Positions 1-64,000 of a stretch of DNA of 64,000 nucleotides are shown here, one piece after another (the stretch's first letter is position 1; each line of letters begins with the position of its first letter). The position numbers and the translations under genes are program-made. The notes beneath the pieces were generated by a model. That model did not search any database. It was not told the DNA's origin and saw only the letters and a program-made list of their open reading frames with translations. Origin of the DNA: Bugula neritina (Eukaryota > Animalia > Bryozoa); NCBI GenBank assembly GCA_964035545.1, contig OZ037768.1, forward strand, positions 12,533,675-12,597,674. The letters are read 5' to 3'.

Positions 1-376
1 CTCTTTGTTGAATCAGTTGATGACTGTTTTTTTTGTGGTTTCTCAGCTTTTCCATGTGATGGGCACAATTGCTATAAATTCACTTTATTGTGAAATGCTT
101 TTATGGGCAAATGGAAGAGAATGTAGGGCCAAGTTTTTTGCTTGAGTTTCCTGATATTGTTATTACATATACATTTTTACACATCAATTACTAATTACAT
201 TCAATTATTTGAAAAAAATGTGATTAGTTACAACCAATTACAATTGCAACAACTGCAACCCTAGAATATAGTGCTGTTAGCACTCGACTAAAATATATTA
301 AAAACAATATGTATGTTTTCCTTCTATTTCTGGATATATATTATATTTAGGCTATAGTAAACCTGTTATAATGTAG

Positions 377-510
377 GTAGACGGATGTCTATGCTAGAAG
401 AGGCAACTGTTAAGAGTGATAGTAGATCATTTGATCTTCATGTGTATAAAGACATGTTGATTGTACCCAGATCTGATGAGAAGAAAGTTCTATTCTACCA
501 ACTCAACTGA
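377..510 (+). pseudogene. Terminal coding exon remnant (RRMSMLEEATVKSDSRSFDLHVYKDMLIVPRSDEKKVLFYQLN*), probably the last exon of a B-box/TRIM-like gene
   Basis: tgtag acceptor at 372-376, open frame to TGA at 508-510, conserved at 23119-23252, where it lies downstream of a B-box exon. The family assignment is inference. Confidence 0.45.
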
Positions 511-3050
511 ACAGGTATTATGTATATAGTAGGAGTTATGTCCTTCCTATGACATTTTGTAAGCTAATGCAGTCCATGCTTCAGACTTGTCCGTTATATT
601 ATATCAAGTAGGGACAACTTCAGAACTTTCCAATTCCCAAAATTCAAACACTTGCCAAAGCAAGACTATGTGGAAATGTTGAAAAAACTGTCAAAGTGAT
701 AGCATAGGATAACACTGTTTTGATCAATTAAATTTGTCAATTCATTTGCTGTGACATTAGATTTAGTTCAGCTTTTCTCTGCTTCCATCTTTGTCCAATT
801 CAATTTAACCTTTTTGTCTGGTATGTTTATCCTGCCAAACTCATTTCTTATCTTTCAGTTTATTCCCTAAGCCTTGGTTTATATTACTGGTTATGATATT
901 TCATAAGCAACTAGTAATCATGATACAATATTCTACTGTCTAGAATAGTAATTATTATTCTAAAGTTGTCCCCTCACTTCTTTTATTTTTCGTTACAAGA
1001 AATTAATTGATGTGGGAAAAGAGGTAGTTCTTGCAGCAGACGCATTTAGTTATTTGTTTGCAAAGTGAGATGTGAAAAAACAGCTGATTGGGCAGTTCTT
1101 TTGACCTAATAACACCTGTTGGTTATGTACATTACCATGATCTCATTCATACATTTGTTATTGTAGAATTATTGATAATGTTATCCATCATACAGTACTG
1201 GTGACTCTGTAGTAGCAGCTATTGTATATTTTCTACCTTATAAGAGTGAATATTCCATACTACTTGCTTTATATTGACGAGTAAAAACAGTTCATCATAT
1301 ATAGTATATACCTTTCAAGACTAATATATAGTTTGCTCTATACTACTTCTAGTAGTATATTGTCAGCATGTTTTAGGACTTGCAAATCAGTTTCAAAATT
1401 AGTCATGTGACATGTTGGTAATAGTCAAGCAGCCTAGTTTTTGGATTGTTGGAGAACATAAAAAGGTGGACCATTAGTGATAAACTTAAATTACTAATAG
1501 CATGTTATGTCACCCTTCACTCCTTATATATATTCCTGTATTGGTTATTGATACTGTCTTCTTGTTAAAAACGTCGTATTTGAGAATAGTTCTATTCACG
1601 TCGGACTGTGAATCTGAAAACTAATATAACATGGCTGATTTTTCAAGTTTTCGTTTAAAAACAGCAAAGCAAGAAGTAACAGTTACTCTGCACTACATGG
1701 GGTACATTAATGGCTTTCTATTCTAATAAAGCAACTGAACTATAAAGTATCTTTCTGACTACCCAGTGCAGTCTGACATAAGTTTGAAGTTGGTTTATAG
1801 AATTCCATTTCATTTGAGATTCATAAGAGCAGTCAATATAGTAGAGAGAAGATAATTCTCTCTCACAGGTTGTTCCCTAACTCTGGTCAGTTTTCATATA
1901 TTATGTATGTTATATTACAATAGAATTTTAATGAGACCATGATCTTAGTTCGTTTATAATTACATTTACCATTGAAAATTTAGCGCTGTTATAATTTACT
2001 CAAGTTGCAGACGGCCTCACATGCTCCAACAAATAAGTAAATAGGAAAACATGCTGAACATAGTACTGCTTTCTCAATTGTTCTTATATTAGGTTTTTAA
2101 AAACCTGCAGTAAAAAAGTTATTCAAAAATTCATTCACTTGAATCCAATTGTGCTGCAAGTACCAAATTTATATGAATTTCAATAATTTGTTATTATGGA
2201 TTAAATTAAATGCCAACTGTGTACCAATTTATAAAATATGGAGAACCTGCAATTGTTGCTTATAAGTCCTAATAATAGGATATTGAAGTTAATGTAATAG
2301 TAAATTTAAATATTTGCTAAATTTAAATTGAGATACCATTGTTGTATGACATCACAATCATAATACTACCCACAACAAAAACTGTTTACATCATAATTAT
2401 TAGTCTACATTTTTATTGAAAGCATTATTGTCTTAATATGCTTATAATGCAAAAATGATATTAGAATTATTCAGAAGCTTTCGGGCCTCAATTACCAATT
2501 TGGGTAAGTTTTGCATGAAATGCTAAATAATTTGCAAACTTGTCCAACACTATATATATGTTAGTCACTTGGGTTTAGTTGATTTTGTTCCAATATAAAT
2601 ATATTAATGAGTTACATGTATGTACACTCTTATAGTGACTGTATCATATGAATGTTTGTCATATCCTTCTCAGTTTGTCTAATTAAAGCTGCCTGCATTA
2701 CTATATGGCAATCTGGCCATATCATCCTGCCATCATCATAGCCAATCTGGCATAAGTTTAAATATTTTCATTCAAGTGTTTGCACACAGTGAAAATACAC
2801 ATCAATCTGGTGAATATAGTCCCATTAGATGAAGATGAACCACAAGTACAGTAGTGTTTTTTGACCACTATTTTTTTGTTTTGGGCGAAAGGTTACAGTA
2901 AATTTAGTAAAGATCTAGGCATAAAGTTAAAAGATTGGCTAATGGTGTGTTTGATATTTTGAAGTGGTATTCAAATCCCATAGACCTCTTTAAATCAGAT
3001 AGTAAAATGAATATATCCGAGTTTATACATGACAGTATTGTCACTTTTAG

Positions 3051-8276
<5,226 letters not shown>

Positions 8277-9564
8277 AGTTTTAAAACTATTATGTGAAGA
8301 TTATATAGAAAACTATATAAAAGACATTATTATTATTAACTGCTATATATAAATATTTATTATGTTGCATTGAAAAAGAATAAGTTCTTAGCTCTCAAAC
8401 TACTTTTGTGATTTAAAATGAAGTGTGCTTTATTCAATGCTTTGGGCCTCGATACGTTGTTTAGTCATCAAGTTGTTATTTTGATTCTCATTCTCCAACA
8501 TAAAGGGGAACTTCAAAACATATTTAACTACGAATTTGGCATCAAAGAAACTAAAATCTTTGGTTTTGATACTAATTTCAAGTGTTTTACCAATGTTTAC
8601 TTCTAAATACTTGTTGAGTGTATACTGCTTGCTGTAACATCTTACCTATATTCACCTATATTTGTCTATTTAAAGCACTTTTGTGTAATTATATACATTT
8701 TCTTGCGTAATCACACATAATCACATATGTATAATATAGAGCAGCAAAAGTGTGTATTAGTCTGTGCAATATATCTGAGGGTAAAATTATTTTCCTCATT
8801 CAATACACACATATAAAGTGTACACCAAAACATACTTTGTTGTTGATTTTATATTCCACATAAATCCCTGGTGCATGTAATGTTGATAAGCATAGTCAAC
8901 CACACTAATTATACATTTTACCACAAGTTAGTAAGGGGTGAAAACGAATATTATAAAAACTTGCCAACCAGCCAATTCTACTAAACCATCTTAAAATTAG
9001 CAGCATGCTTCTTTAAACAGCAAGTTAATTATTAGAATTAATTTGTTTGTGTTGTTTAAATTGATCAAAGTTGACAAAAGTAAACTCATTTGAAATATTA
9101 AGAACTCTCTATAACTTGACAAATGTTGATTTGATAAATCATTTATGATCCTCCAATTGTAATGGTAGTAGCCTACTCAGTATAATATTATAAGCATTAG
9201 TGAGAAAACATAGGAGTTACTTCCCCAAAGAAATTAGGTGTATAACATTCCTGGTGTGTAGCGTGTATAATGTCAATATACTTAGACACATTATATCCAA
9301 AACATTATAGCTGCAAAGATATTATATTTGCAAAGCCTAACCTGCAATGAAAAATGCAAGCAACTCCAGTGGCCAGTTTTGTTATGTGTTCTGGAGTTAT
9401 CCTACTTACCAATACATAGCTCATTTAGCTATGTACATGGTGAAGACCACAACCAACCTATATAAACTCTGAATAATGAGTTTGGCAGCCTTACGCAACT
9501 TGATACTCTTGTGATCAGTAATTTCTGTGCAGTACTAGTTTTGTATAATTGCCGAATAGGGGTA

Positions 9565-10612
9565 ACTGTGAAGTTCTTGGGACGTTCATCTAAATAGAAC
9601 ACAGTTGCATGCATACAGGATCTACCCCAAATATCATAATTGGCAAAATTATAACACATTTTACTAAAGTTTTTTCTGATGAAAATTCCTCTGAAGTGAA
9701 AAAAAAAATTTTCAGTTTATAAACAGTAATGATAATGGCGTACTGTAGAACCGAGTGATGTGCATTTGATTTAGCCTTCCTCTGCTATCAGTGGTGGCAC
9801 AAACTGTACAGCTAAAACATGAATTTTGCTGTAGATCTGAAAGAATATTTTTATTTATTTGTAATATTAAATAAATATAGATCAGATGGAACAAAATCTG
9901 CAAAGTTTCAATATATTTGTTGTGTCCCACCCAGTGGCCAATTGTACCCCGGTACCGGGGCACAATCGTCATGAAAATTTAATTATTCTGAAAGTTGTGA
10001 GAGAGATAGAAACAACAAACTGATACCTGTAATAGACAACAGATGCAGCATTAAGATTAGAGATTATTGAACTAGTAACTTGAAAAACAGAGGAATGAGA
10101 GGAAAAATTCCAAAATTCTACCCTTATTTTGCGCCCCCTCCCCGATCACCCCTATATTATAATATTATGTTGTTGAATAACGTTATGGCCAGCGGAAGTA
10201 TAACATCTTGTGTCTCCAGCTAAACATGACACGATAGTTTATGCCCAGGAACAGCAACTCCAAGTCATGCCTACTCTACTCATAGTCGTGTCGTCTCTAC
10301 ATGCGACGACCGGCCAATTAATATGGACAAAAACAAATAGAGTATAGGTCGACCAATCAGAGTCGAGCTCTTGTATATAACCAGCACCTTACGACGCCCA
10401 CGAGGGAAAGTACCACATGGGGCACAAATGAATGCCATAATACAGTTTGACCATAATACATGCAGTTGCTTGATACTGACACATAAGCGTGGCTCCAAGT
10501 AAGCATAGGAACAAGGGGGGGGGGGCATAGCGCAACATGCCTGGAGACTAAGCATTGCAACAATCTATCCCAGTGACATTCTGCCCTGTTTATTACAATT
10601 TCTTATGCTCGT
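9565..10612. repeat. Segment repeated in inverted orientation at ~58103-59000; includes an unclassified interspersed repeat abutting (TA)n
   Basis: ctgtgaagttcttgggacgttcatctaaatagaac matches the reverse complement of 58964-58998, and the spurious [13 protein letters not shown] appears in both copies. Confidence 0.8.
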
Positions 10613-10616
10613 TTCG

Positions 10617-10663
<47 letters not shown>

Positions 10664-12029
10664 GAGTGGCAGCCCAAGTGTAAAGGACAAACCCTGAGCT
10701 AGCCCACACTGTTATTCAGTAGCTACTTTTAATACCGTACTCTTTTCTTTACTTTATGTGACTTTTGCATAATGTAGTTTTTCTTACTTGTATTATTCTT
10801 GCTATCTGTCACAAATATTGCAGCATACCGCTGATAGCTGACACACAGACACACAGGCACATAACCCTACGTGATTAGATCATCTTAATAACCCACACGT
10901 AGTTAGTTATCCTCATAAATTTGCAACAATACATCATGTACTAGTTTCTAGCTTTGATCACTGCTTGTATTTAGTAGCTCACAATTTACTCACTGTCAAC
11001 AAAGCTCATTTGAAAAAAGTTCAAGTGGGTTTGAAAATAGTTGCTAATAAACATTATGACCAGTAACTGCTTGCACTGTGCAGGGACTTGAAGATTCAAA
11101 TACTTGATTTTAATTCCAGTTTAATGACTTTGCTTTGAAATACTTTGAAAATAAATCTATTCTAACATTTAAAATATTATGGAAAAACAGCAAATCTTCA
11201 TCAATTTTTTACAAAACTAAAATGTTTGCTACTGAGTCCTATTATATTATATTGAAGCTAGAGTAATAGTAGATTCAAACAATTTCTAAATTGAATCTAG
11301 AATGCCATTGTTGTATGACATCATCTCTATTTGTGTACATTTTTACAGAAAGCATTATTGTCATGAAGCTATGTTGAGGGTTAATATACTTATACTGCAA
11401 GAATTATATTAGGATTATTCAGAGACTTTTGAACTTCGATCATCAGTTAGGGTAAAGTTTGCATGAAAAAAATACTCAATAAATTAAAAGGAATTCTAGA
11501 ACGAGTTTTAGTAATTGGAAAATTTGGAACATCACTGAAGAAAACAGAACAACAAATGCAAGTAACATTTTCCAACCTCAATGTGAATGGGAAAATAAGT
11601 TCAACAAGGTAGGTTTACATGTAACGAGAGATGTTTGGGAGTAGCAAACCTCATCTGGAAGAATATAGTTATCAGAGAGCTAAGTATTACAAATCTCAGT
11701 CTTATACAAACTACCGGCTTGAGCATCACCAGCCAGCTGGATGGAATGTTTTAGATTATTACTAAAGAGAAACTGGTCTTCATATAATAGGTGATGGTCC
11801 TATATTCATACTGAGACAATAGATAGCATCTATAATGTGATGGATAACTGCAAGTACTCACATAACTCAATGTTATTGCAAGAAACATGCTCTTGGCTTC
11901 AAATTTGTGGGAGCATGGAATCTGGCCATGCAAACTTGGAAAACTTACCAATTTTTTATCTATCTTCATGCTAAAAAAACTTAAAATTTCCTTCTGCTTA
12001 ATATTTTGGAAGAAAATTGATCATATAAT

Positions 12030-13405
12030 GTTGACAACTATGTCTGTCAGCTGAAGAGCAACCGGTTCTAGCAGTTGAGGAGAGACTAGCACCATACTTC
12101 AACAGGATCTCTGCTATGAGAGCATGGTTTTTTTGCCTGCACATGTGCATTGGGGTTAATCCGTCCTAAAATATGCCATAGCAGTAGCAACTCGATCAAA
12201 TATTCAATATTCAATACTCAAATAATATTTAATAAGAAAAGCTTTCAATTTTATGTTTTCCACTTCATGATAAGGATCATAGTTCACGAAAATAATCAGT
12301 TGGTATAACAGTTGCAGTTGCAACATTGCAACATTATGCTGCCGCACTGGCAGTTGATCACAAAAAGTAACTGTAACATCGCCAGCTGTTTGGAAAAAAT
12401 AGACTTACTTTGGTATAACAGTTGGGACTAGCACCATTTTCCAACAGCATCGATACAATATCACTGAGTCCATCCTTAACAGCAAGGTGTAGGGGGGTGA
12501 ACCCATCTTCCGACTCTGCGCTTACTCTTGCCCCATACTCTATCAAAGCACAGACGATATCCATGTCACCTTTTCCCACAGCATAATGTAGAGGCGTGTA
12601 GCCATTCTGTAAACACAATTACTAGTAGCCATTTAGTAGACTTTATGACTCATCAGAGATTAGAATAAAGAATATAATTAACAAGATGTAAGCACTCTTA
12701 CTAACATTATGATGAGGGTTTCTAGATACAAGAAAATATAACAATTCTTTTTATAGGTTATGTAGTTCAACAGTAAGCAGAACATTAACATGGCCGTCCT
12801 AAAATGTACCATGATGACTTTATAACAGATAATGTAAGGGCTAAATCTCTTTCTACTTCATGTTTTGAAAGAAAGTTGATCATATTAAGTTGACCACTAT
12901 GTCTGTCAGCTGAAGAAAAATCGGTTCCGGCAGTTGAGGAGAGACTAGCACCATACTTTAACAGGATCTCTGCTATAAGAGTATGGTTTTTCTGCATGTA
13001 CAAGTGTATTGGGGTCAATTCATCATAAAATGTACTATGGCATTGGTATATTAACCAAACTTCTGCTTCAATTTTTGACAAACATTTTACAATATTTACC
13101 TGACCACTATGTCTGTCAGCTGAAGAAAAACCGGCTCTGGAAGTTGAACAAAGACTAGCACCATACTTCAACAGGATCTCTTCTACAAGGATGCGATCTT
13201 CTTCCATACTTAGATGCATTGGTGTTACTCCATTCTAATGGGGAGCCTGAAAAGTCAAACACTAAACTTATACTTAGTAATTCCAAGATTTTTGTTTTTA
13301 GGTGAATTTTCAAAGTTGAAATTCTTCTGACAATCAGCTGTGCTGTAAACAGCCGGAATGGTCTTTTTCTTTTTTAGTGTGAAAACACTCTTGTACTTCA
13401 AGCCT
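12030..13405 (-). pseudogene. Rearranged ankyrin-family paralogue fragment: linker exon (~13275-13402), tandem ANK-type segment (12785-13240), 2-ANK exon (12409-12606), single-ANK exon (~12040-12165)
   Basis: The 12358-12618 ORF is nearly identical to exon 4239-4436, and 12785-13219 carries two TP(M/I)HL...EILLKYGASL units. Exon order differs from copies 1-3 and no ZU5 exons follow. Confidence 0.7.
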
Positions 13406-16217
13406 AGATGAATATAATTATACTCTTTAACTCATATTACATTGAAAACATAACATTCTTTTTCATTAGGCTGATTGCTAGAACCATTAATCTGACTTAA
13501 ACTTTTGATAAATTGACAAATTTTGCATGTCTTTACGTTTGCGTTGTCCAAGTTCAACTTCACTTACTTTTATGTTTGCTTTAATATGGGAAACACATTT
13601 GACATTGGAGAAATATTTGTAATTTAATGTTGTAAAGCAATTTACTTAGCAGCATTTTAGCAAACAACGATAATTTTATTCCTGTTTTTGAGATACAATA
13701 GCTAACCTTAGCTATATTTTAAGATGATGTTAATTGTCTATTTAAATCACTTGCTGTAAATTTATATACATCTGGTTATCTATTTATTTATACAGCAGCA
13801 TAGCGTTTCTTTTTCACTTTACAATATTTATGGATAAACTGTCTTTTGTTATTCAAGAAATAAATATACACAAATCAACCTTTCATGCTCATTGACATTT
13901 CTACATAAATGACTTTTGCATATATTGTTAATGGGTATGGTGAACCACACTAATTATATTCAATACCAAACACCATTCATGGATAAGTATGATTATAGAA
14001 AATTCTAAAACAGCTATTATAGTGACAAAAATGTCTGAAATTGAAAATGTCAGTCTAATTTTACAACAAAACCAATAATTGAAAATAAATAGTTTGTGCT
14101 TTCTAAATTGATGAAAATAAATCTCTCAGTTTGTGTAGCAGAGTTATTATAATTATCAAAAGATATCTGCTTGGCAAATCTTGATTTGATAAATTAGTTA
14201 TTATGATTCTCTAAGTGTGATGGCACCAATCAGTATTTATGTACATAGGTAATTGTGAGGTATTTTTAGGAGTTATTACTCCAAGAAATATTATAATTAT
14301 AAAGTTGTTGTGTTTAATATGTAATGACAATCTATTTAATTACAATATATTCATAGCAATGTAATTATAATATTAGCATACAGTGTGCTTAAGCACCTGT
14401 TGTAATTACACTGGATTTTAAACATAACCAGAGTAACATTTATTAATAACAATAATCTCAATTAAATGTAGCTGGAAAATGTCTATTAAAGTTATGCACA
14501 ACTGATTGTAGCTGCCAGCTGCATTGGAAAGATATGTCCGTTGTACTTAACAGTCTCTATTGAAACCTTCTAGAGGAGAAATGCAAATCATGTTCATTCT
14601 GCCAAAAAACAGAAGTTGAACGAAAAAGGGATCACTGCTACCACCTCCTGTACCAGCATAACTATCTCACACATTAGGTGTTGATTTGTTTTCTTTGAAT
14701 GTAAAAAATCCTGTGTTATTAGTATATGTAGTATTATTGTAATATGCTTTATTGAGCATTAAACATATGAGAAGAGAAAGAGTGAGTGACAATATGTGCC
14801 TAAAATATTGGCTTTTTTCCTATGAAGCCTGTATATATGAAGATACAGGAGTAGAAAATTTGCCTAAAATTTAATGGCTGGTTGTTTAATGACCTAAGAG
14901 TGATACAAGGCGTTGCATTATAGTGGATTTGTTGACAGGAGTTTTTAGCTACTATTGAAAGCCTGAGGTGGTATTATCTGATAATCAAGTACATTCTATT
15001 ATAATATAGTATTTCTAAGAAACATCTCTCAGTTGAATTAAATTAATACAAGGTGAAATACTATGATCTAAATTTGGTAAGCAAAAGGTTGGGTGAAATA
15101 AAAAGCAAAGTTAATGTAAGTGCGAATCCTTTAGTTCTTAAAAAAAGCAACTCAAAGAAAAATCACTGACAGATAAATGACACTCAGGTAGGAATGCTGG
15201 TGCTGCTAATTTTACACCAAACAATCAATACATGAGAGCAGTCCATCCAGTATGGCTTAAGAATTGATTGCCATACCTGACCCCTGCTGAGGTCGTAACT
15301 TGATTGAGCATGTATATGGCATAAGGATTGCACCGGTGTTAAGCAAAAATGGAACAGGTAAAAATGGCACAGGCAATGACGACAAAGGTAATCGTTTGAA
15401 TTTGAGGATAGGGTTTTGGGTTCGATTTGTGAGATGGGAGGTTCAACGGTTGTAGGTTAGAGGTTTAAGGTTTCAGGTTGGAAGTCTAGGGTTTAGAGTT
15501 TCATCACTGTTTATGTGAGTATTCCAATGTTTTGTAATTGTTATTGTAATTGTTTGTGGAAAAACAGATATTGAGATAAGGAAGTTTGGATTAGTTTCGA
15601 GTGGTAGATAATCTTTAATCGGTTTCAAACCATAAGCCAGAGAATGTACTACTATATTAGCATAAGTAATGCTTAGGCACAAAATATTATATGACCAAGT
15701 ACACTAATTACTATAACATATGTTACAGAGTATACACATAATACAAATTAATACAATTACATTGTAACAATAGAATGATGGTGGGGAGGCCAAACATATC
15801 AGGGTGTTGGGTTATAACAGTTATATGTTAGAGTATTAGCACTAAGTATATAGCTGATAGCCTGAGGCCTAAGTCAATTGTCAGCCGCCATCATCAACAA
15901 TCACAGAACTCAATTAAATTGTAATGATTGAGCATTATTAATGACTTGTGTGAAGTTGACGCTGCCCCATGTTTAGCTGTACACATGTAAAGTTTGAGAA
16001 GAGATCTTTAAACTATTATATTTTTATCAAAGAAGAACAATCTAATTGCAATTCCTTGAGTTGCAGCCTCATCACCATATATCTTTATACATTCTACTGA
16101 ACTCTTGTTTTTGTGTACAAAAAAGTTGTTCTATATATGCAGGCAATCGATATAGCCTTTTGATTAACAGAGCACATATAAATAATATATAATAATTATT
16201 TTTAGCTAAAGTGTGCT

Positions 16218-18778
16218 CACAGTTAGTTTAAGGTCATTACTTTCCAGACTAAGGCACTGCTTTATGTTATATATAAACGGTTTCCAGGGGATAGCTCGAA
16301 CAGTTTTTGTCTCACATTAACAAATTTTACATGAAAAGATAGCTCTTGCATTCCTCTTTCATATACTTTTTTAATTTTTCAATAAAAAATTTTCTGAGAA
16401 AGTTGTTGCATAATAAGTAAAATTTTACACCCTCCATGTTCCACTGCTGTAACACAGGGGATTCATTTTATAAAGTATAAAAGTTAAACTTGACATTCCT
16501 TGATATGTTTTCTCTAATATACTTTCTTTGTTTTTTGAAATTCTGTTTATGCTCTTCACAATTTGGTAAAAACATACACCATTTTGCAAGTTTCACTGCA
16601 ATTTTCTAAATTCTTCATATGGTGGTTCTAGCTACGCTCCTGTGACTAATTATAACATTCCTAGTACGTTTGCCGCTCTGCACACTATCACAATAACATA
16701 TAGTACCCTCTCGCACAAATTGGCAATCTATTGGATTTCTGCCAATATAATGTTCCCTGTTTTACATTAGCACTTAGCTGAATCATCTCACTATGTTACA
16801 ATAATATATTGAAAATGCCTCAGCACAACATAATTCTTTGTTTGTTTGGCAGAGTTAATTTCAGCTAAATCACTTCACTTTGCAGTCTTGTCAGTAAAGG
16901 TCTGTCTATAGCGCAGCAAGTGTACTTTCAGTTTCTCTAATTCACATATGATTATTTTAAGTACATTGTATTCTATAAGATCAATTTAAGGTTTAGTCCA
17001 GTGTTCAGTATCTAATTATTATGCATGTATGTTGTCTTACTGTTGAACAAAAGTTAAAAAAAAACTTTACAATTATAGCCATATTTATTATACATGCGTA
17101 GGATTTGCATAAGTTGACAAAAAAAATTGCAACAAAACAGGGTTGAACCATGACCAACCAACTCGTCGCTGACGCCTCTAACCTCTGGACCACGCAGACA
17201 TCGTTATTGAGACGCGCACTATATGAGTCACTATCATTACATAAATATTTCGCGCGCAAATGGGTTATAATTATTAGGCTGTCAATTCATGTTGATAGCA
17301 GTCGACTGTTGCAATAGTCTCGGGTTACTGGCAAAGCTAATGGTTTTGAACAAATAACCCAAAAGTTTAAAAATAAGTAGCTTGCGTATTACTAGCTACA
17401 AAAACAGGTCTGAAATAGACTGGTAAAGCAAGCTCTTATTGTAGAGTTTGCAGATGTGCTCTAAAATAAAACTTAAACTGTATGCTATTACATAAGTATT
17501 TGTATGCAGAGATAAATGGACATTACTGAGTTTCTGGAAAACAACATACTTGAAGTTAACTTTGACAATGGTGTGTTATTTTCATCATAGCTAGCCTATA
17601 GCATAAATCTCTAATCATATGAATCTTTATGAAGCCCACAGCTCATGTAAGGGTGGCAATGTAATTTGAAATGAACAATTATGTTGCTGCATTGTGTCTA
17701 AGGTATATTAGAGAGCAGAATTTGGTTTCACTAGCCTACCCCAACGGCATTCTACAATGCAGCTTATATGCTGGCAGTTGTAACAAGTACTGCCAATAGC
17801 AAGGTTACTATCACTGCTAGCTCTGTGCAGTATGTAACCTCTTGAATAATTGCGCCAATTTTAAACTCTTGGAAGTTGGCCAAGTTATCATATCGCAGCC
17901 AGCCACCGGAGACAAAGCATCAGAGCTATTCATATAATATTATACTGATGCACTTGGTAGCAGAGTGGCTAACCTAATATAGTTCATAGTTCAACACCCT
18001 TTACTTTGGGAATACAGCCTCTTTTTTTAGGTTTACCTTACAAAGCATGAAAATATCTAAACTGATATTCTGATAATTTAGAGGTACATTTTGAAAACTA
18101 GGTTAATTGCACTTGTTTGCACAACAATAATAAAATAGATATTATGCAGTATAATAAAAACACACATAATACTATATAATATATTATAATGATAATAATA
18201 TAATATTATAAGTACCATTACTGCATTTTATAAATCACATGGTTGCCAAAAAAATGTATCACAAATTTTGTAATTATACATCAAAAATAGAACTAGCTAG
18301 GCAGCAGGTTAGAATAGAGTAAATTTTTAAAACATGAAATCATGATTTGACTATTGTTTTATTTAGGCCAACCAACCTAGGAATACAAGATTGGGTTTTA
18401 GCTGACAGTTTATAACATTTAGCTTTTGAGCCAGCAGCACTGGCACTTGTGAAGTATAGGCCAAGTTAGTGAAGCGAGACTAACGAGCACTCAAATACAA
18501 GGCATATTGAGACACAATAACAAGTCAGGAGCGTATAAATTGAAAAGAATGTGGAAGGGGGACTATGTTTTTCAACAAGCTATAACTTAAACATGAATTG
18601 GCTTTTGAAAAAAATAAAAAAGTATATTGGAGAACATAAGTTTCTTTATCTTTTCATATTTTTTTTGTTCCTGTGACATTCAACCTGTTCGAGCTATCAG
18701 TGGAACATTGTTCATATAGAACATAAAGCACCTGGCAAAGAGCCAGAAAATGAAAAGTATGACCTTAAACCAACTGTG
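16218..18778. mobile_element. Non-autonomous TIR DNA transposon, CMC/EnSpm-like
   Basis: Ends are CACAGTTAGTTTAAGGTCAT and ATGACCTTAAACCAACTGTG. Inner inverted repeats are tgctttatgtt...gatagctcgaacag and ctgttcgagctatc...aacataaagca. A 2-bp CT lies on both sides, and there is no transposase ORF. Confidence 0.7.
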
Positions 18779-18843
18779 CTGTTTTAAAATGCAAAAGTTT
18801 AAGTTCTGATCTCACTGAAATTATTACACTATACCCTACTTGG

Positions 18844-19415
18844 CAAGGTAGGGGTCAATTACGTGAAGGTAATTAATAACAATTACAATTACATGAAACT
18901 TGTCAATTACAATTATAATTATAATTACATTTAAAAATGATGTGATTAATAATTATAATCACAATTATATGGTAATTTAATTAATTATGGCATGGAATTA
19001 CAATATCTTTTGTTCTCACAAAGAATAAATAAGAGTTATATATACAGTCTCACTTCTGTGGTTTAAATACTCAAGCAATTTTGGCAGTAGAGAACCTCCG
19101 TTGTTCCAAACAGTAATTTATAGGATGATACAATACCAAGTTGAACAAATCTAAACTTGTCTATAGTTGTTATTTAGCAGAAGACATAGTAGGAAAAGTA
19201 TTACATGTTCAAAAACTTAATACTTTGAAGTAATTGACATGTAATTATAAAGTAAGTGTAATAATCAATTACGTTAGATATGTAATTAGTTACAATTATA
19301 ACAATGAAAATTATCTTTTTATACATCAATTACAGATTATATTCAATTACTTGAAAGAATATAGTTATAATTACAACCAATTGCAATCACAAATTATAAT
19401 ATTAGCCCAACTCTT
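18844..19415. mobile_element. Non-autonomous hAT element with AATTAC subterminal repeats (same family as 23848-25893)
   Basis: 8-bp TSD CTACTTGG at 18836-18843 and 19416-19423; degenerate TIRs caaggtagggg/gcccaactctt. Confidence 0.8.
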
Positions 19416-19801
19416 CTACTTGGTGACATTTTAAGTTAATTCCAGTGGGAATATAGAGTATTATACTATATAAAATGATGAATATATCTGATTTAATAGA
19501 GTTCAATATGCTTTAGAAAACCAGAGCAGAACCTATAAACTGCTAAGTTGTTTTCAATTGACATAAACACTACTTTTCTTTGTTTTTTTCCAGTTAGAAC
19601 TAATTGAAACAGAATTGAATAACAAAAGCACTCCTAATAGCTTATTGAATGTCTTACATGCAAATTAAACAAAGACGCGAGAAATTTATACTGCTGCAAA
19701 GCATACTAGTAACATTACCATGTAGCTTTTAAAAGATTTCAAAATGAATTTGGTCAAAAGAAAAAAGGTGGTGATTCAAACAAAAGCAAACAGCAAAGAG
19801 A

Positions 19802-19804
<3 letters not shown>

Positions 19805-19897
<93 letters not shown>

Positions 19898-19931
19898 GTG
19901 TGCGTGTGTGTGCGTGTGTGTGCGTGTGTGT
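19805..19931. repeat. (TG)n microsatellite
   Basis: Direct reading. Confidence 0.98.
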
Positions 19932-20181
19932 AATAAAAAATACTCACGCAAGTTTATAGTCACTATTCCTCTGAGAAACCCCTGATGGAAAGGACTATTA
20001 CACACACAGGTCAGTGGCTATAGTGGCTAATTTATCTGACGAGTGCACATCGTTCTTGTGTACGAAACTACTAGTAATAAATGCCATTATATTAATCAAA
20101 TCTCATTTTACTTCTTCTAATGTTTATGCTCTAGATTTATTTCTATAGAGCACTCTAGTAACGTTTTATAAACACTCATTT

Positions 20182-20885
<704 letters not shown>

Positions 20886-21159
20886 ATTTTTGCTTTCAAG
20901 TCAAACTGATACATAATTTATACTGAATGTTAGCAATTCTGCAACCCTTGCGTAGTTATATCGATACAGTAAATGTAATTGCTATCTCTATAAGTATGTG
21001 TAACTGGTAAGTTACTACTCAGTAATTAATTTTCTACTAGACTAAAACTATGTCGTCGTCTAAGGGTACTCCAACTCTACAGCTACACTGACACTCTACA
21101 GACTACACAGTCTACAGTCTGAGTCTGCTCTCAGTCTCACCCTCAGTTCTAGTTCTGGT

Positions 21160-21560
21160 ACGGTAGTACTACTGCTACTACTACTAGTACTAGTACTATT
21201 ATCGCTAGTAGTAGTAGTTGTAGTACTGCTGCTGCTGTTACTGCTATTACTAACACTTATACTAATACTAATAGTAATAGTAATAGTAATACTAATACTA
21301 ATAGTAATACTACTACACTACTACTAGTACTAGGTCTACTGCTACTACTGTTACTGCTAATACTAATAGTAATAGTAATACTAATTGTAATACTAATATA
21401 ATAGTATTACTACTACTACAAGTAGTAGTGCTAGTAATACCGTCAGAATACTAGTGCCACTGTTAGTGTTACACTTACAGTTACTCAGTTACTGTTACTG
21501 TTAGTGTTGCTGCTGCTACTACTACCACTACTACTACTAATATTAGTAATAGTGTTGTAG
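21160..21560. repeat. Low-complexity (ACT/AGT/AAT)n trinucleotide-like tract
   Basis: Direct reading. Confidence 0.85.
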
Positions 21561-22534
21561 TGGAATTATGGACTTTAGATTTATTCAATTATCATTCTAC
21601 ATTCTCATCTCCCAACGCCCAGCTCTACTCCACATAAAATAACTTTCTATTGGTATGCAGACTAGAGACAATTAATGTCATCACAATAGCCAAGCTGTCT
21701 CCTACTGTCTGTAACATTTACTAATTTCGTTGTAATTACAATTACATTTTCGCTTTGAAGCCAGTTCCCATACGTCAAACACCCTGATCCTGCAGCTGCG
21801 TGGCTTTATCCTTATATGGAGATGCAGCCACCCTTGTAAAGGCAGTAACCTATCCTGACTGCTAGCTGACGTGGAACTAACCGGCAAGAAGTATCTTGCT
21901 ACACCCAACAGCTATCTGAAGTCACTTCTCTGTAAGACCCAGCTTCAGGTAGACGTACCCAGAAGAAGAGGAGTCATCCACAATCTACAAGGTAATTACC
22001 ATAAATTATATGCATATAATACTGTTAAAGTAAATCACTAAGGCCATATTAGTAACAGCTATACAGTAAGTTGTAGCTGGATACCACAAGATCCCTTTAT
22101 AACAATAGCATTACTACTAGTAATAATAGTTATGGTATTATTATTAGTATTAATATTATAATTACTACTAACCAACTAAGCTTTAAATTTAATTTTACTA
22201 TTTATTTGTAGGCAATTTATTTTTCAAAAATTGTGATTTTCTTTATTGTTTAAAAATATAATTAGCAGTCAGGTGAACGTGTAATCTAAAACGAAGGTAC
22301 ACTTTTGCATAGTGATTCTTGGGTAGCATGTGCTGCACATTGACAGCTGGAAACACATTTACATTAGATTCTATATTTTAGCTAGTAACAAAACATTGCA
22401 TAGTCATTATAAAACAAATAGAATCCATGCTAAAAAAATTTAAGCAACATTTAGATTTCTAACAATTATACAAAGTATCCAGTGCCACTCTATTGTAATG
22501 TATCCAGAATGATCATTTCAGAAGTTTTATTCAG

Positions 22535-23252
22535 CCTATGTCTTGTTCTTTGGGGAAGTATTTGACGTTAGTGTAGAAAGCCTGACTTCTGCTGATGTAG
22601 AGGACAACTCTGTGACATGTGCCATCTGCACAAAGAAAGGGATAGAGAAAGTACCAGCAGTGATCTACTGCACTGTGTGCAGTAAACTATTTTTTAGAAA
22701 ACATGATGAGGTAATTCCTTCCCTTAACTCTTTGTTGAATCTATTGATGACTGTTTATTTTGTGATTTCTCAGCTTTTCCACGTGATGGTCACAATTGCT
22801 ATAAATTCACTTTATTGTGAAATGCTTTTATGGGCAAATGGAGGAGAATGTAGGGCCAAATCTTTTGCTTGAGTTTCCTGATATTGTTGTTACATATACG
22901 TTTTTACACATCAATTACTAATTACATTCAATTATTTGAAAAAATGTGATTAATTACTATCAATTACAATTACAAATTGCAACTACTCCAACTCTGGAAT
23001 ATAGTGTGGTTAGCATTCAACTAAATTATATTAAAACAATATGTAGGTGCGTGTATGTTTTCTTTCAATTTCTGGATATATACTATATTTAGGCTGTAGT
23101 AAACCGGTTATAATGTAGGTAGACAGATGTCTATGCTAGAAGAGGCAACTGTTAAGAGTGATAGTAGATCATTTGATCTCCATGTGTATAAAGACATGTT
23201 GATTGTACCCAGATCTGATGAGAAAAAAGTTCTATTCTACCAACTCAACTGA
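22535..23252 (+). pseudogene. B-box zinc-finger gene remnant: B-box exon ~22535-22710 plus terminal exon 23119-23252
   Basis: CAICTKKGIEKVPAVIYCTVCSKLFFRKHDE ends at a gag|gtaatt donor. The ATG at 22538 is out of frame with the B-box, an expected Cys appears as Phe, and the two exons are phase-incompatible, so middle exons are missing. Confidence 0.55.
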
Positions 23253-23847
23253 ACAGGTATTATGTATATAGTAGGAGTTATGTCCCTCCTATGACATTTT
23301 GTAAGCTTATGCAGTCCATGCTTCAGACTTGTCCGTTATATTATATTAGGTAGGGACAACTTCAGAACTTTCCGATTCTCAAAATTCAAACACTTGCCAA
23401 AGCAAGAATATGTGGAAATGTTGAAAAACCTATCAAAGTGATAGCATAGGATAACACTGTTTTGACCAATAATATTTGTCGATTCATTTGCTGTGACATC
23501 AGGCACAAGAACTAGTTCAGCTTTTCTCTGCTTTCATTTTTGTTCAATTCAACTTAACCTTTTTGTCAGGTATGTTTATCCTGTCAAACTCTTTTCTTAT
23601 CTTTCAGTTTATTCCCCAAGCCTTGGTTTATGTTACTGGTTATGATATCTCATAAGAAACTAGTAATTATCATCCTGAAGTTGCCTCCTCACTTCTTTTA
23701 TTTTTCATCACAAGAAATCAGGTTGATGTGGGAAAGGAAGTAGTCTTTGCAGCAAACGCATTTAGTTATTTTGTTTACAAAGTGACAAGTGTGAAGACAG
23801 CTGATTGGGCAGTTCTTTTGACCTAATAACACTGGTTGGTTATGTAC

Positions 23848-25893
23848 CAGGGTTGGGGTCAATTACATGTGAATGTAATTAATTACAATTACATCAAAGT
23901 TTGTCAATTACAATTACAATTATAATTACAGATAAAAAGTAATGAAATTAATTACAATTACAATTACTTGACAATGTAATTAATTACAATTACTTTTGTT
24001 CTTACAAGCAATAAATAGAAGTTCTGCAAGCTCACTTATAGTGTCCAAATACCAGGGGCAATTTTGACAGGAGTGAACCTCCTTTGTTCTCAACAGTGAT
24101 ACTATACTACCTAGACCAGTGATTCCCAACCTTTTTCAGACTATCCCCCTCTTTCATAAATGTTGACTATTAATTCCCCCCCCCCTCCATTCAAAGAGCG
24201 AAAAGATTTTATGACTTACTGAATGAGAATATATGATACAATGCAATATATTTTGTTCTATTATATTTGCATATAATATAATTATCTTAATAGTAATATT
24301 ATCATTATTTTTGTGTTATAAAACACAGAGCAGTCCAATTATTAATGTTATGGCTTCAGTTGATGCTTTTGTGCCATCTTGGTTAAGTCCGACTCTGTTT
24401 ATGACCAGGCCCATCTTTAGTCACTCTGCGGGTTAAGGCAGTTTCTTTTCTCTTTGAATCAATGAGAATCTTACCTCACACAGATAGGTGGTGCTAGATG
24501 GCACCAAAACTTTGATTTGTCAGCTATGTGTGGGAAGAGTTTGCTTGTTGAAACCCAGAAATACTTTAGGTCAAAATGGCACATGTAAAAGTGGCACACT
24601 GATGTGAAATTTTTCCAAACTCAAACCCCCAATCTTTGAACCCAAACCCCCTACCCTCTAACTCAAACCCCCACCCTCAAACTCCAGAACCTCAGGTAGA
24701 AACCTAAAATTTTTACCTCAAACCCTTTTTTTAAACTCCAAACCCCCACCCCAACATTGAAAACATGTGCCATTTTTACCTACTTTTCCATTTGTGCCAT
24801 TATTACCTATACCATTTCTACTGGACACCACCCACAATCCATCAATTGGAGATAGCTTCAAATCATCCTTCATTGTTAAATTGTGAACCAACTCAATGAA
24901 ATCCTCCTATGATTTCTCTAAAAACTTTTCAACAAAGCGTTGCAATGAGTCACATTTCAAGTTGAGAATCTAGCTCTTTCTTTTTGGGAGGTAGCTTAGA
25001 GAAATATTGTTAAAACTTTATTAACAGTTCAGAGATGAGAGTAGAGAGAACAGGCGGTGTCCGGTAAAATGGCACATGTAAAAGTAGCATTATTGGCACA
25101 AATGGAAAAATTAAATAAAAATGGCACATTTTCAACCTTAGCATTGGAGATTTGAATTGGGGGTTAGGCATTCAGAATAAGGAGTTTGGAGGTCTGGGTT
25201 TTTGGGTTTGGAAAAATTTAACACCAGTGTACGATTTTTACCTGTGCCATTTTTGCCTCAAATTAGAACAGGTTTCCTGCATTTTTAGGTTCAGATTATT
25301 TAGTGTAGAAAATATTATATTCACCAAGTATGTAGTACATACAATTTATAGAAATTGACTTGCATAGCTGCTAAAAGTTGGCCTGTTGGTTTTTGCAAAT
25401 TTTTTGACCTCCATCGGAAATAGCGAAGAGAACAGTTAGGGTAGAGTAACTAATAAACACATTAATGTAGAAGTAAACTAAGATTGCAGAATATGGTTTG
25501 GTTAAATAGATGAACTAAAAAAAGATTTATAGATATGCATATATACTTATGTAATGTGCAAGAGCTCAAAAAGCCTTCAACAAAGTGCGTGAATTTTTTA
25601 AAATCCAAATCCTCCCTAAAATGTCCAAATTCCCCCCTAGGGAGAATTCCCCACAGGTTGGGAACCACTGACCTAGACCTAATCTGAACTTGTTATTCAA
25701 CAGTAGGCATGGTAGAAAAAGTAGGACATTTTTAAAATTTTAAAGTTTGAAGTAATTGACATGTAATTATAAAGTAATTGTAAAAATCAATTACATTAGC
25801 AATGTAATTAGTTACAATTATTAATTACAAATTACATTCAATTACTTGAAAAAATGTAATTTATTACAACCAATTACAATTACCCCAACCCTG
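23848..25893. mobile_element. Non-autonomous hAT element (outer), absent from duplication copy 1
   Basis: TIRs CAGGGTTGGGGT/ACCCCAACCCTG; 8-bp TSD TTATGTAC (23840-23847, 25894-25901); empty site ggTTATGTACatta at ~1121-1134. Confidence 0.93.
24117..25670. mobile_element. hAT-Charlie/Buster-like element nested in the outer hAT, carrying decayed transposase sequence and further small insertions (~24570-24830, ~25055-25260)
   Basis: TIRs CAGTGATTCCCAACC/GGTTGGGAACCACTG; TSD ACCTAGAC (24109-24116, 25671-25678); minus-strand remnant KVLVPSSTTYLCE near 24475-24515 resembles the hAT dimerisation domain. Confidence 0.88.
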
Positions 25894-27872
25894 TTATGTA
25901 CATTACCATCTCATTCATACATTTGTTATTGTAGAATTGTTTATAATATTATCCATCATACAGTACTGATGGCTCTGTGGTAGCAGTTGTTGTATATTTT
26001 CTACCTTATAAGACTGAATATTCTATACTACTTGCTTTCTATTGACAATTAAAAACAGTTCATCATATATAATATATACCTTTCAAGACTAATATATAGT
26101 TTACTCTATATTACTTCTAGTAGTATACTGTCAGCATGTTTTAGCACTTGCAAATCAGTGTCAAAATTAGTCATGTGGCATGTTGGTAATAGTCAAGCAG
26201 CCTAGTTTTTGGATTGTTGAAGAACATGAAAAGGTGGACCATTAGTGATAAACTTAAATTACTAATAGCATGTTATGTCACCCTTCACTCCTTATATATA
26301 TTCCTGTATTGATTATTGATACCGTCTTCTTGTTAAAAATATTGCATTTGAGAATAGATCTATTCACATCGGACTGTGAATCTGAAAACTAATATAAAAT
26401 GACTGATTTTTCAGGTTTTCGTTTAAAAACAGCAAAGCAATTAGTAACAGTTACTCTGCACTACATGGGGTACATTAATGGCCTGCAAGTCTGATAAGGC
26501 TACTGGAATATGAAGTATCTTTCTGACTAGCCAGTGCAGTCTGACATAAGTTTGAAGTTGGTTTATAGAATTCCATTTCATTAGAGGTTCATAAGAGCAG
26601 TTAATATAGTAGAGAGAAGATAACTCTCTCTCACAGGTTATTCAAATAATAGTAGGGGGAGGGGGGGGGGTGGAATGGTCATAGGTGTACAAAAAGATAA
26701 TTATCTCACAAGTTATTGAGTTGTAACTCTGGTAGGTTTTCATATATTATGTATGTTATATTACAGTCATAGAATTTTAATAAGATCATTGATCTTAGCT
26801 CGTTCATAATTACATTTACCATTAAAAATTTAGCACTATTATAATTTACTCAAGTTGCAGACGGGCTCACATGCTCCAACAGGTAAGTAAATAGGAAAAC
26901 ATGCTGAACATAGTACTGCTTTTTCAAATTTGTTCTTATATTAGGTTTTTAAAAACCTGCAGTGAAAAAGTTATTTAAAAAATTATTCACTTAATTTATT
27001 CACTTTATTCATCCAATTGTCCTGCAGGTACCAAATTTATATGAATTTCAATAATTTTTTATTAAGATTTAAATTAAATACAAACTGTCTACCACTTTGT
27101 AAAATATGGAGAACCTGCAATTGTTGCTTATAAGTCCTAATAATCAGATATTAAAGTTAATGTAATAGTAAATTTAAATATTTGCTAAATTCAAATTGGG
27201 ATACCATTGTTGTATGACATCACAATCATAATACTACCCACAACAAAAACTGCTTACATCATAATTGTTAGTCTACATTTCTATTGAAAGCATTATTGTC
27301 TTAATATTATGTTGAATGTTAATATGCTTATACTGCGAAAATGATATTAGAATTATTCAGAAGCTTTAGGGCCTCAATTACCAATTTGGGTAAGTTTTGC
27401 ATGAAAATCTAAATAATTTGCAAACTTGTCTAACACTATATATATGTTAGTCACTTGGGTTTAGCTGATTTTGTTCCAATATAAATATATTAATCAGCTA
27501 CATGTATGTACACTCCTATAGTGACTGCATCATATGAATGTTTGTCATATCCTTCTCAGTTTGGCTAATTAAAGCTGCCTGCATTACTATATGGCAATCT
27601 GGGCATATCTTCTTGCCATCATTATAAACAATCAGGCAGAAGTTTAAATATTTTCATTCAAGTGTTTGCACACAGTAAAATACACATCAATCTGGTGAAT
27701 ATAGTCCTATTAGAGGAAGATGAAACACTATTACAGTATTATTTTTTACCTACTATTTTGTTTTGGGCAAAGGGATACAGTAAATCTAGTATTCAAATCC
27801 CATAGAGTTCTTTCAATCAGATTGTAGAATGAATATATCTGAGTTTATACATGACAGTATTGTCCCTTTTAG

Positions 27873-30800
27873 TATGTTGCCGAGCTAGTGAATCTGAAAT
27901 AGAGGTTGACAGTGAGGAACTATCTATTGATTACAGTGAGATCAGTAGTAGTCAACTACATACACCCTCTTCTCTAGACAATGAAGACCCATCTTCAGTA
28001 AGCACACACTCAACTTAAAGAGTTAGGAAAAACTGCAGAACTACACTGCAAAGACTTTCACTTTTACATTTAGTTTTAGTTTTAAATTGAGAAGACTTGA
28101 AGTTCCTGGTTGACTATTTTAAAAATGGTGATTTACTTTTCTGTTTCATCACTACTTTGAGAAACCTGTATAGCTATACAAATAGTGTTTTTTTATTATG
28201 TAACAACAAGAGTTAAAGGAGTGAGTAGTGTAGATAGAGTACTGCTTCTGTTGCAGCATGAATTTGATGTGAATGTTGAGGTTAGAGATAACTATTCCCT
28301 GCTGCATGCAGCAGCAAAAGAGGGAGATAAAAAAGTGATAACTTTATTTTCAAGACATTCAAAACTATTTGATTCCATGACTAAGGTAACCATTTAGTGT
28401 ATTCAGTGCCTCCACCTGAGAACAACCGTTGGCTGTGTATGTTGGTTCAGACTGGTAAAGACCAGTCTACCAAAATTTACTTTCAATTATCGCAGAATTT
28501 ACTCCTAAATTATTTTGAGTTACATGTAGACGCAGTGCATGCTGGTGCTTGTAGAATGGATTGACACCTCTCCATGTCAGCATTGAAAACAATCAACAGG
28601 CAGTAACTAGGATCTTACTCCAAAAAGGCGCAAAGCCTGAACTCAAAAATGATGATGGACATACAGCTCTGCACCTAGCTGCTCAGCATGGTCAAGCTGC
28701 AATAGTTTTACTTCTGCTGGAGAAATATGGTGTCTCCCCTGACAGCAGGGCTAAGGTGAGAGTTATTCTGCTAAACTTGAGATAGCTCACCAAAATTATG
28801 AACATTTTGGAGTCTGTTTGATCAATGTATGTTAGTTTCATTACTTTTCATGATTAAAAATTACCTACATTGTAAATGGCCATGTTAATGTTCTGCTTAC
28901 TGTTGAACTACATAACCTATAAAAAGAATTGTTATATTTTCTTGTATCTAGAAACACTCACCATAATGTTAGTAAGAGTGCTTACATCTTGTTAATTATA
29001 TTCTCTATTCTAATCTCTGATGATTCATAAAGTCTACTGAATGGTTACTAGTAATTGTGTTTACAGAATGGCTACACGCCTCTACATTATGCTGTGAAAA
29101 AAGGAGACGTCGATACTGTCTGTGCTTTGATTGAATATGGCGCAGGAGTAAGCGCAGAGTCGGAAGATGGGTACACCCCCCTACACCTTGGGGCTATGGA
29201 TGGACTCAGTGATATTGTATCGATGCTGTTGGAAAATGGTGCTAGTCCCAACTGTTATACCAAAGTAAGTCTACATTTTCCGAACAGCTAGCGATGTTAC
29301 AGTTACTTCTTGTGATCAACTGCCAGTGCGGCAGCATACTATCTCAACATTTGATGTTTTAAGTTTCTTTATTCAAACTTCTATTACTTTTTTATTCAGC
29401 AGATATCTATTATATAAGTGATTAATAGTTGATTAGTTTTTATTTATAACTGATTTAAATCAAGGTCCTGAATCTGTCAAAGAGGAAGTTAACTTTCATT
29501 TTAAATCAGCTCGTAAGTAGAGAAGCTACAAATCTAAGAAAATTAACTCCAAGTTACCAAAATAATGTGACAACACAAACTGTGCCCTTAATGTTACAAC
29601 TGCAACTGTTATACCAACTGATTATTATCGTGAACTATGACCCTTATCATGAAATGGAAAACATAAAATTGAAAGCTTTTCTTATTAAATATTATTTGAG
29701 TATTGAATATTGAATATTTGATTGAGTTGCTACTGCTATGGTATATTTTAGGACGGATTAACCCCAATGCACCTGTGCAGGCAGAGAAACCATGCTCTCA
29801 TAGCAGAGATTCTTTTGAAGTATGGTGCTAGTCTCCCTACAACTTCTAAAGCTGAGAGACATAGTGGTCAGGTAAATATTGTAAAATCTCTGTCAAAACA
29901 TGAAGCAGAAGTAGAAATTGCCCTTACATTATCTGTTAATAAATCATCTACAGTTTGATATCAGAATCATAACATTGTAGTATTCAATATTGCAACTTAT
30001 ATTGGACTAAACATATTTGATAGTGTGTTAATTTTGTGTTCACATTGACTTAGTCTGACATTTAATTTTGTGTCAGCAAAACATTGCTACAGCATCTTCT
30101 GGGCCATTAGTCAATGATTTGATCAAACCATTTCTAAACTTTGTCTCACAAGCTGATTGCACATGTGAGGAAATTAGTAGTCAATCTGGCTCTGTCTAGC
30201 GTTTATCTGGATCACAGTCTATTTCTAATTCATGAGCTAAAAGTGCATCATTTTACTCGTTTTGATATAAGCGTTTTCCCAATGCATGTCAGTTCTGTTT
30301 TTGGTCAATTATTGATTTTTTGAGTCAGCTAACTAGTAAATATAACATCAATGAAATTTACAGATGCTGACTGAGATTAGATGGAGCTTTAAAATATTTG
30401 GAGTAACAAGTTTACTAGAAATTGGTCATGTTTCGCTAAGTATTGAGATATACAAGTCGATAATTTTGTGTGAATCAGTGTAACTGCCAAAAGAATGATA
30501 AATTTTCAATTATTCTGTTTATTTAAGACCTTCTATAGTTACTGGTTTTTTAGTTAGGCACTCTTCACTTGATAGATTGGTCATAGCATTATGAATGTTG
30601 AATTAGTATATTTGGAGTGCATTATATCATCATTATATATATTATAAACGCCTATTGAAGTGTCTATTTATGAAAATGTATATTTAGTGTGATTGTACAA
30701 TAGCAATGCAATAATTTCCTTGTAGGTGTATAGTATGCAGAGCGTTGAGACAAAACCTCGAACAGCAAAAATCAGGCGGGCTTTACGTAGCATCGCCTCT

Positions 30801-32552
30801 GCTGGTAAGGATCTGATTATTAACTCACCAATTACTTTGTTTCATACTGGCAATTATTTGCAGAATTAAATTGTTAAGAATTTTTCGAATCGAAAATTAC
30901 TAATTTATGGTTTTGCATAATGATAAAACCCATAGCTAATTTTACTTTATTGTTAGAGGCCTAGTGAGTTCCAAGCAATAATTTAGCCATCAATTTATGT
31001 AAGTATATATCAGTTCTTTACGAACACGCAGCGACTCACACGCAAGCACATACAAACACGCACACACCCACACACACCCATACTAGTAGTTTATTCTATT
31101 CATTTTAGGCCTCAAATGCAAGAGTGTTTTTACTCTGAAAAAGAGAAAAACTTGTAAGAGGGCCCACAGCACACTTCATTCTCAGGAGGATTTACACTCT
31201 GACAATTCAATGAAAAGTAAAAACCCTGGAGTCACTAAGTACGTTTAGTATATAATGTACCCAACTATATGTGAACCAAATTGATCTATTTTTCTATATA
31301 TCATATAGAAAAAAAATGCAATGAGCATGTTTCTCATTCTTTGGCTGTATGTAGTTCAAAAGCGGTTTATGAAAGACATTTTGTAAATTTGTTTTATAAA
31401 ATCAGTTTTTTTTTCATTATTTGTAGTGAGAAGCTCAAATTGAAAAGGTAATGATAACTAACTTGGAAGAATTGTTGCAGTTAAAACTGTTGCTAAGCAT
31501 TACTCAGTTCTATTGGGTTTGTTTTAATAATTACAGTAGAAGCTTTTCTATATATATAAGAAAACTGCTACTGCAATAACAACACACGCCCACACACACA
31601 CACACACAAACACACACATGCACACATAAATTAACTACCAGCTACTTCATTATCAACTGCGTTGACATGGTATATGCATCTCACTTTAGATTCCGTATCA
31701 GTTTCCTGGTGGATGCCAGAGGAGGAGTCTTCCAGGGATGCCGAGAGAAAGTGCATTTTACCATCCCACCTGGTGTGGCAACCGGACCAATGAGAATTGT
31801 GTGCCGTCTCCTTGAGAAAGGAGTGATGCCCTCTTTTCAGTACGATGAATTACTCATCTTCCCCATTCTCTCTCTAGAACCTGCTTGTGCTGCCTTTATT
31901 GGGTAATTTTTATTCACACACTTGTCATTGAGTTTAGTGGGAGAAACTGAAAATCTTTATATCATTTTTATTACTTTTTTATGTTTTCATTAAACTTTAT
32001 TACATCTTTATTCAAACACAGTACATGTAAAAAGTAAAACTGTTTTCTAAAAATGGCACCTGTGGTTTTTCTTTTCAGCCCTATCATAATAGATGTTGCT
32101 GCTAGTCAAGATGAACAGGAAACCATTGTCATCGCAAGTGATGATGGTGTAACATGGCAGGAACATAAGCAGACAGTGAATGACAGCCTTTGTGGTGTGT
32201 AGTATTAAATAGTAAATTTTTTAAGACCCTCTCTGATATCTTTTGAAGCTAATAGTAACATGCAATATGATCAGAATTTAAGTGAAATTAGCTTCTGCTT
32301 ACAATGCAAATAGTAGCACTATTAATACATTGTCCCTCTTTAGATAAAAATATTAAGATGGTAAACTTGTATCAAAGCATAGCAAGAAAACTTATATGCA
32401 TAACTAATCTGATAAATGTTATGTGCTCTTTAGACGTTGAGACTTTGGACAGAATAGTAGAAAAGAATATGACGAGAATTGTTACAGCGAGGCTGCGCCG
32501 ATATTTTGCTTTCGTCTCAAAAGCGAAAAGGGAAAATACTTCTGACTTCTGA
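27873..32552 (+). CDS. Mini-ankyrin (ANK + ZU5), copy 2. Exons: 27873-27997, 28257-28385, 28555-28755, 29067-29264, 29752-29871, 30726-30804, 31109-31238, 31427-31447, 31690-31902, 32079-32194, 32434-32552
   Basis: Same exon lengths and GT-AG sites as copy 1, open frame, same TGA. The last intron is ~280 bp shorter. Confidence 0.85.
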
Positions 32553-34834
32553 AGTTTCAAAACTATTATGTGAAGATTATATAGAAAACTATATAAAAGA
32601 CATTATTATCATCAACTGCTATATATAAATATTAATTATGTTGCACTGTAAGAAAATAAGTTCTTAGCTCTCAAACTACTTTTGTGATTTAAAATGAAGT
32701 GTGCTTTATTCAATGCTTTGGGCTTTGATACTTTGTCCAGTCATCAAGTTGTTATTTTGATTCTCATTCTCCAACGTAAAGGGGAACTTCAAAACATATT
32801 TGGCTACGAAATTGGCATCAAACAAATTAAAATCTTTGGTTTTAATACTAATTTCAAGTGTTTTACCAATGTTTATTTCTAAATTTTTGTAGAGTGTATA
32901 CTGCTTGCTCTCACATCTCATCTATATTCACATATATTTGTCTATTTAAAGCACTTTTGTGTAATTGTATACATTCACTCGCTTAATCACATATGTATAT
33001 TATAGAGGAACAATAGTGTATAATATTCTGTACCAATATATCTGAGGGTAAAATTGTTTTCCTCATTCAATACACACATGTAAAGTGTACACCAAAACAT
33101 ACTTTGTTGTTGATTAAGTATTCCACATAAATCCCTGGTGCATGTAATGTTGATAAGTATAGTCAACCACACTGATTATACATTTTGCCACAAACTAGTT
33201 AGAGATGAAAACGAATATTATAAAAACTTGCCAAGCAGCCATTAATTACAAAACCATCTTAAAAATAGCAGCATACTTTTTGAAACAGCAAGTAATAATT
33301 AGAATTAATTTGTTTGTGTTGTTTAAATTGATCAAAGTTAATCATTTTGTGTGACAAAAGTAAACTCATTTGAATTATTAAGAACTCTCTTCTTGGCAAA
33401 TGTTGATAAGATAATTCTTTTATGATCCTCTAAGTGTAATGGTAGTAGCCTACTGAGTATAATTATAAGCATTAGTGAGAACGCTTAGGAGTTACTTCCC
33501 CAAAGAAAGTAGTTCTATAATATTCTTTGTGTGTAGCATGTATAGTGTCAATATACTTAGTCACATTACATATCTAAAACATTACAGCTGCAATATTATA
33601 TTTGCAAAGCCTAACTAATGAAACATGCAAGCAATTCCAGTGGCTAGTTTTGTTATGTGTTCTGAAGTTATCCTACTTACAAATACATAGCTCATGTAGC
33701 TATGTACATGGTGAAGACCGCAGCCAACCTATATAAACCTTGAACAATGAGGTTGGCAGCGTCTCACAACTTGACCCTCTGGTGAGTAGTAGCTTATGTA
33801 AAGTAATACAACACTACTCTTGATTTTTATATAAATACCCAAAATATTATATATATGCTGGGGAACACTTTATGAATCAAAACCTAGTTAACTTTATGCA
33901 ACTTTACTCAACCTAACAATTCATTGCGCCAAACACAATTTTAGCTGCATACCCTAGATGATGTATATAAGATTATAGAGCTATACCTGACTAGAAAATT
34001 AGTTGTACAGTTCCTTAGAGTTAAGTTTATGTTATTAGCCCTAGATCTCCAACGTAAACCCTTTCAGTTGTCACATTTCACAAAGCCTGTTAGTCTTCAT
34101 CTGCAATAAATTAGGTAAACTATAATATTTTCAAACAGTTGGGTAGCTTTCCATTTAGTGAAAGTTTAAATGAACATGATATGGTTTGTTGTGCACATAA
34201 CAAGTAAGACGATTTTGTTTCTAAAAGATTTTTATCATTTTAATGACTAAAGGATGATGAATTTTATGAAGCTGTCTCATTTGTTTTGAAGTGATGGATT
34301 GGGGTTTTGGTGTGGGGAAGTTTACTACCAGATTTGCCATTTCTACCAACTCATCTATTTGCGCCATTATTATCACTTGTGCCGTTTTAACTGTGCTATT
34401 TTACTTATAAAATAGTATTATGCAAGTTGTAATTTTGCAACACAAAGTCAGTGCTCATATTGGGACTATTAGTTTCCAGTTCTTACTACTGCTAGTTCAT
34501 ACTAGCTTACAGTTTTTTACTGTAAATCCTAGTAGCTTTTTGAAAAAGAACAGGTGCATTCGAAAATATTTGCTATAATGAAAAATTAGCATATCATCAT
34601 CCTATACTACTGTAAAAGCAGTGGAAAGCTTGATAGGTTTCATGATCGGTCATGATCCTTAACACTTATAGATTGAGGTACTGATTATGAATTAGTTTGT
34701 TGCAATGCTGACATTAGGGGTATACAAGGGAAATACTGGAGATACGAAGGAAATACAGGGTATACACAAGGGAAACACTGGGTATACAAATGAACTATGG
34801 GGTATACAAGAGAGATACTTGGTTATATACAAGA

Positions 34835-34859
<25 letters not shown>

Positions 34860-34866
<7 letters not shown>

Positions 34867-35985
34867 TCTATGATTAAAAATGAATCAAAAGAACGCAATA
34901 TTTCGAAAAATAGAGTATTTACAATTAGTACCGATACAATTTCGGATATAATAATAAACTTATATATTCATTTTATCGACTACAATAATATTGTTTCACG
35001 TAGTGCAAGCTACGATCATCAGGTCGTTCTGCACGGCTGAGTGATTTTGCTTCGAAATTTACATTGTTTGTGTATTGCTACGCTGGAACGTCTTAATTAA
35101 GTAACTAGCGTCTGTTGAATGCGCAAGCAAAAGTTTCCTTATGTTTGCACGCGCTGGAAGGCTCGTTGCGTTTGCCGAGGGAGGATAACTCCGATTGTTT
35201 CAACATTACATATTTCCCATAGCTACATAAGTTACATCGTTTGGTTAGGTTTGAGTACGATTTACAAATTTTTAAAATGTTCCATTTTAGGCTGAATTTC
35301 GTGTTGTTTTCTTTTTAATTCCAGATGTGTCTGCTGAGTTTTGTGTTGTTGGCTTTATCTGCATGTAGGAAAGAGGCTTTATGGTTATTGAATCTCGTTT
35401 TGAAGGTAGTTGAGCCGAGTCCTATATATGAATGGTTAGAGTTATTGTCATGTTTTGTCACAGTTGCTTGGTATATTACGTCTTTGTATAAGCGATTACC
35501 ATTTAATGGACAGTAAACAACAACAACAACAAGTAAACAACCTTGCCACTGGGAAGGTTGTTTACTTGTTTATGTTGTTGTTGTTTACAGCTACCTTGTG
35601 TGTCATTTAGTTTAGTAGTGGTAGTTGGGAAGTGTGCAGTTTTTGGTTTGTGTTGGTTCAAGCCATCAATACCTAATGTTTTTCATGTTTGGCATGCATG
35701 AATAATTAATTTTTGTGGTCTTCCTCTTAAAAAATTTACTTACTTGGTTGGATGGTGGAAAGCATTTGTCAATTTGATTTGAACAAATGTTTTCCTATAT
35801 TTTGGTTTTTACTGTTGAACTAAAAGGTGGGTTGTACCACAATATTTTTTTATTTTTATTTTTATTCTTTTTGTTGGATTTAGGTGTTGGGTCGCCTTTT
35901 AATTTATAGTCATATCCACTGTTTGATGGTGCTTCTTGATATGGTTGTATGGCGGTGTTAAACTCCTCCTCATTGGAGGATAGTG
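34860..35985 (-). mobile_element. Degenerate, 5'-truncated Penelope-like retroelement (RT C-terminal region + GIY-YIG endonuclease + hammerhead-containing 3' region)
   Basis: Minus-strand fragments LSSNEEEFNTAIQPYQEA, ILWYNPPFSSTVKTK, CMPNMKNI, CPLNG, VIYQATVT...SYIGLGSTTFKTRFNNHKASF...TKLSRHIW and RCNLC match Penelope-class motifs. Stops and frameshifts are present, and the element abuts (TA)n at 34834-34857. Confidence 0.85.
34977..35026 (-). ncRNA. Type I hammerhead ribozyme motif in the Penelope-like 3' region
   Basis: Minus strand reads CGAC-CTGATGA-T-CGTAG-cttgca-CTACG-T-GAA-ACAAT-att-ATTGT-A|GTCG. Stems I-III pair, the cleavage triplet is GUA, and 10.1/11.1 is U-U. Confidence 0.7.
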
Positions 35986-36788
35986 AGCTAATTCTTTTAT
36001 ATTTTTGTAGTCTAATACAGGATGTACTTATTAGAATGATCGAAGTGTCTATTCAATATGGTAAAATATGACAATGTGGGAGGGGGGAGTGTCAGCATTT
36101 GCAATGAGTTAATATGATGACTACATTATTTTCAAAACAATAAAGTGTAGTCATGGGCGATGGTTATAATGTTTTCTTAGTAAGCACAAAGTCATGGGGT
36201 TTAAACCTGACACAGGCCGTTGGTGATGTTCGAAAGATCATCTAGTCATAATTGCTCCTGTGTCCCGTCTGAATAAATCCTTAGTCAAATTTAACAAAAT
36301 CCTCTTCTATCAGAGGTTCTTTTACATAGATGGCGAATATAATAAACTTGCTTGAGTTTTAATTTAATTTCACAAAGTTTGTTAGTCACTACCTGCAATA
36401 AATTGAGTAAATTATTTTTCTAAGCAATGAAGTGGATAGCTTTTCTTGTAGCCAAATGTTAGATAAACAGGATGCGGTTTGTCATGAAACCTATGTGTAT
36501 TTTATCAATTATAAAGTTTTCTTATTTTAATTTAAATTGACTGATGTGTACACTGAAGTTGTCATCAAAAACACTGACACCTGTGAAGTTGCATCATGTA
36601 AGTAAAAATATTGCAGCATAAAGTTATATTGCCGATCACATTATGACATGCTGTTACAAATTTTACATCATTTGGAACTACTTGTTTTCAGTTCTGATTA
36701 TTACTGTAAGTTCATACTAGCTCACAAGCTCCTAATTTCTACCAAGGCGTTTTGAAAAGGCAAGTGTATATTTTAAAATCTTCGCTTA

Positions 36789-37132
36789 GCCTAGGGCCAC
36801 ACGGTGCGTATTTTCGCATGCGAAAATTGCAATCACAAGTAGCAAAGGCGTCCACTGTAGCGTCAGTGACGCGTGATAAATAAAGCTTTCATTTTTAAAT
36901 CGCACTCGCTTTCAATAAAACGCTATTTACTGGAATTTAGCACTAAAATAAAGAAATTGGGCTCACTTAATGACTACCAGCCAATTAGGTGACGATGACA
37001 GAGACGATTCGCACTTGCGTTGAAAATGCAGAGCGACAAGTGCGAATGTTTTCTCAACGCGCACAGTGGACACCTTTGCTACTTGTGATTTCAATTTTCG
37101 CATGCGAAAATACGCACCGTGTGGCCCTAGGC
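36789..37132. mobile_element. MITE with ~70-bp TIRs, TA-flanked
   Basis: gcctagggccacacggtgcgtattttcgcatgcgaaaattg...gtccactgt and its near-perfect reverse complement at 37063-37132. Confidence 0.9.
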
Positions 37133-37867
37133 TAATAAAGAACTTCAGCATTTCTGCGATGCTTTACCATGTTGTATATAAGCAGCGGAGAGCTTAAGGT
37201 CAAAGATTGGTATAATGATCCTAAATAATGGATTGTGTCATTAAACAGGAATTCATTAATTGCTACTCATGCTTTTGTCTGAAAGAAACCTGTCATTATC
37301 TTTCACTCATTACATTTGGAGAGTTATCCACACAATGTTTTTAAAAATTGAGAGTTTAAACGTTCTAAATTAGTGTGTGAAAACCACAGATTATTTTGTA
37401 TACCCACAAAAGCTATTCAAACTCAGAAGCTCTTTTCTCCCGATTTTTGTTTAAATTAGCTAAATATTTTGGAATTGGGTTATTTTACTTAAATTAGCAC
37501 TGTAAACGATTGAAACAACTTTCAATAACACCTTGTGTTACAGTGCATTTTATGATTGGCTGACCCGCTGTGCAGTGCTGCGGCTATGTGGTCGCAGTAA
37601 CATTACATCCTGGTTCAGTGCGATTTGATTGGCTTAGTTGACGCGGTCTGATGATTCCCCTCCCGCACTTTTTGTTATGTAACTTGTGCGCAGCAAAGTA
37701 ATTGGGTCACCGGCAGTATTAGAGCAGCAGACGACAATCAGTCATTATAAAGTTGTATTTTAATTAAAAGTCGCACTGAAGATAAAGTTGTATTTATCTT
37801 AAAGTTAGTCAAGCAGATAGTTATATTCATCTTAAAGTTACACAAATAGTTAGCATTTCATGAGATT

Positions 37868-38141
37868 TGTTGAATGTGTTGCCATTGTGTTTAGTATTTA
37901 TTATGAAATACGTTATTGATTGCTGATTTACATTATCGAGCAAACTGACTGACTGATTTAATTATTTGATAATAAAATATTTATTAGAATGAAAAACAGC
38001 GTGATGGTTTTGTATAATATAAAACGGAAGAGAAGGGGTAAACAAGTATACAGCGATTCTAGTACAGCAATTAGTTAGTACATTGTCACGTGATTGTTAT
38101 GAATGTGATTAGCGATAGGATCGCATGATTGTTTCTCAACA
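37868..38141 (-). repeat. Copia 3' LTR
   Basis: Direct repeat of 42238-42511. Confidence 0.96.
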
Positions 38142-38148
38142 CGCCCCC

Positions 38149-41100
38149 TCAAGCATGTGATTCGATAGCTAGTAGCTCCAGGGCAATTCTGTGATTGGTT
38201 TTAGGCAAGCTTTTAGTCATGACATCGGCAGGGTTCTCTGCTCCTCTGATGTGGTGGTACGCTATGGTGGTTTGCTCTCTGACAAAGTGGAATCTAATGT
38301 CAATGTGTTTGCTCCTCTGATGTGAGTATGGTTGTCCCTTGGTGAGGGCAATGGCTCCAAGGTTGTCAGTGAAAAGTATGTTAGGGTTAGGCTGTTTCAT
38401 CTTGAATGTTTTGCACAAAGTCTGTAGGAATAACATCTCCTTTGTAGCTTCGGCTAATGCCATGTATTCGGCCTCGCATGATGACAAGGCCACTGTGGGT
38501 TGTCGTCGGCTGTTCCAACTTATAGGGGCTCCACCCAGTGTGAATACATATCCTGTTGTTGATCTTCGTGTGGAGGTTTCTCCACCCCAATCTGCATCCA
38601 CATAGCCCACTAGTTCTTGTTGATTGGGAGTGAATCTCAGATTGAATCCTTTTGTACCTTTAAGGTATCGTAGCAGTCGTTTCAAAGCAGCAATATGTGC
38701 AGGTCCAGGTCTTTCTAGGTGTTGGGAGAGCTTCCCAATGATCCATGCTAGGTCTGGACGTGTGGCGGTCATTAGGTATATGAGAGAACCTATAACTTGT
38801 CTGTAGGGGTAGTCCTTTGAACGCTCATATTCGTCGTCTGTTGCTTTTTCTAGTTGTAAGTCCTTTTCAGCAGGAGTATATACAGGGTTGCAATCTGCCA
38901 TATTGTAGGTGTTCAGCAGTGTGTCTATGTAGCGCTCCTGTGACATAGTGTACTGGTCTTCATGTCTCCTGAAGTCTATCCCCAGGAACCAGCTTAATTC
39001 TCCTCTATCATCCATGTTGAATTTTTGTTGCATCATAGATTTGGTTTGTGTGATTCTGTTGTCGTCTCGGCAGCAGAGAAGGATGTCATCAACCCAGAAA
39101 AGAATGATGATGTTGGCTGATTTATCTGAAGGGTCCTCTTTTGAGTATAGGCAAGGGTCTCCAGCACCAGGTGTGAAGCCTTGCTCCTTGAGGAAAGTGG
39201 TCAGTGTTTGGTGCCAATTGCGTCCGCTTTGTTTGAGGCCATAAATGGATTTGTTGAGACGACAAGAAAGCTTCCCTTGTTTGTTGGTTTCTTCGTACCC
39301 TTCAGGCTGTTGTAGATAAATTTCCTTATCGATTGGTGCATTTAGGTACGCTCCTTTAACATCTAGTTGATGTATTTTCATGTTTTCATTTGCTGCTTTC
39401 TGTAACAGCAATCTGATCGATGTGAATCTGGTGGTTGGACTGTAAGTTTCTTCATAGTCAACTCCTTGTATTTGTGAAAATCCTTTTGCTACATATCTAG
39501 CTTTATGTTGAGTTTCACCTGGCGTTTTTCCCTGTTTGAGGGTATAAACCCATCTGCCCTTGGTCTCTGTCCTGTCTTCAGGTAGCGGCTGGATAGACCA
39601 GGTGTTTGAATCACGTAGGGTGTTTATTTCCTTGTCCATGGCTTTCTTCCAGGCTTCTTTATCTTTTGAATTTACAGCTTCTTGGTAGGACTGTGGTATG
39701 TTTGCCATCAGTGAGCAAGCATAGTCAGTGTCTTCTATGTCATAGTCCTGTAGGTATGTAGGAGGCTTTCGTTTCCGTTCTGATTTACGTGGTCCAGGTT
39801 GGTTGGTGGCCTTTGCCGGATCTGGTGCAGGTTCTTGTGGTATGGTATTCTGAGTACCATTTCTGCTGTTTAGTGCGGGTCCTTGTGGCATGACGTTCAT
39901 TGCGTCATTTCCGCATATTTGTGCAGGTTCTTGTGGCATGGTATTCTGAGTACCATTTCTGCTGTTTTGTGCGGGTCCTTGTGGTATGACGTTCATTGCG
40001 TCATTTCCGCATATTTGTGCAGGTTCTTGTGGCATGGTATTCTGAGTACCATTTCTGCTGTTTTGTGCGGGTCCTTGTGGTATGACGTTCATTGCGTCAT
40101 TTCCGCATATTTGTGGTATGACATTTCTGGATGTAACAATTTTCTGATTAGGGGTAAGTATAAGGTAGCCTTGGGCCTTTGTGTTGACACCAAGATATAT
40201 GCCGCTTTGTCCGCGGTCACTGAGTTTTAACTTATTTCCCTCTGAAAAGAATGTGCATTGGGATCCAAAATTGTGAATTTTCCTCATGTCGGGTAGCGTG
40301 CCTGTGAATAACTCATAAGCTGTCTTTCCCGTCCGTCTCTGGTAGCTTCGGTTTCTTAGGTACTTAGCATGGTCAGCGGCAAAACTCCAGAAAGTCTTGG
40401 GGAGATTTGAATCTTTAAGTAGGCATCGTGCTGTGTCCATTATGGTGCGCCAAGTCCTCTCTGATTTACCATTCTGGTAGGATGAGTAGGGTGCTGTAGT
40501 GGTGTGTTTGATTCCCCTTTCGCGTAGCACAGCTTCAAATGGCTGTCCAAGGTACTCCATGCCGTTGTCAGTATGGATCTCCTTCACATTTCCTATAGGT
40601 GCCACATCTGCAATGAATTGCTTAAGTGCAGTGGTGGCATCACTTTTGTGGCGTATATTGTAGGTGAACAACATACTGGAAAATTCATCTATGAAGTTTA
40701 TTATGTAGTTTTGTCCTCCTCTAGCAGTTGGTGTGATGGGTCCGCATAAGTCAGAGTGTACACGTTGTAGAGGCTGTGTAGCTAGTTCAGGTTTATCGTC
40801 TTGTTTGTGAGGTTGTTTGGTGATTTTACTTTCGTCACATGTCTTGCATGCAATTTTTAATTTTGCTCCAGTTATGGTCATACCTGTTGTCACTTTCTCC
40901 AGCTCAATTATGTCATTAGTGTTCATATGACCCAGTGCCCTGTGCCAATCGGGCAGCGATTTTGCGGTGTTTATTGAGTCACCTGTATGGGTTGTCTTGA
41001 GGAAGTACAATCTGCCTTTGGGCATAATTGGAAAAGTTGTCCTGTCGACTGTCAGTATATTTTTCTCTCTAGAGAAATGTACTTTTGCCCCTTTTTGTGT

Positions 41101-42255
41101 GGCGGCGTGGACTGAAAATAGGCTTGTTGGTATTGTTGGTGCTAGCAAAGCGTCTTTTAGATGAATCTGCTGCTCCATGTTGTTGTCATCAGTAATAGTA
41201 AACTGTGCTGTGCCTTTGGCTACAGCCAGCTTGTTTGTTTTGCGACCATCTGCCATCTCTATGTAGTGGTTCTCAGGCGTGAAGCTCTTATCAAAACTAA
41301 TGAAGTTGTTCTCATTGTTCACCAGATGACTTGTCGCTCCGCAGTCCACCATGAGCAACTGTCCTCCTTGAGATTTATTTTGTGTGGCTATGTTGCATTG
41401 GTTTGATGTATTCACAGTGAAGGCATATGTGGCATTTGCCGATGAAATTTCAGTTTTACTTGTCTTCTTCTTTGTCCTGCAAACTGATTCGATATGTCCA
41501 GCTTTCTTGCAGTAGCTACAAAATAGTTTGTGCTTTGAGTAACAATCTGTTGTAGAATGATTGTTTTTACCACAAGCAGTGCACTGTTTATCACGTTTGC
41601 TAGTGGGTTTGAAATTGTCTCTTCCTTTAAATACCATGGCTGTAGATTGAGAGCACCTTGCCGACTCAGTAAGGTCAAAGTTTGTCAGAGCTGCTTTGAA
41701 CTCTGATAGAGTTTGGTTTTTGTCAAGTTGCGTATGTACTACAACAAAAGGCTGGTAGGATGTAGGTAATCCTTTCATGATCATTGCGATCACCAAATTG
41801 TCACTAATATTTTCCCCAGCAGACTTGAGGCCTGCTGAGTAGTTCTCAGCACGAATCAGGTAATCTGTAATGTCTTCTGTATCATTCATTTTTACAGTTG
41901 TAAGTTGTTCATAAAGGGTTAATATTCTAGGCTTTTGTGTACTTGCATAGTGTTCTTTTAGAATTTTGAATGCTTTTCTTCCATCGTCTTTGGCATCTCT
42001 CATCACAAGTTGAAGAGACTTTTCGTCTAAAACTTGTACAAGCTCAGCGTAAGCTCGCTTATTCTTTTTGTTGAAGTCAGCAGCGTTATCTTCTCCTTCT
42101 TCTTTGGGTAGAAGTGCGGTGTGTACTCCTTCATCTTGTGTGTACAAGTATGAAGTGAATCTTGTTTCCCAAATTGAGAAATTGTTTGAATCACCATCAA
42201 AGAGAAGCCTGTGTTTGAAGCCACTGGGCCCATAACCTGTTGAATGTGTTGCCAT
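38149..42255 (-). CDS. Copia Gag-Pol polyprotein (Gag with two CCHC knuckles, protease, integrase, RT, RNase H), 1368 aa
   Basis: CTACGKNNHSTTDC and CSYCKKAGHIESVC; VDCGAT; WHRALGH...CKTC, HSDLCGP, HTDNGMEY; KARYVAKGFSQ, YGLKQS, WVDD; YVDADWG...EAEY...ADVMTK. Domain order PR-INT-RT-RH. Confidence 0.97.
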   Translation of the reverse strand: MATHSTGYGPSGFKHRLLFDGDSNNFSIWETRFTSYLYTQDEGVHTALLPKEEGEDNAADFNKKNKRAYAELVQVLDEKSLQLVMRDAKDDGRKAFKILKEHYASTQKPRILTLYEQLTTVKMNDTEDITDYLIRAENYSAGLKSAGENISDNLVIAMIMKGLPTSYQPFVVVHTQLDKNQTLSEFKAALTNFDLTESARCSQSTAMVFKGRDNFKPTSKRDKQCTACGKNNHSTTDCYSKHKLFCSYCKKAGHIESVCRTKKKTSKTEISSANATYAFTVNTSNQCNIATQNKSQGGQLLMVDCGATSHLVNNENNFISFDKSFTPENHYIEMADGRKTNKLAVAKGTAQFTITDDNNMEQQIHLKDALLAPTIPTSLFSVHAATQKGAKVHFSREKNILTVDRTTFPIMPKGRLYFLKTTHTGDSINTAKSLPDWHRALGHMNTNDIIELEKVTTGMTITGAKLKIACKTCDESKITKQPHKQDDKPELATQPLQRVHSDLCGPITPTARGGQNYIINFIDEFSSMLFTYNIRHKSDATTALKQFIADVAPIGNVKEIHTDNGMEYLGQPFEAVLRERGIKHTTTAPYSSYQNGKSERTWRTIMDTARCLLKDSNLPKTFWSFAADHAKYLRNRSYQRRTGKTAYELFTGTLPDMRKIHNFGSQCTFFSEGNKLKLSDRGQSGIYLGVNTKAQGYLILTPNQKIVTSRNVIPQICGNDAMNVIPQGPAQNSRNGTQNTMPQEPAQICGNDAMNVIPQGPAQNSRNGTQNTMPQEPAQICGNDAMNVMPQGPALNSRNGTQNTIPQEPAPDPAKATNQPGPRKSERKRKPPTYLQDYDIEDTDYACSLMANIPQSYQEAVNSKDKEAWKKAMDKEINTLRDSNTWSIQPLPEDRTETKGRWVYTLKQGKTPGETQHKARYVAKGFSQIQGVDYEETYSPTTRFTSIRLLLQKAANENMKIHQLDVKGAYLNAPIDKEIYLQQPEGYEETNKQGKLSCRLNKSIYGLKQSGRNWHQTLTTFLKEQGFTPGAGDPCLYSKEDPSDKSANIIILFWVDDILLCCRDDNRITQTKSMMQQKFNMDDRGELSWFLGIDFRRHEDQYTMSQERYIDTLLNTYNMADCNPVYTPAEKDLQLEKATDDEYERSKDYPYRQVIGSLIYLMTATRPDLAWIIGKLSQHLERPGPAHIAALKRLLRYLKGTKGFNLRFTPNQQELVGYVDADWGGETSTRRSTTGYVFTLGGAPISWNSRRQPTVALSSCEAEYMALAEATKEMLFLQTLCKTFKMKQPNPNILFTDNLGAIALTKGQPYSHQRSKHIDIRFHFVREQTTIAYHHIRGAENPADVMTKSLPKTNHRIALELLAIESHA
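39826..40121 (-). repeat. In-frame 96-bp (32-aa) tandem repeat x3 in the copia INT-RT linker
   Basis: Units start at 39826, 39922 and 40018: QICGNDAMNVIPQGPAQNSRNGTQNTMPQEPA. Confidence 0.95.
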
Positions 42256-42511
42256 TGTGTTTAGTATTTATTATGAAATACGTTATTGATTGCTGATTTA
42301 CATTATCGAGCAAACTGACTGACTGATTTAATTATTTGATAATAAAATATTTATTAGAATGAAAAACAGCGTGATGGTTTTGTATAATATAAAACGGAAG
42401 AGAAGGGGTAAACAAGTATACAGCGATTCTAGTACAGCAATTAGTTAGTACATTGTCACGTGATTGTTATGAATGTGATTAGCGATAGGATCGCATGATT
42501 GTTTCTCAACA
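42238..42511 (-). repeat. Copia 5' LTR (contains the ORF start codon at 42255-42253)
   Basis: Direct repeat of 37868-38141; the PBS follows immediately. Confidence 0.96.
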
Positions 42512-42944
42512 AGATTAAAGAGAACTAAAGGTATGTTTTTTCTAAATAAAATAATTTAAATATCTTGTCAATTTGATTACTTAAATGGATTAAACTGTAT
42601 TTGTGATATGTTTTTAGTAATAAATGCCATCAATTTATATAGTTATCAATTTATATCAGTTTTAGTTATAGATATTATCAATGTTATTAGCAAAAGTTTT
42701 TGTTGTGTATATAAGTTTTGTTGTCAATTATTAAATTAAGTTTTACTAGTGTTGTCTATCTTTTAGACTTCACGTTGGTGTTTAGAATAATAAAGTAAAT
42801 ACATCATCAGTGAACTTTATTTTCAAAGTTTCTGAATTGCTACAAGTACACACTGGAAATCTCTAGGTTTTAGCTATTTTCACGATTTAGCTGCTATAAT
42901 GAATATGGATTTTTGCTTAAAACTAGTAAAATATCAATAAATAC

Positions 42945-43215
42945 TGTAGTGAGGACGTAATACGCGCGTCCCCCGCATTCTTTCAGCCTATCAAAATGCG
43001 TCACGTGATAGGCCTTAGTTAGTAGTAGTTTTGCAGTAGAGAGAGCGTGTTAACTAAGCGAAGATGTAATCTCTAATCGGTGTACGTGCTGTATCTTTTA
43101 TATAATTAGTAGTAAATAAACTTGGAAACTTTTACCTAAATATTTTATTGGTGTAGATAAATAGACATAATTACAAGCTAGGAACCCACGCATAGTAGTT
43201 ACATAAATTACTACA
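42945..43215 (+). repeat. Gypsy 5' LTR
   Basis: Direct repeat of 50247-50517. Confidence 0.96.
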
Positions 43216-43276
43216 GTGGTGGCAGCGGTGGGATTTCTAGCTACTGTATGAGAACAATGAGAAGTATTAGAACATC

Positions 43277-46200
43277 ATGGACGAAGGAGTAACTTCAATG
43301 GAAGGAGGTGAGCAGAACATTATTATAGGCCCTCTCGGAGCTGGAGAGGAGGTATATAGGAACACGTTGGAGGTTCCCGTGTTCACAGGCCGCGAGGATA
43401 TTGAACAATTCGTTCAAGAATTCCGTGAAACTGCCGCCATTGCAAGATGGCCGCCAAGAGTAACCCTTACAAAACTGCGGATGGCACTGACGGGAGAAGC
43501 CAAGCCGTACGGGTGGAAGCCTAGCATAAACGGGATCATTGCTACACTACGGGCCCGTTTTGGCATGCCCGTTGCCGTCGCCAAGTCCAGACTGCGAGGA
43601 TTACTCCGCAAGACATGTACACCGCTTTCTGACCACGCCACTCTGGTGCAGAGACTGGCACGGACCGCGTATAGCGATCTGCCAGAAACACACAGACGGC
43701 ACTACACATTCGAAGCCTTTGTACAGTCTCTCAATTCTTTGGACTTCCACCACCAGTTACAAGCCAAGGGAGTGACCACCATTGAGGCTGCAATCCAAGA
43801 GAACAAGGCCTACGCTGGAGCCGAACGACTCTATGAGACGGAGGAGGCCACGCCCCAGCCCTCTAGGGAACCAGACCATCCGGTCCGCATAGCTGCCGCG
43901 ACCACTAAAACCCCCATAGAGATAGAGATAAGCCGCTTGATGACTAGACTGGGACAATTGGTGGCGACGATAACATACAACCACTCAAGGAAGAGTAAGA
44001 GGACGGCAGCAAAACCCCCCAGACCTATGATGCGACGCTGGGAAAGCGGCAATCAGGGACACCGCCACCTGAGCGGCCCACGATTCAAACGGCAGCAGAA
44101 ACCACAACCTCCCCGGAGACCCCCAGAGCTCCGCGGACACACACAGAGAGAAAAACGGGATGGGTGTCGCCAGGAGCCCGTACGGGCCCAGCGACACACC
44201 CCCCGTCAATGGCAAACACCTCGCCGAACCAGCCAACCAGGTCGACCACGAGACCCCTTCTCTCTGCCTCTCACCAACCGCTTCAGTCCGTTACCAGTAA
44301 TGGAACAGACCAGCGAGGCCCCTCAGGGCATCGGGGAGGATCAGAACACCTCCCCGCAAGGAAACTCTCACCGGCCCCGCAAACCGCGGAACAAACGGGC
44401 ACAGCCCCGTTCGGCCGAGACCGAGCACGCTGGGGGAATACGGGTACAACCTCACGGAGGCAGCTACTTCTTGCCAGGGAAGGTGGCCGGTAAAGCTGTC
44501 ACCTTCCTGTTAGACTCCGGGTGTACCACTAATATCCTCAGCCGTCGGGTCTTCGACACCCTCCCTCTCAAGGAGAGGGGAGCCTTAGCTCCCTATACCA
44601 GGGAACCGGGCACCCTAGCTGACGGGTCACGGATTCCTTTCTACGGTATCATAGAATTGGCTGGGCGCGTCCGCGACCAAGCCATTCAGGAAACCTTCGT
44701 CATCAGCCCACTGGAGGAAGATGCCATACTAGGGATGCCGTTCTTGAAGAGACACGGGTGCCATATTGACTTTAGCAAGTCAGCCATGCTAATGGGCGGC
44801 AAAGAGCTCACCTGTGTCGACAAGTTCGGTCGTCCTCTAGCGGGAGGTGTGCAGGTAGTACGCAACTGTACTATACCCGGCCGCTCCCGGGCTACCGTTC
44901 ACTGCAGAGTGAACAATAGCCAACTCTCGGGGCTAGGGGTTGTCGAAGGTGCGCACTCTAGAATCCAACTCGCCAGCAGTCTTAACCGGCTGACTGACCG
45001 AGGAGAGATCTTGGTGCAGTGTGTCAACCCCTTCTCCGAAGCGGTACAACTACCGTCAGGATCCATGCTGGGTCGCTTCCACTCCATCCAGGAGGAGGAT
45101 ATAGGGCCGTCGCTGGGAGCTGCGACGGAAGGTCCCCAACAGAGCCCGTCAGTTAGGCGGGGGACCGTCCCATCACACGTCAAAGAGCTATACCAGGCAG
45201 CGTGTAACGGCTGCACGGGCAACGTGGAACGCCAGACTATGGCTCAGTTGCTACGTGATTATAGCGACGTGTTCAGCAGTGGGGACCATGACGTCGGCCT
45301 GACCACGGCCGTCCGTCATGAGATACCGCTGGCTGCAGGGACTACCCCTATTCGGCAGCCCACCAGGAGGCTGGGACCCGAGAAGGAAAAGGAGGTAAGC
45401 CAACAAGTCCGGGATCTTTTGGACCGCGGCCTCATCGAGCCAGCGCATAGCGCGTGGAGTTCACCGGTCGTTCTGGTCCGAAAGAAAGACGGCAGTTGGC
45501 GGTTCTGTGTGGATTATCGCAAGCTCAATAGCGTGACCATACAGGACGCCTACCCCTTACCCAGGATCGACGAATCTCTGGACGCCTTAGCCGGCAGCAA
45601 GTACTTCAGTACGCTAGACTTGTTGAGCGGCTATTGGCAGGTCCCCCTCAGCCCAGACGCCCAGGAGAAGGCGGCGTTCATCACGCGGGACGGCTTATGG
45701 AAGTGGAAAGTCCTCCCCTTCGGACTGACTTCCGCCCCCGCCACGTTCCAGCGGCTCATGGAACAGGTCCTCAGTGGACTCCACTGGAAGACACTGCTAG
45801 TATACCTCGACGACGTCATCGTGATCTCCCCAGACTTTCAGACGCACGTCAGCCGTCTGCGGGAGGTCTTCGATCGACTCCGAGGCGCCAATCTGAAGCT
45901 CAAACCCTCCAAGTGCGCTCTCTTGCAGCCAGAGGTGAAGTACCTGGGGCACATCGTCGGCCGCCACGGCGTGGCGACGGATCCTGAAAAGGTACGAGCT
46001 ATAGAAGATTGGATAACCCCCCAGGATTTGACCGGGCTACGGGCTTTCCTGGGGCTGGTAGGGTATTACAGGCAATACATACCAGACTTTGCGGGGGTAG
46101 CACAGCCGTTAAACCGGCTCACCGCAAAGGGGGTGACCTGGCAGTGGACTCCCGTCGAACAGAGAGCGTTCGACTGCCTCAAAGGCCGCCTGCTGGAGGC

Positions 46201-48736
46201 CCCTATCCTGGCCTATCCAGACCCTGCCCTGGAGTACATCCTCGATACTGACGCCAGTGACCAAAATGTCGGCGCTGTGCTGTCCCAGGTGCAGGAGGGC
46301 CGCGAAGTAGTCGTGGCCTACTACAGTAAGTCTCTCTCGCCCACTGAACGAAATTACTGCACTACCCGAAAGGAATTGTTGGCAGTAATCAAGTCAGTGA
46401 AGCATTTCAGACCTTATCTCTACGGCAGGAAGTTCCGCTTGCGGACCGACCACGCCTCCTTGATTTGGTTATGTAAGAGAGCAGAACCGTCCAGCCAAGT
46501 CGCCCGATGGCTCGAGGTCCTGGCCGAGTTCTCTTACCGGATCGAACACCGACCCGGTAAGAAACACGGCAATGCTGATGGACTGAGCCGGCGACCGGAC
46601 GAGGGGTGTAAACAGTGCCTCAACATCGAGAAGAGGGACGGAGGTCCTCCAAAATCCGAGTTGAGAGCACTGAACCACTCTGAAACGGAGTATGACTGGG
46701 ACCAGGGTCAACTCCTACAAAAGGCCACTACGCCCCCGGAGGCTATCCAACGCCTCCGTGCCAATCCTGTCTTGGCTGATAACGTTAGGGAGCTACGAAG
46801 ACTCCAGGAGGACCTCCCTGGAGTGGTAGCCGACGTATATCGTGCCAAAAAGGAGGGGCGACGACCCAGTGAAGAACAACTGCGGCAGGGATGCACCGAG
46901 TTACGGTCGTACTGCCAACGTTGGGACTCCCTGCGGATCGGGCCAGATGGTCTGCTGACCATCACAGTGGCTGCTCACAACAACCAGTACGGCAGGAACA
47001 GGGTGATCTGCCCAGCCGCCATACGCCGGGAGTTAGTATGGGACACCCACAAGCAAGCCCACGCCGGGGTGAGCAGGGTGCTCTCCAAGTTACAACTCCG
47101 GTGGTACTGGCCCGGCATGGAGCGTGAGGTGCGGCGTAGAGTCAAACAATGCGAAATCTGCCAGGCCAGCAAGCATGGCCGTCTCCCTGGTGAAGCGGGA
47201 CGGCGTCGGCTATATGCTGGAAGGCCATGGCAGGTGGTAGCTATCGACCTAGTCGGACCCATGCCCGTCACCCCCAGAGGAAACAGCTGGATCCTAGTAT
47301 TAACCGACCACTTTACACGGTGGGCGGATGCCCTGGCTATTCCAGATGCGTCCGCCCCCACGGTGGCCAGGGTGCTGGACCAAAATGTATTCTGCTATCT
47401 TGGACTACCTGAGCAAATACATTCGGACCAGGGAGCTCAATTCCAGTCCCAACTGTTGAGCGACCTCTGCCGCCTCTGGGGAGTAAACCAAAGCAGGACC
47501 ACCCCATACCATCCTCAGGGCAACGGGGTGGTGGAACGCAACAATCGCATGTTGGGCGATGCACTGCGCAGTCTGCTCCTCGGCCGGGGTCAGGAGGAGT
47601 GGGATACGGTACTACCGCAAGTCATGCGGGCCTACCGTAGTACACCACACACCAGTACGGGGGAAACCCCTAACCTCCTGATGCTCGGTCGAGAGACGCG
47701 AGTGCCTGACCACCTCACATACCACATCCCAGAGCAGGACTATACCATCCACGAGTATGCCAGTAAATTGATAGAGGACCTGAGGGCCGCACACGAAATA
47801 CTGCGGGCGAAGCAGTGGCAGGTACGGCGAGAGGACTCTCAGGAACCACCCCTCTATCGAACTGGGGACTGGGTGTGGATGATCAACTACCGTAGGCGTC
47901 GAGGACAAGCGGCTAAGCTCCAGCCTAAGTTTGTGGGACCCTACGTAGTAGTTGAGGCTATGCCCAATCATACGTACAAGTTGGAGCGATCTGGACAGGT
48001 CTCTGTCCAGAACGAAACCCGCTTGAAACCGTATTGGGCTAGCCCAGGAGCAGCAGGAGCAGCCCCCCCGTTGTTGGAGCCCAGGAGGCAGACAGTAACG
48101 CGTGGGCGGCAACGGCATGGACCAGAATACGAAGTGGTTGTGCCGCGGGGAGAGGACTTGGTGAGGCAGGAGACGCCACTCCCACCAACGGAAGTGCGCC
48201 CACCGCCCCCAGTACCAAGTCTACCCCCACCACTTCCGGTTCCGCATCCGCGTCCGGAAGTGCAAAACCCCCCCGTGGGAGGGGCTCCATCTGGAGACAA
48301 CAGCGGAGAGGGGAATACCATCACCAATGGCGGGCCAGAAACACCACAGGTGGAGCAAAATAGCCCACCAGTGAGTACGCCGCCCCAACCAACAGCTACG
48401 ACTCCCTCTCCAGCTGATGCGTCACCTCCCCTGGAACGGGGACAGCGTACTAGACAACCCCCAGCATACCTTAAAGATTTCATATGTGACCGTGTTACAA
48501 ACGGCAGTTATGAAAGTCTAGCTGGGCGCCGTACGGAAGGACTGGCAACAAAGCGTGGGAGTTGTGAACACCACGGAAATCTCAACTTTTGCGAAGGCGG
48601 AGTAGTAAACAAAACTACTACGCCCGGGGCAAATAGTTCCAGCCGTGCGCAACAACCACGCTGCCCAGTCTTTTCGTACGCTGACGTTGTCAAGGGAAGA
48701 CGCATTCAAACTCAATCCACGGACATCCAAGCTTGA
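43277..48736 (+). CDS. Gypsy Gag-Pol polyprotein, single ORF of 1819 aa
   Basis: Gag capsid-like N-terminus; protease LLDSGC; RT WSSPVVLV...RFCVDYRKLN...PFGL...YLDD; RNase H DTDAS...ELLAV...TDH...NADGLSR; integrase H-H-C-C, IDLVGP, HSDQG, VERNNR, GPY. Order PR-RT-RH-INT. Confidence 0.97.
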   Translation: MDEGVTSMEGGEQNIIIGPLGAGEEVYRNTLEVPVFTGREDIEQFVQEFRETAAIARWPPRVTLTKLRMALTGEAKPYGWKPSINGIIATLRARFGMPVAVAKSRLRGLLRKTCTPLSDHATLVQRLARTAYSDLPETHRRHYTFEAFVQSLNSLDFHHQLQAKGVTTIEAAIQENKAYAGAERLYETEEATPQPSREPDHPVRIAAATTKTPIEIEISRLMTRLGQLVATITYNHSRKSKRTAAKPPRPMMRRWESGNQGHRHLSGPRFKRQQKPQPPRRPPELRGHTQREKRDGCRQEPVRAQRHTPRQWQTPRRTSQPGRPRDPFSLPLTNRFSPLPVMEQTSEAPQGIGEDQNTSPQGNSHRPRKPRNKRAQPRSAETEHAGGIRVQPHGGSYFLPGKVAGKAVTFLLDSGCTTNILSRRVFDTLPLKERGALAPYTREPGTLADGSRIPFYGIIELAGRVRDQAIQETFVISPLEEDAILGMPFLKRHGCHIDFSKSAMLMGGKELTCVDKFGRPLAGGVQVVRNCTIPGRSRATVHCRVNNSQLSGLGVVEGAHSRIQLASSLNRLTDRGEILVQCVNPFSEAVQLPSGSMLGRFHSIQEEDIGPSLGAATEGPQQSPSVRRGTVPSHVKELYQAACNGCTGNVERQTMAQLLRDYSDVFSSGDHDVGLTTAVRHEIPLAAGTTPIRQPTRRLGPEKEKEVSQQVRDLLDRGLIEPAHSAWSSPVVLVRKKDGSWRFCVDYRKLNSVTIQDAYPLPRIDESLDALAGSKYFSTLDLLSGYWQVPLSPDAQEKAAFITRDGLWKWKVLPFGLTSAPATFQRLMEQVLSGLHWKTLLVYLDDVIVISPDFQTHVSRLREVFDRLRGANLKLKPSKCALLQPEVKYLGHIVGRHGVATDPEKVRAIEDWITPQDLTGLRAFLGLVGYYRQYIPDFAGVAQPLNRLTAKGVTWQWTPVEQRAFDCLKGRLLEAPILAYPDPALEYILDTDASDQNVGAVLSQVQEGREVVVAYYSKSLSPTERNYCTTRKELLAVIKSVKHFRPYLYGRKFRLRTDHASLIWLCKRAEPSSQVARWLEVLAEFSYRIEHRPGKKHGNADGLSRRPDEGCKQCLNIEKRDGGPPKSELRALNHSETEYDWDQGQLLQKATTPPEAIQRLRANPVLADNVRELRRLQEDLPGVVADVYRAKKEGRRPSEEQLRQGCTELRSYCQRWDSLRIGPDGLLTITVAAHNNQYGRNRVICPAAIRRELVWDTHKQAHAGVSRVLSKLQLRWYWPGMEREVRRRVKQCEICQASKHGRLPGEAGRRRLYAGRPWQVVAIDLVGPMPVTPRGNSWILVLTDHFTRWADALAIPDASAPTVARVLDQNVFCYLGLPEQIHSDQGAQFQSQLLSDLCRLWGVNQSRTTPYHPQGNGVVERNNRMLGDALRSLLLGRGQEEWDTVLPQVMRAYRSTPHTSTGETPNLLMLGRETRVPDHLTYHIPEQDYTIHEYASKLIEDLRAAHEILRAKQWQVRREDSQEPPLYRTGDWVWMINYRRRRGQAAKLQPKFVGPYVVVEAMPNHTYKLERSGQVSVQNETRLKPYWASPGAAGAAPPLLEPRRQTVTRGRQRHGPEYEVVVPRGEDLVRQETPLPPTEVRPPPPVPSLPPPLPVPHPRPEVQNPPVGGAPSGDNSGEGNTITNGGPETPQVEQNSPPVSTPPQPTATTPSPADASPPLERGQRTRQPPAYLKDFICDRVTNGSYESLAGRRTEGLATKRGSCEHHGNLNFCEGGVVNKTTTPGANSSSRAQQPRCPVFSYADVVKGRRIQTQSTDIQA

Positions 48737-48801
48737 ACGCTGAGTATGATTACAAATACCGGGTTCTCAGGTAAGCTTGCTCTGAGCTAACATTTCCACT
48801 C

Positions 48802-49890
48802 ATGGAAACCAGTCTACCATCAGTCAGTTCTGATTTAATCGCCTTGATTGAATCACAACTACTGGGGACTGAGTCTTACGTGAAAGGCGACGAGAACATA
48901 AAGATGGCCGACGATCTACTAGATCTGGAGCTTGACACTATGTCTCTCTGTCAGTCTACACGACACGACTCAGTCCCTCGAGTGCTATCTGAAAAGATGT
49001 ATGACTCCCAGACTAGTAACAGTCGGTTGTCATCAGAATTATGGTGTAAAGATCATATCCGATCTAACAGTAATTCTGCTCTTTTAGATACCGCTCTCTC
49101 TCCTCTATCTGGTGACATGCCGTCACTAGAAATGGCTTGGAACGAGGAACCCGTTCCCACTACTCTTCCGGAGGCACTCCTACAACAATCATGCTGGGTT
49201 ACAACAGATACGGAAACACTGATACGAGAGCACAAAGGAGACGACCAATGCACCACCTGCCGTTTATGCCAGCTTCACTTCACTACCCCACGAAGACTTC
49301 GAGTTCATATTCCCCAACATTATTTCACCACCTTTTGTCCCTGTGGTGAATATAGTTACCACAGGGACTACATCCTCCGTCACCAACGAACCATGGGATG
49401 CCATGTTGGACACCTGTTCGAAGTCGACGAACCCTCCTTCCCACAATTCCTCAATCTCATCCGACCGTTCATATCAGACCCAGTTCGATATGAACGGCTG
49501 CGCCAGGAGTTCCCCGCACCCAGGACCATCACACAGGGACCCTGCCCTAAACCACCCGGATATAGGAAACCACGCATATCCCATTCCTCACCCCCCGCAC
49601 GCACAGTGCCCCGCCCCGACTCCATACCAAGAGTCGTGTTACGACGCATCGATATACCACAGCGATGGCGTCCCTCCCCCCCTGTCTCCCCAAGGCCGTC
49701 TCGTAAACGACGTTGGCCATCTTCATCCCCCAATCGACACTCTGCCCCCGCCAGGAATCTAGGCGAGGCAGAAGAGCGGATACGAGAATTAGAGAAAGAG
49801 GTGCAAAGACTGACACCGAGAATCTCCGCCGCCGCATCAGAACTCCGGGCCCTCTCTGCCTCTGTAGCCCGAATGAAAGGAAGTGCTTGA
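48802..49890 (+). CDS. Retrotransposon accessory ORF2, 362 aa: tandem C2H2-type zinc fingers, Pro/Arg-rich region, C-terminal coiled coil
   Basis: Uninterrupted ATG-TGA ORF between pol and the PPT. CRLC-x12-H-x3-H and CPC-x12-H-x5-CH; PSRKRR; heptad-like EAEERIRELEKEVQRL...SELRALSASVARMK. Confidence 0.85.
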   Translation: METSLPSVSSDLIALIESQLLGTESYVKGDENIKMADDLLDLELDTMSLCQSTRHDSVPRVLSEKMYDSQTSNSRLSSELWCKDHIRSNSNSALLDTALSPLSGDMPSLEMAWNEEPVPTTLPEALLQQSCWVTTDTETLIREHKGDDQCTTCRLCQLHFTTPRRLRVHIPQHYFTTFCPCGEYSYHRDYILRHQRTMGCHVGHLFEVDEPSFPQFLNLIRPFISDPVRYERLRQEFPAPRTITQGPCPKPPGYRKPRISHSSPPARTVPRPDSIPRVVLRRIDIPQRWRPSPPVSPRPSRKRRWPSSSPNRHSAPARNLGEAEERIRELEKEVQRLTPRISAAASELRALSASVARMKGSA

Positions 49891-50246
49891 AGATGATGTC
49901 CCTCCTCTCCCTATCCGTGATGGTACCGCAGGTGGTGCCCCATTACAGACCCTTCTCACGCCAGTGCTCACAAACAATTACTCAGTGTAACAATATAGTA
50001 ACCTACCAGTATACAGCTCTACCTCTACAAACTATTCCCTTATAGTGCCTCCCGCCGGTGCCATTGTATATTTACTGTTATATTTTTTTTATATATGTAT
50101 ATGTTTCTTACTACTGTACATAGCCATGTTTTTCTGTATGTGCCACACGCTCTCTCAGTTTTTATATATATATAGTTTATAACATTTTATGTTCGAATTA
50201 TTGTGTCTGTGTTATCAGAAAGTAGGGCTTTCTGCTGGGGGGGCGG

Positions 50247-50517
50247 TGTAGTGAGGACGTAATACGCGCGTCCCCCGCATTCTTTCAGCCTATCAAAATG
50301 CGTCACGTGATAGGCCTTAGTTAGTAGTAGTTTTGCAGTAGAGAGAGCGTGTTAACTAAGCGAAGATGTAATCTCTAATCGGTGTACGTGCTGTATCTTT
50401 TATATAATTAGTAGTAAATAAACTTGGAAACTTTTACCTAAATATTTTATTGGTGTAGATAAATAGACATAATTACAAGCTAGGAACCCACGCATAGTAG
50501 TTACATAAATTACTACA
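50247..50517 (+). repeat. Gypsy 3' LTR
   Basis: Direct repeat of 42945-43215. Confidence 0.96.
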
Positions 50518-51039
50518 ATACACCTAAATAATCACCGTTCTCGTTAACTTTGTTTGATTTCCCATGGTTTTTCCAAATTATTCAGCTACTTTCTATTGCT
50601 GACTGTTATGGTTTGTTCGTAATAGTCCGCAATCAAAAGTAGCTGAATAATCAGGAAAAAACATTGGAAATCAAACAAAATTAAAAAGAACTTTAATTAT
50701 TTACATGTATTTATTGATATTTAATATTTTACTAGTTTTGGGCAAAAATCCATATTCATTAGCAGATAAAACGTGAAAATAGCTAAAAAACTGAAGATTT
50801 TCAGTGTGTACTAAATTAAGTAAAATGACCCAACTGTTGAAACTAATTTATTTTAAATATATGCTAGAATTTTTACACATTATCATAAAGATCTTTCTCA
50901 CCTTTTTTATAAAAATTCTGAATTGTTCTGTTAACCCAGTTAGCCACAATTAATGCTCTGCATGTGTATTAATTATTGGATTGATGTTCTTCACTCACAA
51001 TATTTAAAAACTTTTTACATGCATTGGTGACTACATTGC

Positions 51040-51290
51040 GGCTGTATGGAAGTTGGACCAGATGGTGGGCTTTTTTCACTAGCAAATGTGTGTTCGTTAA
51101 GTAATTGTTACATTTCTTAAATTAATCGTGTTCAACAGTGAAGTGATTGAGATTCACATCAAGGAAATTGTCACCTTTTTATTGGCTTCTATGGTTATTT
51201 TTAGTCTTTGTTCTTTAAATATTTTACACATGTCTTCTTTAGTTGATGCTACAGTTTTGGCAGTTACTTTTTGCCCTGGGACCGTTATAC
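51040..51290 (-). mobile_element. Penelope-like RT fragment
   Basis: KEDMCKIFKEQRLKITIEANKK is followed after a frameshift by NFLDVNLN, resembling the Penelope-class RT motif KIFK...LKITIEANKK.VNFLDVTL. Confidence 0.65.
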
Positions 51291-52749
51291 TATGTGGTGC
51301 TTTGTTGCATGGGTGCCTATGCTCAGGACACAGATGCTGTACAACATAACTCAACTTCATGAAGTGTGTTTGAAAATGATTGCTAATAAAGGACATCACC
51401 AGTAAACTGCTTGCCAGCAGCCAAGCTAAGCCAGCCAAGCCAAGCAGCCATCTTTGCCAAGCAGGGACTGAAAGATCCAAATTCCAGTTTAATGGTCTTG
51501 CTTTGAAAAATTTTATAAGCAAATCACTTTTAAATTCTTAAAATAATATTATGGGACACCAAATTTACATCAATTTTTTACAAAATTTAAATGGTTGCCA
51601 GTAAGATATTGGAGCTAAAGTAATATAGTAGATTCAAACAATTACTAAATTAAATGTGGAATACCATTGTTGTATGACATCATCTTTATTTGTGTACATT
51701 TCTATAGAAAGCATTGTTGCCATAACCCTATGTTGAAGGTTAATATACTTGTACTACAAAAATTACATTAGGGTTATTCAGAAATTTTTGGACTTCAATC
51801 ACCAATTAGGGTAAGGTTTGCATGAAACACTCAATAAATTGGAAGTTATTCCAGAACGAGTTTTGGTAATTGGAAAATTTGGAACATTCACTGAAGAAAA
51901 CAAAACAACAAATGCATGCAAGTAACATTTTCCGACCTCAATGTAAATGTGAAATTAATTTCAACAACAAAGTAGATATACATGAAGAGAGAAATGTATG
52001 GGAGTAGCAAACCTCATCTGGAAGAATGTAGAGTCATCAGGGTGTTACAAATCTCAGTCTTACACAAAGTATCAGCTTGAATATCACCAGCCAGTTGGAT
52101 GGAATGTTTGGACTATTACTGAAAAGAAACTCTTCTTTCTATTTAATAAGTACTGCATGTATATATGTAGTGAGACAACAAATCATAAGATTCAGAGTGT
52201 GATGCAATAGCAAGCACTCAAAATAACTTAATATTATTACAAGAAACATGCTCTTTACTTCAATGTGTCAAAGTACGTAGTTGGAGCATGGAATCTGGCC
52301 AATCTTGGAAAACCTTACAACTCGTACATCCCAATGTAACTAAAAACTTGAAGAAAATTTAGTGAATCATTAGGAATATTTTAAAGCTCTAGATTTTAAT
52401 TTGCATCTGTAACTCTTGTTGATGTTATCTACAGAACAAAGTTTTGAGATAGTTTGATTCGCTCATCGACTATTGACCAAGACAAAGATGTTGTTATAAC
52501 CAAGTCCTGCCATCACAAATCTAAAGATGAAACTTGAGTCATTGTAATTGTAAGACAGTGCAAGTACTGAATAATATTATGTAGCCAAATTCAAACTGTT
52601 AGGAAGAAGACTACTCTATTATTATGTCTTACTGCTTATATAAACACTGTGGATAATTTTATCACTGGAGTATTGCAGTTGTTATATTTACTTCTGACTC
52701 CTTTTTTTAAAGAAATCCTCTTCTATTGAGTTTTTCATTATTAGTCTGA

Positions 52750-53125
52750 TTATTACCAGCAAAGGTAGTACTTTGCAAACCCCGTCGAACTTTTCCTTTA
52801 CGAGGTTTTGAGAGAAATCCTCTTGTATTTAGTTCTCCATGATCTTGACCATTAATAGTTGAGCATCCACTGGCATTATACCTGTTGAGGATGTTAGCTA
52901 TAATGACATGGCTACCTTCCAAGCAAAGGTGCATTGGGGTCACGCCGTTCTTTATATGGAGGGCCTGAAAAGTCGTATATACTGAACTTACTCAGTATTC
53001 TAAGGTGTTTATTTTTAATTAAATTGTCAAGTTTGACATCCTTCTAACAATCAGTTGTGGACAGCTTGCATGAATGATATTTTTCTTTTTTCCTTTAAAC
53101 ATACTCTTGTATATCATGCCTAAAT
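52750..53125 (-). pseudogene. Diverged ankyrin-family fragment (linker exon + ANK exon fused to the KPRxGK segment), within a diverged direct paralogue of ~11130-13560
   Basis: NGVTPMHLCLEGSHVIIANILNRYNAS...KPRKGKVRRGLQSTTFAG resembles exons 4924-5043 and 5898-5976; the flank at 51500-52310 resembles 11140-11945. Confidence 0.6.
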
Positions 53126-53767
53126 GAATGGAATATTCTACTTATATTTTGAAATAGATAATATTGTTATTCACTGGGTGGTTTGCTAGAATCATTATTT
53201 TGATTTGAAACTTTTGATTGATTGACAAATTTTGCATGTCATTAAGGTTGAGTTCCAATTCACTCTTATTAGTTCTTCCGTCCACAGAGTTTCCAAAATA
53301 TTTTGCCATAATAACAAGAGTAAAAAAACCAAAAATGTTACATATAATGTCATTCAAGGGAAATAAATAGTTAATTTTTAAATCAATATTTGTAAGTTAT
53401 TTTTAGCTGTGCCTTCAATACTTAAAGTCTCAGTGCTTTGTGCAGCAATCATGTTGATATTTTGTTTCTTGTTCTTCAAAATCAAAAAGCTCAAAACAAC
53501 ATTTGACTATAATTATAGTGATTTTATTTAAAAAAATAGTTGAAGTATCTTGTTACAAAATTAATTTGAAGTCTTCACTGAATCACTTTTTTCTATATTG
53601 TATGGTAATATTTGCTGCATGACTTTATACATTTGCTAATATGTAATTATATATGTATAATAAACGTAGTGCCAATATAATGAATGTAAAATTATGTTTC
53701 TTATTCAATTATAATACGTATGCAGACATGTACAACAAACCAATTTTGTTGCTGATTAAACATCCTA

Positions 53768-53891
53768 CACACACACACACACACACACACAGGCACACAC
53801 ACAGGCACACACACACACAGGCACACACACACACACAGGCACACACACACACAGGCACACACACACAGGCACACACACAGGCACACACGCA
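53768..53891. repeat. Interrupted (AC)n/(CACAGG) microsatellite
   Basis: Direct reading. Confidence 0.95.
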
Positions 53892-54895
53892 CTAGAGAAA
53901 ACAACTTCTCAATCTTTTGAACATTCAAATAGTTCTCTTAGCTAAAGCAAATAAGCAAATTGCATGCAACATTAACAAGCATTGAAACTCTCTCCAAAAC
54001 ATACAGTCATCTAGAGGTAAGAAAAATCAAACTGGATCAAACCAAACTAAATTGTCTTGTAAGAATGTTAGAGTACAACAAGAACCAAGTGTTAACAGTA
54101 GATGTGTATTTCCTTATCAAGATGCAGTTAGGCTTCACAGTTTAGAAGTTAATTGTGTTATATCTATAAGTATTGGGCGAATGTAAAAATAAAACATAAT
54201 ATTCAGTAATCAGGAAGTTGACAGCATGCGGCAGCATCTGCCAAAAGATAAAGAAATCAGCATTCTGTTAGATGCTGTATGGGAGTCAAGAGTTTATATA
54301 AAGAAAAACAGATATTGAATAGTAAAAGAAATTATTCCCCAATTGATTACAGGTTACACATTTTATTTTCCAAGCTACTATCACATCGTTTAGTGAGTGG
54401 GGTCGCTACAGTCAAATACAATAATGATAAATAATTAAAATAAAACAATTAAGAAATAATGATTTTTGATAAGAGGAAAAGTGATGGTCCAATGCTATAG
54501 CAATTATAGATAGCAGCACCCATAAATAATTATAAAGATGGTAAGAGCCTATTCTAAAAAAATGGAAAATTTAACTAAAAGCATGATCAATGTAATTTAT
54601 TTGAAATAGATGCTTGCTAGATATTGCGGTGGCTTTTTTAACGTAAAAGGAAAAGTCTTAAGTGACAGAATTGAAAAATTAAAACAGTTATCAGAAATGT
54701 TTAGCTCTCTAAACTTATAAGAGGTAATAGTAATGGGAAGATTATGAATGTTGTTATTAGTTTTACCTTAAAGCATACTGAAGCCAAGTTCCAGAGATTT
54801 TACTTGTACAGTATATCTACACATTGAATACGCACACAGTGTGTTATATTTAAATTTTATTTAGTATAATGGAACTAGTTATGGATGGCTGCAAG

Positions 54896-55264
<369 letters not shown>

Positions 55265-55842
55265 TGTTTAATTTGCATGTAATACATTCAATAAGCTATT
55301 AGAAGTGCTTTTGTTATTCAATTTTGTTTCAATTAGTTCTATCTTAAAAAAATAAAGAAAAGTAGTGTTTATGTCAATTAAAAACAACTTAGCAGTTTAT
55401 AGTTGCTATAGATGTATTCAAGTATTATTTTATATTTGACATTTTGTATGCTATACCACTACAATATAATATACTACAGATATAGCATCCTACTTCCCTG
55501 CAACCTTAGTTAGGGCTTAATATGTTTTGTATAGAAGAGTTTCAGACATCCCTCTAGAGTGGTTTGTATTTTAAAGTTGTCTCCCCTAGAGGTATTGGGG
55601 GCGGTCTTGATGATATATAGAAGGCCCATAAAATCAGTAGAAATGTAAGGTTTGAGTGAAGACTATTACTAGTATATGTTTCATTTTTTCTGAGATTGAT
55701 ATTTTGGCATAAGCACACATATGAGCAGTTTCAGAATTTTTTTAAAAAAATTTGTTATTGATAAATTCCAGAAAAAGAAAACTTCAAAGCATATTTATGG
55801 TTTTGGTTATTGAGCAAATCTGAAGCTGGCAGCTGTCATATT

Positions 55843-56618
55843 CACCGGCTTTCCATGTACCGATCTCAGATCGATCTCAGCGAGATCGATCCATGGAAAG
55901 ACGCCAAAGATCGATCTCCGTCGATCTGAGCTGGTCGGTCTGTAGAGCTCGAACTCAGATCGATCTCATGTCAATAAGACCATGGAAAGACGCCAGATCG
56001 ATCTGAGAAGTAGAAAAAGACTGCGCGCTACAATTTTGTCTGCTAATAAAAATGATAACTCATTAATAATTACTAAGCAAAGCATTAAATAATCATGATA
56101 GCCACTTTTTCAGATGCCAAAACTTTGACTTTCAGTACAATGATTAGGAAAACTCAATTATACGCAGTAGAAGGTAAAAAAATGAGAAAATCTAAATTGA
56201 ATTTAAATGACTATCAAAACTTTGTTTCATTAGCTATTTTCTTTGTAATTTTAAGCCTAACAGTCCTGTAAGTTTATTAATAATCTGCAAGACAGCCATT
56301 AATTTTATATAAGCTGTCAAGCTAAAAAATTAAAATTAATTATTTCAAATTGGCCAAATTACCATACACTGAAAGCTTTGCTGCGTATATTTTATAGCTG
56401 GGATTAAATTTTAGACTACTACCATCTTGTTTTCAACAGTAGTAGCTTTAATCACTCAAATAGGTGAACAAATTATACTTTTAAAGTATCCTTCACTTAA
56501 GAGAAGGCAACTTCGCGAGATCGATCTGATACTCTCATGGAAAAACGATCGATCTGAGCACATTTCTCAGATCGATCTCAGCGAGATCGATCTGAGATCG
56601 GTACATGGAAAGCCCGTG
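55843..56618. mobile_element. Non-autonomous TIR element with GATCGATCT subterminal repeats
   Basis: Ends CACCGGCTTTCCATGTACCGATCTCAGATCGATCTC and GAGATCGATCTGAGATCGGTACATGGAAAGCCCGTG; ATT on both sides (putative 3-bp TSD); superfamily uncertain. Confidence 0.88.
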
Positions 56619-57324
56619 ATTATCATTTGTTTTGCTGGCTGTAACCAGCCTGTTTAGAGCTGCTATAACCTTTCAACTCTTAGGACAATAATAACATGCT
56701 CCTACGCTATATAGCTGCACTAGTGGGCTCTGTCTTACTGAACTCCAAATGCTCCAAATTATGGGTTGGAACACATGCCTGTACATGCCACATAAAGGCA
56801 CTGGCTCATTTGTATTAACATGTTCACTACTTACAACACCTATACTATGAAAATAACTAAGCCACTCTAATATCTGATATTTCTATCAAAAATAAAGATA
56901 TGTATTAAAACAGATAGATTAAACTGGTAATTTTAAACAATATCTTATGTAAAAATGCCAAACACTGTATAACTATATATATGCTTTATAAGCATATGTT
57001 TCCATGGCATGCCTGCGAGACAATGAAAATATTTAGAGAACAGTAAAAAGAAGCATATAAATTTCAGAATAGTTTCTTTTTTCCTGAGATAAATATTATG
57101 GAAATGTCCCACAATTCAACATTTCAATTAAGTCTGTAAAATAATTTTCACAGTGTATTTTCAATAAATAATACTTCTTGCAAGCTAGTTTGTGTTTGTT
57201 ATGGTATGCCATTTTACAGTGGCTTAGTTAACTAGGTCAAAGTTCATTCGGCAGTGCAATGCAATTAACCCAACACACTTCCATTGTACACACTAGCAAA
57301 CAGGTCAAAGTTTAATTCCAGTGT

Positions 57325-57952
<628 letters not shown>

Positions 57953-58007
57953 TTTAGTAAAACTATAAGTTTCTACTATTGCGAAGGTGTGGGCCATGGT
58001 ACTCTGT

Positions 58008-58054
58008 TCTGTGCTGATGAGGGGACAAATCCCGAAACAGCTGCTGTCCACAGA
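58008..58054 (+). ncRNA. Type I hammerhead ribozyme (identical inverted copy)
   Basis: TCTGTG-CTGATGA-GGGGACAAATCCC-GAAACAGCTGCTGTC|CACAGA, within a ~110-bp fragment (57951-58059) flanked by (TA)n on both sides. Confidence 0.85.
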
Positions 58055-58056
58055 TT

Positions 58057-58106
<50 letters not shown>

Positions 58107-60625
58107 AAAATGAGCATAAGAAGTTGTAATAAACAGTGCAGAATGTCACTGGGGTAGGTTGTTGCAATGCTTAGTCTCCAGGCATGTTGTGCTATGCCCC
58201 CCCTTGTTCCTATGCTTACTTGGAGCCACACTTATGTGTCAGTGTCAAGCAACTGCATGTATTATGGTCAAACTGTATTATGGCATTCATTTGTGCCCCA
58301 TGTAATACTTTCCTTCGTGGGCGCAGGAAGGTGTTGGTTATATGCAAGAGCTCGACTCTGATTGGTCGACCTATATTCTATATTTGTTATTGTCCATATT
58401 AATTGGCGGGTCCTCACAGTAGAGACGCCATGGCTATGAGTGGGGAAGGCATGACTTGGAGTTGCTGTTCCTGTGCATAAACTATCGCGTCATGTTTAGC
58501 AGGGGACACAGGATGTTATACTTTCGCTGGCCATAACGGTATTCACCAACATAATATTATAATAGAGGGGTAACGGGAGGGGGGGGGAGGGGGGGGTAGC
58601 ACAAAGGGTTGAATTTTAAATTTTTTGCTGTCATTTGTCTGTTTTTCTACTTACTAGTTCAATAATCTCTAGTCTTAATGCTGCATCTGTTGTCTATTAC
58701 AAATAAATAAAAATATTCTATCAGATCCACAGCAAAATTCATGTTGTAGCTGTACCTACAGTTTGTGCCACCATTGAGCGCAGAGGAAGGCTAAATCAAA
58801 CGCACATCACTCGGATTTAAAATACCATTATCATTACTGTTTATAAACTGAAAATGCTTTTTTATTTTCACTTCAGAGAAAATTTTATCAGAACAAAACT
58901 TTAGTAACATTTGTTACAGTTTCGCCAATTATAATATTTGTGGCGGATCCTGTGTGCAACTGTGTTCTATTTAGATGAAGGTCTCAAGAACTTCACAGAA
59001 GATAAAAAGTGATAAAAGACTGTATTTAATTATATACATACAAGTAACATAAAAAATACATTTAACATTCAAAATACTCTCACAAGTCTACTTAACCTAC
59101 TATTTCTATTCGTGTACTACTCTGAACTAACTAGCTATATAAAACTGTCTGGAAGCGTTCTGCTCTGCAGGGAGTAGTCACGTGCCTCAACACGATTGGT
59201 TATGGTGCACGTGTATGATTAGTACGCTTCGCTGGCCACTACACATATACTACAAAATGTCAATGGACTTTTTTCTATGAACTGTAGCTAAGGCGCATGG
59301 CTTCCGTTTGTGGCTGGAGTACGGAAGGGAGAGGGGGAGCAAATGAGCAAACCACAATTTCTTTTAGTGAAATACATGTATATTCCTTCAATAATATAAT
59401 TTATAGTGAATATCATGACTATCTACTAGTAGCAACAGCAGAGTGTTTTGTATTATGCATAAAATGGCAAAGCTCTAACCTTACCAGATGTATATATTAC
59501 AGGAGCTTCACCTTGTAGTTTTGCAGTCTTACCATGATGCCTTTGATATTTTACAAAACGGTTAAAAATGGCTATATTTATAGATTTTAGTAACATTTCA
59601 ACGAACTTTTTGGGCAAACAAACTAATAACAGTGATCAGGGTACAATTGTGCCTCATGTGGCCAAATGGAAAATAAATGTGCTTCAAAGAAAATTTATTT
59701 TAAAGTTTGCTGTTATACTTGTTAAGCGATGTAGAGACAAGACATGGCAACAATATCAGTAAAATCTAGGCTTGTTGCCTTTGAGTGTAAACAGTTATAG
59801 AGCTTTAACTATATCTAAAAAAAATTTGCAAAAAGTAGGTAAAAACTAGTTTTATGAAAAAAATCACAACTCGAAGTCAATGAGTTCTCTCACAATTCGG
59901 ACGGCTTTTGTACCCCTATGACCGTTGTGGCTGGTTGGCAAGTTTTCATACTATTCGTTTTCATCCCTCACTAACTTGTGGTAAAATGTATAATCAGTGT
60001 GGTTGACTATGTTTAACAACATTACATGCACCAGGGATTTATGTGGAATACTTAATCAACAACAAAGTATGTTTTGGTGTACACTTTATATGTGTGTATT
60101 GAATGAGGAAAATAATTTTACCCTCAGATATATTGCACAGACTATTACACACTATTGCTGCTCTATATTATACATATGTGATTATGTGTGATTACGCAAG
60201 AAAATGTATATAATTACACAAAAATGCTTTAAATAGACAGATATAGGTGAATATAGGTAAGATATTAGAGCAAGCAGTATACACTCAACAAGTATTTAGA
60301 AATAAACATTAGTAAAACACTTGAAATTAGTATCAAAACCAAAGATTTTAGTTTCTTTGATGCCAACTTGGTAGCCAAATATGTTTTGAAGTTCCCTTTT
60401 ATGTTGGAGAATAAGAATCAAAATAACAACTTGATGACTAGACAACGTATGGAGGCCCAAAGCATTGAATAAAGCACACTTCATTTTAAATCACAAGAGT
60501 AGCTTGAGAGCTAAGAACTTATTCTTTTCCAATGCAACATAATAAATATTTATATATAGCAGTTAATAATAATAATGTCTTTTATATAGTTTTCTATATA
60601 ATCTTTACATAATGCTTTTAAAACT

Positions 60626-61874
60626 TCAGAAGTCAGAAGTATTTTCCCTTTTCGCTTTTGAGACGAAAGCAAAATATCGGCGCAGCCTCGCTGTAACAAT
60701 TCTCGTCATATTCTTTTCTACTATTCTGTCCAAAGTCTCAACGTCTAAAGAGCACATAACATATATCAGATTAGTTATGTATTAAAGTTTTCTTGCTATG
60801 CTTTGATACAAGTTTACAATCCTAATATTTTTATATAAAGAGGGACAATGCATTAATAATGCTACTATTTAAAGTGTAAGCAGAAGCTAGTTTCCCATTT
60901 CTAATCATATTGCATGTTACTATTAGCTTCAGAAGATATCAGAGATGTTCTTAAAAAAGACTGCTCAATGAATATAGTGGCTATACCCATAGCCAGCTGC
61001 ATTAACTAGAAGAAGGAAGTATTTTAAGGCAATGAACAGTTGAGATTGTTTATACACTTCTGAAGGTATTAAAGTCTGGAGATATGCTAGACAGTTTGTA
61101 TAAATTTGTATAAATATCAGCATGTGACATGCTATAACAACCTGTTTCTAAACCTGGTAACTTTACACTGCTTGTAAAAATAACAGCTTTTCAATACTGA
61201 TGAATCCTAGGGTGTTGACAGCTCAAAATTGGCAAAAGCTAAAGTTGATAACAAAGTTTACTATTTAATACTACATACCACAAAGGCTGTCATTCATTGT
61301 CTGCTTATGTTCCTGCCATGTTACACCATCATCACTTGCAATGACAATGGTTTCCTGTTCATCTTGACTAGCAGCAACATCTATTATGACAGGGCTGAAA
61401 AGGAAAAACACAGGTGCCAGTTTTAGAAAACAGTTATACTTTTTACATGTACTGTGTTTGAATAAAGATGTAATAAGGTTTAATGAAAACATGAAAAGGT
61501 AATAAAAGTAACATAAAGATTTTCAGTTTCTCCCACTAAACTCAATGACAAGTGTGTGAATAAAAAATTACCCAATAAAGGTGGCACAAGCAGGTTCTAG
61601 AGAGAGAATGGGGGAGATGACAGATTCACTGTTATTAAAAGAGGGCATCACTCCTTTCTCAAGGAGACGGCACACAATTCTCATTGGTCCGGTTGCCACA
61701 CCAGGTGGGATGGTAAAATGGACTTTCTCTCGACATCCCTGGAAGACTCCTCCTCTGGCATCCACCAGGAAACTGATACGGAATCTAAAGTGAGATGCAT
61801 ATACCATGTGAACACAGCTGATAATGAAGTAGCTGGTAGTTAATTTATGTGTGCATGTGTGCGTGCGTGCGTGC

Positions 61875-61949
<75 letters not shown>

Positions 61950-63764
61950 TTATTGCAGTAGCAGTTTTCTTATATATATAGAAAAGCTTCTACTGTAATT
62001 ATTAAAACAAACTCAATAGAACTGAGTAATGTTTAGCAACAGTTTTAACTGCAACAATTCTTCCAAGTTAATTATCATTACCTTTTCAATTTGAGGAAAA
62101 AAAACTGATTGTATATAACAAATTTACAAAATGTCTTTCATAAACCGCTTTTGAACTACATACAGCCAAAGAATGAGTAACATGCTCATTGCATTTCTTG
62201 TCAATGTGATATTTAGAAAAAATAGATCAACTTGCTTCACATATAGTTGGGTACATTATATACTGAACGTACTTGGTGACTCCAGAGTTTTTACTTTTCA
62301 TTGAATTGTCAGAGTGTAAATCCTCCTGAGAATGAAGTGTGCTGTGGGCCCTCTTACAAGGTTTTCTCTTTTTCAGAGTAAAAACACTCTTGCATTTGAG
62401 GCCTAAAATGAATAGAATAAACTACTAGTATGGGTGTGTGTTGGTGTTTGTGGGTGTGTGCATGTTCGTATGTGCTTGCGTGTAAGTCGCTGCGTGTTCG
62501 TAAAGAACTGATATATATTTACATACATTGATGGCTAAATTATTGCTTGGAACTCACTAGGCCTCTAACAATAAAGTAAAATTAGCTATGGGTTTTACCA
62601 TTATGCAAAACCATAAATTAGTAATATTCGATTCGAAAAATTCTTAACAATTTAATTCTGCAAATAATTGCCAGTATGAAACAAAGTAATTGGTGAGTTA
62701 ATAATCAGATCCTTACCAGCAGAGGCGATGCTACGTAAAGCCCGCCTGATTTTTGCTGTTCGAGGTTTTGTCTCAACGCTCTGCATAACAGACACCTACA
62801 TGGAAATTATTGCATTGCTATTGTACAATCACATTTAAATATGTTTTCATAGATTGACACTTCAATAGGCGTTTATAATATATAGAATAATGATATAATG
62901 CACTCCAAATACACTAATTCAATATTCATAATGCTGTGACCAATTCATTAAGTGAAGAGTGCCTAACTAAAAAACCAGTTACAATAAAATGTCTTAAATA
63001 AACAGAATAATTGAAAATTTAACATTCTTTTGGCTGTTACACTGATTCACACAAAATTAACGACTTGTATATCTCAATGCTTAGCGAAACATGACCAATT
63101 TCTAGTAAGTTACTCCAAATATTTTAAAGCTCCATCTAATCTCAGTCAGCATCCGTAAATTTCATTGATGTTATATTTACTTGTTAGCTGACTCAATAAA
63201 TCAATAATTGACCAAAAACAGAACTGACATGCATTGGGAAAACGCTTATATCAAAACGAGTAAAATGATACGCGTTCAGCTCGTGACTTAGAAATAGACT
63301 GTGATCCAGATAAACACTAGACAGAGCCAGATTGATTACTAGCTTCCTCACATGTGCAATCAGCTTGTGAGACAAAGTTTAGAAATGGTTTGATCAACTC
63401 ATTGACTAATGGCCCAGAAGATGTTGTAGCAATCTTTTGCTGACACAAATTTAAATGTCAGACTAAGTCAATGTGAACACAAAATTAGCACACAATCAAA
63501 TATGTTTAGTCCAATATAAATTGCAATATTGAATACTACAATGTTATGATGCTAATCTCAAACAGTAGATGATTTTATAACAGATAATGTAAGGGCAATG
63601 TCTACTTCTGCTTCATGTTTTGACAAAGATTTTACAATATTTACCTGACCACTATGTCTCTCAGCTTTAGAAGTTGTAGGGAGACTAGCACCATACTTCA
63701 AGAGAATCTCTGCTGTGAGAGCATGGTTCTTTTGCCTGCACAGGTGCATTGGGGTTAATCCGTC
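60626..63764 (-). CDS. Mini-ankyrin (ANK + ZU5), copy 3, inverted; 5' part lies beyond the window. Exons: 63764-63645, 62795-62717, 62402-62273, 61784-61572, 61394-61279, 60744-60626
   Basis: Reverse complement of the copy 1 exons, with identical lengths, GT-AG sites, an open frame and the same stop. The microexon acceptor is deleted. Confidence 0.83.
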
Positions 63765-64000
63765 CTAAAATATACCATAGCAGTAGCAACTCAATCAAAT
63801 ATTCAATATTCAATACTCAATATTCAAATAATATTTAATAAGAAAAGCTTTCAATTTTATGTTTTCCACTTCATGATAAGGGTCATAGTTCATGATAATA
63901 ATCAGTTGGTATAACAGTTGCAGTTGTAACATTAGTGGCACAGTTTGTGTTGTCACATTATTTTGGTAACTTGGAGTTGATTTTCTTAGATTTGTAGCTT

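Follow-up and report, generated by a model that had tools for sequence, protein, structure and literature searches.

The locus analysed here, on a 64,000-nt stretch of Bugula neritina DNA (the window, whose coordinates are used throughout), raises the question of what a Ty3/gypsy retrotransposon does with an additional intact gene located behind pol. This gene, ORF2 (48802-49890, + strand), encodes 362 aa in one uninterrupted sense frame that begins 65 nt after the pol stop codon, differs from the pol frame and is present as a single copy within the window; coordinates and length reproduce those of an initial annotation made from the sequence alone. The surrounding element, with all its features on the + strand, is a Ty3/gypsy LTR retrotransposon, displaying the corresponding LTR ends, target-site duplication, primer-binding site directly behind the 5' LTR and a domain order running from protease through reverse transcriptase and RNase H to integrase. 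Each of its LTRs (42945-43215 and 50247-50517) measures 271 nt and has TG...CA ends; the two differ at 0 positions, and a 4-bp duplication, ATAC (42941-42944 and 50518-50521), borders the pair. The 5' LTR includes TATAA at 43101 and AATAAA at 43115. As initially annotated, the identical LTRs and the 4-bp duplication mark the insertion as young. The primer-binding site (43217-43235), which we take to resemble the 3' end of tRNA-Leu, is followed by a single gag-pol frame (43277-48736, 1819 aa) in which Pfam identifies protease, reverse transcriptase (RVT_1-type), RNase H and integrase in gypsy order, the latter comprising H2C2, core and SH3-like parts ahead of a Pro-rich tail. A 65-nt spacer (48737-48801) separates gag-pol from ORF2, and the region before the 3' LTR (50221-50246) ends in a G-rich polypurine-type tract.

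A pattern search detected no intact CCHC knuckle in Gag and no CCHC pattern in the entire gag-pol polyprotein. A knuckle-like stretch at ~44030-44090 (gag-pol residues 253-270) retains the His and 0/3 of the Cys of a CCHC finger, and was likened by eye to a decayed knuckle. CpG observed/expected ratios within 43277-50517 are 0.80 for pol, 0.87 for ORF2 and 1.34 for the LTR, compared with 0.35 in window positions 1-36000; the element thus shows no CpG depletion, which agrees with an insertion that is young or unmethylated.

The initial annotation had portrayed ORF2 as a zinc-finger protein with an acidic N-terminus, a basic linker and a C-terminal coiled coil, and this architecture was recovered throughout. 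Residues 1-115 (48802-49146) contain 20 D/E versus 8 K/R and are predicted to be disordered (pLDDT under 50). They precede a folded region holding both fingers (residues 120-245, 49159-49536), a Pro/Arg/Ser-rich basic linker predicted to be disordered (residues 246-315, 49537-49746), with 17 K/R, 18 P and the RKRR of a PSRKRR patch, and a C-terminal segment (residues 316-362, 49747-49887) with a heptad pattern and a long predicted helix (316-361) that is a predicted coiled coil. An envelope protein, or an errantivirus-like ORF3, was considered as a candidate and ruled out by hydropathy, in agreement with the initial annotation: the highest 19-residue hydropathy in ORF2 is 0.93, with no transmembrane or signal-type segment in what is a hydropathy scan rather than a dedicated predictor, and 48 of 50 representative relatives likewise stay under 1.6 on the same measure.

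Relatives of ORF2 were collected through a word-based protein search (74 relatives among 6039 candidates, 51-77% identical, plus one 100% fragment), an exhaustive search (177 matches at E<=0.001, the best 150 of 177 being listed) and a profile search (134 matches among 1794 candidates, 120 of 134 listed). The finger-bearing domain is contained in 214 of the 284 collected proteins, which were reduced to 50 representatives under 50% identity. P0097, in which 33 short repeats match residues 20-53, was left out as a low-complexity match. Atlas clusters placed the whole protein with zf-C2H2 at 0.84-0.88, values taken as leads only, and the domain alone at 0.94-0.95.

Some ten full-length relatives besides the query span ORF2 from start to end, sharing its start Met and 56-87% pairwise identity, and Met occupies the query's start position in 47 of the 51 matches that reach the N-terminus. 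Identity of the ten to the query amounts to 81% over residues 151-210, 46% over 101-150, 55% over 246-315 and 63% over 316-360, and nine of them keep all eight zinc ligands. Truncation or a frameshift marks many of the other matches, a condition that old insertions would be anticipated to show, and protein matches are open frames by construction. None of the outcomes that the initial annotation named as fatal to its reading was encountered: full-length relatives exist, linkage to pol recurs in distant ones, the Cys/His residues persist and pN/pS stays below 1. Residues 1-100 (48802-49101) show 68% identity among full-length relatives, above that of the linkers, though predicted to be disordered; their conservation might reflect a binding motif, or an RNA or DNA signal superimposed on the coding frame.

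In simulations of neutral change to 65% identity, the frame stayed open in 0/500 runs and all ligands were kept in 9/500. At the DNA level, 22 of 40 ORF2 differences were synonymous and 18 non-synonymous, with 0 stops, against an expected synonymous fraction of 0.286 (p=4e-4), which yields a pN/pS of ~0.33 for a small, non-independent sample of 40 listed out of 253 differences in contigs from three runs of one study. Most of these differences derive from one diverged contig with a 1-nt deletion, each change being scored singly, so this below-unity ratio is support and not a measurement. The pol control gave 15 synonymous among 32 listed differences (pN/pS 0.45), and contig depths in the three runs do not equate to copy numbers. 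Searches for the DNA of relatives returned 3 stretches for the ORF2 query in viral contigs, none confirmed, and none for the integrase query; in metagenome contigs they returned 78 stretches, none confirmed, and 0 matches to a degenerate pattern. Judged by these comparisons, ORF2 is a maintained, conserved gene under selection, not cargo. A host zinc-finger exon captured recently and carried along passively, the fate that the initial annotation had feared for its own reading, accords poorly with a simulated frame that never stays open, with ligands kept in 9/500 runs versus 9/10 observed relatives, and with the pN/pS value, and we consider it very improbable.

The two fingers belong to a larger conserved domain of ~125 aa, covering approximately residues 120-245, in which they are flanked by W and VD positions and by helices. 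Finger 1 follows the annotated C-x2-C-x12-H-x3-H spacing (C153, C156, H169, H173); the second, annotated as atypical, is likewise present and can be refined to C-x-C-x12-H-x5-C in the window's clade (C179, C181, H194, C200), with C200 kept in 10/10 full-length close relatives and H201 not kept. The Cys/His pattern persists in the 50 diverged representatives (C153 in 49, C156 in 50, H169 in 49, H173 in 48, C179 in 49, C181 in 48 and H194 in 47), as do W132 (40/49), G182 (45), V208 (46) and D209 (46). All 47 representatives with H194 have a C (28) or an H (19) 3-13 residues further on, a range wide enough to make the eighth-ligand count alone a loose test.

This domain departs from a classical C2H2 array in several respects. 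Pfam scores finger 1 as zf-C2H2_4 with E=1 and 10.7 bits against a cut-off of 27, no ORF2 match lies above cut-off, an NCBIfam search with ORF2 gave no match, and among the 50 scanned relatives P0111 alone passes a Pfam zf-C2H2-type cut-off. Finger 1 shares its spacing with Kaiso/ZBTB33, ZBTB20, SALL4 and CTCF, whose fingers the predicted pair overlays with rmsd 2.4-2.8 over ~50 residues. Unlike in classical arrays, however, the fingers are joined by a five-residue link without TGEKP instead of the canonical linker, the canonical second finger is replaced by a C-x-C form, the last ligand varies, and ~70 further conserved residues are predicted to pack with the fingers.

Structure prediction for the full-length protein (35 close sequences) was folded only at residues 116-251 and 317-361, and the resulting model matches generic helices only. 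The 129-residue domain (32 diverse sequences) was predicted with pLDDT 94 and pTM 0.84, five models agreeing. Comparison with 48,161 solved chains gave none at Z>=5; the best match, Kaiso (Z 3.5, rmsd 2.8, 57/129 residues), covers model residues 24-80 only, and 8 of the 10 first rows are DNA-bound C2H2 arrays in which only the finger pair is matched. At E<=0.001, Foldseek retrieved nothing from either PDB or BFVD, the top row for the full model being a dsRNA-binding finger protein (E=1.6), and the family profile matches single solved fingers (best E 3e-7). The finger-pair overlay and the profile matches together mark the core of the predicted fold as a tandem finger pair within a larger conserved unit absent from the searched libraries.

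The exposed surface of the fingers is also constrained among the 50 distant relatives. In the finger-1 helix, K/R occupies position +2 in 44/50, +3 in 34/50 and +5 in 32/50, and the finger-2 helix carries K/R at +1 (40/50) and D/E at +2 (43/50). Position +6 of finger 1 is K/R in 9/50 and otherwise mostly hydrophobic or variable; many sequence-specific fingers differ from the family at this position. The conserved helix surface suggests a conserved ligand. Around the domain, a net acidic stretch precedes it in 15 of the 19 representatives long enough to score, a net basic stretch follows it in 20/24, and near the C-terminus a heptad score, admittedly crude, is reached by <=2/50 shuffles in 20/24. 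The recurrence of these acidic, basic and heptad features makes the transcription-factor-like build a family trait.

The earlier proposal of an element-encoded nuclear regulator thus stands in part: ORF2 is conserved, selected, borne by the element and built like a nucleic-acid-binding nuclear factor, and the specific role continues to be a proposal. The product likely enters the nucleus and is predicted to bind DNA via the double-zinc-finger domain. Guided by the geometry of the fingers, by the basic helix, by the acidic stretch ahead of the domain and by lineages that retain this domain with no integrase match, we tentatively read ORF2 as a DNA-binding trans-activator or anti-silencing factor of its element, a reading that we regard as plausible and still short of probable. 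The protein would be expressed from a spliced subgenomic RNA via the site at 48770/48771, imported into the nucleus through the RKRR patch and dimerised through the C-terminal coiled coil, and it would target the LTR or nearby element DNA, where the acidic N-terminal region would activate transcription; in forms carrying the domain at the end of a polyprotein, the element's protease would release it as a free acting protein. Such a factor would resemble the accessory genes of complex retroviruses, a switch for the element's own expression. Counting against DNA binding, Z 3.5 over ~50 of 129 residues is a weak match, Foldseek adds none at E<=0.001, position +6 of finger 1 departs from many sequence-specific fingers, and C2H2-type fingers also bind RNA and protein, as does the dsRNA-binding top Foldseek row, though at E=1.6. 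Counting against trans-activation, one relative (P0281) is fused behind integrase, and the animal precedent tested in this slot, CERV of the Caenorhabditis elegans element Cer1, is needed for RNA export, not transcription (PMC10309623).

CERV gives shape to a different reading, in which ORF2 is a CERV- or Rev-like RNA factor, an oligomeric nuclear protein produced from a spliced RNA, binding the unspliced genomic RNA and licensing its export or packaging. CERV, reported from nematodes alone, is a 517-aa protein whose mRNA has 5 exons; it combines H, M and G-protein-like domains with a putative C4 finger (PMC10309623). It occupies the same slot as ORF2 and combines similar parts (leucine zipper, KRKK-type NLS, Cys finger), and its last exon shares the polyprotein frame, as the domain does in P0281. 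ORF2 adds a candidate splice motif in the 65-nt spacer, an Arg/Ser/Pro-rich linker after the domain, one NES-like string (residues 35-44) and a Gag whose lack of an intact CCHC knuckle leaves room for another RNA binder. NES-like strings are, however, common by chance, the finger pair overlays DNA-bound arrays best, and the acidic N-terminal region recurring in 15/19 representatives suits activation better. CERV, moreover, is reported to have no homologues outside nematodes and has a different fold, the two proteins being compared by description only (PMC10309623): in ORF2, one 362-aa frame encodes a tandem CCHH plus CxC-H-C/H domain, and its role is predicted whereas that of CERV has been demonstrated. 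We accordingly rate an RNA-export or packaging role as unlikely, while keeping it in serious consideration.

The candidate splice signals bear on both the trans-activator and the RNA-factor readings. The spacer motif TTCTCAG/GTAAG at 48770/48771 fits a short acceptor pattern that occurs at two places in the element and is, at the same time, its only 8-of-9 donor (1.7 expected in shuffles). A further donor with 7 of 9 consensus letters (43305-43313, first intron base 43308) lies 31 nt behind the gag ATG and is one of 10 in the element. Used as an acceptor, 48770/48771 may generate a usual subgenomic RNA, in which the gag frame would run into a stop codon 12 nt ahead of the ORF2 ATG, so that translation of ORF2 would have to initiate separately. 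Used as a donor together with the acceptor at 49867, the most pyrimidine-rich in the element, it may instead lead to ORF2 being spliced out. Both routes are post hoc candidates. The best donor (48771) and the 49867 acceptor bracket ORF2 with near precision, and the intron so defined would begin 34 nt behind the pol stop codon; as the Ala-Ser run at this acceptor is not kept in relatives, the bracketing is likely due to chance.

Association with pol, as judged from protein sequences, takes several forms among the relatives. In P0281 (1460 aa), a single ORF runs from RNase H and integrase through an SH3-like domain and a long linker to the finger domain and a C-terminal helix; identity to the window's element is 57.5% for the Pol part (577 columns) and 29% for the finger domain. 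P0125 matches the integrase tail encoded in the window and extends from there into the finger domain, in P0177 and P0199 a motif resembling such a tail precedes the domain in frame, P0176 passes from pol tail to ORF2 in one protein, and P0129 joins integrase and ORF2 pieces. P0183 aligns with P0199 starting at residue one, and P0196 is tied to pol only via its kinship to P0199. In P0171/P0221 and in P0206, a protease 37-39% identical to that of the window shares one frame with the finger domain, the proteases of the two lineages sharing 39% identity; neither lineage yielded an RT or integrase match, and we read these proteins as putative non-autonomous derivatives. Some fusions could be accidents of decayed copies. 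Longer fused forms did not turn up among the 4902 candidates of a dedicated search, a weak one in that it also missed known long members.

The in-frame integrase fusion, absent from the window (separate ORF, other frame) and present in P0281, is the basis for viewing the domain as an integration-targeting module, ancestrally at the integrase end, that would tether the integration complex to selected DNA or chromatin and act in trans where it forms a separate ORF. Besides the single ORF of P0281, this view draws on the upstream integrase-tail-like motif of P0125, P0177 and P0199 and on the alignment of P0183 with P0199. P0281 is nevertheless the single complete integrase fusion, with none longer recovered by the weak search above, and ~450 low-complexity residues lie between its integrase and finger domain. 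Members of the window's clade retain a start Met of their own (47/51), and the protease-plus-domain lineages show no integrase match. No chromodomain appears among the Pfam matches of Pol, ORF2 or P0281. A targeting role hence strikes us as rather improbable, and the persistence of protease and domain with no RT or integrase match agrees more with a free protein than with a tether for integrase. Part of the probability belongs to roles beyond trans-activation or anti-silencing, RNA export or packaging, integration targeting and passive cargo.

The phylogenetic distribution of these forms was inferred from 61 domain rows (50 representatives and 11 chosen extras) under LG+G4. Nine pol-linked rows, marked by us, fall on both sides of the best-supported deep split (99/99), and a quick mixture-model tree agrees on this; the tree, taken as unrooted and with most deep forks open, implies no order of events. 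Three of 20 clusters looked up have organism-named members, exclusively from bryozoans: Watersipora subatra (two) and Bugula neritina (one). The Watersipora gene models, XP_067940964.1 and XP_067944745.1, are annotated with isoforms, and the Bugula protein is KAF6040922.1. One Watersipora protein contains two domain copies, and the other shares its N-terminal region with the Bugula protein. A tandem double domain is seen in P0083, P0215 and P0111, the first two representing one Watersipora gene model.

These gene models with the domain in both species are what favours a host exon as the source of ORF2. The named models, however, fall at three places in the tree, and pol-linked members flank the 99/99 split, so that tree, simulation and pN/pS jointly leave a recent passive capture largely refuted; an ancient host origin of the domain, followed by function in the element, is possible. 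Movement in the opposite direction, with domestication of the finger domain into host genes, is likely from the gene models and no more than that, as gene models can also be called on elements. Combining these strands, an apparently bryozoan-associated gypsy lineage might encode its own transcription factor, whose domain moves between Pol-end, separate-ORF and protease-fused forms, trans-activates the element and has been domesticated more than once, a composite scenario that we hold to be doubtful as a whole. If true, it would describe a lineage-specific zinc-finger family born from a retrotransposon.

Extra genes behind pol have been reported in other invertebrate elements. The family-specific ORF3s of bdelloid rotifer LTR retrotransposons (PMC5408684) comprise env-like, GDSL esterase, DEDDy exonuclease, coiled-coil and transmembrane types, are typically products of spliced messages and, in TelKA2n, persist after loss of most of pol; several thus parallel ORF2 as extra non-Env genes after pol, and neither "zinc" nor "finger" appears in the paper's main text (PMC5408684). 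Accessory genes also occur in the env-less gypsy-type elements of the Drosophila MDG1 group (sORF1/sORF2), whose sORF2, sometimes located downstream of pol, encodes a 63-107-aa transmembrane fusogen-like protein (PMC11952523), in contrast to ORF2, which has no hydrophobic segment.

Domains appended to integrase form a second group of comparators. Chromovirus chromodomains are modules at the integrase C-terminus. Ginger1 bears OTU, Ulp1 and PHD extensions behind a gypsy-like integrase (PMC2836005). P0281 resembles both in having an extra domain behind the integrase GPY/F-SH3 region, though the domain itself is different; unlike these modules, ORF2 stands as an ORF of its own within the window's clade, and its domain survives in lineages without an integrase match. 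Non-Env third ORFs and extra post-integrase domains are therefore already known, and the double-finger domain is new to the libraries searched. New as well, and beyond what the initial annotation noted, are its fusion behind integrase in P0281, its protease-fused form in two lineages and its presence in gene models of two bryozoan genomes. A literature search over titles and abstract openings, a scope outside which Repbase and most subscription journals lie, found no such domain and no C2H2-type ORF3 in animal gypsy elements, and 0 papers on bryozoan LTR retrotransposon gypsy.

To our knowledge, few animal LTR retrotransposons possess an accessory gene whose regulatory role has been put to the test; CERV is one such gene. 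Zinc-finger proteins are best known as a host weapon against retroelements, and an element-encoded finger protein, if the trans-activator reading of ORF2 is true, would turn the host's tool to the advantage of the element. Small size, a high-confidence prediction and dozens of diverged relatives make the ligand of the domain directly findable, and its fused, split and host-gene forms constitute a natural series for the origin of accessory genes from polyprotein tails and for host recruitment.

The genomic setting of the element offers some further observations. The window DNA is AT-rich and of animal type, and its host exons at 6723-7349 (+), 61568-61969 (-) and 12785-13234 (-) include two with ZU5 domains, one per strand, besides ankyrin repeats. 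The gypsy element is nested in a MITE-like repeat with terminal inverted arms (42868-42937 and 50721-50788, 93% complementary) and an internal palindrome (50517-50711), and contigs of three runs join 42944 to 50625, as insertion-free related copies would. An intact, young copia element (37868-42511, - strand) lies 433 nt upstream of the gypsy element, with identical 274-nt LTRs, a 5-bp target-site duplication (AGATT) and one 1368-aa ORF, in which a 48/96-nt tandem repeat (39825-40115) stands in frame between integrase and RT.
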